A DNA stretch of 63,527 bases, the filler included, from Hyphochytrium catenoides (taxonomy: Eukaryota; Protista; Hyphochytriomycota): NCBI GenBank assembly GCA_900088475.1. It is 4 parts of 4 records of this genome, joined end to end, with 100 filler letters (N's around TTAATTAATTAA, not from the genome) between each part and the next. Parts side by side here need not be neighbours in the genome. Positions count along the whole stretch, not along the records: positions 13,236 to 45,152 come from FLMG01004357.1; 3 more parts are not named here. The stretch is one strand, 5' to 3'. Both the position numbers and the translations under genes were made by a program. The notes under the pieces are model-generated. The model was not told where the DNA came from, did not search any database, and saw only the letters and a program-made list of their open reading frames with translations. Each line of letters opens with the position of its first letter. Position 1 is the stretch's first letter. Positions 1 to 63,527 of this stretch are shown here, in pieces.

Positions 1-98
1 ACAGAGAGAGAAGAGACAGAGATGAGAGAAAGATGAGAGAGGGAGGGAGAGAAGCAAAAGACAGGGAGAACAACGAAAAGAGACGGAGAGATAGGAGA

Positions 99-143
<45 letters not shown>

Positions 144-388
144 AGGGGAGAGATCCTGCTGTCACTACTCGGACAAGTACTGGTCCCACATGCGCAACTG
201 AGCATTTAGAATAGGGTATTTGTATTCCGAACGGATGGTAACTATAGGGTGAGGATTCTGCATAAGATTCATATACACTGAACTTCACTCCAAGATACAG
301 TACAGTAGAGCCAGACGAGCTACCAGTAGTGCATACGTACCCCTCTCTCCTNNNNNNNNNNNNNNNNNNNNNNNNNNNNNNNNNNNNN

Positions 389-427
<39 letters not shown>

Positions 428-1468
428 TCCTTTGTTAGTACAGTAGGCGGCTGGAGTTCTGCGAGGCGTCTGCTCTAATAAGTCAAGATGTCTCCGGAAG
501 CAAGACAGAGACTCTTTCTCTCTCTCTCTCTCTCTCCCTCTCTCACACCTCCTCCTCGGCTCTCGGCGCTCCGTCTCCCTTTCTCTTGTCTTATTTCCCT
601 CTCTCCTCTTTCTCTCTTTCCTGCAAACCACACAACTGCTACTTCATCTCTCCTCTCTTCTCTCTCTTTCTCTCCCTTTCTCTCTTCTCTCTCTTTCTCT
701 TCCTCTCTTTTACTCTCTCTTTCTCGCTCTGTTCTTCTTAGAAAGACCCTACTAGAAGACTCCTCCACTTCGTGCACTCTGGCCCAGAAAAAGAGAGAGA
801 GAGGAGATTGCATGGAAGAAGAAAGAGGAAGAGACACATACCACGCCAGAGATAATGAAGAGAGGGAAAAGAGAACAGGAGAAACCAACCAGCCGTCTCT
901 TTCGACAATATATACAGATCGACAAAGTTCTTTCCTCTTTACTTCTTCATTGCTGTGTCTGCTCTTCCTCTTCTACCTTCTTCCGTCCTGTCTGACTCTC
1001 TCTTCAGTTCTCATCCTCCTCTATATCGCTTCCTCTCTCTTCTTTTTGTCTCTTCTCTCTCTACCGTTTGTTCTCTCCTCCTCTCTCTTCTCTATCCCGC
1101 GTCGTCTTTCTCTTCACCTTCCCCTTTCCTTCCCTTCCCCTCTTTCCTCTCTCTCTCTCTCTNNNNNNNNNNNNNNNNNNNNNNNNNNNNNNNNNNNNNN
1201 NNNNNNNNNNNNNNNNNNNNNNNTCTCTCTCTCTCTCTCTTCCCTCTCTCTCTGCTCTTTCCCTATCGCCTCTTTGTCTCCCCCTTTCCGCTTGGTCCCA
1301 CACTGCCTTCTGCTGGTTGGTCGGCGCGGTCGGTGCTTCCCTTCCCACGTCCCAATGTGCTCTTCGGTCCTTTCTTTCCGAAGTCCTGCGCCTTTCTTCT
1401 TGTTCTTCTTCTCTCGCTCTTTCCTCTCTCTCTTTCTGTCCTTCCTGCCTCTCTCTCTCCCTCTCTCT

Positions 1469-1527
<59 letters not shown>

Positions 1528-1748
1528 TGTGCTGGTCATCCGCCACGGGCCGAAAAGAGAAAGAACCATGGTTCTAGAAGACGGAGAAGAATAAGAAGAC
1601 ACCTTAAAAGCGACATCACCAGGCCATCGGGGGTTCTTTTTTTCTTCCCCTTCGCTGTTCTTTTTTAAGCGGATACAGAGAGAGAGACGGAAAAGGAGAA
1701 AGAGAGAAGAGAGAGGGAGAGAGAGAGAGAGAGAGAGAGATGATAGAT

Positions 1749-1780
<32 letters not shown>

Positions 1781-1913
1781 AGAGATAGAGAGAGAGAGAG
1801 AGAAAGAGAGAAAGAGAGAAAGAGAAGGAGGTTGGAAAGAGAGAGATATAGCTTAGCAAAAAAGAGGGAGATACTAACAGAGAAGAGAGAGACATAGGGC
1901 AGAGTGAGGAAGA

Positions 1914-1963
<50 letters not shown>

Positions 1964-2215
1964 TGGAGGGAAAGAGAGGAGAGAGAGAGAGAGGAGGACA
2001 GCACGAAAAAAGAGCAAGCAATCAGCTAAAAAATAATAGAGTGCCAGCTTCTCTTTCCTCCGCTCGCAACTACCTTCCTCATTATCAATATTCCTCCCCG
2101 GGAGCAAACAGCCCACAGTGAAGACAGAAGAAACGAAAGAAAAGCCAACAACGCTCTCTCTCTTCTTGCCATTCCTCTCTCTCTCTCTCTCTCTGCATCA
2201 AGCACAAGAAAAACC

Positions 2216-3106
2216 ATGGCGTTTAACGTTAAGTCAGCACTCTTTCTCGCCGCCGCCGCTGTTGCTGCCGTGGCGTTGCCCATCGGTCCCGCGGAGGCGG
2301 ACCCAATCTCTGATATTCTGGACAATCTGCAGACAAATCTTCAAAATTCACTTAATCTGGAAGATTTTCTGAAGCTTTTGCGCCCTATTGACCGCTGTGA
2401 AGGCGTTCAACCGCTGGCTCCTAACTTTAACCTAACGAGCTACACGGGCCGCTGGTACGAAGTGGCCAACACGCGCGCTCAACGCTTCACTTTCCAGGCA
2501 AATTGCCGCTGCAGCATCGCAGAATACACAGCTTTTCCCAAGAGTGGCACCGTTGGCGTTGAGAACACGTGTGTCTCTCTTGATCGGAAAGGCAAGAGAG
2601 AAGAGACGAAGATTTTTGGCTACGCGGTGCCCATCCCTTCTTCTTCTTCTTCGCCACCGAAAGACATTGTCTCTCCTCAGTTCCGTGTGGTCCTCAATGT
2701 AGGAGAATGGATTAGGAGAGGCATCTCTTCTTTCGCAATAAATCTCTTTCTCACCGCGCTTCCCGTTCTGAAGCCCGTCATCGGGGAACAGCAGGCGCCG
2801 CAGACAGAGCCCGTTGAGCCTTCAAAGCCTGTTGATCCTAAGAGTTTGGATTATGAAGACTCTAATTATCTTGTCTTGGAGAGAGACATTGACCCCGTCA
2901 ACGGCGTAGAGTACGCGCTCATCGGCGGAAGATGCAGAAATACCGCGTGGATTCTCTCTCGCGAGCCTAAAGTTAGCGATGCGCTGATGAAGAGAGCAGG
3001 AGAGAAACTCAAGGCGCTAAAGTATGACATCTCTTCCTCTCTCCTGGGAGGATTGGACTTCAAGAGAGTGGAAGAGAAGAACTTGGCACTGTGTGATCAG
3101 AAGTAA
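2216..3106 (+). CDS. Secreted lipocalin (ApoD/Blc/TIL-like), 296 aa, single ORF
   Basis: Signal-peptide-like N-terminus MAFNVKSALFLAAAAVAAVALP. Lipocalin SCR1 FNLTSYTGRWYEVA (GxWYE), CSIAEY..VGVENTC, NYLVL..YALIG, and SCR3 AWILSREPKV. Complex sequence island within microsatellite DNA. Confidence 0.88.
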   Translation: MAFNVKSALFLAAAAVAAVALPIGPAEADPISDILDNLQTNLQNSLNLEDFLKLLRPIDRCEGVQPLAPNFNLTSYTGRWYEVANTRAQRFTFQANCRCSIAEYTAFPKSGTVGVENTCVSLDRKGKREETKIFGYAVPIPSSSSSPPKDIVSPQFRVVLNVGEWIRRGISSFAINLFLTALPVLKPVIGEQQAPQTEPVEPSKPVDPKSLDYEDSNYLVLERDIDPVNGVEYALIGGRCRNTAWILSREPKVSDALMKRAGEKLKALKYDISSSLLGGLDFKRVEEKNLALCDQK

Positions 3107-3367
3107 GAAGAAAGAGGCGGAGAGGACAGGGCGGAGAGAATGTAATGACAAACAGAGAGAAAGAAAGAGAGAGAGAGAGAAAGAGAGAGAAAGTATATTT
3201 AGCTGCTGATCGTTTCTTGACAAATGAGCAGAAGGTTAACTATGGACTTTTTAATAATAGAGACTCTTCTTTTAGTCAACACCAGCTCTTCGTTGGTTTA
3301 TTATTATTGATCAAATGAAAGAAAGAGAGAGAGAGAGAAGAAGAAGAAGAAGAGAGAGAGAGAGAGC

Positions 3368-3415
<48 letters not shown>

Positions 3416-3842
3416 AGTGCGGTGATTAGGAGTTGGTGGTGAGAAGAAGAAACCAGACGCAGCAATGAAAAAAAAGAGTTTCATTTGTGGGGTGGGGTGG
3501 GGAGAGAGAGAGAGAGAGTTCAGTCAGAGAGAGAAGAGAGAGAGCGCTCACTTATGTATATATAAATATACAGAGAGAGAGACACAGAGAGAGATCTCAA
3601 AGTTATACGAAGCTCGTTGTCAGCACTTCCTCTCTTCTTTCTATGTGATCTAGTCCAGAGATAGTGAAGAATACCGAAGGAGAAGAGAGACGAGAAGAAC
3701 ATTCGTGCTTTCTCACCTTCCGTGCGGCTGCGCTTCTCTCTCTCTCATACTTTTTTTAGCTTTTTTCTTCTTCTTCTTCTCTTCTCTTCCGCTCTTCTCT
3801 CTCTTCCTCTATACGTCTCTCTTTCTGTCTGTGGATTTTCTC

Positions 3843-3907
<65 letters not shown>

Positions 3908-4101
3908 CTCGCTGTCTTTATCTATCTCACATTTCTTTCTGCCCTTCATCAACAACATTTGATTCCTCTTGGTTTCAAATCAAAACTACTCGATTCTAAA
4001 ATAATGCAATATATGTGGCGAGAGATTCCTCATCCCAAGCCTATTGTGAAATGGAAAGAAGAGACAAAACAAGAGCGAGCAACAGAGAGGGTGTGTGTGA
4101 G

Positions 4102-4133
<32 letters not shown>

Positions 4134-4166
4134 GAGNNNNNNNNNNNNNNNNNNNNNNNNNNNNNN

Positions 4167-4198
<32 letters not shown>

Positions 4199-4344
4199 GG
4201 GAGAGAAGGATACATCTCATCTCACTCTGACCAGCAAGATAGCAGCAGCAGACAGGAGGAGGCAGAGATAGCAGCAATAGAGCCACCACAGGAGGAGATA
4301 GAAGAGAGAAAAACGAGGGAAAAAGCGGCCACTGCTCCTTCTCC

Positions 4345-4383
<39 letters not shown>

Positions 4384-4495
4384 CCCGCGGCCGAGGGAAG
4401 GACAGCGGAGAAGCTGGAACACGGAGAAGAGAAGAGGAAAGTAGAGAGGGAGAGAAAAACCGGAAGAGACACAGAGAAAGAGAGAGAGAGAGACT

Positions 4496-4603
4496 ATGGA
4501 GGGAAGCAAAGTAGAGGAGGATGGAGCTGCCTCGGTGGCGGCAGCAGAGAGAAAGGCAGCGCTGGACGCACATTTCCAGGTCTTACAAATCCACACTATT
4601 CCT

Positions 4604-4640
<37 letters not shown>

Positions 4641-5571
4641 TCTCTCGCTTTCTCTCTTTTCCCTCATCTCTCACACTCTCTCTCTGTCTCTCTCTCTTTC
4701 TCTCTTGTTAACTCTTTCTCTTTTGGTTTTAACTCTCTCTCCATCTCTCCATCTCCCTCTTTCTCTCCCTCTCTTCTCTCACACTAAATCTCTTTGGATA
4801 ACTCTCTCTCTCTCTCTCTCTCTCTCNNNNNNNNNNNNNNNNNNNNNNNNNNNNNNNNNNNNNCTCTCTCTCTCTTTCCTCTCTCTCTCTCTCTCTCCAG
4901 GAGGCGCAGCTGGCCCGGCGGCGGCAGCAGGAAGAGCGGCTGGCCGCCTCTGCGGATCGCCAGGCTCCCACAGAAAATGTCACCAACTTCTGGAATCAGT
5001 ACAACCAACAAAAGGAAGAAATTGTGAAGAGTGAGTGATTCTTTTTTCGTTGTCTCTTTCTCTCTCTTTCTCTCCTCTGTGTGTCTCTCTCTTTCTCACC
5101 CAGTTCCCTCTTTTCCTCCCTTTTCTTTCTCCCTTGTCTCCTCTCCCTCTATCTCGCGGTGTCTCTCTCGTCCTCAGCCGGTCAGTTTCCTTTGTCTCTT
5201 TCTCTCCCTTCTCTGTTTCTCTTGTCCCTTCTCTCTTTCTCTTTCTACCTCTTTTTAAAGGTCTCTCCCCATCTCACTCTCCTCAGTGTCACAAAGCGAC
5301 TCTCTTTCTTTCTCTCTCTCTTCTTGTCTGTCGTCTCCCTCTCTTCCCCCTTTCTCTTTCTCCTTCCGTGTTTCCCTCTCTCTATCCAGCTCCCTCTTTG
5401 TGGTCTGTTTTGTCTGTCTCTCTCTTTCTCTATCTCTGTGTGTCTCTCTCTTTCTCTCTGTGTATGTCTCTTTGATCGTTCTTCTCACCGTTTGTCTCTC
5501 TCTATTATTACGTTTTCTCTTTATGCTCACCTTTGTGGCCCTCTTTTTGTTTCGTTCTCCTAACCCTCCTC

Positions 5572-5607
<36 letters not shown>

Positions 5608-6761
5608 CTCTCTCTCTCTCTCTCCCGTGTCTTTCTCTCTCTCTTTCTCTCTCTCGATCGCTCTCTTCCTCACTCTCTCTCTCTCTTGCTTCTCTCTCTC
5701 TCTCCCTCTCTCTCTCTCTCTGGTGTGTGTGTGTCTCTCCCTCTGTCTCTGTCTCTCTCTCCCCGGTGTGTCTCTCTCCTTTTATCTTTTTCTTTATCAC
5801 GCTTCCTTGCCTGCATTTTCTACCATCTCCGAAGCTCTGGCGGCGCTCAAGATCCTCGGTGAAAGTACCGAGGAGGAGAGAGAGAGAAAGAGAAAGAAAG
5901 AAGAGCTCCTAAACTCTCTTCCTCCTCTTCTCTCTCGTCTTCAGGAGCTCACCTCCTCCGCAGCTATCTTTCTCCCCTCTTACGACCTGAGGCAGGCACA
6001 GAAGGTCATTCTTCTCTATCTTTCTCTCTCTCTCTGATCTCCTCTCTCGCGATGTCTCTCTCTCCCTGTGTCCTGTTCTGTCTCTCTCTCCCACAGTTCG
6101 TTCTTCTCCTAGGCCATGTCTCTTGCTTTTGTGCTCTCTTTCTCTTCCTCCATTTTTATTCTCTCTCTCTCTTTCTTTCTCTAACTTTTCCTCACATATA
6201 AAATCTACTCTGTGCTCTCTATCTTTTCTTTCACCTTTATTTTGCTCATCTTCTCTCTCTCTCTTTCTCTAATTCTTCCTCACATAAAAAACCTACTCTG
6301 TGCTCTCTCTCTTTCCTTTCATCTTAATTTTGCTCATCTTCTCTCTCTCTCTTTCTTTTTCGCTTTTACTCTCTCCTTTTCTCTCTCGCACACATACTAT
6401 CTCACCTATAACTTTCATTTCTCTCTCTCTCTCTCTCTCTCTCTGTGTCTCTCTCTCTCGTTACAGGGCATCTCGGACTTACACTCCGCTGTTGAGTCAA
6501 CAAAAGAAGAAGTAGAGCCGAGGAAGAAGTTCTCTTTTGCTTCTCGAAGGAAGAAAGGAGCTGAAGAAACATCGAAGAAAGAGACAGACAAGTCATCTAT
6601 CTCAGGTCTCTCTTTCTCTCTCCCTGATTTTCTCTCTTCTCTCTCGCTTTCTTTCTCTCTTTTTCTCCCTTTGGCTAGCGCTCTTTGGATTCTCCTTCTC
6701 TCCTNNNNNNNNNNNNNNNNNNNNNNNNNNNNNNNNNNNNNNNNNNNNNNNNNNNNNNNNN

Positions 6762-6794
<33 letters not shown>

Positions 6795-7558
6795 TCTTTC
6801 TTTCTCTCTCTTTCTCTCTCTCCTCACTCTCTCTCCTTTTTTTCCTCTCTCTCTCCCTCTCTCATACTCACTCGTTCACCCTCTCCTCGTGCTCTTCTTG
6901 TTGAATTAATGTCACTTTCTCTCTTTCTCGCTCTCTCTCTTACCCTCTCCTTTCTTTCTCTCTTCCTATCCCTCACGGATTCTCTTCTTCCCCCTTATTC
7001 ACTCTCCCCTTTCTTCTTTCTCTCTGTGTCTCTCTCTCCTATCTTCTCTCTCTCCTATCTTCTCTCTCTCTGTGTGTCTCTCTCTTCTTTGTTCTCTCTC
7101 TCTCTGTGTCTCTCTCCTTTCTTCTCCCTCTCTCTCTGTATCTCTCTCTCTTTCTCGCGGGTGCAGCTTCTGCGGCCTCTGATGGTCCGGAGAGAGAGAG
7201 AGAGGCTGCGGCTGGCCGTACAATTCAAGGCAAAACTGGTGAATTTGTCCTCATCGCTCAAGGAGAGCTCAATGAACAAGGAGAGAATGGACAGGATGTC
7301 AGGTAAGGAGAGAGAGAAAGAGAGACAGAGAGAGAAAGTCTTGAATCTTTCTTCTTCTGCCTCTCTCCCTCTCTTTCTCTCTTTAATTCTGGCTGTTTCT
7401 CTCTTCTCTCTCGTGTCTTCAAGTTTGGTGATATTCAGAACTTTCCCTCCTTTGTGCGCTCTGGCTACCCCCACCCTCTCTCTCTCTCTCTCTTTTTCTC
7501 TCTCTCTCTTTCTTTCTCTCTCTCTCTCTCTGTCTCTCTCTCCCCCTCACTCTCTCTG

Positions 7559-7598
<40 letters not shown>

Positions 7599-8486
7599 TT
7601 GCCTCTCCTACCTTCCCCCTCTCTTTGTCTCTTTCGGATCCCTCTCACTGTTCTCCCTCCCTCTAACCTCTCTCTTTCCTCCTTTCCACGGTTCTCTTGC
7701 ATACCTTCACCCTCTCTCTCTCTCTCTCTCTCGTCTTCCTCTCTCGCTCTTGCTCTCTCTCTCTCTGTGTCTCTCACTCTTTCTCTCTGTCTCTCTCTCG
7801 TCTTCTGTCTCTCTCTCTCTCTCTCTGTCTCTCTCTCGTCTTCTGTCTCTCTCTCTCTGTCTTTCCTTTTCATCTTGAAGACTCTCGCGGCTGACTGACT
7901 GTGTGGTCTGTGTGCTGGACGTGTCGAGCGCTCTTCATATTGATAATCTCTCCCGCTGTCAAGTCTTCGCAGGACCTTGCGCGGGCTCCGTCCTTTTACA
8001 GGTTCTCTCTCTCTTTCTTTCTCTCTCTCTCTGCTGTCTGTCTCTCTCCCTTTTTCTCGTTTTCTCTCCTTGCCTCTGTCTCTCTTCTCTAAGACACGCA
8101 CACACAATAATACCTTTCCCTTACCCACCCCCTCCTTTTCTCTCTCTCTCCCCTTTCTCTCTCTCTCTCTCTCTCTTTTTTTCTCTCGCACGCACACGTA
8201 TTCCTTGTCTTTAACCAANNNNNNNNNNNNNNNNNNNNNNNNNNNNNNNNNNNNNNNNNNNNNNNNNNNNNNNNNNNNNNNNNNNNNNNNNNNNNNNNNN
8301 NNNNNNNNNNNNNNNNNNNNNNNNNNNNNNNNNNNNNNNNNNNNNNNNNNNNNNNNNNNNNNNNNNNNNNNNNNNNNNNNNNNNNNNNNNNNNNNNNNNN
8401 NNNNNNNNNNNNNNNNNNCCCTCTGTCTCTTTCTCTCGCACACAAACACTGTAATTCAAATTCTCTTTCTGACTCTCTCTGTCTCT

Positions 8487-8534
<48 letters not shown>

Positions 8535-9301
8535 ATAGGGCTGCAGGGACTGTGAGTTCTTTCTCTCCTCTCGGCAGCTGAGGATCCACGACTCTTTCTC
8601 CTGCATTTTCTATGTAAACGTTCTCTCCGGTCCGATCATCGAAGACTGTGACTCTCTCTCTTTCTCTTTCTATGATTTGCACTACCGAGACATTGAACAG
8701 CAGGAGAAGAGAGCGGAGATACAGAGGTAAACAGGACTCAATCGTTTCGTCTCTCTCTCTCTCTCTCTCTCTCCTTCTGCTTTCTCTCTCTCTCCTTCTG
8801 CTCTCTCTCTCTCTCCCTCCTTCTGCTCTTTCTCTCTCTCTCCCTCCTTCTGCTCTTTCTCTCCCTTCGTCTGTCTCCTTATGACTCTCCCTTTCTTCTC
8901 TTTTCATCATTGTCTCTGCCTCTCTCTCTTTTTGCTCTCTCCTTCTCTTCCACTTCATTATCTCTCTCTCTTCTTCTGTCGCTCTCTTCGCCTTCCTTTT
9001 TACCCTTTGTCCTTCTTTCTCTCATTCTCTCTCTCTTCCTCCCTGAATTGGTTTTTCCCCTTCTCTTACGGTTTTCTCCCTGAAAATAACCCAGTTTTCT
9101 GTCTTCACTCTCTCTCTCTCTCTCTCTCTCTCAAGGACGGAGCTATGGCGTGAGGTGAATGACTTCAAGTGGCTGAAGCGACAACAGTCGCCTCACTGGA
9201 GAATTTTACCAAAAGAGGAGAGAAACCCTAAGATTCCTAAGGAGGCGGAGCAGTATGTCTCTCTCTCTCTCTCTTCCTCTCCTCCGCTATCTTTACCCTG
9301 A
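4496..9301 (+). CDS. TBCC: Tubulin-specific chaperone C (tubulin-binding cofactor C), 8 exons: 4496-4579, 4901-5030, 5835-6004, 6467-6605, 7167-7302, 7881-8001, 8539-8726, 9136-9301
   Basis: Phase-compatible GT-AG introns give one frame. N-domain motifs FLPSYDLRQAQK and PRKKFSF. Beta-helix motifs LHIDNLSRCQVFAGPCAGSVLL, SRQLRIH (arginine finger), GPIIEDC and WREVNDFKWLKRQQSPHW. Confidence 0.92.
6181..6356 (+). repeat. 88-bp tandem duplication (2 diverged copies) in TBCC intron 3
   Basis: ctaa..ttcctcacata.aaa..ctactctgtgctctct...attttgctcatcttctctc begins at 6181 and again at 6269. Confidence 0.8.
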
Positions 9302-10341
9302 ATCACTCTCTCCCTCCCCTGATGACAGAGAGGAAGAGAGTAGAGGAGAGAGAGAGAGAAAGAGGAGACAGACCAGCAGAAAGAGAAAAAGAAAGAGAGA
9401 GAAAGAGAGAGAGAGACGGGAGCCAGATTGGTCAGACGCTGGAAGTAAATAGAGGAAAGAGAGTCTGATTCCTAAGGAAAGAGAGGCCAAATGATTCCTA
9501 GGGAAGGGAGAGGCCAAGGAGAAAGCAAAGGCAAATGCTGGAGAGAGAGAGAAAGAGAGAGAAAAGAGGGAGAAAGAGAGAGATAATTTTTGCTAAGAAA
9601 TAACTCTGTCTCTCACCTCCTTAAGCGCAGATAGACAGGGAGAAAGATGTCCAACATAAGGCCCCAAGTGGGAGAACATTGAATAGAAGAGAGAGAAGAA
9701 AGGATATGGAGAGAGAGAGAGCTGGAAGAGAGGGAGAGAGAGACTCCATTTGAGGTGATAGGTAAATGAGTACATATATAGAGTGATGTTGTCTTTGTAT
9801 GGGCGAGAGAAATTCCTCCTGTACATTCTCCTTAGCTTGTGCTTTCCCTCTCTCTCTTTCTCTCTCTCTCTCTTCTCTTCTTTACCACCTAATACATTCC
9901 CTGTTGGTTCCCTTCTCTCTCTTTCTGGGACGGCATTCCATCACATCGACTTCTCTCTGTTTTGCTCTTCTTGGTCTCTCTCCTCTCTTTTGGCTGAAGA
10001 GAGAAAGAGAGAAACCCGGCAAACATCGGAAAGGAAGAGAGTTTCCTGCCTTTCTTCCTTGTGAAGAGAGACCAAGCGTGCACAGCCCTGCACGGCTGTG
10101 GCGCTTTTATCTTCTGGATACGTGGAAGAGAGAGAGAGAGAGAGAGAGAGAAAGAAAGAGAGCAGAAAGAGGGACACCAAAGTCTTCCTCTTTCCTCCTC
10201 TGACAACATAAGCAAGAGACTCTCTTCCTCGTAGGAGAAAAAAGAGAGAGGGAGAAATGGGGACGAAAAGTGGATTTTAGCAAAGAGAGAGAGAGAGAGA
10301 CCCCAAACGGGAGAGAGAGGGACCTAGAGAGAGAGAGAGAC

Positions 10342-10520
10342 CTAGAGAGAGAGACGGTTCATATCGTCTGACACTCTCCATATCTCATCCAATTCCCCTA
10401 AGTTTTCTAAGTCTGAGAAGCGCCCCATCACGCCCAACTCATTGAGAAAACCGTCCAAACTGTTCCGGGGGACATCTCGAGAGCGGCGACCAGAAGAGGG
10501 AGGACGGGAAGAGGAGCCTG

Positions 10521-10552
<32 letters not shown>

Positions 10553-12138
10553 AGAGAGAGAAAGTGTGTTAAGAGAGAGAGAGAGAGATTTTCAAGATGG
10601 AAAAGAATGAGAGAGAGAAGAGATGGTGTGCGTGTGTGTGAGGATGAGCCTCCGAAGTATGCGATAGCGACCGGTAGGACAAAGAGTAGGCTTAGTGAGA
10701 GCGAGAGAGAGAGAGAGAGAGAGAGAGAAAGAAAGGAAAGAAAGAGAGGGAGGACAAGAGAGCGAGAGACAGGTAGTGACAGATGAAGACGAAAGAGAAA
10801 AGTGATAAGAGAAGAGTTAAAGTGAGAGACAACGTAAATAGAGAGTAGAGAGGAGGAGGAGAGAGAGCGAAAGAGAGAGAGAGAGAGCTTTACCTTCCAT
10901 GTTCCTTGGGGTGCCACTGGTGCTGGTGCTTTGGCTTTTATTCTCTTCGTCTCTCGCCTGCTGGGCTGCCACTCCTGCTGCTCCTCCTGCTCCACTCCCT
11001 CCCTGCCCAGCTGGCACCGTGGAAGAAGAGAGAGAAGAAGACGCTGCGGAAGACAAAGAGAGAGAAGAAGAAGAAGTAGTAGTAGAAGAAGAAGAGACAG
11101 TGACCGCTGTTTTCTGCTGCTGGAACTGGAAAGAAGGAGGAGGAGGGTTCTGGACTCTCCCCTGTTGTCTCTGCTGCTGAGTAAACTGCTGAGCAAACAT
11201 CGCCGCTGGGTTGAAAGCCACAGGCGCGGGAGGAGAAGAGGAAGACGCGGGGAGAGAAGAGAGAGACGCTGCGGAAGAGACAGCAGGCGGGGGAGGGACA
11301 GGGAGAGAGAGAGAGGTGGCAGGAGGATGGGGCGGAGGAGGATGATGGGGAGGGAGAGAGTGCTGTCTCTGCATGTTTTGCAGGTGTTGCTGTTGAAGAA
11401 TCAGCGCCTGTTGAGGAGTCAGAGCAGCCGCAGGCGGGGCCTGCACGAAACGAATGGCTGGATTCTGCATCATCGCCTCCGCCCGGGCGTTCTGTTCCTC
11501 TAACTTGAGCATCTCCTAAAAGAGAGAGAGAGAAGAGAAGAGAGAGAGAGAGAGAAAAAGGAGGATGAAAGGAAGAAGAAACGGAGGGAAAGAATAGCAA
11601 GAAGAGAGGGGGAAGGGTTAAGAGGTAAGTTCTCTCTGCAGTTACTTCTCTGACCTAGACCTCGAGGGCCTGACTCAATGTCTTGCTCCATCAGACAGTT
11701 TCTCCTTCTCTCTCTCTCTCTCTTCCCCGCAACTTGAACCCTCCATTGAGCTCTGTTGTTTGCTTTCTCTCTNNNNNNNNNNNNNNNNNNNNNNNNNNNN
11801 NNNNNNNTCTCTCTCCCTCTCTCTCACCTGTAGATGATGGTCCTGCTTCATAAATTGTGCTCGCTGCCTATTCAAAATATCCTGCTGCCGATTCAGCATT
11901 TCTTGCTGAGCATGCAGTCTTCCCTGCCCAGTCGGGTCAGCGGCCAGCAACGCCGCTTGTTGACTGAGGGCAAGAGACCGAACCTGCGCTGCAGGGTCGC
12001 CTCCCATAAAGAGCGCGGCCAATTGTGGATTCATGGCCATCATGTGCTGAGAGAGAAGCGTCTGCTGAAGGAGAGCCGCCCGAGGATGCTCTGCTTTTAA
12101 CTTGGCACTAGCCTGAAGGGCGGCTTGGGCTATTTTCC

Positions 12139-12183
<45 letters not shown>

Positions 12184-12619
12184 AGAGTGAGAGACAGAAA
12201 GAAAGAAGAGCGAGAGGAAGAGAAGAGCGAGAGGAAAAGAATGTGTGGGGAAGGTGGGAGAGATAGGGAATAGCTAAGGTCCATAATTTGCCAAATATGG
12301 AAAGAAGAGAGAGACAGAGAGAGAAAGGGAAGGATCGAGGAGAAAGGTGGAAGGAAATATGTCGAACTGCTCTCGACTTTTAGTACCAACTACTCTCTCT
12401 CTCTCCGTATCTCTCTCTCTCTTCAGAGCTTCCTCTAGCCGTCCATGGCCGTGTCTTACTCTCCAAGAGTCTCACCTCTCTTGCCTCTTGAGACTCTTCC
12501 ACCTAATTTTCACTGCATCTTCGGTTCTTCCAGGAAGCATCGCCGCAATTTGGCTCCACTTGTTTCCCAGTTTCTGCTGCTGCTCCAGGATGATCCGATC
12601 CTCTTCTGGTGTATACTCC
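10342..12619 (-). CDS. MYB transcription factor, 5'-truncated. Exons 12619-12476, 12137-11828, 11515-10894, 10517-10342
   Basis: R3-type MYB repeat EYTPEEDRIILEQQQKLGNKWSQIAAMLPGRTEDAVKIRWKSL. Canonical phase-matched splice sites lead into Q/P/S-rich exons and an acidic tail ending DDMNRLSL*. No upstream repeat was found before the scaffold end. Confidence 0.85.
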
Positions 12620-13079
12620 CTACATAAAAAGAGAGAGAGAGGGACCAAAGAAAGACGGAGAGAACAACGTGGAAGGAAAAGAGTTGGTGTAAGTTGAGAG
12701 AGAGAGAGAGAAAAAGGCAAATATGGAAGCAGGTCAGTTGGCTCTGTGCTCTTCCATACGTTTTAGCCCTCTCTTTTTGCCTTCCGCACTTACTGCTCTC
12801 CTTCTCTCTCTCTCCGCCTCTACCACAGACAAGGACTTTTACACATTGGGCAAGCTCGATGTCTTTCTCTCCCTTTTCTTTCTCCCACAAGTTTTCCTCT
12901 CTACATCCATCCCCGTGTGTGTGTGTGTGTGTCTCCCTCTCTCTGTTACTGTCCGTCTTGCTCTCTCGCTCTCTCGGACACTTTATGCTGTTCTGTCTCT
13001 CTCTCGAGTCTATCTCTGCTTATCCCTAACCTCTTCACTATAAACTCTGGCTGTCCGGCTCTTTCTCTCTGCTGTCTGG

Positions 13080-13125
<46 letters not shown>

Positions 13126-13135
13126 TCTCTTGCCA

Positions 13136-13235
13136 NNNNNNNNNNNNNNNNNNNNNNNNNNNNNNNNNNNNNNNNNNNNTTAATTAATTAANNNNNNNNN
13201 NNNNNNNNNNNNNNNNNNNNNNNNNNNNNNNNNNN
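13136..13235. other. Artificial scaffold-joining linker
   Basis: Exactly 44 N + TTAATTAATTAA (stops in all six frames) + 44 N, identical to two other linkers in the window. Confidence 0.97.
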
Positions 13236-13786
13236 GAGAGAGAGAGAGAGAGAGACAGAGACAGAAACAGAGAGAGAGAGACAGAGAGAGAGAGAGCGAA
13301 GGAGAGAGAGAGAGAGAGAGCTCGCGAAAGAGAGAGAAAGGCGACAGAGAGAGAGAGAGTGCGGCGAGAAAAAGAGAGAGAGAGTGCGGCGAGAAAGAGG
13401 ACAAGGCAAAGGCCCTTAAGTCACAGCTTGATCCCGATGTGTCATCGAAGGACTTTCAATAGCTGAATGAGCCTTGACCTGAGCATGCCATCAGGAGAAG
13501 CTCTCGTCAAAGGTCACGAACGGAAGAGCCATGAGCAGGATTTTTCACCTCTCCGTGCAGTCTCTCCTTCTCTCGGCCTCTGCTCTTCTCTTCTACCGAC
13601 TGAGCAGGTAGGTCTTCCTCACTGAGGGTGGTCGTGAGGAGTGGTGGCAGCAGCAGCGGAGCTGAGATCGTTGCTGCTCGACAGCTGATGGAATCTGACG
13701 GATGGATTCTTATTGAAGCAGCTGGAGACAGAGGAAGAGAGAAAGAAGAGAGGGCGCGAAAAACGAGGGAGCGACAGCGAGAGAGA

Positions 13787-13826
<40 letters not shown>

Positions 13827-14136
13827 AGAGATAAAAGGGCGAAGGGACAAAACCATAAGGGAAACTCTGTCTATTCTGCTAACAGGTTCGCAAAAGACCC
13901 ACAGCTCTTCACAGCCATAGGGACCTATGGGAATATACCCCTCACACAGAGGTGAGAGCTCACTCACTACCCCTAACCATCTGTCTCGTCGCTCCTCCAC
14001 AAACTACTTGTACAGAAACTAAGAACCTCCAAGAACTGAAAGAACGACAATAAATGGCGGAATCAGAACCATATCATAGAGTATGATAACCATATCTACC
14101 TCTTCTTTGACCACAGCATAATTTACCCGAGGTTTA

Positions 14137-14582
14137 TTATGAGGTCTCTAGCCCGTTTAGAGGTATACCTATTCGCCTTATATTCGGCTTGTCTTTTCTT
14201 CGGACAGTAATTGGGAGTCTATGTACCTGATCATATTCCGCCTTGGGGAGGAGTTTGATGGGATTGGACGTGGCATTAGTTCTTTGTGAAGCGACATACA
14301 GGTAACGGTCCTCTGCTGGCAATCAATATCTCATCCATGTTCTAGGCATATCTATTAAGTGGTCTGTCTTGACATTATCCTCTATTTTGTATGAATGTTT
14401 GTGTAGATTCTTTTGCCTCTGTCTCGAGAGATTACCTTCACTGGCTCGCGTGCTGGCGTCTCAGCCTGGGTCTGTTGGCTGCACTTCCAGATCTTTTCCT
14501 GCGCTTCATCAGCCGTGTCAGCTCTGCGTCTTGCTCTCTTCCAAAGCTCCCTCTCTGCCTCTCCAATGCTCTTCTTGTCCAT
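14137..14582 (-). CDS. Possible small spliced hypothetical gene divergent from the ArfGAP gene
   Basis: ATG at 14582 (MDKKSIGEAERELWKRARRRAD...EPVK|GTAATC), then candidate exons NMDEILIASRGPLP|GTATGT and VHRLPITVRRKDKPNIRRIG. No recognisable domain; 3' end unclear. Confidence 0.2.
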
Positions 14583-14762
14583 AGTACGACCTGACCATCA
14601 AACAAGGAGAGAATAAAGGTTAGGCGGAAGCGCTAGGGAGCCGTAGTCACAGACCTTTGAATAGCGAAGGAGTGGAGGAGTTACCATAAAAATACAACGA
14701 TCTAGATCCTCTGAAGAACTTCTCTGCACGACACCGCTGAAGGTAGAGCGGAACGAGGGGAT

Positions 14763-17700
14763 ATGACTGAAGTGGAGAGCGTGGATGAATTGAAGCGCAA
14801 GCTACGTCAGCGCGAGGATCATATCATTGCGTTAGAGACAAAGCTCAAGGCGTATGAAGAGGTTATCCAGGCGGTGCAGCAGAAGGACAATGGTACCTCG
14901 ATTTTGCTAATTCTATCTTTTCTTCGGTATGCACCAACGTTCCCACTATGGCGCTGGACGTCTGTCAATCGTTTTGGCCTACCTCTTGAGCCTTCAGTCC
15001 ATCTGCTGCTCGCCCTTCGGCATAGCCACAATAACCCATTTGATCTTGTTGATTTCACGGTTTGGCCTTCTCTGGTCCTTAGTCTCAGGTGGCAGGTCCT
15101 AACTCCTCCCCTCATTTCAAATCATAGAGGCAGCGGGAATGGAAGATGACCTTGGTAACTACTCCCCTCCTAGGACCAAGAGTAAGAACTTCTAATAACA
15201 AGGACCATGCCGAGCTTTTCCGTTTTCCCTGGACCTTCCCGTCCTCTTCCTTTTCTTGACACTTTGCATAACCTCTATTGAACTGGGGAAGTTTGTTCTC
15301 GTTATCATTTTGTGTCGGAATCTTTGGCCTGTCTATATATATATAGCTTGCTAGGGATGCCGTACAGGTGCAAGCTGTCTCTGCTTTCCTCTCGCCTTCT
15401 CTCTAATGCCCGTCTCTCATGCTGGCACCCATTGATGACCCTGTCTCACCTCCATTCACCCATTGTCTCCTATTCCCTAAAAGGCTCTAACCCGAACTGC
15501 CTCTGTGTCTCTCTTGGTTATATTTTACGGAATATTTGCCAATCAATCAGGTGGAAGGCTAACAGAAGGACTTGATGCCGCTTTTCAACGCTATGAAGAG
15601 AGAATGGGCGAAAACGTGACCTTGGATTTCACAGACGGTAAGAACATAGAGCAAGCCACGTAAGGAGGAAATGTGACATCAACCTTCTCACTTCGTGACC
15701 TCCTGATTCCGTTCGCTCTACATAGACTCTCCTATGTTCCGGCGGCAGCTGGAGGGCTTGGAAGATTCCCTCTCATCTCTAAAACTCTTCCTGACTAGCG
15801 TGCTCACAGCCGTGAACGACTTCGTCAAGGTAGAGAATGGTCCTTGGAAAATCAAAAAAGAGAGAGAGAGTTCGCCCTTTACACATTAGGTGGCAGTCCC
15901 TTCTTCTGTTCTTCTCGGTAACCGAGTTCACTCCTGCACCCATGGTAGCCTTCAGTTACGTGAAATCTCGATGTCTTGAGGCATCAAAAGTGTATCACTT
16001 TTCTCATGTCCTTCCCTAGTCCTAAGGAACTCGACAGAACCTTTCCTGGCCGTCACTTCCCAATTTTTAACGTATCTCCTTTTCTTAGGCTGGGAAGAAG
16101 TTCTCTTCTTCTCTTTTCCAACTAGGCGCTGAGCTGACGAGTCGTAAGCACTGCCGGTCTCTGTACTCCTCCTCCTATCGTTTGCTCGGAGAGCTCTCAG
16201 ACACATTGCAGCTTCTAGGCGATTTCTCCATACATCTTGGACACATGGGAGAAGCCCTCAGTGCTGACATTGAAACAGTCTTTGCGGCGCCCTTACAGAA
16301 CTTCACGGATAAGGTGAGACACCCTAAGGCTTCCGAAGAGGTACAAGGTAGCGAAAGGAGTAAAAAGAAAAGTGGCAGTCTGCAGTTAATGACCTCGAAG
16401 TCGTGGCTGACATTAGACGAGCATACCATCACGAAGCGTGAATGTCTCATAACACACGTGAACATAGAGAGAGCCAGCGGCCGACTGAAGGCATTGCTAG
16501 ATTTAAGCACTACCAAGCTCCTTTTGCTTTTGTGGCGCCAATCTGACGTTCTAGCCTCCGACACCTCGTAGCTTTACTGACCACTCAACCAATTTCTTGG
16601 TGCATCTAACTACAACGGGATAGGAGCTTGTGGACATCTCTGAGCTTAGGAAGCGGCTGGAGTCTCTCGGCGATGACTACGAGCAAGCTCTATCAAGGCA
16701 ATAGCTGCTTTTTTATGCTATCATGATAACCGTGCTAAGTTGTCCTTGTGGGACTCTATGGGTTCCTTGCCACTTGTTATCCATGCCTTTTTTCTAACTG
16801 CCTCATAAACTTATATTTTAGGTCGCTCCTCAGAAAGAATCGGACGCCCAAAAGTGATCAAAGCATTTCGTCTCTCTCTCAAGAGGAAAGGAAACGATCT
16901 TCTAGCACTCCTATGGAGCCTCCGAAAAGGAAGTCCTCCCCCTCGCGTTCCTCCTTTTTCAAGTTTCGAGACTCTCCTTCGGAGCAGCTTACAGAGGCGC
17001 GAAGAAAGTTTGAGTTGGCCCGGTTTGACCTGGTGTGCTACCTAAACCAGGTAAAAGCTACCTTTCTTGCCCACATACCCTTTCTCTCTACTCTCTTTAT
17101 CACTTACGTTCTTTTTGGCCCTTCGACTGGCCATTACTGTTGCTCTTCCTTATTGATGCCGCCTTGTCTGCTAATGTCCGGGTCACAGATAGATGCAAAG
17201 AAGAAGTTCTGCCTCGTCGACTGTGTGAACTCTGGCCTGGTAAGGTTCCCTTTTGCCTGAAGAATTATCGTCATCAGTATAACAAGACTGTTCAACACTA
17301 TTTTAGTCCTTGATCTGTTGGTCTAAACTTGGCGCTTTTACCCTTCGCTTTGGGCTAATATGCACCCGCCAGCCGGTTCTTCTGGGCTCCAGTCCTACTC
17401 TCCTCTGTGCTCTGTCTTCATACTCTATGTCCTATCCTCCTCGGGTAGAGATCTAACCGCTTTGCCAGTTCTCTTTCCTTTCCTACTATCGCAACTGTTT
17501 TGAGAAAATTCAATCTCTTCAAAGCCCTCTAGTCCAGAAGCACGCCCTGTTAGCGAAGGCCAAGACTTCGTATGAGAAAGAAGAGAGAATGTGGAAGAGG
17601 AAGAGGGAGACGTTAGAGCTTGTTCTGTCGAGTGATGAGGAGGAGATACAGACTTTCACGGTAAGCTGGAGGTCTTTCTGAAAGGAGAGAAAGCAAATGT

Positions 17701-20700
17701 CTCTACATAAAGTTTGCTGTCTTTTCTTTCGCCCGTCTGCCTTGACTGCTCATTACAGTTGTCATCCCCTGTCATTGCCCTTCTGACAACTCTTACCGGT
17801 ATTGTTTGGAGCTATTCATTAATCCAATTTCCTAGGTCCGGAGCCTCAACTCACTACAGATGATATCTCTCATTCATATTCCGATGCTCAAGAGCACACT
17901 CATCTGCTGCCGCGTTGACCTCTTTGACTTGTCTCACATGGAAGGTATTCTTTCATTTCTCTCCTCAGGTGCCTGTAGAAGTCCTCTCTAAGTCGACGCT
18001 TCTTCTGCGGCGGGCTGAAGCCTTGGAAGCCACTTACCGCCGTAGTGGGTATCTTTACCTTAAACAGCAGCATCAGCTCTTCCAGCAACAATGGAAGAGG
18101 ATATGGGTCACTGTGCATAATGGGTAAGAAAAACTATCCTCCCCAAGAAACCCTTCGTCCTCCTATTTTTACTTAGTCTCTCGCTTGTACTCTCCAAAGC
18201 TTGCTCTGGGTCATCTCCGTCCTCTTCACTGTGTGTGTCTCCTGACACGCCTAACTCTCTAAAGAAGTGACCGGCGTGCTGATGCCTACATCATAATAAC
18301 CTTTTGCTTCTGCTCGCTACGTCTCGATCGGCAGCAAGCTGTATCACATCAAGTCGGCAAAAGACCTGGATCCGGTTCTGTTATGTGATCTGATGCTCTG
18401 TAACGGTAGGAGCTTAAGGGACTCTTGACAACTGGACGGTGCTATTAGCGAAAATCCTCACAAGCCCCTCTATTTCTTTGCTCTTGTTCTGGCCACTGCA
18501 ATAGTTCGCGAGCTTCAGCAGGAGTTACCCTACTGCTTTGAGATCGTTGACAACAATAGTTCACGGGTAAGAGTACTATGAGGCGATTTAGAAGAGAGAA
18601 GACTAAAGCCGGGAACACGTCCTCTTAGAGGGGAAGTGCAGAGACTGTATGATGATCTTTTTAGTACTTTGCACGTCGCGCTGGGCTATTGAGGGATAAA
18701 AGAAAGGTCAGGAAAGTGGGGGTAGGCCAGCCAATGGTTGCGCTAGAGAGACTGAGGCAGGAGAGCTTTTTCCTTATGACTTATAGCTTCTTCTATTGAT
18801 TCTTCGACGTATTCAGTTTGTCTTCCAAGCTGCTTCCCAGTACGAAATGTCAAGCTGGGTTTCCTGTCTACAGCAAGTGATAGAGCTCATGATAGGAGGA
18901 CATGGAGAGTCCGAGACGCTCAACTTTGTAAGGAAATGGCAAGCTTTGTCTGTATATCTGCGTGCTGTGTTCAGACACACTCGTACTATCTAATTCCTGG
19001 TGCTGTTGAAGGCAAAGTATTCATCATCCCTAATGTCGCCACCACCATTACCCTGCCTCTCGTGCTTCAATGTCTTGCCTTAAGCTGTTTCTTTGTGGGT
19101 CACTCTTCTGATAAGCTTCCAGTTGGTTCACCTGGCGCTCCTTTAAGCAGATCCTCAAGTCTTTCACTCTCTTTCTCCCCTCAGGAGCGGGGCCTGGTTG
19201 CTGGCATTATGTCTAAGAGCCCTTCATGTGCCGACTGTGGTACTTCTCCCTCTGAATGGGTGAGCATCAACCTTGGGCTGACGCTCTGCATAGAGTGTAG
19301 TGGCATCCACAGAGGATTTGGAGTACACGTCTCAAAGGTGACAGAGTAGTACCCGCTCAAATCTAGAAAAGGTTAACCTTTAACCTCGCTCTAGACTCGC
19401 TCGTTCTGCGACTCCTGAAGCTACTCTATCTCTTTTCGTCCTCGCAGAGTTTGTCGGTCGCCTCATTCTACATCAACTTCCCCATGTCTCTGTCTGAAGC
19501 TTGTCTCACTGTAAAGGGGGACGAGTGTCTAACCTTTCTGATATGTATGTGCTCTCTTTCAAACTTTTGCGGCCGCTAGGTCCGATCGCTTAAGCTTGAC
19601 AGGGTAAGTATGTCTTCCTCTTTCCCCGAGGACCTCATGCCAATAAGTGAAGGATATAGAGATAAGGGCGAGAGACACAGAGGATAAGCAGGGGGAGCGG
19701 GGCTTGCAAGAGGAGTTCTAGTAGCCTGACCTTGGTGCTGTCCCCTTTTCAACAGATGGAAATATCTACGCTACGGCTCCTGCAGAGCTTAGGCAACGAG
19801 CTAGTAAATGGACTGCTCCTTTCGCACATACCCGACGACTTAATAGAGAAACGCCCTTCCCCCACGTCAGGTGTGTGAGAGCGCCTGTCATGGCTTCGAT
19901 GTGGCAGAATTGGGCTTTGTTTGGCATGGTTTTTCCTTATGACGCTCACTTTTCTGGTGCCCATATATATTTTGGATTACGATCTAGCTCTACCTTGACC
20001 CTCGTATTTTTCTCTCTCATGGCCTGACGCATTGCATAGCGTCTTTCTTCCAGGCAAACCCCCTCCGACATCTCCGCTCTCGTTTAACCTGTCTTTTGAC
20101 CTCTCACTTGGCTTCATTGTCTAGACCGAAGCTTAAGGGAGGAATGGGCCAATCTTAAGTATGTGGAGCGGCGCTTCATATCTCCGACGACTATTACTGA
20201 AGAAGAGCTAAAGGATCGTTTTCTAGAGGCAGCACAGCACGGAGACCTCTCGGAGCTGGTAAAGTGTTTCCTAAAGCATAGCCTCTTCCCGGCAGCTCTC
20301 GCCACACATCCTTTACATCTTCGTGAAAGCAAGCTCTGAGTCTCTAATCGTCGTCGTTTGCTCTCGCATTGCCCGCTCTGTCCCTCTTCTCCTGATATGA
20401 TTGCGGCGATCCTGGGCATTTTTTCACTTATTCTGAAATGCAGCTGTGGTGCATTCTCCACAACGTTAAGGTGGATGCTGCTGATAGTCTGGGAAACTCT
20501 GCGCTGCATAAATGTGTTGAGAATGCCTATGTAGAGGTGCGTATGCAACCAAACCATCTCTGCCTCCTCGTTCTCCTACTACCACCTCCTTTTCGGATAA
20601 GTCCTTCAATACTACTATGCTTGCACTATTACCTGAACACCTTTACTAGAGTAAATCGTGTCCCAGCAGTGCTTTCTTCTTTGTCAAAAGGCATTCTCTT

Positions 20701-21079
20701 TCTATAGATGGCCTCGCTTCAATTCCCTCGCTTGTCGTCTTCTCCTTGTATACCGCTCTCTCTCTCTCTGGCCGACTGGTTGGTTCTCGTCCTATCTTTC
20801 TCTCCTCTGTCTCCGTGTCTCTCCCATTCTCTCTCTCTCTCTCTCTCTTGTCTCTCTTACGTCCTTGTAGAGTATAGCTTTGATTTGTGATATCTACCAC
20901 CTTACGTCAGTTCTCTCCACATTCTCTTACCTGGCTACCGCTTCTAGTGTTGCGAGCTCCTGATCCAGCACGGTGCTTCCCTCTTACAAGCAAATCAGGA
21001 AGGGTTGACGCCGGTTGCTCTGGCAGAAGAGCTCAAGCTTCCACAGTTGATTGAAATGATGACGATCAGAATGCTATAA
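14763..21079 (+). CDS. ACAP/AGD-type ArfGAP with BAR-PH-ArfGAP-ankyrin domains, about 19 exons
   Basis: BAR: [29 protein letters not shown]: [38 protein letters not shown]. ArfGAP Zn finger: [39 protein letters not shown] (24-nt micro-exon 19580-19603). ANK: [24 protein letters not shown]. Stop at 21077-21079. Confidence 0.92.
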
Positions 21080-21625
21080 GAACCTCGTCTAAACAAGCAA
21101 CGAGCTGTCCAAAGAGGACAGCAGGGACTCACCTTGCTGTGAGAGAAAGAGAGATGATTGAAGGTGACATGTGAACTGTATACTGACTGGTTTGAGAACT
21201 GGTTGACCGGCCGGAAGTACTATACCGCTAAGCTTGTCATATTTAACGTGTCGCAACGTCAATGTGCAGCAGAAAGGCCCGTTTACTGAGGAGAATGTCT
21301 CCCTCCTCTGTGCTCGACCTTACACACACGCTTCAGTTTGTTCTCTATCAACCAGCGCTAGCAAGTGCACACATAACTTTGTCCAAAAAGACTTCGTTGA
21401 CCCTTCACATCGGGGTCGTACACACTCCTATAACTCCTTTATGAATTCTCTTCGAGCGCCACATCCTTTTGTCTGAAAGGGCTTTTCCCCATCGCCTTCC
21501 TCCCTCATCCCGTGGACAGTAGTCTTTATATCTTTGTTCTTATCACTTCAATCAATTTTTAGACAAATGTAAGAGGGGATGAGGAGGGCCAGACAACTGA
21601 GAGGTGAAGAGGTGGATGTATAATG

Positions 21626-23543
21626 TTAATTTGGGCCGGCATCCTTGTCCTTCACTTTCTCTCTTTCAATCTTCTTGCCGTCCTTATCCAGTTGCAATAT
21701 GGCTTGGGGCAGAGGATGGTATTGCTCCTGAGACAGCCAAGGCCGTCCTCCCCTAGCTTTTGCGAACTTTTCCTTGTCACTTTCGGCTGGAAGTGACTCT
21801 GACATTTGCTCTCCCGTGTTCATATCGTTAAGTCCTAATTCATCATTCTCCTCGAAGGACCGGGTGTACCTCTCTACGGTCAGCTTTGGATCCTCTTTGG
21901 GTGCGTAGGGATTGTAAATGAAGCTGTTGGCCAGCGGATCCGTTATCCGAAGGGTGAATGGAACTGTGCCACTCTTGAGCTCGCCTAATCGAGTTAGGAA
22001 GTCCTCTAGCTTTGCCTTGTACGATCCTTCGGCACTATCTCCATGAGCAAAAGGATTGCCCTGCTCTATATTCTCAATCATTTTCTCTATGAGGCCTTCG
22101 ACGGTGGTATAAATTCCTCCAAGCGAGCCTCTGGCCATCTCAAACTCCAGTTCTGGAATCTCCAAGCCAGCGGAATCAGACTTTAGCACGTCTCTGGCGA
22201 CGTCTTCAGGGTCATCGCCTGAGATTCTGAGGGTTGTGGTCTCTCCATAGGACGGGATAGCACCACCGCCCTTTACTTCATTGCTCCTAAAACCACATTG
22301 TTGACAGTCATATGACATGATCAACACCTCCTTGAAGTGCGGGATGTCTGTCATGCACATCAACATCTCTCCGGGAACTTGACAATTAGGACATCTCTCT
22401 GCAAACCGAAGAACTTCTTTATGTGCAAAGTTCTTTTCCTCTTCGTCTTCATCCCCTTTAACAGCCTGGTCGACGTACTTATCCAGCCCTTCATTGCGTG
22501 CTGGAAGCTTCCTAGGCGCTGTGCCTAACTCGTGCTCCTCTTTCTTCTCTGGTTGAAGGCCTACCGCTAGGTCCTGAGCTTCCGACCTGAAATAACTCTC
22601 TACCTGCAGATTGGGGTCCGTCTTCGGCGCCAGAGGATTCTCTATAAATGAGTTGCCTGCAGGGTCATCTAAAACCACTGTAAAAGGCAGCTTGAGACCT
22701 GAAGACGGGAAGGCAAGTGGAATGGATAGCGCCATGGGACATTAGCAAGCGGGAGGAGAGGTAGAAAGGAGAGAGAAGCTACGAGACGATAGATGCCGCT
22801 AGTGGCGGGTGGCGAATGCGCTGTTGAAGCTCAGCCCCTCACTCCGTGAACTTTTAGGGACCCACAGCAGTAGGTGGCGCTAGATAATGGATCTGTTACC
22901 TGTGGCGTACATAGTAAGGTCTGCTATGATGTCGTCAACTTTGGCTGCCAGTGCTGGGTCAGCTAGTCGCCGCTGTTCCTGCAACTCCATCAGGTCCTTA
23001 GAAGCCTTGGAAAGGAAGCCTTCTATAGTATTCACAGTCCCGGATTGAGTATTCGCAGGAATCTCAAAGTCCAGCTCAGGAAGGGTCATCGTGGCCGTGT
23101 CTGCCTTGATAATTTGCCGGTTGAGATCGGTGGTTTGTGTGGCCTTCAGCGTGTGTTTGCAGCCTTTCTCCTGAATCTCACCGCCAAATTGAACCTGCAA
23201 GGGCCCATTTCAGATGATCAGAAGCCTAGAAGTGACAGAAGTATCGGTCAATCCTCTTAAAATCTACCTCATTGTTATGGAATCCGCAGTAGTCGCAGTC
23301 GAAGGACATCAGGATGATCTCCCGGAAAAATGGGATCTTAGCCAACATGAGCCGGGTCGTGCCTTGTTCCTCGCAGTTCATGCATAAACTCTTCAGTTCC
23401 GTAACCCCGGTCTCCGCGTTAGTCCTAACACCTACATCCTCTGCCTCTTCGTTCTCTTCGTCTGCTGTCTGTTGTGACTCAGCGACATGGCCCACTGCCT
23501 CCCGCAGATCTTGGTACTCAATATCACTGGATGATTTTGTCAT
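21626..23543 (-). CDS. ZPR1: Zinc finger protein ZPR1. Exons 23543-23268, 23194-22900, 22698-21626
   Basis: Two ZnF-A modules: [57 protein letters not shown], and [50 protein letters not shown]. Confidence 0.95.
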
Positions 23544-25314
23544 ATTCCACTCCGACCGAGGGCCACTCTCCCCACGCTATCCTTACTCAACAATTAGGCA
23601 CTAGTCAGTTGCCTACAATGAAAATCTTATCCTAACTATCCGCTGCTTCAGATCGAACACCTTCTATCAACTAAGGCCATGCACGTCTCCACAATAGAGC
23701 TCTGTAGCTCTGCTAAGCAGTACTTGTTGTCTGCCGATAACGGAGCTCAAGCTCCGACCGGGAGCTCTGACCACCAACAGGAAACATCAGAATCACAGCC
23801 GCAGAGACCAAAGACCAAGATCAAGAACTCCAAGAATCGAATCTCAAGATCTTCATCAGTTACTAAGCCTTCCAATCTATCCGGTAATCATAATCTTAAG
23901 TTCCTCAACATAATCGTACGAGTAGGTGTCCAGTGTCCAACTCATAATCGGCATTCACGAAAGTAAAGTGGAATATGATCCGAACCTAAGGAGTACAGGA
24001 TTTTCTTGACCTTCTCTCCAGGTGGATTTAGGACCTCAAGCCTAATACAAACGAGAAGTGGCCGTCTGATACGAAGGTAAGGGAACGCCCCTCAAGATGT
24101 CAGGAATTTTCTTGGACAGGGATGCCATGCTGTGTTTGGCATCCTAGAAGGTTTAATTGGGCCGTTCGTCGGAATTCTGAAAGCGGTGTGTTTGCAGCCA
24201 GGATGGCGGAAAATTCTAGCCATGCGAACATACACATGGCCAGGTTGAAGATTGGCGGCAAAGTAATAATGACCCAGCGCCATACATATAGCCCCAGCCT
24301 TCCTCTTACTACGCCTGGATATGGATTAAACTGACACAGAAACAGGTTCACGTTTCTCTTCTAAGAGCTTTCTAGAAGCAGTAGTAATACGCCCCAAATA
24401 GGCTTTAAAGGGTTCTAATTCTCGTATTATCCTCGGTCCATTCTTATGTCAGAATCGGCTCCAAGGCGTTTTGGAATGAGGCGATTTTCCCCGCTCTAAT
24501 ACTATGAGCTTTATTTATACACCATAGATAATGTTAGCAGCCCCATCCCCATTGTGTTTTTTATAGGATGTTCCGCCGATGGAAAAGTATCTGGAAAATG
24601 GGCGCCGATGGTTTTCTCTCTCCCGCGCGGGTGCTGCACGATCTCCGGCTCACAGAGCTCCACTTTTGCTTTTCACATCCGCTGCGAGGGATTATGGTCA
24701 ACCCTGGTTAGCTTTCACGCAGCTCACGGCTGGCGCAGGGTCTCCATCTACAGACTCGTTGCGGCAGGTTCTAAGGGTTAGCTACACCCGAGCGCTCAAG
24801 TGTCGGTATCCTACATTGTCAGACAAGGCGAATTTGGGCATAACCGGAGACGCCAGCGAGAAGGCTGACTGGGTTAGAAGCTAAAGGTGTTGATAGAGAA
24901 CTGGGCCAATCTTGAGGGCAAACATTTGCTGCATTGCCCTTCTGGGTACTGAGTCAGCTCGGCCGGTCATCTGAGCCTAAGTGTTGACTGCCGCTAGACA
25001 TCTCCTCGACGAAAGGCGACACGAAGGTGGCTGCTTATCCGTACAGTACCCGTACGCATTTTTCCACTCATAGAGCCACTCAAAAGGGTTCTGAAACGCG
25101 GTATTCGGGAAGCGTACTCGGCAGAGTCACGGGGAAAGGGAAGGATGTCCCGCTAAGGATCATATGAGCGAGGAGATCGCAATCTACCCCTCCCGTCTCA
25201 ACCCTAAAAGGGTGTGGACTCTTTGGTTGGGGAGATACCGGGGCAAAAGTCAATTTGGGTCTCGCAAGGAGGGAATATTGGTGGATAGAGTTAAACCTTA
25301 CTGGTCCAGGGATC

Positions 25315-26331
25315 ATGGCGCAGCTTGCGAAGAATATAGAGGACGCAACTAAGAGGTACAAGCGATGGTTCGACAGGATCTCGCCAACCTCAAGGAAGAT
25401 ATTGCGCAAGAAGAGCTGTCTCCCACATCCTCTCCCAGAGCTTTACGTGAAAGATGCTTCGACTATACACTTGAAGCGGCAGCCATTTTTTGGGCTTCTT
25501 TCTGGAGAGCTTTTGAAGCTTGCTCAACACGGGCTTGACAGAGGGTGTCAGCCAAAGGCCTGCCCAGATGGAACCGGTGGCGTTTATTTTCTCAGAGGAA
25601 AGGAGGGCGAATTTATTGCGGTCTTCAAGCCTCGTGATGAGGAGATCATGTGTCCGAACAATCCGAAGGGCTATCGGCTGGAGAATGGCGTCATTGGAGT
25701 GACAGAGAATCCTCAGCACTCCGGCTTCTTACTTGGGGATGGGGCTAGAAGGGAACATGCTGCGTATCTTCTGGATGCTTCCTATGGTGGCTTCCACAGA
25801 GTACCCCAGACCACACAAGCCTACCTCCAGGTAGAAGCGGGAGGTCCTTTCAAGGAGGGATCGCTGCAGGCATTTGTCCAATCCTCCATTTCTGCAGAAG
25901 ACATTGGCAGCGGACTCTTTGTCACTGATGATATCCAGCGAATTGGGCTCTTGGATATCAGGCTTTGCAATACTGACCGGCATGCGGCCAACATTCTTCT
26001 CGTGGAAACTGACAAGAACAAGCAGGAACGACAAGGCAAGTACTCCATGATACCAGTAGACCATGGCCTCTGTCTCCCTCGCTGGCAACACTTAGAGGCT
26101 ATCCGGTTTGAATGGCTTAACTGGAAACAGTCCAAAGAGCCATTTCAAAAGCAACACTTGGAGTTCATCGACGCATTGGACTTGGCCAAGGATGCAAAGA
26201 CTTTGCGGATGTTGCACTTTGATGAGGACGCAATCACTACCATGAAGCTGGGCACTTTGCTTCTGAAGCGATGTGCTAGAGAAGGAATGACGCTATATGA
26301 CATCGGAAGCCTTATGCAAAGGGAAGGAGAC
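25315..26331 (+). CDS. Phosphatidylinositol 4-kinase type II (plant PI4K-gamma-like), 3'-truncated at an NN gap; true start uncertain
   Basis: Motifs DGTGGVYFL, AVFKPRDEE, GDGARREHAAYLLD, GSLQAFV, IGLLDIRLCNTDRHAANIL, IPVDHGLCLP, FEWLNWKQSKEPF, GMTLYDIG. Family-like sequence stops at NN 26332-26333. Confidence 0.9.
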
Positions 26332-27348
26332 NNCACACAGTGGATCCCGCGACAACGGCAGCTTGAGGGCAGGGCAGGACACAACAACAAAACACATGCT
26401 TTGACAGTAAGGAAAGAAGCATTTCAAAATAAACAAGATAGCAAGCTGAACACCAGGAAGGGAAGGACTGGTGCAGGAAGCAAGCTCACCTGTGGTAGGA
26501 GTAAGATAATTCTATAGAAGGGCAGGGACGGCAGAGAGGGAATGTAGCTATAACCGTAGCCGTTGTACAGCACACAGAGAAACACATGCAGAAAAAAAAA
26601 TGTTTGATTAAGGAAAGGTATGTCAATAAGAGAGGTTGTTAGGGCGGGACCCTAACTAACACCTGTAACAAAAACTTATGATGATTGAGATATTGCCATC
26701 TTGGAGCTCCACTATACGAGAGTTATAGCTTATGGCTGGGCTGGTGTCGCATGATGGACGGGGGCTGGTTATCTCGGGTGCTGTTATCATTGTGGGGCCT
26801 CCTTATCTTCTTATTGACTGTCAGCTGTGTAGATAGGAGCTTTTGGCGGTTGATTCATAGACGGCCCAAAGCGGTAGAAGCAGTTGTTCAGTTGTTACTG
26901 TACAAGAAGTTACCAGTTCCTCACTTACAGGCAGCGGTGGCGCTACCCCAGGTACACGACAGTTATCAACTTTCACATGTGAGGCAAATACTTAGGAGGG
27001 TACTTCAACCTAACCGTCGGATACCCAGGTGGAAGGGCATCCCCGCCCGAAGAGAATCGTCATTGATGAAGACAAAGATATAGAAGATCTGCACCGAATG
27101 GTGATGATGTGGATCAGAAGCTCACAGGGTAGGTTCCTAGGAGAGTAGAGGAGGTCTGGTCTGCCCAGCTGCCCCAGGAAGTGAGAGGCACCTTTTTTTT
27201 CTAACGGCTCCCTTCTTTCTGAGAGTAGCATCAATGCTTGCTTGTCTCTTGTCTCTTGCTTGATGGAGCACCAGCATGCTGTTGCGCCTTGTAGCTAAGG
27301 CTGCCGACGTTTCCAAGTTGACCACACATAGAGGGCACACCTTTCAAT

Positions 27349-30085
27349 ATGGCGCCCACCCTTCCTGGAGATGACTCTGGAGCTCAGTCTTCACTCCGAC
27401 CATTTAACGTCAATGTCGGCATCTTGGGGCATGTAGACAGTGGAAAGACGAGCCTCGTGCGGGCTCTTAGTACAGAGCTCTCTACAGCGGCCCTAGACAA
27501 GCATCCCCAGAGTCAAGAGAGAGGAATGACCTTAGATCTTGGTTTTTCTGCTTTTCGACTACCTGTTCCAGAGCATTGGCGCGAGGTGAGATGGCGACAC
27601 AGATATGTCTCTCTGCCAATCAAGGCTGACATCTTGACTCTCACAGGAGGATAGCCTAGTGACAGGCCAGGGCCAACAACCGTCCTCCTCTCTACCCTAC
27701 GATGGCGTGCAGTTCACGCTAGTGGATTGCCCCGGACATGCCTCTCTGATTCGCACCATCATTGGAGGTGCACAGATCATCGACTTGATGATCTTGGTGG
27801 TCGATGTGACTAAAGGGATACAGGCCCAGACGGCCGAGTGCCTCATTATAGGGGAGATTCTTTCAAACCAGCTTATAGTTGTCCTCAACAAGATAGACTT
27901 GCTTTCGGAAGAAGACAAAGAGGAGGCACTAAACGAAAGAAAGGAAGAGATCAGGAGATATCTTGCAGGTACCAAGTTCACAGACGCACCTATCGTTGCT
28001 CTCTCGGCCGCTGTTGGAGGCGAAGAGTCAATAGGAAAGGTCAGGAGAGTGACTCTTACGATCGCCTATGGTCTTTTGCGCTCCATCATAGTAGAATACT
28101 GTTCCTATCTATCTTGGATCTACCGGCATTCTCTCTGTGTGTTCGATCCCATTGGTAATCGCTCTTTGTCCCATGCTCCTGCTTTGGTCGACTATGCTCT
28201 GCAGGCTGCAGCCCACACTCAAAAGACTTTGTCCGCGAAGCGTTCTAGCTCCTCGTCCGTGCAACTTCCCGCTACCATCGGAGTTGACGGACTCTTAGAC
28301 CTGCTCTCCAGAAGCGTCAAGAAGCCCGAAAGAGAGAAGGATGGATCCTTCCTCTTCTCAGTCGACCATTGCTTCCAAATAAAGGGAAAGGGCACGATTC
28401 TCACGGGCACAGTGCTTCAGGGTGCCGTGAAAGTGAACCAGCTTATAGAAATACCGCAGCTCAAGGTCCTCACTTCCTCTTGGTCCTTTCCTCTGAGCTC
28501 TTCCTAACTTCGTCTGCAGGTGACCAAGAAAGTCAAGTCGATGCAAATGTTCCATAAGTCCGTCACTTCAGCCCATCAGGGAGACAGAGTTGGACTCTGT
28601 GTCGCTGGTCTCGATCCTTCGGCACTTGAGAGAGGGCTTGCGTGTTCTCCGGATACTATTTACCCCTTCTATGAGGCAGTTGCCGTTGTGGAGCGGGTGC
28701 CAGCGTATAAAGGGAAGATAAGAAGCAAGGCTAAATTCCATCTATCTGTTGGGCATGCCACCGTCATGGCGAGAGTGATCTTTTTCTCCAAGGCGGGAGG
28801 GCCAAGACAGAAGGAAGCGGGAGACGCCGTAAACCCGCAGTGTTTCTCATACAACGACATGGAGGAATATGAATATCAAGATGAAGGCTTTGGAGAGCTT
28901 GGGGAGAAGGAAGAGCTAACAGGCGGAGGACCGATAGCAAGCAGGTCAACAGATAACGGACCACAATTGGTTCTTTTGCAGCTAGAGCAACCGATCTTTG
29001 CCCCTAGCCAAGCCATTATATTAGCTTCCAAGCTGGACATGGACACGCACTTAGAGGCCTGTCGAATTGCTTTCCATGGACGACTTCTTCAAGCTTTCTC
29101 TCCCTCCTCCTCCTCTCGTCCCGTCACAACGGGGGGAAGTAGAGGAGAAGAGCTTAAGCTGTTGCGCTACAAGGAGCGTGTGGGCGTTGTTCAACGAATA
29201 TCAACGAAGGCTGCTTTAGAAACGGTAGAAAGGAAAGAGATTGTGGATGCGGAAGTGATAGTGGATGGCCTTTTTGGGAAAGAGACGGACCTCTCGCAAT
29301 ATCTCTCTCTTCAGGTTGTGAAGGAGGGAGAGGGGGCGGTGGGACGCATCGTTAGCTCCTTCGGAAAGACAGGAAAGGTAAAGGTCCTTCTCCCTTCTGT
29401 ATATTCTATTAAGGAGGGCGACAAAATACTCCTTCCCTTCAAGAAGTATATGTCTGTACATCAGCAGGGAAAGAAGAGGAAAAATGGACGAGACAAAAAG
29501 ATTTATCAGGACGAGAAGACTGTCTCGCTATGCGCTGAAAGGCAACGCTTGAGATACAACGCTGATAGACTTACAGAGACCTTGGGCTCAGAGAGTTTAG
29601 ATTCCTTAGAGTTCTCAGGCATTAAAAGCTCTGAGCGCGTGAAGGCCCGAAAGCATAGAGAAGAGGAGCAGGTAATGAAAGGGAGAGAAACAGAAGGCAC
29701 ACTGCGCGGGATCATCGAGAGGCTGAAGGGAGAAACAACCTCTGATGGACGGAACCCTATGGCGATATGCAGTGGGTTGTTCGGCTCTGCAGAGGAAGCC
29801 GAATGTTATATAGGAAAAGCGACAGAGACGGAACTAGGTAAGAGAGTATTCAGCTCATGAGAGAAGATTCAGGAGAAACTGCGTAGCAACTCGTCGCTTT
29901 CATTGTTTCCTTTCCGCGTGGCTTCTGCTTTGAGTTGTCTCCCTCACCCTTCTCCATATTATCCTCAATCAGGGGAACAAGGTACTATCACTGCCACTTT
30001 TGGGAAGGCTGGCAAAGTACGCGTCTCTTTCGAAGGAGGAACTCTTGCCAATGTAGGGTGTGCAGTGCAAGTAAGCAGGGTTTAA
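27349..30085 (+). CDS. EEFSEC: Selenocysteine-specific elongation factor eEFSec. Exons 27349-27585, 27647-28039, 28205-28465, 28520-29837, 29973-30085
   Basis: NVNVGILGHVDSGKTSL, DKHPQSQERGMTLDLGFS, TLVDCPGHASLIRTIIGGAQIID, GIQAQTAECL, NKID, SVDHCFQIKGKGT, KKVKSMQMF, GDRVG, FHLSVGHATV, CRIAFHG, and domain 4 GLFGKET..SFGKTGKVKV..FKKY. Confidence 0.95.
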
Positions 30086-30321
30086 GGCTGTAAACAACAC
30101 TCCTACACCGTGAGCGAGAGAGAGTGATGTAGAGTCAATGAAGAGGAGCTTTCTCTGAGTCAGTTAGAATGCCACTATTCTGTCAGGGGCATACTGACAC
30201 AGAGATGCATGTAGTCTGTGCCAGGTAAGGAACATGAGCTTATTAGGTTGGGAGCAATAGTATATTGAGCTTATTTATATAGAGAAGGATGTAGTGACCG
30301 CCACCATCACACCATCTCCCT

Positions 30322-31959
30322 TTATATGTCTGTTAAGCTAGCGACAGTTAGTACATAAAATACTGTGCCAAGGTGCAACGAGTACGGGTTGTTGGTCTGT
30401 GGGGAAGAAGACACGGGGGTTTAAAATAGAGGGGAAGAGGTGAGTGGGTGACCGACCCAATGTATGGTCGCATGAGCTCATTACCTCAGTCGCGACTTCT
30501 TCGTCGACATAGACAATCTTTCCAAGAATGTAGTCTGGGTACCTAGGTGGAACGATTCTAAGCACCAATGAAGAGTTTCTACTACTTGAGAAAAGATCGT
30601 CAACAGCTTCTCTCTCTCTCTCTCTCTCTCCCTCTCTGTTTCCAATGATCGTAGCTTCCCTTAGTTGCGAGACTCCGCCTTCTAAAGCCCTACCTTTGCT
30701 CCATCCTTCTAAAGGAAGCGATAGACTCATCCGAAAGATAGCGATGAGGGCAGCCAAGATGAAATGCGAGATAGATCCGGAGATCGTTTGACGATGAAGG
30801 TGCAGAAGTCGGCAGAAAAAGAGCGAGATCATTCACTTCAAACCTGTAAGATGTAAATAGCGAAAAATGGGTGAGTGACAAAGAGTTCCAACCAATTATG
30901 ATCCAGCAGAGAGAAAGCGAGGAGGAAGTTGGCCATCACTCCGCCCATCATCATCCTAGACTGAGGGATGGAAGCCTTTTCATGTAGATGCACCCTCTAC
31001 TTATGAAGTCAGGCCATATTCAAAGGGAGTGAAGAAGGCGAAAACTCTTTCTTACGATCTGAATGAGATCTTGTTAATCTGCATCGAGCTGCTTTCTAGA
31101 GTTCGGCCAAGCTCTTCTGACTTTGACGTTAGCTCTGCCTTTAGTCTCTGCATAGCACATCCGATGGTAAATGAGTAGTCGCAACGATAAGGAGGAAGGT
31201 AGAGGGGGCTGCTATAAGAAAATGGCGGCAGTGTGCGTGGAAGGAAATATGATGTCGGTTGTCAGCAGAAGGAAGGAATAGGAATCGTTGGGCCCTACCT
31301 CTTCCCGGACTCTGAGGCTTTCAAATCCGGAGGTAACCTTTGCAACTAGGGCATTGCAACTCTCTTCCTCCACAAGCTCTGTCTCTTCTTCGGCGTCGCG
31401 CCGGTCGTCGCCTTCCACCATGGAGCAGACCTTTTGCTTTATTTGTCCAAGGGCCGAGCTCTGCAGACGAGAGATTGCCCTCCACTTGTCTAGTTGTCCC
31501 CGTAGGGTTGTTACTTCCTGGTCTAGCTGCTTTTGTTTTTGAATCTGGGCGTGCAGATTGCTGAAAACAAGGCACAGACGATAAATAGGCCAAAGCGCCA
31601 AAGAAGAGAATGTAAGCAGATTGTAGAGTGGTGGTAGACGATCTATGGCATACTACATAGAGAAGCAATTAGAAGAGGCCTTGCAAATCGTCTAAGGCAA
31701 AAAAGTGATCTAATGCTCTCCTACTTACGCCTCTATTGCAGCTGCATTCAGCATGGCGTCATGTTGTTGGGCCTAAAGATACAGAATTCGTCGCAATCAG
31801 CAGATGAGGCAGGACGGCAGAGAGGCGAGGGTCGGGGGAATATAGACTCGTGAGAGAGGGGGAAGGAGAAGGAGAGAACCAGCGAGCGAGCGAGAGAGAA
31901 AGAGAAAGAGCGAGAAAGAGAAAAAGAGCGAGAGAAAGAGCGAGAGCGAGAGAGGGAGC

Positions 31960-31992
<33 letters not shown>

Positions 31993-32030
31993 GGAGNNNN
32001 NNNNNNNNNNNNNNNNNNNNNNNNNNNNNN

Positions 32031-32063
<33 letters not shown>

Positions 32064-35000
32064 CGTGGTATAGAGCAACGAACAGTAAAGTACAACGAGA
32101 AAGCTCCGACTGATGCTTCTTCTGGTCCGGCAAGACAAGGGATATGGGCGGCACTCTACCTCATACTTCACGAGCAGCATCCTCGAGTTTTCTAACTCAA
32201 CCTTCAAACTCCGCAGCTCTTCATTGTCCTTTGGAGACGGCGGAGGAGAAGATGTCGACTTTTCCTTCAAAGGAACTGTTCCAAGAGAGGGATACAGATG
32301 GAGCAGTGAAAGCTTAGCAACTTTAGGTGGCATTCAGACAGATAATCACCTACGTACTACAGACAGAGGGTACTTAACGAGGGAGATAGAGGGCGGAGTA
32401 ACTGGTGACAGACAAGACAACGCAAAGATCTAACCGGCAAACGCGGTTTTAGAAGTAGAATAAGTAGACGTAAGCTGGGAAAGCGATCAGTCTCCGTTCC
32501 ATGGAGCATCTACCACAGGAGAAATCATTCGCAGTGCAGTCACAAAGCAAATCGACTCCCAGCCAGCCCCACCATTTTTGCTCTTTTCCCGCTCTAGTTC
32601 GCCCTGCAACCGGGACACTTCGTACTCGAGCCGTCGAAGCTTCTCTTGCAACTGAGGAGAGTCTACATAGTCACAAATAGCACGTGCCGAGAATACATCA
32701 ATGCATTGTTAAATATTACCGCAGAGCAGACAGCCTTGCAGGAGAATAGAGTAGCAGGGCCTGTCAAGTCAGTAAAGGACTGTTAAAGGTAAAGTACGAG
32801 GTACCACCAATTTGAAGGTAAGAGACGTGGAGTAAAAGTCTTTATGGCGAAGGGTTAGAAGGTCAAAGTTCAAATCAGCGGGTACCATTGGGTGCACCCC
32901 AATCTGGATTGGAAGGCATGATGAGGCTTCCCTTCATCTCCTCTTCAACCTTCTCCTGCTGCTCTCTACCATGTTCACCGCCCTCTGCTAACATTTCGAC
33001 GTCCGGAAGACTTATGTCGAAGGGCCGCGTTCGAATCTCACATTGTGTCGGCTTTTCTACCAGGCCTGCACATAAAGACGGACAAGGAAACACGCTTAGA
33101 GTGAAAGGTCGGATCGATACGCCGCCATATAAGCGCGAGCGGCACAGGTAGATTGATATCTTGAAAGGAGGACAGAAGATGATACACTGTAGGGATACAT
33201 CGTCCGCTCGGGACAACGTGAGCGCCCAGGTTCGAACAAGGCCAGCACAGGGCAAAAACAAAGTATGCGGCTTCTCTTTTGTTTCCCATCACAATACGAC
33301 TGGTGCGATTCGACGGTGGCGCTTACCTGGGACTAAATCTCGTGGCAGGTGCTGGCCATGCTCTCGCAAAAATGACTCTCTAAGTGCCATTTCCTGCTCC
33401 CTCATCTGGCCAAGCTGTAGAGATTGAGATGGGCAAGAGCGTGTTACTCCCAGTTCCAGACCTTTATCCGGTTTAAGCTCTTTTTGGGACACTCTCTCTC
33501 ATAAGCCTTTGGCATAATCTCACTGTCTCCGCTATCAGCTTTTACCTCTTCTGCAATAGTCTCTAGCTTTGCGGTGAAGATCCTGCCGTACAGCTTACGT
33601 CGCGCAACCTCTCGTAGGCTTGCTCTATACGCATCGGGAAGCCGCCTATGTTCAAGAGAGTAAGACAGTCGCCGAGTTCTCGACTCCCGATCGCTTGAGC
33701 ATTTGTTGCATAGCCGGATAACCATTGCTGAGTGGACTTGGTACATACACGGAGCTAACAGCAGAGCCTTTCGCTCTCGTAGGGTTTCTCCCTCTCCACC
33801 CCCCATCGTCTACGCATGATGCCATCATGGTTGTCTAACGCTTACCGTATGTGCTCTAACTCTAAAAATTGCGCGTGTTGCCTTGCAAGCGCCTCTTTGA
33901 GGATGTTCATTCCCACGCCTAACTCTCTAATCTTGGATTGTACGGAGGCCACTTGTTGGAGGCGAGAAATAACCTCCTTGGAAGCCTTGGTTCTACTTTC
34001 AGTACAGCGCAGCATGAAAGAGCGGAGGCTGTTGTCCGCTTCCTCCATCGTATGCAGAACCTCGGACTTTGAGGTGGGAAGGAAGGAGGCACGCACACGA
34101 GACGAACCGTGACAGACACAAACAGAGAGGCAGAAGGGGTGATTAGGACAGTTCCAGAAAAGGGAGTGGCACAAAGGCATAGCACAGTGGGCGAAAGACG
34201 GAATCACTTAGTGTCCTTGTGGCGAAAGAGGAGGAGATATTACTAGACCAAGGAATGGCTTCCTACATTATCGGTAGTTCTAGGGGAGAAAGGTCACCGA
34301 GCCACAAGAAGGTCAAAAGAAACTCTTTTTACCTGCTGCGACAGAAGTTCTTCGAGCCCTCGCACCGCCTCCAGTGCGCTAGTCGAGCTCGTACCAAACA
34401 CTGATGCAGAATCTGTCCGCTGTCCAATGAGCTCATTGACTCTCGACATCACCTACATAAGGGTGCCCATGAGCCATGAGTGGATATATAGAAGCGAAGA
34501 ACAACTGTCGAGAGATTTTACTGAAGAGATAATCGGTTTACAGAGTAATGTAATAGAGGGCTCCTAGCTTTTGATGAGGAGTGAGGAGCTGAAGAGCGAG
34601 AGAGATCAAGGGAGCCCTGATGAGGGCAACAAAGCAAAAACAACCTAGCTTGAGGAAAGTGGACTAGGACAGAGGAAGTGTAAGTTCTGTCGTAACGAGT
34701 ACAAGGAATCGACGTCAAGAAGGAGAGGGAAGAAACAGACACATGGGATGCATGGAAAATAGGCAGGATAGATGGAGAGAAAGAGAGCCTCACAATCTCA
34801 TAGTTTTTTGAAAGTATATTGAGAGATTCTGTCTGCTTCTGTGCCATCCCTTGCAGAGCGGCCAGTTCTCCTTCCAGCTTTCCGATGCGGCTTGCTGCCT
34901 CTCCCTCTGACGAAGCAGCGACCTCTGCCACACTCTAGACGAGAAAGATTGTAAGGTGTCTACTATCAGAGACGGTTCGGGATATCGAGGTAAAGAGACT

Positions 35001-36928
35001 TGGACAGAGTGCAGAGTACTGCAAGCATTCTATTGTCTATTTAGGGATAGCTCCAGCAGCACTGGAGCCGCACCCTTGTGCTTCTTCTTGCGCCATACCT
35101 TGCTCACCGTCCTTACCTTATAGAGTCCTCGCAACTCCTCTGTCTTTTGTCCTAGAATAAGATGAGATTGGCGGCATTCCTGAGCCCACTGCTGTTCTCT
35201 TTCGACTGGAATGCAGTCAAGAAGCGTCTTCCGATCAGAGGTCTCGAGTGACTGTAAACAAAGCGACGGACCAATGAGAGAGAAAAGTCAGGATGAGAGT
35301 GAACCAGCACCAGAAAAGGAGGAATCACAGGAAAAGGAGACTGTGCCAAAAGGAGGAACGCAGCTAAACAGCGACGATCCCCATCACAGGAAATAAAGCA
35401 AGATCGAATCAAGGGCCCAAAAGTACGCCTTGAGGACTAGGACGAGCAAGGGAAAGGCAACACCAGCATCTTGAAAGACACTCAGTCCGCCTAGGGAGGC
35501 ACGAAGGGGTGGCAATAACAGTCAAAGTACACATGGATATTAGCAATACCCAGCACCGAGCGAGAGAATAGGTACAGGCCCGAGCTCCATTTCAGGCACA
35601 ACCTAACGGTTCTTCCTTAGGCTGATTGTACTCTTACTTTATGCAGGTTGATAGCTCCCAGCGCCTGGAGATCTGACTCAAAGGAATCTAACAGCGATTG
35701 GTGCTCTTCCTGCTGTTCTTGACAGTGCTGCTCGAAAGCTTGAAAGCTTCTAGAGATAGATGATCGAAACGTCCCAAGGTTATCAAACGCGGCAACGATG
35801 GCGTCCTCCTGAATCTATAAAGGGCAAGAGAGGAAAGAGTTACCGCCCAGCCTGTGGCAGAGCTACGTAGTCACCAGGTATGGCACGAGCAATGAGCACA
35901 GAAAGACCCGATACTATCAAGTAGAAAGTTGGCGACCTCAGGTAGCACATGGCGGAAGAAGGATGAAATCTCGCTTTCTTTTCCGGCCTCAGTGCACTTG
36001 CCTTCATCTGCTGGATGGTAGTGGCGCAAGCCTGAATCCGAGACTCGGCCCCTGACCGATAGACCTGCCCCTTCGCCACGGAGAGGGCGAACTGCTGCTC
36101 GTATTCCGCTAGTGCTCTTAGAAGTGGAGACGATGACTCTGCAAGGGCCCGAGAAGCCTGCGATATCACATTCGGAACCGTCGGGATGTCTAAGTCAAGT
36201 GGGACTAAAGGAGGTATGGGAGGCGGAGAGGAATCTGGAGAGAGAAGTGCGCGACTATAAAGGAAAGTCTTCTTCTCGGCCTGGCGGAAGAGAGAGTGTC
36301 AGACGTGGTAGATACGTTTCAATTTGACTTCCCAAGCCCCTATGCCCTGTGTACCGTCGTTCCATCGTCAACTTCCTGTCTTCATTCTTTCCTACTCTTC
36401 TCTCTCTCTCTCTCTCACCTGCACACGCAACCTCTCTCTCTCTCATCTTTGCATCCATTTACTGTTGGATCCATGACTTGTAACGCAAGCGGTAGCTCAC
36501 CGATGGAAAGCCATAGGAGGCCAAAGGCTTCTTTGGATCAAGCCGCGCATAGGGTGGCCCATAAAGTAGAATCTGATCATCCGGCGGTATACGGGTCCTC
36601 AGCGCTAGTTCACTTCGCAGGGTAGACACTGTGGCACTGTAGGCGCGGTGGGCAGCAAACGCCAGAAGCAGCAGGAAAGAAATAGAGACAATGGTTACAG
36701 AGAGCAGTCAGTAGGTTGTGTCAGGCAGTGATGGATAGACAAACGGTAGGAGGAAAAGCGCTAGACAGCGCGTGAAGGGTTAGCGGAGGCCGGGATGAGA
36801 GAAGCGTAACAGATAGACGAGACTGGGGAAGAGTTGTTAGCTACTCAGCGAGCATACTCATGCGGAAGCATCACGTGATGCAGAGTGCCATCCGTGGCAC
36901 ATTGTACAGCCACTTCGAAGCGCTTCAT
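30322..36928 (-). CDS. ATG11: Autophagy-related protein 11 / RB1CC1(FIP200)-like, multi-exon
   Basis: N-terminal ubiquitin-like region TVSTLRSEL..IPPDDQILL..LDPKKPLASY. ATG17-like scaffold LRALAEYEQQF, AFDNL, LLDSFESDLQALGAINLH, LPDAYRASLREVARRK, PFDISLPDV. C-terminal Claw ISFRSFEVNDLALFLP..YLAF..PHRYL..YILGKIV..NPYSLHLGTVFYVLTV. Start ATG inferred. Confidence 0.9.
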
Positions 36929-38203
36929 CTCCTGGGACACCGCCTTACTTATTCTCCTTTTATTGGCGAAGCAGCGTCACCGACCCCATACAAGGGCCTG
37001 GGACACGCTGCTGAGACAAGGATTGCAATGTCGAATGGATGCTCTCTCTTCCTCCAAGTCGAACAACACGACCTATCACACTATATAACACCAGAGCTTC
37101 TTTAACGAAGGGAAAGAGCGAGTTCACAACCAGTGGAGCAAGGGTTCACGGAACTGTCTGCTAGCACAAGGACCCACGTCGGTGATGCCACGTGACCCTC
37201 TAGGTTGGGCCACCGTGGCCACACTTACTACTTCCTAGAAGAGGTAGGCGGACGGTGTATGGCTTGAGATCTATGACAAGGGGTCGTCGAGGTCTATCAA
37301 CAAGCTTCAGATGAAGCTCTGCGTGCAGACTCGACCTCCGTCTTTCATCGTCGGCACCGGAAAGATCAGAAGACAGTTCCCAATGACGGAAAAACGCCCA
37401 AAAAGTTTCACAGAAAAAAGCAAATGGCATAGTTTTATAACTAGGAAACTATTGTAAGGTTTCGTATCCGACTGAATATTTTTTATACTTTCAAAGCTTC
37501 AAGGCCTCCCAGTTCTATAGACATTACCCTGTATTCTGTGAAATCAATAGATTTCCTAACTTTCAAGTTAGAGCCTTTAATTTTTTACTTTTTCTTAAAA
37601 CTCAAATAAATCTCTAATAAAAGGCCCACAAAGCTACTTCCTCTCTGCTCCTCTTCTTCCTTCTTCCTGTTCGCAACTCTCCCTCCGTTTTCAGAAGCAG
37701 CCTGTTAATTAACACTTCCAACGAATGTCAATTTAGCCACAAATTTCACATATTTTTGGCGAGCTTCAATTGCAATTTGACAAGTCTATTTAGCGATGTG
37801 TGAGCTATGAGTGCGTAATATGCGAATTATGAATGTCAAACAGGCGCTCTCAGACGTCATGTCTGGGTGTAGAGCTCATTCATGCGCTTTTTGATGAAGA
37901 TTATCGCCATCACCGCTTGAGGCATGCGCGTACAAGGTCCTTCAGACTTCAGCCACACTCTAGGAAGGCCAGCAAGTCTCTTTCTTGTCTGGGTGGTTGC
38001 GTAAGGCCTCTCGCCACTGAACGTCTCACAGCCAGATAGGGAGCCTCTTTGACTCGCACCTACTTAGCAAACCTCACTCGGGGTTACCTTTGCCCGGCAC
38101 GATGTCTCGCAAATAGCTTTCTTGCCTGAGAAGAGGAGACCTCTACCCTTGGCTGAAGGACTCGGAAGCCTTATCCACCTGCGCAGACAGGAGGGATCAC
38201 ATC
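36929..38203. promoter_or_regulatory. Divergent intergenic region, putative bidirectional promoter for ATG11 and the OTU gene, with an AT-rich core at about 37430-37630
   Basis: Head-to-head gene starts and a local AT-rich tract. No specific motif identified. Confidence 0.35.
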
Positions 38204-41200
38204 ATGGCGATAGTTGACGATAGAGACGAGAATAACCTCAACGAGGTCAATCGTCCTTCCCATCGAGATCCAGCTGCACTTGCTAGGGATGAGCTGGCTG
38301 AGTCAGACCGTGAAGAACATGACCGTAAGAAGCTCTAAATTCGTAGTGTAGCTCTATCACCTGGCTCACTACTCTTCTTCCAGCTCTTCTGTCCCCTGTA
38401 GACGTCACGGAGCCAACAAACGACTGGCGAGAGTTCAAGCCCAGGCAGCTTGTGGATGTTCGTGATCGGAAACAGATCTGGTCAGAAGCCCAGATAGTGG
38501 AGGTAGGTCAGGACGTAGTTATGCAAGTGGATGGTGCTATGCCTGCCTACTACTACTTCAGGCCGGTCTGTTACATCTTTTTAAAGGCTGAGGATGCTTG
38601 TCTCCATCTTCTGATGAGCTAATCCGAAAGCTATCGTCTTTTGCTCTTCTTTTGCTCTTCTGCGGTCTTTCTTCAATATCTGGAGCATCAGCCTTTGTGA
38701 CTCCCCACTCTTTGTCAACAGTCGCACCGTTAGTCACTATGGCCACGTTGCACCTCCCTTCTCCTTCCATACTCTATCCCTTAGGTCGATGAAGACCGTG
38801 TCTTTGTTCACTATCTTTACGCGGACCCTAAGAACGATGAGTGGATACCTATCTCCTCTCCTCGGCTGGCTCCCTACGGCACAAAGGTTAGTGAGACCGT
38901 CTCCGTCGTTGACATTGATTTTTTCGTGTCAGTCGACAAAAGAAACCTGTTATCCACAGGATATTAGGAAAGGGAAAGACGGGCAAACATTCTAGAGACA
39001 AACAGGGAGTTAGAATGATGGGAGAAGGATAGAAACTATTGAGCGCTGATTGGATTTACGGCTATCTATTGCCTTCCTTTCCGCTATCGCCCCTCGATTT
39101 GTCAGCCTGTAAGACTAGTTCAAGGACAAGACGGCTGTGTCTTGGTTGCCGTCTGTATGCTTTTGGGCAATTGCCCAAATTGAACAGACTCAAGAGATTT
39201 CTCCTTTTTCCTCGCGTCATCTCAAGCCGACTAAGAATCTTTTTGACTTCTACACAGGTTTACCTCGAGGGTGGACTACTACGGGAGGGCCAACGGATAG
39301 AGGTTCTACGCAGAAATATCTGGAGGGAAGCTTTTGTTGTCCGTCTGCTTCCTAATGGTGTGAGAGTGAAGTACGCGGAGCCTTCTTTAAGGGGTTTCGA
39401 GGATATTGAGCTTTCCGGAAAGAGGATCTCTCCCTTTGGAAGAAATCTGTGTCCTCTTATGCATGCTCGGATTTTGAGAGAGAGATTGCAAAGAGGAGCC
39501 CCGGAGCAAGGCAATGAGGTCCGGAGAGGTAGGGTAAGAGAGTTTCCCACGCAAAGCGCTCATCCACAGTATGAGCAGTATGTTACAGCCCTCAGGTCTC
39601 GAGGGCTAAAACTTCACTCCGTAGGTGCCCGTTCATGCTCCGGCTTTGCTTCTCTAAATCCTCCGCCACTTATCCTGCTCCATTTCTTTCGTCCGACTCT
39701 AAATCCTAATCATGGTCTGAGGTTGGCTACTATATTGCTCGTTGGCTGTTGTTGACGGTTCTCTTCGTTCAAGCTCTTTGACATTTTCGTCTTAGTGCCG
39801 CTGCTTAGGGGACGCTAACCTCTAACGACTGTTATTGTTAACCTTAGTTTTTCACGTCATCCGCAACTAGTTTCTTGAGTGAGAGCTCACCGTCCATCTT
39901 CCTTTGTAGATTGAGGGAGACGGGAACTGTCTCTTCCGGGCGTTTTCCCATCAGATCTACGGCTCTGATGAGTATCATGCCCTGATTCGGAAGTACTGCA
40001 TAGACTATATGGAGCTAGAAAAAGACTACTTCAAGCCCTACGTTGTAGGGGACATGGAGGATTTTTATAGGTATCTTAGAGTCAAGAGGACTAATGGCGT
40101 TTGGGGAGACGACCCGGAGATACAGGTGAGACCAACCGGAGACGAAATGGAGGAGTAGAATGTCAGCAGTACTTGTCAGGTTCTAGAGGTGCAAGTGGTG
40201 ACTTTCTAATAGCGGGCGATTAGTGAAGTGCGATATGGACCTTACGACCTGCGGGTGATGGCCGTCTAGATAATCAGGGGTGTATGCTTATCATTAGGCC
40301 CTCCTTGACCAAAAGAAGAATGGACGACTCAGTCGAATTCTTGGGCAAGAATGAAAGTGTGGGCGCTATGGTTGGGGCTTCGTGGAAGACCTCTAGAGAT
40401 CGATTACAGCTCAAGTGAGGGCAGTGAGATTCAGAATTGTCATGGCTAAACGCCTCGTAACAGAGCTTGGGATTATAGTCTCAGGGGTTCTTTGGCTGAC
40501 CTATTTTCCTCCTTCAGGCGATGTGTGAGTTGTACGATCGGCCTGCCCAAATATTCGTCTTTGATAGGAGATACGGAGCCAAGCTGCTACGCACTTTCCA
40601 CGAAGCCACTAATAGAAATAGACCACCTATCCGGTAAGCACTCATCGTCTCTCTCGATCTTCTTCCTTCGACGGTTCTTCTGAAGTCCTCTCGTCCTCTT
40701 GCCGCTATCCATTACATTGACCTCTCACCCAGTAGCACCTGTAAAAGGCTCCTTTCCGTCATTTGTCGGTTGACGTCTTGGTATCTAATCAATCAACTTA
40801 GCCTTAGTTTTTATGGTGGGGGCCATTATGATTCTCTCATCGGGGAGGACTTCCATCGGAATCTGCTAAGGTAACCTAGCTGCTTTCGTTGATCATCCTA
40901 TCCCCTCACCGGATACATGGATTGCTAGAAGCTTTCTGCGGAAGTTGGTCATGTACCTCCTACCTTTCAGCTAAGGTTGTCGTTTTCAGAGAGCCTCCGG
41001 GTGCTTACGAAAGCCGAAAGATTGTTTCGCGAACGCAGCGGACAGAGCCACAGGTAATATGCTCCTTTGTGACCATTAGTCTTGAGCTACTCTTCCGTTC
41101 CTCATTGTCTCCTTTACCTTATCAGGAGCTGGCGCCAGCGGAGGCAGGGGTAGAGGAAGCTCTTAAGGTGGGCAAAGAGATGACACCAGCAGCTAGGGGC

Positions 41201-42377
41201 TTCCTTTAACCTGTAGCATGCTCGACATAGGCCTCTCGACGAGACTTCAACAATCAGTGGGAGAACCTTGAAGCAGCTCTGAAGGTCTCTATGGAGGATT
41301 ATGATCAGGTGGCTAACTGATTTTTTATTTATGGCCAACCTGCCTCTTCCTCCCAACCGTACCTCCTCCTTTATATTCCCTGCTCTTTTCTCACGGGAAA
41401 CTTTCTGAGCCCCACAGCCCACTGACCTTTAGATCGATCACTTCTCTGTACCTAATCATCTTAGCTTACTGATTGGCGCGTGAATGGGCTCAGCTGACCA
41501 TCTGCCTTCCCGTTATCACTTTCCACAGCAGCAATTAGCCCTAGAATATGAACAGAAAGCTCTAGAGGATGTGGCTCAAACAAGTGAGCTTGCCATGGCA
41601 CAGGTCTGGCCTCTGTCATCTACCATCTTCCCTGCTTTTCTCCACTGGTGGAATCTGTACTTCTTTAGCATTGGCTCTTGGCGAGCGCCAAATGTCTTTC
41701 CTCCTGTTGTCATCTTCCTTACACTCCGCTTACATCGTCTCTGTCGTTTGGTCAAGAGCAGGATGCCCTGGTAGAACAAGCACAGAAAGAGAGTGAGGCA
41801 GAGGCTATTGAGCGAGCTATTCTTGATTCTTTGCAGACAGACGCAGCTCATGCAGAATCTGCCGAGATGGCTAGAGCTATAGAATTATCTCTCGGACAAG
41901 ATGGCCTGGACGGTGTCGTGGTGAGTGCCTGGCAAAGTTCGGTAAACAGGTGTCAATTGAGAATAGCAGGTAGCTAACAGTGGATGAACAAGAAAGAATC
42001 CACCAGAGATTGAGAAATGTGGGAAGAGAGAGAAAGAGGGCAACAAAGGTTACGTTTCGGATATATGGAGGACGATAGATAGAGGGAGGCCAAGCTGGGG
42101 GTCGCAAGGACCATGGACGGGTGAGGGTGAAGAGCCTTCAACGGATTTGGGCGTTTGACCGCGAATGAAAGGCAAGTCACATTTATTCTGACGGTGCGAG
42201 AGGGAAAAAGGCTCAGGGTAATTGATTGTTAACGGTGGCACCTCAATCTCTCACGTCATTTCTCCTTCTTTGTTACCCTGCGACTACAAGGATGATGAGG
42301 AGTCGGAGCTAAGTCGCGCGATTGCCCTCTCAATGAGTGACTATGTAGTAGGCAGAGAAGAGGAAAAAGGCAACTAG
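38204..42377 (+). CDS. OTU-family deubiquitinase (OTUD5-like catalytic domain) with two N-terminal Tudor/chromo-barrel-like domains and C-terminal UIMs, multi-exon
   Basis: OTU: IEGDGNCLFRAFSHQIYG..H..IR..C.DYM..WGDDPEIQAMCELY..PIRLSFYGGGHYDSL (catalytic D/C and H). N-terminal FKPRQLVDVRDRKQIWSEAQIVEVDEDRVFVHY..DEWIPISSPRLAPYGT and LREGQRIEVLRRNIWREAFVV..VRVKY..RISPFG. UIM-like LEAALKVS, IERAILDS, MARAIELS, DDEESELSRAIALS. Stop at 42375-42377. Confidence 0.88.
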
Positions 42378-42949
42378 AAGTAGCTGATTATGCCACGGCT
42401 GTATCATTGGATCTCCATATAGAACAAAGCTTCAGAGCTTTCTGCAGCTACATCTTGCACGTTTTCTGGCTGCCTATCGCTTCTCTTCTCCTTCCGACAA
42501 GGTACCTCAGAAATTCTTTCACCATTAACTATGTGCTCCGCTGGCGGCAACGAGGCCCTAATGCTGTTTAGGTTCTCCACTTCAATGGCAAGGGAATAGA
42601 TAACCGAGAGTTATAGAGTAAGTAAGAAGAGACAAGGTGATGGAAAACGCCAGAGGCGTTGGCGACGCTCGATAATGTGACAACACTTAAGAGAATAAAT
42701 AAACTCTGAGAGCTAGGGAGCCCAGTGGAGAAGCAACAGGACGTGGTAGTCAAGGTAAACTGCTGTCCATATTATCTGTCTGTTCTCTGGTGCTTAGCAT
42801 GTACAGAAAGGAGCAGCAGAAGGGAAACTGAGATAGAACGAATGGACACACAGATCTGTGTGCCATCTGGGAGAAAAGTCCAACGGACTGAAAAGGTATG
42901 ATATGGGTAAGACTGATAGCAAAAGAGAGAGGGGGAGCAGCTATGGCTA

Positions 42950-44333
42950 CTAAAAGCCCATAAATAAAGCAGGATCTCCCTTATACGGCGCCTCCTCGAC
43001 ATCAAACTTGCTTCCCTCATAGACGAAGTTGGAGCAGTCGTAAGGACCGTTGATGTGCGGCTGAAAGGGAGGCTTCAGCTTCTTTGCCTCCATTTCTTCC
43101 CAATTAATGCTCTTGAAAAATGCGTGCTGACGGATGTCACGGTTACCATTGTAGCCCATTCCCAGCCGCTTCTGAGGATTACCTCTTGTGAGCTACAGAT
43201 CAAAGACCGGAGTGAGTGAGAGAACCCAGAGAGAGTTGGGACAGGAAAGAGAAAAAAAGAACCAGATTGTAAGAGAGTGAACGAAAGAACAGACACGCGC
43301 AACGTCGATTACAAAGAGGGGCCGATGCTGGGCTTCCTAACTAGGTAACTCTACCCTCTCTCGCTCTTCCTCGTCCTTTTCTGTTTCTCTCACGTCCAAG
43401 TTCCTTCTCTTTCTCACTCTGTCTACTCGCTGCTCGACATTCGTCTCAGCCATCACTCTTTTTTCAATGTCGGCGTGTCTCATCTCCAAGCAGCTGGTGA
43501 CCATCCCTTACCTGCTTGATAATGGTCGCGGCATCCGGATGCTGTCGCTCAAACTCATCATCGAAGGTGATTCGGTTATTTCCAGTCTTGCACTGGGCAA
43601 TCTTCTTGAACATCAGGGACATGTTGTCGGCGTGCTCAGCGAATGGCGTGTAGCCTAACATTAACTCGTGAATGAGGATGCCCAGCGCCCCTGCAGTTAG
43701 AGAGAGACGATGTGGAAAGCGAGCGAGGCAGAGGTAAGAGAAAAGAGAGAGCATAAAGAGAGAGGGTTACAAGGTCGACAAAGGTTCAATGATAGTGATA
43801 ACCGTCGACTGCCATGGAGCATTTGCATGAATGAGCGAAAGGGAGACACGTCGAAAAGGGAGCAGATGCGATAGGTGCAGGGCCAGCTCGCAAGGAAGAG
43901 CACGAGAAGTGAGCCGAAGGCCTGTAGACCACGAGAAGGAGCAGGAGAAATAATAAGAGAAAGCGGAGGAGAGGAATGGAGAATAGGATCGAGAATATTC
44001 GAAGATACAGCGGGAGATGTAGGGGAACGGAGAGAAAGTACACGGACTGAAAGCCATTCAGAAGCAGTAGAGGGAGAGAAAGAGAAAGAGAGAGACTGAC
44101 ATAGGTCCACCGCTTCATTGTGCCCATTGTTGAGCACAAACTCGGGTGCGAGATATTCGGGCGTCCCACAGAGCGTGTAACTCTTTGTATGTGTCTCTTC
44201 TGTGCCGTCCTCCTTGCGGATGACGAAGGGAATCACCTTAGACAGGCCAAGATCGATCATCTTTAGGTAGCCGTCAGAGCTGCAGGCGGAGAGTGAGACA
44301 CACAGAGAGAGCGAGAGACAGAGAGACAGAGAG

Positions 44334-44364
<31 letters not shown>

Positions 44365-44796
44365 GGAAGGCGAGCGGACGGAAAAGAGAAGAGAGGAAGG
44401 CAATAGCGGCGAAGAATGGCATAGAAAGAGATGTCAGCACTCTTGTCAAAAAGGGTAAAGCCATTAACAAGAACACCCTTGCGTAAGTCCTAAAAGGGAA
44501 TAAAGAAGTCGATCGAGACGAAGAATTGACGCTTGCCAGGAGAAAGGAGGATTGGGGGCAACAGCAAGAAAGCTTAAGAGAGAGAGAAAGAGAGAGAGAG
44601 TAAAAGAGAAAGAGAGGACACAGACAGATCGTTTCTTGATGTAGGGGCTAAGATATGGACTTATCAGAAGAGAACATGGAGAGAAGAGTTAGAAGATGAT
44701 CAGAGATAGAACTGAGGAAATCTCTCGCTAGCTCTCTCTGACTTCTTACTCGAAAAGGAGATTTTCAGGCTTAAGATCTCGATAGACCACGTCATA
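42950..44796 (-). CDS. AGC-family (PKA/PKG-like) Ser/Thr kinase, C-terminal part; 5' exons lost at scaffold end
   Basis: Spliced [93 protein letters not shown]..DCSNF, ending FMGF* (PKA-like FxxF terminus). Confidence 0.9.
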
Positions 44797-45152
44797 CTGC
44801 GGGGGCCGCGAAACAAAGAGAGAGAGACAGAGACGGTGAGACAGACAGTGATAAGTTAAGAGAGACGCCGAGACAGACAAGGACAGAGAGACATAAAGAA
44901 GAGAGAGCAGAAGGAGGGGTGGAAACGGAAAGGAGAAGCTAGAGACAATCAGGGTGAGAGACAGGAACCGACAGAGAAAGAGAGAGCAAAGAGGTGCACT
45001 GTCTCCGCAAGATGGGGAGTATAAAGAGGAAGGATCAGGGGAACTCAGAAGAGAGACCAATAATCAGAAAGAGAAACCAGTCTCTGGAGAAGAGAAAAAG
45101 AGAAAACACGAAGGAGAGCCAGGACTCGCGTAGGGTGGACAAACAGAGAGAA

Positions 45153-45252
45153 NNNNNNNNNNNNNNNNNNNNNNNNNNNNNNNNNNNNNNNNNNNNTTAA
45201 TTAATTAANNNNNNNNNNNNNNNNNNNNNNNNNNNNNNNNNNNNNNNNNNNN
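45153..45252. other. Artificial scaffold-joining linker
   Basis: 44 N + TTAATTAATTAA + 44 N. Confidence 0.97.
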
Positions 45253-45665
45253 AACACTTGTTCGCTATGACGGAGCTCCAGGGCTCCCTGCCCACAGTCA
45301 CTCTCACTCTCTTTCTTTCGTGGTTCTCTCTCCCTTTCTTTTCTCTTCTCTTGTGTCTCTCTAACTTCACTCTTGTGGTCCACGGAAGGGGCTAACCCTT
45401 TCCTCCTCTCTGTGTCTCTTCGAGGCCGGAGAGGGAAAACTGAAGAGAAATGATGTATCAGATCCTTCTTCGATCCTTCTTGCACAGCAGGGGGGGAGAG
45501 AGCACCAAATAAGTGTTCGTAGAGAGAAAGTAGGCTAGAGATAGAGAGGGAGGATGGAACAGAAATGACTGCGATGTAGGAAGCAGATATAAAGAGAAAG
45601 AGAAGAGTCTCAGTGAGAGCCCGCGCGCGCGAGCGGGAGAAGGGGTGAGAGAGAGGGAAACAAAA

Positions 45666-45698
<33 letters not shown>

Positions 45699-46410
45699 CG
45701 GGAGAAGGGGTGAGAGAGAGGGAAAGAAAGAGAGAGAAAGAGAGAGACAGACAGAGAGAGACAGACAGAGAGAGAGAGAGCAGAGCACGGGCATGAGGAC
45801 AAGCTCTAGCTTGGATGTCCATTTCGCCTCTCCCAGTTCACATCTCCGCATCACAAAGCAAACCAAAGACAACCATTTTACCCTTCCCTTAAAGCCGTTA
45901 CCAGCCATAATAGCCGTTTACGGCACTCGAGGTCGTTACGCAATCAGGTCTTCACACGAACCTGATTCCCTTGCTCCTGGAGACCAGGCAGGAGAGAGAA
46001 GAACGGGAGTGAAAAGGGATCAGAGGGATAATTAGAGGTTGATTAAGCTACTGGCACCATCAGCCATCCATTGGTGGGGATGGCAGAGGGCAACGGTGCG
46101 GCCTGCCTTTCTAAGGATATGTGAATGTTGTTGGAACAGAGAGCCTTCTCCGTTGGCACAGCATGGAAGCCCCAAGTGCACGCGAAGACTTTGTTCACCA
46201 TTGACAATAAATAAGGAGATGCTTCCTTATCATGAAAGAGTAAAGAGGAAGTGAGTGTGTGAAATAGATAAGCACATAGGACAAAGCGACGCCACAGCAG
46301 CTGTGGGACGCACCTGCGGCCCAGAAGGAAAGAGCGGCATAGCAATCGGGTGTGTCGATGATAATAGCTTTAATAGATTGGCGTGCTCCTGCAAGATCGG
46401 TCAGACATAC
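45253..46410 (-). CDS. Possible partial spliced hypothetical gene running off the scaffold end
   Basis: Phase-compatible candidate exons ARQSIKAIIIDTPDCYAALSFWAA|GTGCGT, GARESGSCEDLIA|GTAACG and LLSLYEHLFGALSPPAVQEG... (open to the gap). No family recognised. Confidence 0.25.
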
Positions 46411-46676
46411 TGAAGAAGAATAGGCTTGGACGAGCTAAAACCAAAGGTTAAGCCAGACAAGGGCCTCCCTCGGACCGGGCTGTTCTTCTATTCATAGACT
46501 AATCTTTTCACCCTTTACTGGAAGGGATATCCCGATAGAAGTACAACTAGCGTTGTTTTCTTACCATCTAGAGCAGTCGTTGAGCGCCTGCTTAACTTTC
46601 TCTAAGGGATTAAAAGAAGGAGAAAACGCTTAGGGGTAGAAAGAGCAGGTGCCAGTTGTCATCTTTCTTTCATCTT

Positions 46677-47870
46677 CTATTCCGGTGGTTGGAGACCTCG
46701 CTTGCAATAATGGAGGTAGTTATATATCCCGTAGTGGTACTTGGGACTATCCACGTAATGGAACGCGATAGTAGAGGGGGAGAATATCTCAGAGCCATTC
46801 CTATAGTATGCGCCCCACCGCTTCACGTTGGTGTACCACCAGTCAGTGTCATTTGTGGGGAGTGAGTAGACAATCCCAGGAGGGAAGAAGTGGAACCTCT
46901 CTCGCAACTCATCATCTCTCGTGTCTCTAGGGAACACGTCTAAGCGGGAGAGACACCAGCCGATAAGGGCATCCTCTGGAAAGTTAGAGAAACGCCAGTG
47001 TTTGGAGAGGTTACACTTCCCGTCTTCATTATTGAGACTCCTTGTCACTTTCTCGAAAGCCTGCCAGTTCAGAACGTACCCAGCGCCACCCGAGTTATAG
47101 GGGATTGAGAGAACGTCATTCTTGAGACGTCTTCCCAAGTAGAGAGGCCTGTCTTTATCTCTCTGCACGTCGGGAGACAGGAGATATCGCCTTAGATTCT
47201 CCATTATGACGTGCGTATCGTCATCCGCCTTATAAATCCAGTCAACTTTGCCTTTGTACTCGTGCAGGACGTGCCAAAAGGCCCAGATGACCTTGTCATG
47301 AAGATTCTCGTAGTTATCTTGGGAATGTTGACGGGTCTTTATCACGCCTATTTCCTCATCGGCTTCGTTGCTAATAAACAGAAGCTCATCGCATTCTTGG
47401 CCCCAGCTCCGCCGAATGGCCCTTACCCTGTCATGATTTTTCTTTATGGTGAAGACTAGGCAAAGAATTCGCGGTTCTCCTTTCTTTGCCTTCCTCCACA
47501 AAGAGATTGGGTTCAGAGCCAGCGCATCTGAACCTCCCAGGCAAGCCGAGCTGTTGACAAGGGGCCTCAAATGCTTTGACGGCGGGGCAGTGCTGTCTTC
47601 TGAATGAACTGTGGGCAGTTCCGGGTCTTCAAGAAGCGCAAGAGGGTCATCCTCAATAGACGGAGACGCGGAAGAAAGACTGTTTTGCCTTTCCACAGTT
47701 GGAAGGCGATAGAAGCTCAGAACGATGAACGAAACGCATAGTAGGATGACGAGGAAGACTAAGGCTGTCTTCAGCGCATGTACTACAGAGCTAGACCGCC
47801 CGGACCGACGCAGTCCTGGTGAAGCAGAAGGGACGATCCCATCTCGCGAAGAACTTCTTGTCTTTTTCAT
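46677..47870 (-). CDS. GT31 glycoprotein-N-acetylgalactosamine 3-beta-galactosyltransferase-like (C1GALT1/T-synthase-like), type II membrane protein, intronless
   Basis: N-terminal TM helix ALVFLVILLCVSFIVLSF. Motifs RILCLVFT, SWGQECD, DWIYKADDDTHVIMENLRRYL, PLYLGRR, YNSGGAGYVL, EDALIGWCL, DTRD..RERFH, IAFHYV. First ATG at 47870. Confidence 0.9.
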   Translation of the reverse strand: MKKTRSSSRDGIVPSASPGLRRSGRSSSVVHALKTALVFLVILLCVSFIVLSFYRLPTVERQNSLSSASPSIEDDPLALLEDPELPTVHSEDSTAPPSKHLRPLVNSSACLGGSDALALNPISLWRKAKKGEPRILCLVFTIKKNHDRVRAIRRSWGQECDELLFISNEADEEIGVIKTRQHSQDNYENLHDKVIWAFWHVLHEYKGKVDWIYKADDDTHVIMENLRRYLLSPDVQRDKDRPLYLGRRLKNDVLSIPYNSGGAGYVLNWQAFEKVTRSLNNEDGKCNLSKHWRFSNFPEDALIGWCLSRLDVFPRDTRDDELRERFHFFPPGIVYSLPTNDTDWWYTNVKRWGAYYRNGSEIFSPSTIAFHYVDSPKYHYGIYNYLHYCKRGLQPPE

Positions 47871-48109
47871 GATCAAAACGCTCCTAGGTTCCTGTTAGGT
47901 TGGGGTTGAGCTTTAGCAGCAGGAGCCGGTATCGAGCGTGCGTAGCCTATGGTTCTTCCAGCATGAGTCCGCCGTCACTTAACCTTCTTGCTCCAGGTTA
48001 TTATCTATCGGCTCCAAACTTCAGCATGGAAAGCTTGCATGCACCCAAAGGTTGAGTGTGAGGTCAAAGTCTTGTCATTTCTGTCACGACCTAAAGATGA
48101 CGGGGCCTC

Positions 48110-48190
48110 TCACCACAAGGTCACTGTCCTCTCGCCCTTAATCTTCCGTTCTTCACCACAAGGTCACTGTCCTCTCACCCTTAATCTTCC
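48110..48190 (+). repeat. 43-bp-period tandem duplication (2 copies)
   Basis: tcaccacaaggtcactgtcctctc(g/a)cccttaatcttcc at 48110 and 48153. Confidence 0.9.
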
Positions 48191-48757
48191 ATGAAGAACC
48201 CGTAGAGAGGGTCACGTGGCCTGCATCTAGTTCAGATAGTCAGCAGAGCTCCAACGGGCAGAGTCTGCAAGTTCTGTTGAGCTCCATCATTGCACTTGAT
48301 CGTGCTTTGATAGTGCTTCGATGCCTCTGCTCTCTCCTTTCATCGGAAAGGTGCACTGGAAGACTCGAAGATCTACAAGTACGACCATGGCAAAATCTGA
48401 TAGGGTCCACCCACTGATAACTAACCTGAGAGGCAATCAGTTACTGGAGCCCCCTCTGACATAAAAACGCCCTTTGGCCTTTGATGACCTGCAGAAAACT
48501 CTGTCAAGGCCTTCAAGCTCATCTTCCTTCAGACGGCCGCTCGATGAATGATGGTAGTAGAGAAGGCACCGGACGTCATAAAGCATCACAGAGCTCCCGA
48601 CAGTCATTACTCTCATCACTTCTCTTGCGTCAGGACAAGCTTGTTCTCATGTATGCAGCCATGAAGGGAACCAGTAGCACGCCAGTCGGGTGGGTCGGCA
48701 GTCTTCACCACTAATATTGGGAAGCTGCATTGGTTATCAGGGCCTCGCTGTATCAGG

Positions 48758-48809
48758 TGCTGTGCTGACATCGCCTTCTCGGCTGCTGTGCTGACACCGC
48801 CTTCCCGGC
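48758..48809 (+). repeat. 26-bp tandem duplication (2 copies)
   Basis: tgctgtgctgaca(t/c)cgccttc(t/c)cggc twice. Confidence 0.85.
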
Positions 48810-48941
48810 AACAAGAGACAGACGCATACCGTACAGTGACGAGAATGGGGCGGCCACGAGTAGTAGTACAGTGATTGATACATTCCATCAATAATGGCGT
48901 CGAAGAGGAGCTGGTGGGTGGTGGCGCTGTAGCTGTGAAGG

Positions 48942-51900
48942 CTATTCTACAGCTCGTGGAACAGGGAGAGCCGCAAAGCTAACGGCGCGGCAAGTTACAC
49001 TCAGCACCATTGGCAGAGGCTCAGATATATTCACGATTCTCCACCAGAAGGCGTAGGTAGTGTGTCATGAATGACAGTTGATGAGCCTGCAGAGCCTCCA
49101 TTTCCACCTTCCATCCATACGCTTGCATGCGCTGCACCTCTAACTGATAACTTGGATTTCCCTTTTGAGGAGAGCAATGACGATATGCAACAAAGGGTTA
49201 GAACAAGAAAGCGATAAGCCAGTAGGAACTTCATGCATGGCCAGTAGGAACTTCATGCATGGCCTCTAACAAGAGCCCAGAAAGCGAAGATCACACATCA
49301 TCGCTACAAGGCAAAGCCAAACGAAGTTAGATGGTTCACCGCCGGTTTCCATAGTACCATGCTAACAACGGTCTCACTCCCTCTCATCACTGGTTATGGA
49401 GGCAGTTGCGCTGTAGTGCCTCACCTGAATAAAGCTGTTCCGTAGGAGAGATTTGCACTTATTGGAGTCTGCCTGTGAAAATGGCAGCTTATCTTTCTCT
49501 TCCAGCGCGAGAGTTGGGAGTTGAGATGGTCGAACCCCCATCCACTTTATATCTACAGCTGACAGAAGAAGGACAGTAAGAAACTGATGAAAGCTACCAG
49601 GCCAGGGTGATGGGCGAGAGTCGATGCCAGTCAACTGCATTGAAGGCTGAGGAGGAAGCATGAGAGGTAATAGGCTGATATGTAGCTTGCACAGCCGATA
49701 GGTTGGTCACCTAGAAGTGACATAAGAATCGAGCAGCAGCCAGCCAGAAGAGAATGAGAATACACCGACATAAGGACATATGGCAGAGCCTTCTGATAAT
49801 CTAATCTATTCTTCTGGAGCTAGAGGAAACCCAATGAAAGAGGTGGCAGGAGGGACGACACGCAGTGATGGGAAGGAGCATGAGCTGCAAAATGGAACAC
49901 CACGATAGGAGGCCTTTACCGTAGCTGCAGGATTCCGTATGGCTTCGAGAGCTGCCAAGCTTGTACGTGAGCTGAGATGAAGTAGCCAACCAGGCCATCA
50001 ACGAGGTAGTAATAATGAGGGAGGATAGGCTGAGTTGAAGAAGAACAAGCACTTAGCCGGCAACAACAAAGGAGAGAACTCAAGAAGAGAGAGATGGCAC
50101 TAAAGGATGAGATACTTAGAGGCAACACACGTAGGAGAGAGGCAAAGAAGAAGCACCAAGCGTACCAGAATAGCTAGCCCGAAGGGATTGGCGTCGCACA
50201 TTCCTGGTTTGATTAGAAGAATCATTATGAAATTGTTAGAAGCGCAGCACAAACAAGTAGCATGAGAAGGAACGCCCCAAAGCACCGAAGGGATCCATAG
50301 AACTTTAAAGGTACATGGACCGGTCGTAACAACAGCCAAAAATTCTGTGATGAGGAGGAAGGAAGGGGTACCTTGTCCTAAAAGTGAGTAGAGAAGGTGA
50401 AAGGAGAGGAACAGGCTTGCTGCTGCTGGTGCTTACCAAGGACCGGGAGTTGCATCTCATGACTCATGCGGTGGAGGAACATTCTTGCGTCAAATGTTGC
50501 GGCGTAGAACGACGTCGAGAAGACAACAAGAAGATAGCGCGTTAGGAAAGTCAGCATTGTAAAGCAGGAGGACTATTTCTGGAGAGGAGGCGACTGGGTA
50601 CTCTGGGAGTGGGGTTCACTATTTTAAATGATGAGGTAGACGCTCAAACCAGGGCAGTATGTCAGCTGACCTCGTTGCAGGGAGTAGTTTACAGAGAAGA
50701 GCAAGAGTCAAGACCCTTCTTCCCCCAATATCGTCCATGTCGACGGCACTCTCCTCTCAATAAATTACCTGGTGACCATGTCCGGAACTCCTGAGCCTGT
50801 GATTATGATACAAGGGATCACTTGATGGAGGCGGTCCTCCATGAGACGGTGGAAGACAGCTGTAGAAGGACGCATGAAAGACGGACGCGGTCATGGGAGA
50901 GCGCTCGTTAACAGCCTGATGATAGGGATATATGGATGAATGATGGAGCATTCTCCTCGAGCTTACAAACCAAAAAGGGATCAGAACAACCTTAAGCTTA
51001 CCATCCTTTTCTATCACCTTTTCTTGTTCGACAGCGTAAGAAGAGAAAACCCCACACAAGATCGAGAAAGACGGAGTAGCGCGGACAGTGAAGGGACGAG
51101 CAAGAAGGGGCCAACTATCAGCGTGAAAGGCAGAGGACTACGATTGAGAGCATAAGGTAAACTGCGTCTTCTTAATAAGAAGAAGACGGAGCAAGGAAAC
51201 AGGTATTATCAAATAGTGGCAGCAGAAGGGAATCATCTTGAAAGGGGAAGAACATAGAAGCGTAAGCCGCAGAGAAGAGAGCATAGTCAGCGATTAGAGG
51301 AAAGGAATAATAACCTATGAAGCACAAAAGTGAAAGGTCACGTAGGAAGGAAGAATAGCAACGATCATAGCAGGTCCTGATGAAGGGATCATCGTCCTCT
51401 CAGTCAATGAGGAGATAGCGATAAAGAAGTTTGTTAGTACCGACCAAGATGTACTTTGCGCCCCGCGAGGCCAACTTCGTCTCTGATCTACACATCTCCC
51501 ATGTAATGCTCTTTCGGCAATATGTAGGTTGGTCAAGGTTGATCCATTGCCCATGCTCCTGCGAAAAATTGAGGACTTAAGGTTAGCTTGCTGCCCTAAC
51601 AACTAGATCACCTACGAGAATTCTACTCCTTTTCCTACTAGAACGAACAAGGTAAGATGGAGGAGGAACTGAGGGCCCACGACCTAGAAGGGTAGTAGTG
51701 GGCAACGACCCGAAGGACAAGAACGAGAACTGAGATGGTGAGTAGCAGTAGCATCACTTGGATCTCGACCAGGCCTCCAAGGAACCCCTTTCCGGTAGAC
51801 GTTCTGATCCCTAGACGCCATCGAGGAACCTGAAGAAGAGAGCAACAGTCTTGGGAGCAGAACGGTTCCCGTTAGCAGGAGCAAACCACGTGCATATGGT

Positions 51901-52167
51901 TAACTGGATGACCATAATAAAGGACTTGGTGGCACGAAAGAAACTGGTGAGAAGGACAGTTCAGTCAATTTCGCAAGGGAAATACACTGCTGAAGCGAGA
52001 GGCGACCATATCCGAGGTTGTAGGGTGCCACCAAGACATTGTCCATCCTCTGTAATAATGTTCTTGTCCTCACTCACGCTTACCGAGAATGGCTTCATTG
52101 CATTCACATTGACTGCGAAAGAAGGATGTGTTGGCGTAGTAGACGTCCCGCTATGCAGTGCCATCAT
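48942..52167 (-). pseudogene. Degenerate or multi-exon membrane-protein gene, possible paralog of 56837-58066
   Basis: Phase-matched exons (about 50570-50437, 50052-49920, 49558-49425, 49161-49021) give MLTFLTRYLLVVFSTSFYAATFDARM..LVLLQLSLSSLIITTSLMAWL..GWKVEMEALQAHQLSFMTHYLRLL. A shifted frame continues EPLPMVLSVTCRAVSFAALPV. Upstream parts contain stops or frameshifts. Confidence 0.3.
49218..49264 (+). repeat. Perfect 22-bp tandem duplication
   Basis: gccagtaggaacttcatgcatg twice, followed by gcc. Confidence 0.9.
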
Positions 52168-52197
52168 GGTTACTTAGCTGGGCATGAGTAGACAGAA

Positions 52198-52326
52198 GAG
52201 AGGGTGCACTTCTACATAGAAAATGAGGTAGAACTGGGACATGACGACTCTAGGAACTGCAGATGGAGAGGGTGCACTTCTATATAGAAAATAAGAAGGT
52301 AGAACTCAGACCTGACGACCTAGGAA
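52198..52326 (+). repeat. About 68-bp-period diverged direct repeat (2 copies)
   Basis: gagagggtgcacttcta(c/t)atagaaaat..aggtagaact..gac(a/c)tgacgac..taggaa at about 52198 and 52266. Confidence 0.8.
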
Positions 52327-53141
52327 ACGCAAGAAGAAGAAGGAAGGACATCAAGATAAAAGGACAAAGTTCAGACAAAAAGGAAAAGGTGGTGGGTAGC
52401 TAAGAGCACTGAGGAGGCGCAGTGAAGCTAGGGCTCAATGGCAACCCATACCTGTGTAGAAGTTTTTCTCTCTTTGGTCAATTGATAGCAACATGCTAGG
52501 ACGACAAAGATACCGGCATACTTCTTCGCACCGCGAAGAGTCTTGAGTGAGAAAGGTTAATGTGGTTATTGTGGGTGAATCAGCGACGATAGATACGGAA
52601 GAAGAAAGATGATGCCCAAGAGCCAGCATATAGCTGCTGCAGTCATCGCAACAACAGTAAGTTCATTGCTGAAGGCTTGAAGGGAGAGAATTGAACATAC
52701 TTGACTACTAAAGACAACAGGAGCTAGATGAAAGGGCAATCCAGGCCAGGATGTCTTAGAAGAAAGACGCTATAAAGCATTGGCAATATCATTATGGACC
52801 GAAGGGATTGAGTCGCGGAATACGACAGGCAGCAGAAGCCCTTACAAAGCCGATCTTCGTCAAAGTCCCGTTGTGAACGTAGTGGTTTCCATGATCTGCT
52901 AAGCGTACAGAGTTGAGCCGCCGTGGAAAGGATAGTGAAGGGAGATCTCCATTGCGAAGGAGTACGCTCCTCACGGTCATTCTTGCTATGTTCTCTATCC
53001 TCGTTAGAATCTAGAGAAGAACCGTGACTCATCAGCAAAAGACAAAGACCTACAATTACATTGCCCCGAAGCAGTGGACGAAAGGATGGGGAATAGTGAA
53101 GGCAGACTAATAGCGGAAAGAAGCCCATCGAGGCTGAGCAA

Positions 53142-55061
53142 TCAGAAGATTGGAAGGAGTGGTAGGATGATGGGGCGACGGAAGCAACAAGGGCTGGTCC
53201 TCCTGAGGTTATCTAATAGGAAGGCCTGCGAAGATCCAAGAAAGTAAAGACAGACCTCCCTTACCTTCTCCCTCCAGCGCTCGTCTGCTACTCTTGTTGC
53301 CTGCTGCGACAAGCAGTCATCACTCTCTTCCGCTCCTAATTCCACCTCCATCATATTGGGAACAAAAAGAGGTGGAGCTAGGCACTGCAGCGGCGATGGT
53401 GAAGGAGATCCAACATTGACAAAGGTCAACCTCTCTACTAGGTCCTCCACGAGTCCTGGTTCTTCGCCGGTCATCAGGGAGAGATTGGCCCCATCACAAT
53501 GTTCAACGACTTGCTGCGTCCAGACGGCAGCTCTCTCCTTTATGGCGTAGCTCCAACTTTGCATTTCTTCTTCTATGGCCATCATTCTCAAACCTCCATC
53601 ATCTCCATCGTCAGACGTAGTCACCGTTTTCTTTGTCAAGACGGTAGTTGCAATCGTTGATGCCGCCATGAAGAAAGTGTCTTCCCTTTGAACGGCAGAC
53701 GTCAGGTTCCCCTCACTTCTGGCTTCTATATTCTGGGTAGGATGTCTGCTTTCCTCCAGTACGACAGGATAATGTCCGTCTTGACATGAAGAATAAGAGA
53801 TAAGATCCTCCCATGATGGTCCCGCTTCAAGCAGCTGCGACTCTTCTTGTTGTAGTGTGCTTGTTACGCCCGCTGCAGGAGAAGAGGGAGACGAGCTAGT
53901 ACAGGGATAGTATTCACCTTCACTACCTTCATGAAACTCGACTCTGAATTTTTCAGCGTGATCATCGTAGGGGAGAGAAGAAGGGTGGTGGAGGTCATCA
54001 TCAATGTTCGAGCCTGTGGTAAGCATCATCATTCGTCCTTTATCACCATTATCTTCTTGTCCTTGGTTATCTTCTTGTCCTTGGTCAAACTGCTTGGCCC
54101 GTCGTCGCAGTTGTAGCTTATCACTATGAACATAGGCAACAGACGCGGAAGTAAGGTGGGCCATACCATCATCGAACTGATAATGAGGTTGTTCGCTGCC
54201 AAGAGAAGAGCTGTGATAGGCAGGGTTTTCGGCCTCATCCACGGAAAGCTGGCTCTCTCCCATTACCACCATATGGTGGTAGAAGCTGTCATGAGCAGCG
54301 CCATCGTAGGGTCTCGTCTCCTGATAAAAGCTGCTTTCTTTGTGAGATTGTTCGCAAAGCTCTGCCGGATAGCAGAAGTGTGGCACATCCTGCCGGTGCC
54401 CGGAATAGCAAATTTTCTGCTTTTCTAACTCCAAAAGAGGCCTGTCTGGGACTTCATTATATTCTGCTACTTCATAGCCATCGTCATGCCACTGCTGTGG
54501 CTGACCTGCAGGAGGAAAGGAGGCCTCCTCTTCACTTCGATCACACTGACCGTGGTACTCGTATGTCGTGGCGCTTGGAGGTCTGAGTTCTTCCACTCCT
54601 TCCATGGAAGAAGAAGAGGAGATGTGGAAAGGAGGCGCCACTGGACGCAAATGTGACAAGAAATAGAAGGTAGGCGTTCCTGCTGGTTCAACAAGCCTGG
54701 AATCCTTCTCAATGCAAACCTTGGAGTAATGGCCCTGCATTGCATGAGACAAAGCCCCTTCTGAGAACAAGTAGCCTTCGTTTACCGCTGCGTCCAGGTG
54801 CTGGTCCTTTTGAAGAATCGTCTCGTCCAACGAGCGAAAAGCACCGTTTGCGTCATCGTGAACAAACACCACCTGCTGACCGGCATCATGGCAGTGCATG
54901 ATTGTTGATGGTGTTGATGAGGAAGTTGAGGTCCCCTCTTGAAATTGATCAATGTTGGCGCAGTCCGAGCCGTACTGCTCTTCCAAGACTTCTGGCAGTG
55001 ATGAGGCAGAGCAGCTAAAATATAGAGATTGGTGAAGCTCTTCCGATGATGAAGAGGACAT
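53142..55061 (-). CDS. Hypothetical acidic, probably disordered protein (639-aa ORF; may be the first exon of a longer gene)
   Basis: 1.9-kb ATG-initiated ORF in non-microsatellite sequence, rich in S/E/D/H/Q, with an in-frame 18-bp duplication (QGQEDN x2). No recognisable domain. Confidence 0.6.
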   Translation of the reverse strand: MSSSSSEELHQSLYFSCSASSLPEVLEEQYGSDCANIDQFQEGTSTSSSTPSTIMHCHDAGQQVVFVHDDANGAFRSLDETILQKDQHLDAAVNEGYLFSEGALSHAMQGHYSKVCIEKDSRLVEPAGTPTFYFLSHLRPVAPPFHISSSSSMEGVEELRPPSATTYEYHGQCDRSEEEASFPPAGQPQQWHDDGYEVAEYNEVPDRPLLELEKQKICYSGHRQDVPHFCYPAELCEQSHKESSFYQETRPYDGAAHDSFYHHMVVMGESQLSVDEAENPAYHSSSLGSEQPHYQFDDGMAHLTSASVAYVHSDKLQLRRRAKQFDQGQEDNQGQEDNGDKGRMMMLTTGSNIDDDLHHPSSLPYDDHAEKFRVEFHEGSEGEYYPCTSSSPSSPAAGVTSTLQQEESQLLEAGPSWEDLISYSSCQDGHYPVVLEESRHPTQNIEARSEGNLTSAVQREDTFFMAASTIATTVLTKKTVTTSDDGDDGGLRMMAIEEEMQSWSYAIKERAAVWTQQVVEHCDGANLSLMTGEEPGLVEDLVERLTFVNVGSPSPSPLQCLAPPLFVPNMMEVELGAEESDDCLSQQATRVADERWREKVREVCLYFLGSSQAFLLDNLRRTSPCCFRRPIILPLLPIF

Positions 55062-56836
55062 CGCACCTTTCTCTTGAGCTGTTTCTTCCTTTTTATAAGT
55101 CTCTCACAAGGCTAAAAATTTAGCAACCAGTTTTGCCGGCTGACAGGAGGAGGTATGAGCTTGTTAATAATGAAGATTCTGGATGCCCGGCACACTGCTG
55201 CTTATCTAGGCCTCTTCCTTCTTCAATGTCTTCTTCCATGATGATGAGCGCTCCGGTTAGCTGTGCCCTTCTGCACCAAGAGCTATACGAGGTTGATATA
55301 AAGGAGGGACTCTGCTGGCCGTCTACTGACCGTCTACTAATAATGAAACCCTCGTCTCGGAGGTATTGTCACCTTTCTTCGCAGAGGTAGGTAGTAGTCG
55401 TAAACAATCCACCAGGGCCCAACAGTCACCAGGTTTCTTGTACTGAATGACGACTTCTAAATCAGTAGCAGCAGAAGAGACATCGGCAGCCAGCCACCAC
55501 AAATTAGAGCTTTTCGCTTCTCTGCTAGTCTACTACCTACGTTGGCAACATTGTCATCGTCATCGTCAGCACCAGTATATATAGCAGCTGCGACAGTGAT
55601 GAGATAACTGCAGATGACAAATGAAGATTGAGACCAAAAAGCTCTTCGACGAGACTCTTTATATTTTGCTATGAAGATTCGCGTCCGGCGTCGGTCCATC
55701 ATTACTGAAAAGAAAGAAGGCAAGACAATTGAAAACCGAAGGAGAATAATGAACATTTGCAATGCCCTCCGTGTACTACTTTGACATGGCCACCATAAGC
55801 TCCGAATTTAGCATTGCCATTTATTGTTAGAGTGGCATCGCTTCGTATTTCAGATTTTCGAAATAGAGAAGGCAAGCGGCTCCGGATTTAAATGCGAACA
55901 GCGCTAATATGACTTGGGGCACTTCTAAAGAAAAAATTAGCTGTCGAAATTGAATCACGTATCAAAAGTGATCGGTGGGCCACCTTGGGAGTTAAAAAGA
56001 GTAGTGGTAGTAGTGCAGAAACGGAAAAATAATAGCAATTCCACTAGTGGCCCACATAAGGGTAAATTCATTGTAGTAGTAATGGGCCTGCAGCTACCAC
56101 CTTCTTTTGTACGCAATAAAGAAAGGACAAAGAGTGCTTGACTCTACATTAAAAGAACCGAGATGGTAGAGTATAGGCTGTCGCCTACGTCGTGTCTCCG
56201 TACAAACAGACGGGTCTCTGCCCCCTCTGCAATGCTGAGATAATAACAGTAGTGTGTGTGAGTGGTTATTATTAGTAGTTCCAGTCTCTGCATAATAATA
56301 ACAGCGCCGCCAAGCCTAGGTCTCCGTCTGCTGGTTCCTTCACTTTTGAATTTTCTCATACCAATTAACTGCTGCAATAGTGATGATAACGTTAGAAGAA
56401 AGGGTTATTGACAGCGGAAGGTGAACTTGGGCGGCGGCGGTTGACAATAATAAGCAGCGTCTGCAAAGGTAGTGCCTCCTCAGCTGCCATCAGGGAGTAG
56501 TCAGCCAAGTGTGTTGGCCTGATCATCACCATCGCTTGCATCCCAAGAAGGCTCCTCTTGCCACCACATCTTTTCCAGGCTCACATGGACTCCTTGTGAA
56601 TGGATGTAGAGAGGAAGGTGACCTCAGCATTGCATCCAGTCTCTTTGTTGGTGTGTTAGAAAGGCACAAGCAACCAAGGCAAGCAGACTAAACCTTCCTT
56701 ATCGTGGCCCTTTCTATCTCAAGGCTCTATTTTCTGCCCCCTCTGCAATAGTTCCCGCCTTTCACTACCTGCTCTAGACTTGACGCTTTAGCCATGAGCT
56801 CTTCGCTTAGTCTGCCTGTCATAGATAGACTCCAAT

Positions 56837-58066
56837 TTACCCCGGAACATTTGCAAGGTTCAACGCTTCTCCTTTGTGTTCAGACCGTTGAACTGTATTA
56901 GGACTGCTAGCAAACGTTTCATGTTTGTCCTCCTTGGTCAGTGTTCCAGTACCTCTTGGCTGGTGGTGCAAATGAACAATAGGCAGGTCAACTATCCGAA
57001 CGCGACTTCTAATGAAGACACAGTCCTGGGGATGCTTAACCGTCAGATAAGCCAATCTGATCACCATCACGACCACATTGAAGCATCTATTGAAGCAAAA
57101 TTCCTTGATGGAAAAGCCCCACTGAGATCTCTTGGAAGCGGTCTGCTCTATCACCCCGTGCAGGAGGTCCCAACGGTAATCGCACATATAGGGGGAGACT
57201 TTCCCGTAGATCAACGCTAGCAGCAGGCAGCCGAACATGCTCCAGATAACCAAAATAGTCCTGGAAGCCTTGCGAACGGACGTAGGGAAGGCGTCATAAA
57301 AGCAGAATCCCAACGTTAGGCTCAGGAAAAGGCAGACACCCATAAGCCAACCCGTTGTATTGAAGCAATAAAGGCCGGAAAGAGCAACCGCGAAGCCCGA
57401 GACCTCCAAAAGGAAGGTAAGTGCTTCAAAGGTAGATAACGCCTTCCGCAGTGTGACAATACTTGTGAGGGACAGCTGCCTTAGGATAGGCGGAACTAAC
57501 AACGGAAAGGTTGCGCTGAGGATCAAAACGCGATGCTTCTCTGCCAGCTCTCCCCATGCCAGTATCAGCCCTATAAAAAGAGTCACGAGCAAGGATCCAA
57601 TGAAGCTCATTGGAGCCCACACTTTCTTCCAGCTCCACCAGCACTCGTAGAATTGTCGCCCGAGAAGATGTTCCATGGCAGTTAATGTGCTTTCTTCTTC
57701 CGACAGTTCCGTGTATGGCCGAACTGCCATGATAACGCGCTTTCTCTTGGGCCGTTTACAGCTAGAAGAGGATGGCGAGGAAGGTCTTCTGGAAATCATC
57801 GCTCTTTTTTTCTCTTCTATCTCATCCTCCTTCTTCGGTGTTACTGCCAGAGCTCTCTTACTCTCTTTAGCCACCAACCCTTTTTTCCATGACTTGTTGG
57901 CCTTCACAAGAACCAGGGTTGGTCTGTATGCCAGAGCCGTATCAATTGCTGTCCTCAAATCCATAAGTGACTTCTTTTCCAAAGTATCTAATCCAGGCCT
58001 GCCCTGGAGATACGTCAAAAGTGGGAAGCAAAGCCGTGTCGCGGTAGACTCAAACTCTCCTTCCAT
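56837..58066 (-). CDS. Hypothetical multi-pass membrane protein, 409 aa, intronless
   Basis: Basic/Ser-rich N-terminus, then about 6 hydrophobic segments (FIGSLLVTLFIGLILAW; VLILSATFPLLVPPIL; FEALTFLLEVSGFAVALSGLY; WLMGVCLFLSLTLGFCFYDA; ILVIWSMFGCLLLALIY; FNVVVMVIRLAYL). Confidence 0.7.
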   Translation of the reverse strand: MEGEFESTATRLCFPLLTYLQGRPGLDTLEKKSLMDLRTAIDTALAYRPTLVLVKANKSWKKGLVAKESKRALAVTPKKEDEIEEKKRAMISRRPSSPSSSSCKRPKRKRVIMAVRPYTELSEEESTLTAMEHLLGRQFYECWWSWKKVWAPMSFIGSLLVTLFIGLILAWGELAEKHRVLILSATFPLLVPPILRQLSLTSIVTLRKALSTFEALTFLLEVSGFAVALSGLYCFNTTGWLMGVCLFLSLTLGFCFYDAFPTSVRKASRTILVIWSMFGCLLLALIYGKVSPYMCDYRWDLLHGVIEQTASKRSQWGFSIKEFCFNRCFNVVVMVIRLAYLTVKHPQDCVFIRSRVRIVDLPIVHLHHQPRGTGTLTKEDKHETFASSPNTVQRSEHKGEALNLANVPG

Positions 58067-59488
58067 CGTAGTACACAGTGTTTATTCCTCAGACCCACAG
58101 TGGGGACTGCTGGCGCGTCCTACAGCGAGACTTGCAGGCTAAGGACCTGGCAGGAGAACATATTGTAGAGAGAATACATCTCGACAAGGAGAATGAGAGA
58201 TCTCTTCGTTGGTTCTGCGTCTAAAGGGCACTACTACTAGTACCCTTCGATGACCAGCAAGGAAGCGTACAAGGGATAGACTACCAGCCCAGGTTCTAAA
58301 CAACCCATACGCTTGGTAGGCAAAGTCGTCAATCTTGCGGGTGATTGACCCCAAGCTTCTGGATGGTGCTCGTCTCCTGATGAGGTGTAGCTGATGAGTA
58401 TAAAGTAAGTCGAGTTGTTGCTAATGGCCTTGTTGGGAGACCTAACCCTTCTTAGCTCTTCTACTAATAACACCAGAGTGACAAATTCTGACAACAGCTG
58501 GGTCAGCCGAGATGGGAGAAGATGCGATGAGAAAGAGTAAGAATAACGTCTCTACTGGTTGCTCTCTCAGGTGAGCACTAAACCATCAGAGCGGCGATAA
58601 TGATTTACCCATCCTAGTAGGTCTTTCCTTTCGCTACGAGGTACGCAGGCGCAGGGCGTAAAGAAGGCTGGACTCATATGACCAACAAAGGGCATGGCTT
58701 CTTTGACAACGTAGAGGAAAGAGGAGGACCGGGCAGCGAAGACGAAGGACGGAGATTATGTCTGAGAACTTCTGCCTGCTGCACGCAACCATCTCTTTTT
58801 CGCTTCCTATGCTGCTATTATTGGTTACTCAGTATTGTCATAGTACTTCGCTACGAGGAGAGCACCTACATCCTGCTAATAGCAGCAGCCCCATCATAAC
58901 CGTTCGTTCTCAATCCTCCTTCCTTTGTCTCCTTGACTCCTCTCAAAGGATCCTGTCTCTCCATCCAAGTCATTCCAATCGTTGCTTCCCTACTACTATG
59001 GGTCCAGATCCGTTATGGGCCGTTACAAGCCGGTACAACCGCAGAGGGACGGTAAGATTCCGTCACACTGGTGACAGACAAACAAACAGACACAGCCATC
59101 TGCCGCGGCAGCAGGTGCTGCTGCTGCTTACTGCCGCTGCTGCTTACTGCCGCTGCTGCTTGCTCCTGTGAACAGGTGGGCGACTCTATAATGTGCAATC
59201 TGGAGGACGGGAATTAGAAGCGCAGGAGGGAGGAGGAGGGCAGCAGCACGCAGGAGTAGTACTATTACATACTGCTCTTTTACTTCTTCATCACTTCCTT
59301 TGGACGACGGGAAAGTGGAAGCCTTCTGCTGCCGTTGTAAAGCGTTGTTGAACCTTGTGGTGGTTGGCAGCGGGCGGAGGACCAGGCAGTGACATAATCC
59401 TACCAATAAAGGCTGTTGCCATGTCAGCTAGCTAGTATTTAGACGTGATGAGGTCTTGGGTGTGATAGGAGCAGAACAAAGAATACTT

Positions 59489-59566
59489 CCTCTCACTGCG
59501 CCTCCCTCCTTTCACTCAACTCATGAGTTAGCTTATTAGCCGAAAGGAGGGAAGCGCAGTGAGAGG
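59489..59566 (-). other. Inverted repeat / hairpin with 25-bp arms and a 28-nt loop (candidate pre-miRNA or foldback remnant)
   Basis: 59489-59513 cctctcactgcgcctccctcctttc versus the reverse complement of 59542-59566 cctctcactgcgcttccctcctttc: 24/25 match. The single mismatch is a G-U pair on the minus strand. Confidence 0.85.
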
Positions 59567-60631
59567 TCTTGGATGTGGTGCGGCGCTGCATAATCCTCAG
59601 TTCACTCCTCGTCGTCCGTACCTTAGATTAGTTGACTTTCTGCTTTCGACCAGGAAGACTGCCCAAAGCTCGTAGATCATAATAGATAGATAGATAAATA
59701 AAAGGATAGGAGTGCGATCACAGCGAAAAAGTTCTGATAACCTTATTCTGAAGAGGTCTTCCCTTACTACTGGAGAGTGGCTACGTTCTGAGGACTGCTT
59801 TGTAGAAGAAGGGCTGGTGCTAAGATGTTCTAATGTTCAGTTCACTTATATTATTCAGTTCACTTATTTATCAGTGGCAGTCTGCAGCGGGAGAAAAAAG
59901 AAGAAGCCGTCTCGCTGATGCAACAACCAAGCTGAAGAAAGGGGAAGGCTAATAATAGTGGCATAAGTATTGGAGATTACTAGTAAAGAGGCCCGCACAC
60001 AATTTTTCAGTTCTGAATTATGGCCAACTGAAACTCTAGGGTTAGCGCTAGCCAGTGGCAATAGGGTTAGAGTCTCTACCATTAGATGGCAACATTCAAG
60101 CGAGGTGCCGATTGTACGGCCTCTACTAGACATCCATGTTTGAGACTCTACTCTCCATAACGCAGCCCTCCTCCTCCTGGTGCATCTGTCGCGTGGAGGC
60201 TTCAAATTGCAGCAGGATAAGCATCTTGAGGACGCAGTCTTGAGCTTCAAAAGCTCTGGCAAGACTCTTCTTCCACAACTCAGAATCCATGCCTCATATG
60301 AACATAAAGCTGTTTGAACTAGACGTAAACTTCTGGAAGAATGAAGCGGCGTTCTTCTGACCTGCCGCACATCAGAAAACCGCTTTGCGAGGAACATAAA
60401 GATTTCTTGCCCAACAACAGGCGGCAAATGTCGGAACCGCTGCCTACATCTGCTAATGGTCGGGCTACGGACTGCGTAGTACGGTTTGCCCATCCTCCGC
60501 CACAATATATCCAACATCGAGCAACAAAGCTACATCATCATCACCCAAATGCGTACAACCGGCTTAACAAGATGTGGAGAAGTTTCTTCCTTGGTCTTCT
60601 GTTTACGTATGTTGTCACGCCTATGCACTGC

Positions 60632-61207
60632 CTACAAATCAATCAACTCCTGTGATTTAAGCGGAGAAGGAAGTCCAAGAGGTTGCTTACTGGTACCACG
60701 GTCTCGCCTGCAAATGGTTTGGATAGCAACTCTGGGGAGTGTGGTGCGGACCACAACTTCATAGACATAGAATCCTCCTTTTCCCATGACAATGGGATCG
60801 CATAGGCACTCGGAGCGCTGAAGGGTAGACCCAGACACCTCTGCTGCGGATAATTCTACAGGTTTGTCATAGCTATAGGTAGTTGTCTTTAGAGCCCGTA
60901 TAGTCATGCTGGTTTTGGCGCCGTCGAGGAGACTTCCTGAGTCTGCTGGGTCAAAGAGCCCGACATAAATATCGGTGCATCTGGCATCGTTAGCGGGATT
61001 GGGCGATTCGCACATGGTATCGCATCCTCGTAGGGTGAAGATGTATTGCTGGCTGCTTTCAGAACCCATGGCGGCGTTTGGGAACGGGGCTACCCAGGTC
61101 CCGTTGTAGTTTAGCTCGGATGCTGCCTGTGCATAGTCTGTGTTGAGACTAGTAGCCAAGCCGACGGCCAAGAAGATAACAAGCTGTTGGTGGTACTTCA
61201 TCTTCAT
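60632..61207 (-). CDS. Putative secreted Cys-containing hypothetical protein (191 aa as one exon; may splice near 60690)
   Basis: MKMKYHQQLVIFLAVGLATSLNTDYAQA signal-like N-terminus and 6 Cys in a complex beta-rich-looking ORF. Strong GTAAGC donor near the 3' end. Confidence 0.5.
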   Translation of the reverse strand: MKMKYHQQLVIFLAVGLATSLNTDYAQAASELNYNGTWVAPFPNAAMGSESSQQYIFTLRGCDTMCESPNPANDARCTDIYVGLFDPADSGSLLDGAKTSMTIRALKTTTYSYDKPVELSAAEVSGSTLQRSECLCDPIVMGKGGFYVYEVVVRTTLPRVAIQTICRRDRGTSKQPLGLPSPLKSQELIDL

Positions 61208-61689
61208 AGCTCTTTCTGCTGCTCTATCTGTCCTCTGCTGGAGAGTGGAATTTGCATAATGAGACGTCGTAAGAACAGGAGAACGAAGGGTGTATCCGTG
61301 CTCTCGTCTCATGATGGCTGACGGTCCAACCAAGTCTACGAGTACCATCATCAAGAAGGTCATTGTTTCCAGGTCGGTGGTGCTTGCATATCAATAGAAC
61401 TAGCTGTCCGATGCTCCTGTCTGAAGTCTCCTCTTGAACGAAGGATAACGCTGTCATCATTATTGAAACGCAGTGCAGCACCGGTTGCTGTTGGTTCCTC
61501 GTCTGCTGCTGTCCGATGATGGGAGAAATTTTTGGCAGGTCCAAACCAACGAGTGCTACTCTAATAAGGCCCTAGTTCTATGGGGTAAATATTCTATTAG
61601 TTTATAAGATACCTTGAATAATAATAAACGCTTTCGTTTTCCTCAAGATGCCCTGCCCTGCCCTGCCTGGGGGAATAAAATGGCCTGCA

Positions 61690-61831
61690 GTCCGCCTATA
61701 GTCTGCCTATAGTTTTGATACCTATGGTCTGCCTATGTTTTTACTTACAGGGCTCACCTAATAAAGGACTTTACTGCCTATGTTTTTGCCTATGACCTGC
61801 CTATGGTTTTCTCTATAGTCTGCCTATGTTT
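61690..61831 (+). repeat. Degenerate ~11-bp minisatellite, consensus about TGCCTAT(A/G)GT(C/T)
   Basis: Eight CCTAT cores spaced mostly 11-15 bp apart, next to the scaffold end. Confidence 0.75.
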
Positions 61832-61867
61832 AGAAATAGAGTTGCGGTTTTATTAGTTCTATGGTTA

Positions 61868-61967
61868 NNNNNNNNNNNNNNNNNNNNNNNNNNNNNNNNN
61901 NNNNNNNNNNNTTAATTAATTAANNNNNNNNNNNNNNNNNNNNNNNNNNNNNNNNNNNNNNNNNNNN
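61868..61967. other. Artificial scaffold-joining linker
   Basis: 44 N + TTAATTAATTAA + 44 N. Confidence 0.97.
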
Positions 61968-61984
61968 GAGAGAGAAACAGAGAT

Positions 61985-62229
61985 TGAGCCACAATATACA
62001 AGAGAAGCCACTTTGGAGGCTGGTTGACAGCAATACGACAAATAGGAGACACTGTCATCCAGGACAACCAAAGATAACATTCTAAAGCGATATCCAAATA
62101 AAAAAGGAGAAATTTAAGCACAATACACTCATAGTATGGGAGGAGCTGAGCCACAATATACAAAAGAAGCCACTTTGGAGGCTGGTTGGCAGTAGTTTGT
62201 TTTGAAGACATTGTCATCCACCAGGACAG
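61985..62229 (+). repeat. 162-bp-period direct repeat, with a third partial copy at about 63398-63435
   Basis: tgagccacaatatacaa(g/a)agaagccactttggaggctggttg(a/g)cag at 61985 and 62147 (44/46), each followed by gaca(c/t)tgtcatcca. atatacaaaagaagccact recurs at 63398. Confidence 0.85.
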
Positions 62230-62852
62230 AGCTGAACAAGGAAGAAGGAGCATCCAAGTACGGAGAAAGATCAGAAGGGAGAGGGAGGCTGTATACAGCA
62301 GGACATAGAACTAATAAGCTGTGCAAGGATGATACAAAATACAGGAAGCAGCAGCAAAACAAAAGGCAAAAGCAGGAGGACAACTGAGGACACAGAACAA
62401 ACAAGGAGCAATAGCAGCACAGAAAGAAGCATAGACATCACTATCAATGCGACAAACAGAAGTCACTTTGAATGAGCCTGTAGACAAACCCCAGCAACCC
62501 AAAGAGAGACGACAGAGGTAGGCAGAAACAGTAGTGACATAAAACTACCAAAAAATTGACTCGTCAAAAGCCAGGCGCAGACAAGCAAGGCGTACCAAAG
62601 AGAGACGGAAGCAGTGACTGAATACACAAGTAAGGAGCAATAATAGCAGCAGACACCAGCAATCCAACAACAACCATTACCAAGCAAGGTAACAGAAGCA
62701 GCAAAAAAACAAAACACAGTAGCAAGAACAATCAAAGAGCAGGTCACATCAGCAGTGAATGAACAAGCAAGAAGAAGCAAGGGCAGTAGCAGCCCCAACA
62801 AGCATTTACCAAGCCAGGCATTTAAAACAGCAGAAGCAAAGCAGCGCAATGT

Positions 62853-62908
62853 AACTGCTCGCTTACGCTCAGCGCCATCCATCCCGTCGCGCAGCGACGG
62901 GTTCTAAG
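62853..62908 (+). mobile_element. Possible Helitron-like terminal remnant (GC-rich hairpin + CTRR)
   Basis: Perfect 8-bp stem cccgtcgc-gca-gcgacggg (62883-62901) followed by ttCTAAg. Upstream gctcgcttacgctc. A GC-rich island in A-rich DNA. Confidence 0.3.
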
Positions 62909-63044
62909 AATAAATCATCAAAAGCCAAGCACAGAAAAGCAATGCCTAGGAAAGAAAGACAGAGAATAAGCACAAACACACAAAGAAAGGGAGAGGGGAG
63001 AAAGGGAGAAAGGGAGACTTCAAATAAAAAGGCAAATGATGTGT

Positions 63045-63070
63045 GTATGTATGTATGTATGTATGTATGT
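63045..63070 (+). repeat. (GTAT)n microsatellite
   Basis: About six tandem GTAT units. Confidence 0.9.
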
Positions 63071-63527
63071 GTGTATCACTCTAATCCTCAAAGCCAAGCA
63101 GAAAAAAAAATGCAGAAACCCAAAGAAAGACAGCGATCGGTCAGAAACAGTAGTCAAAAGCCAAGCACAAAGAGGCAGTGCACACCAAAGAGAGAGGGCA
63201 CACCACACGAGAGGGCTACACCAAAGAGAGAGGGCTACACAACACACTGCTTCCAAAGAAAAGGCCAAGGCTATCACGAAAAACAAAGGATGGCAGTGCT
63301 CACAAAACGCGATAGAACAAACACTCAGTGCTAATGCTAAGGGCTGTTTTTAATCATCCTAAAAGGAACTACGACAAGTTTAGGAAGCTGAAGAACCATA
63401 TACAAAAGAAGCCACTATGAAAACTGGTCGGCAGGAATACGGCCTTTCTTCCCTACACTAGAAGAGACTTCAGCAAAATATACCGTTCAATATTTACGGT
63501 AATCATTATTAAAAATCATTGACTGCG

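What the first reader, a model, noticed from the sequence alone, without database searches (positions are those of the whole stretch)
29153..30085. eEFSec with a tandemly duplicated C-terminal domain 4
Seen: after the normal domain 4 (GVVQRI..VIVDGLFGKETDLSQYLSLQV..GAVGRIVSSFGKTGKVKVLL..GDKILLPFKKY, 29153-29449) and a basic/charged linker of about 80 aa, a second copy follows (GIIERL..AICSGLFGSAEEAECYIG..GEQGTITATFGKAGKVRVSF..GCAVQV, 29702-30085). It is completed across an in-phase GT-AG intron (29838-29972), which argues that it is translated. Known: eukaryotic eEFSec and archaeal SelB have one domain 4, whose terminal KRYVF-type motif is needed for Sec insertion, whereas bacterial SelB binds SECIS directly through extra C-terminal domains. 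Copy 2 lacks the KKY motif. Inference: the extra barrel may be an added RNA- or SBP2-binding module, i.e. a variant UGA-recoding apparatus. I know of no description of this architecture but cannot search for one.
Basis: partly seen in the sequence, partly recalled or inferred. Interest (0 to 1): 0.7.

Follow-up and report, generated by a model that had tools for sequence, protein, structure and literature searches.

The report
eEFSec with a second domain 4
The selenocysteine-specific elongation factor in this window carries a second, conserved copy of its C-terminal beta-barrel (domain 4), and the same two-barrel form occurs in oomycetes, diatoms, a brown alga and a pelagophyte, an architecture I could not find described anywhere.

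Summary
The + strand gene at 27349-30085 is an eEFSec. It has the GTPase domain, euk_SelB_III (E 4.6e-27) and a normal domain 4 with an FKKY motif. An 84-residue linker follows, then a second barrel (D4') split by a phase-1 GT-AG intron (29838-29972).

D4' is homologous to domain 4: profile-profile E is 8.5e-10, and a 52-sequence D4' profile finds only domain 4 and D4' in the whole 61 Mb genome. A confident model of a homologue's D4' (pLDDT 88.8) matches archaeal SelB domain IV (Z 9.7) and human eEFSec domain 4 (Z 7.0).

The splice is supported by comparison only. A syntenic relative has a 61-nt intron at the same codon and phase, and homologues encode the domain in one uninterrupted ORF. No RNA-seq test was possible.

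D4' is not peculiar to this genome. It appears in every named stramenopile eEFSec fetched (oomycetes, diatoms, a pelagophyte, a brown alga) and in none of the 64 animal, green-algal and amoebozoan ones. Nine literature searches found no description of it.

The rest of the Sec machinery looks canonical: tRNA-Sec, SBP2, and a SelW-like UGA gene with a SECIS. What D4' does is untested. It is close to neutral in charge, whereas domain 4 is basic. My best inference is that it is a tethered extra docking module in the recoding complex.

The parts
27349..27585 (+). eEFSec exon 1 (ATG, P-loop GHVDSGKT)
   Evidence: Pfam GTP_EFTU E 1.2e-7. A GT donor follows at 27586.
27647..28465 (+). eEFSec exon 2 (rest of GTPase domain, start of domain 2). 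It probably contains one more phase-0 intron at 28040-28204 (165 nt, GT..AG).
   Evidence: Pfam GTP_EFTU E 4e-20. The extra intron is inferred only from 55 odd residues that homologues lack, read. It was not tested.
28520..29837 (+). eEFSec exon 3: end of domain 2, domain 3, domain 4, linker and N-half of D4'
   Evidence: Pfam euk_SelB_III E 4.6e-27 and eEFSec_4th E 2.4e-9. Six 714-765 aa homologues cover 97-99% of this exon.
29153..29461 (+). Domain 4 (copy 1), complete, with the FKKY hinge motif at its end
   Evidence: PF21131 scores 40.4 bits in the genome search. Alignment A3 with animal and algal domain 4.
29462..29704 (+). Linker, basic and charged, with a K-rich cluster just after FKKY and a conserved Q-D
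   Evidence: Alignments A1 and A5. This region has low pLDDT in the model of a homologue. Median linker pI is 10.3.
29705..29837 (+). D4' (copy 2), N-terminal half, with the motif IERLKGETTSDGRNP
   Evidence: 35.8 bits against the D4' profile in the genome search and 39-56 bits in local hmmsearch. The motif is identical to that of oomycete-type homologues.
29838..29972 (+). Last intron: GT-AG, 135 nt, phase 1
   Evidence: A relative has a 61-nt intron at the same codon and phase (L027:9467-9527) with unrelated sequence. No RNA evidence.
29973..30085 (+). eEFSec last exon: D4' C-terminal half (FGKAGKVRV hairpin) and stop TAA
   Evidence: 43.7 bits against the D4' profile. PF21131 gives 20.3 bits, E 0.023, and 17.6 bits, E 0.0044. 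BLASTP against copy 1 gives E 5e-5.

Best explanation
The gene encodes a working eEFSec whose C-terminal domain 4 (a RIFT-type beta-barrel) was duplicated in tandem in an ancestor of the stramenopiles.

Shown:
- The first copy keeps everything a canonical domain 4 has, including the hinge motif and a strong positive charge.
- The second copy (D4') sits at the very C-terminus on a mostly disordered, basic tether.
- D4' keeps the barrel and the FGKxGK hairpin but has lost the hinge strand and the positive charge.
- D4' is under strong purifying selection.

Inferred:
- D4' is translated after removal of the last intron.
- D4' acts as a tethered extra docking module. It gives eEFSec a second contact with the SECIS/SBP2/ribosome assembly during UGA recoding, more likely through a protein or a specific local contact than through general RNA binding.
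- The rest of the pathway (tRNA-Sec, SBP2, kink-turn SECIS) stays canonical.
For: Identity of the gene:
- Pfam GTP_EFTU, euk_SelB_III and eEFSec_4th are all found.

Homology of D4' to domain 4:
- hhalign gives E 8.5e-10.
- The A4 profile hits only domain 4 and D4' in the 61 Mb genome, and not the eL33 gene.

Fold:
- The model of a homologue's D4' has pLDDT 88.8 and pTM 0.82.
- Among 48,161 PDB representatives it matches Bms1 (Z 10.8), archaeal SelB domain IV (Z 9.7, rmsd 3.2, 77 aa, rank 3), eL33 (Z 9.4), Tsr1 (Z 9.3) and human eEFSec residues 473-583 (Z 7.0).

Distribution:
- The D4' profile finds only 56 representatives among 1.84 billion proteins. Nearly all show domain 4 followed by D4' at the C-terminus.
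- Named members are Peronospora, Aphanomyces, Chrysophaeum, Choristocarpus and five diatom genera.
- Of the fetched proteins of 540 aa or more, 118 have two barrels. The 64 from animals, green algae and Heterostelium have one, and none of these has a tail over 20 aa.
- On trees, the one-barrel and two-barrel forms separate with a single change.

Selection and splicing:
- Against the syntenic relative L027, pN is 0.19 and 0.29 while pS is 0.83 and 0.90 for the two halves of D4'.
- The intron position and phase are the same in both, but intron length and sequence differ.

Charge:
- Domain 4 has median pI 9.7, D4' 7.3.

Machinery:
- tRNA-Sec.
- SBP2: E 8.7e-9 to 7zjw_B.
- A SelW-like gene with an in-frame TGA and a SECIS_1 match 230 nt downstream.
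Against:
- The window's own spliced D4' was not folded or searched as one piece, because the joined step was left out by rule. The structure is that of a 34%-identical homologue.
- D4' does not reach Pfam's gathering score for eEFSec_4th (17.6-20.3 bits against 27).
- Nothing here shows a binding partner. The two-barrel model has pTM 0.54, so the mutual arrangement of the barrels is unknown.
- With the D4' columns removed, the window's exon-3 row does not group with the other two-barrel proteins. It has a long branch and only 330 residues.
- The absence of D4' outside stramenopiles rests on the few taxa that carry names.
Confidence: 0.72

Rival explanations
1. D4' is a second SECIS- or tRNA-binding RNA module. 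It would be the eukaryotic counterpart of the extra C-terminal domains by which bacterial SelB grips the SECIS, giving eEFSec direct and stronger RNA binding.
For: - It is homologous to domain 4. From my memory of the 7ZJW paper, which I did not re-read here, domain 4 engages the SECIS in mammals.
- PMC11739927 states that the SECIS interacts with EEFSEC and SECISBP2 on the ribosome.
- The FGKxGK hairpin is invariant.
- The nearest folds (eL33, Bms1, Tsr1, Gar1) all sit in RNPs.
Against: - D4' has lost the positive charge that domain 4 keeps: net +0.5 against +6.
- SBP2 is still present.
- No binding data exist.
Confidence: 0.15
2. D4' is an intramolecular regulator. As a mimic of domain 4 on a tether, it would dock on domains 1-3 or on domain 4 and gate tRNA or SECIS binding, or the GTP-dependent swing of domain 4.
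For: - Human domain 4 swings on nucleotide exchange, and the hinge motif contacts domain 3 (PMC5059743).
- D4' lacks that hinge strand, is tethered, and is neutral.
- Tandem RIFT barrels can pair, as in riboflavin synthase, which appears among weak matches of the two-barrel model.
Against: - The two-barrel model gives no confident packing (pTM 0.54; riboflavin synthase alignments have rmsd 17-20 A).
- No covariation or contact evidence was obtained.
Confidence: 0.1
3. The second copy is not part of the protein. It would be a gene-model artefact, a fused neighbouring gene, or an untranslated relic beyond a retained intron.
For:
- Intron retention would stop translation after 7 codons.
Against: - Intronless homologues carry domain 4, linker and D4' in one ORF.
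- There are 118 such proteins.
- Both halves of D4' are under purifying selection, and a relative conserves the intron position.
Confidence: 0.02
4. D4' was recruited from another RIFT protein (eL33/L35Ae or the Bms1/Tsr1 barrel), not duplicated from domain 4.
For: - Foldseek ranks eL33 first, and VIA-align ranks Bms1 first.
- One homologue gives Pfam Ribosomal_L35Ae E 8.5e-4.
Against: - The D4' profile hits domain 4 at 53.4 bits and does not hit the genome's eL33 gene at E up to 10.
- No eL33 or Bms1 protein is among the 56 hits in 1.84 billion proteins.
- hhalign to domain 4 gives E 8.5e-10.
Confidence: 0.01

Closest known systems
Human eEFSec (PDB 5IZK; on the ribosome 7ZJW)
   Same: Same four domains and the same hinge-type motif after domain 4. 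Pfam GTP_EFTU, euk_SelB_III and eEFSec_4th are all met. The model of a homologue's D4' superposes on residues 473-583 (Z 7.0, rmsd 2.7, 70 aa).
   Different: Human and all 64 non-stramenopile eEFSecs fetched end within 20 residues of domain 4. Here a tether and a second barrel follow.
Archaeal SelB (Methanococcus maripaludis, PDB 4AC9), domain IV
   Same: Best translation-factor match of D4': Z 9.7, rmsd 3.2, 77 aa, 23% identity, rank 3 of 48,161.
   Different: It has one domain IV only.
Bacterial SelB C-terminal extension
   Same: Extra C-terminal modules added to a Sec-specific EF-Tu-like factor.
   Different: From textbook knowledge, the bacterial modules are winged-helix domains that bind the SECIS directly and there is no SBP2. 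Here the added module is a beta-barrel copy of domain 4, and SBP2 is present.
Bms1 / Tsr1 C-terminal barrel and ribosomal protein eL33 (L35Ae)
   Same: Same RIFT-type barrel with a G-x-G-K hairpin. Bms1 Z 10.8, Tsr1 Z 9.3, eL33 Z 9.4. PF04950 is among the precomputed Pfam hits of several eEFSecs.
   Different: There is no sequence-level kinship beyond the fold: these proteins are not found by the D4' profile in the genome or in the large protein library.

Membership tests
[quoted passage not shown] | EF-Tu-like GTPase domain with P-loop | tested here: met
   PF00009 E 1.2e-7 (exon 1) and E 4e-20 (exon 2).
[quoted passage not shown] | Eukaryotic SelB-type domain 3 | tested here: met
   PF21208: 95.4 bits, E 4.6e-27.
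[quoted passage not shown] | C-terminal domain 4 (RIFT barrel) followed by a KRYVF-type hinge motif | tested here: met
   PF21131 scores 37.8 bits against a cut-off of 27. FKKY lies at 29438-29449 and aligns with FKRY of animals and algae.
[quoted passage not shown] | Genome uses Sec: tRNA-Sec, SBP2, and a selenoprotein gene with SECIS | tested here: met
   tRNA-Sec scores 73.9 bits and ARAGORN reads anticodon TCA. SBP2 matches 7zjw_B at E 8.7e-9. A SelW-like gene has an in-frame TGA with a SECIS_1 match of 24.1 bits, below the gathering score.
[quoted passage not shown] | Binds Sec-tRNA-Sec and delivers it at UGA | not testable with these tools
   This needs biochemistry.
eEFSec domain 4 / RIFT barrel (for copy 2) | Sequence homology to domain 4 | tested here: met
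   hhalign gives probability 96.5%, E 8.5e-10. The D4' profile hits domain 4 at 53.4 bits in the genome.
eEFSec domain 4 / RIFT barrel (for copy 2) | Reaches Pfam PF21131 gathering score | tested here: not met
   The window's last exon scores 17.6-20.3 bits, and homologues give E 0.03-0.09, against a cut-off of 27 bits.
eEFSec domain 4 / RIFT barrel (for copy 2) | Barrel fold of SelB/eEFSec domain IV | tested here: met
   Tested on a homologue (P0003:668-765), not on the window's own spliced copy. pLDDT 88.8. Z 9.7 to archaeal SelB domain IV and Z 7.0 to human eEFSec domain 4.
eEFSec domain 4 / RIFT barrel (for copy 2) | Terminal hinge strand (KRYVF type) returning to domain 3 | tested here: not met
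   D4' ends a few residues after its last strand in the window and in homologues. The median tail after D4' is 0 residues.
Bacterial SelB-type SECIS-binding extension | Winged-helix domains after domain 3 | tested here: not met
   The added module is an all-beta barrel. No winged-helix family appears in the Pfam scans.

The most novel reading that the evidence does not exclude
Stramenopiles (diatoms, brown algae, oomycetes and their kin) decode Sec-UGA with an elongation factor that holds the recoding complex at two points. Domain 4 would do its usual job, and D4' would bind a partner no other eukaryote uses in this way: a second SECIS site, SBP2, or a ribosomal element. Recruitment of eEFSec in this lineage would then be mechanistically distinct from the mammalian model.
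Probability: 0.25. Interest if true: 0.75.

Novelty: new variant of a known kind. Interest (0 to 1): 0.55.

Why it matters
All mechanistic knowledge of eEFSec comes from mammals, where a single domain 4 is the part that swings on nucleotide exchange and engages the SECIS complex. A second, strongly conserved copy of that domain is present across a lineage that includes the diatoms and other algae known for selenoprotein use. This suggests that the recruitment step of UGA recoding has at least one undescribed variant.

The idea is directly testable by truncation in a transformable diatom and by binding assays with the isolated domain.

It also has a practical side. Source records name several of these proteins 'Elongation factor Tu, chloroplastic' or 'hypothetical'. 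The D4' profile (alignment A4) is a highly specific marker: it found 56 representatives among 1.84 billion proteins.

Tried and rejected
1. Wrong frame. My first test of the last exon used 29974-30082 and found nothing. It was corrected to 29975-30082.

4. Idea that D4' replaces a missing SBP2. Rejected: an SBP2 homologue is present (G000:C1424), although its L7Ae domain is interrupted by an assembly gap.

5. Idea that D4' derives from eL33 or Bms1. Rejected.

6. Genome-wide SECIS_1 search. It returned nothing, and the tool's own control genomes gave no match either, so it is uninformative. The GPx genes are Cys-type. A SECIS was then found next to a SelW-like gene.

7. A protein with three apparent barrels (P0211) is an artefact: its domain 4 is split by an unspliced intron in the gene call.

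8. Placing the window's organism by an eEFSec tree. The result is unstable because of a long branch (one search was lost). ZPR1 hits were used instead.

Exons were handled one by one, and homologues encoded in one piece stood in for the whole.

Full report
**What is in the window**

The + strand between 27349 and 30085 holds one gene built from GT-AG introns.
- Exon 1: 27349-27585.
- Exon 2: 27647-28465.
- Exon 3: 28520-29837.
- Exon 4: 29973-30085, with stop TAA.

Scanned exon by exon, Pfam gives GTP_EFTU (E 1.2e-7 and 4e-20), euk_SelB_III (E 4.6e-27) and eEFSec_4th (37.8 bits, E 2.4e-9, residues 235-321 of exon 3). This is therefore an eEFSec.

Exon 2 probably hides one more phase-0 intron, 28040-28204 (165 nt). 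This rests only on 55 odd residues that homologues lack, and I did not test it.

**The observation**

Domain 4 (29153-29461) is complete and ends with FKKY. This aligns with the FKRY of animals and green algae.

The frame stays open for 84 more residues. Then comes the N-half of a second copy (29705-29837) with the motif IERLKGETTSDGRNP.

Intron 29838-29972 is 135 nt and phase 1; the split codon G|GG reads Gly. The last exon then supplies the hairpin FGKAGKVRV and the final strands.

My first tests of that exon (fourth protein) used a frame shifted by one base and are void. In the right frame (29975-30082):
- BLASTP against copy 1 gives E 5e-5.
- Pfam eEFSec_4th gives 17.6 bits, E 0.0044.
- The genome search gave 20.3 bits.

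These values are below Pfam's cut-off of 27 bits.

Profile methods settle the question. hhalign of a copy-2 alignment against a domain-4 alignment gives probability 96.5%, E 8.5e-10.

A 52-sequence copy-2 profile (A4) searched over the whole 61 Mb genome finds three places only, all in this gene:
- domain 4, 53.4 bits;
- the last exon, 43.7 bits;
- the N-half of copy 2, 35.8 bits.

The genome's eL33 gene is not hit. The nearest kin of copy 2 is therefore domain 4 itself, so a tandem duplication is the simplest origin.

**Is it translated?**

The comparative evidence is strong.
1. Six homologues of 714-765 aa, from contigs where the gene has no introns, carry domain 4, linker and D4' in one ORF.
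2. A closer relative (Logan SRR28521184, locus L027) is syntenic: ZPR1 on the minus strand, a PI3/PI4-kinase gene, then eEFSec. It has its last intron at the same codon and phase, but the intron is 61 nt long and unrelated in sequence, while the flanking exons are conserved.
3. Between the two species, synonymous sites are saturated (pS 0.83 and 0.90) but nonsynonymous differences are few (pN 0.19 and 0.29) in both halves of D4'.

**Fold**

AlphaFold2 was run on P0003:668-765 with alignment A4. It gave pLDDT 88.8 and pTM 0.82: a small barrel with one short helix.

Foldseek ranks eL33 first (E about 1e-4, TM 0.67).

An unbiased VIA-align search of 48,161 PDB representatives gives:

| Match | Z | Note |
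|---|---|---|
| Bms1 | 10.8 | |
| Archaeal SelB domain IV | 9.7 | rmsd 3.2, 77 aa, rank 3 |
| eL33 | 9.4 | |
| Tsr1 | 9.3 | |
| Human eEFSec residues 473-583 | 7.0 | rmsd 2.7, 70 aa |

PMC5059743 places human domain 4 at residues 477-575.

The two-barrel model (P0003:484-765) has pLDDT 81.8 but pTM 0.54. Both barrels are confident, the linker is mostly disordered, and the mutual arrangement is unknown.

**Distribution**

The oomycete-type D4' profile finds 56 representatives among 1.84 billion proteins. Local scans show that nearly all have domain 4 followed by D4' at the very C-terminus.

Named members:
- Peronospora matthiolae, Aphanomyces astaci, Chrysophaeum taylorii and Choristocarpus tenellus.
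- A second search from a diatom-type D4' gave 99 eEFSec-length proteins, including Fistulifera, Epithemia, Mayamaea, Cylindrotheca and Nitzschia.

Of all fetched proteins of 540 aa or more, 118 have two barrels. The 64 from animals, green algae and Heterostelium have one, with no tail over 20 aa.

On trees, the one-barrel and two-barrel forms separate with a single change (SH-aLRT 84-94). The window's own row has a long branch and moves.

The best named hits of the window's ZPR1 are all oomycetes, at 49-53% identity. The organism is therefore a stramenopile outside the sequenced oomycetes, and it has more introns than they do.

**Rest of the machinery**
- tRNA-Sec: 73.9 bits, anticodon TCA.
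- SBP2: a 980-aa ORF whose C-terminal part matches human SBP2 residues 616-699, E 8.7e-9. An assembly gap cuts its L7Ae domain.
- A SelW-like gene with C-G-G-TGA, and a SECIS_1 match (24.1 bits, below the gathering score) with AUGA, AAA and GA elements 230 nt downstream.

Nothing else looks unusual.

**Mechanism**

Domain 4 is basic in both forms (median pI 9.7, net +6). D4' is near neutral (pI 7.3, net +0.5), always terminal, and tied on by a basic linker of variable length.

D4' keeps the invariant G-L-F and F-G-K-x-G-K elements but lacks the hinge strand.

I infer that it is a tethered second docking module for the SECIS/SBP2/ribosome assembly. The partner is unknown. RNA binding and intramolecular regulation remain open rivals.

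**Novelty**

Nine full-text searches found surveys of algal selenoproteomes and the human structures, but no mention of a duplicated domain 4.

Source records name several members 'Elongation factor Tu, chloroplastic' or 'hypothetical'.

The feature is the lineage norm, so this window is one example of it, but the architecture itself appears undescribed.

Noticed in passing
window 21629-22735 (-) and 25255-26517 (+); locus L027: A ZPR1 gene (jr-ZPR1 E 2.5e-54) and a PI3/PI4-kinase-domain gene lie upstream of eEFSec. The same three genes occur in the same order and orientation on a 16,160-nt Logan contig (SRR28521184) from a relative with 68% ZPR1 identity.
   Followed up: partly
window 28040-28204: Probable unrecognised phase-0 GT-AG intron (165 nt) inside the long ORF of exon 2. 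Its 55 residues are Cys/Tyr/Leu-rich and have no counterpart in homologues.
   Followed up: partly
G000:C1424:2925-5867 (-) = L018: SBP2 homologue, a 980-aa ORF. Only its C-terminal part resembles human SBP2 (residues 616-699), and an N run in the assembly interrupts the L7Ae domain.
   Followed up: partly
G000:C562:89921-90154 (-) = L023:1501-1734; SECIS at L023:1208-1269 (-): SelW/Rdx-like gene with an in-frame TGA in a C-G-G-U motif. A SECIS_1 match (24.1 bits, below the gathering score) lies about 230 nt downstream: a candidate selenoprotein gene.
   Followed up: partly
G000:C1403, C2984, C1293 (L019-L021): The three glutathione-peroxidase matches show no in-frame TGA, so they appear to be Cys-type.
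   Followed up: no
P0124, P0126/P0180, P0138, P0198, P0264: UniRef names oomycete, pelagophyte and diatom eEFSecs 'Elongation factor Tu, chloroplastic'. This looks like a propagated misannotation.
   Followed up: no
P0130, P0005, P0211: Prokaryote-style gene calls on Logan contigs read through eukaryotic introns, producing fragments or false insertions. P0211 seemed to have three barrels for this reason.
   Followed up: yes
window 31997-32030: A short N run (assembly gap) inside the piece, about 1.9 kb downstream of the eEFSec stop codon.
   Followed up: no
one search hit table: PF04950 (Bms1/Tsr1 C-terminal family) is among the precomputed Pfam hits of several ordinary eEFSecs. This fits the structural match of D4' to the Bms1 and Tsr1 barrels.
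   Followed up: no
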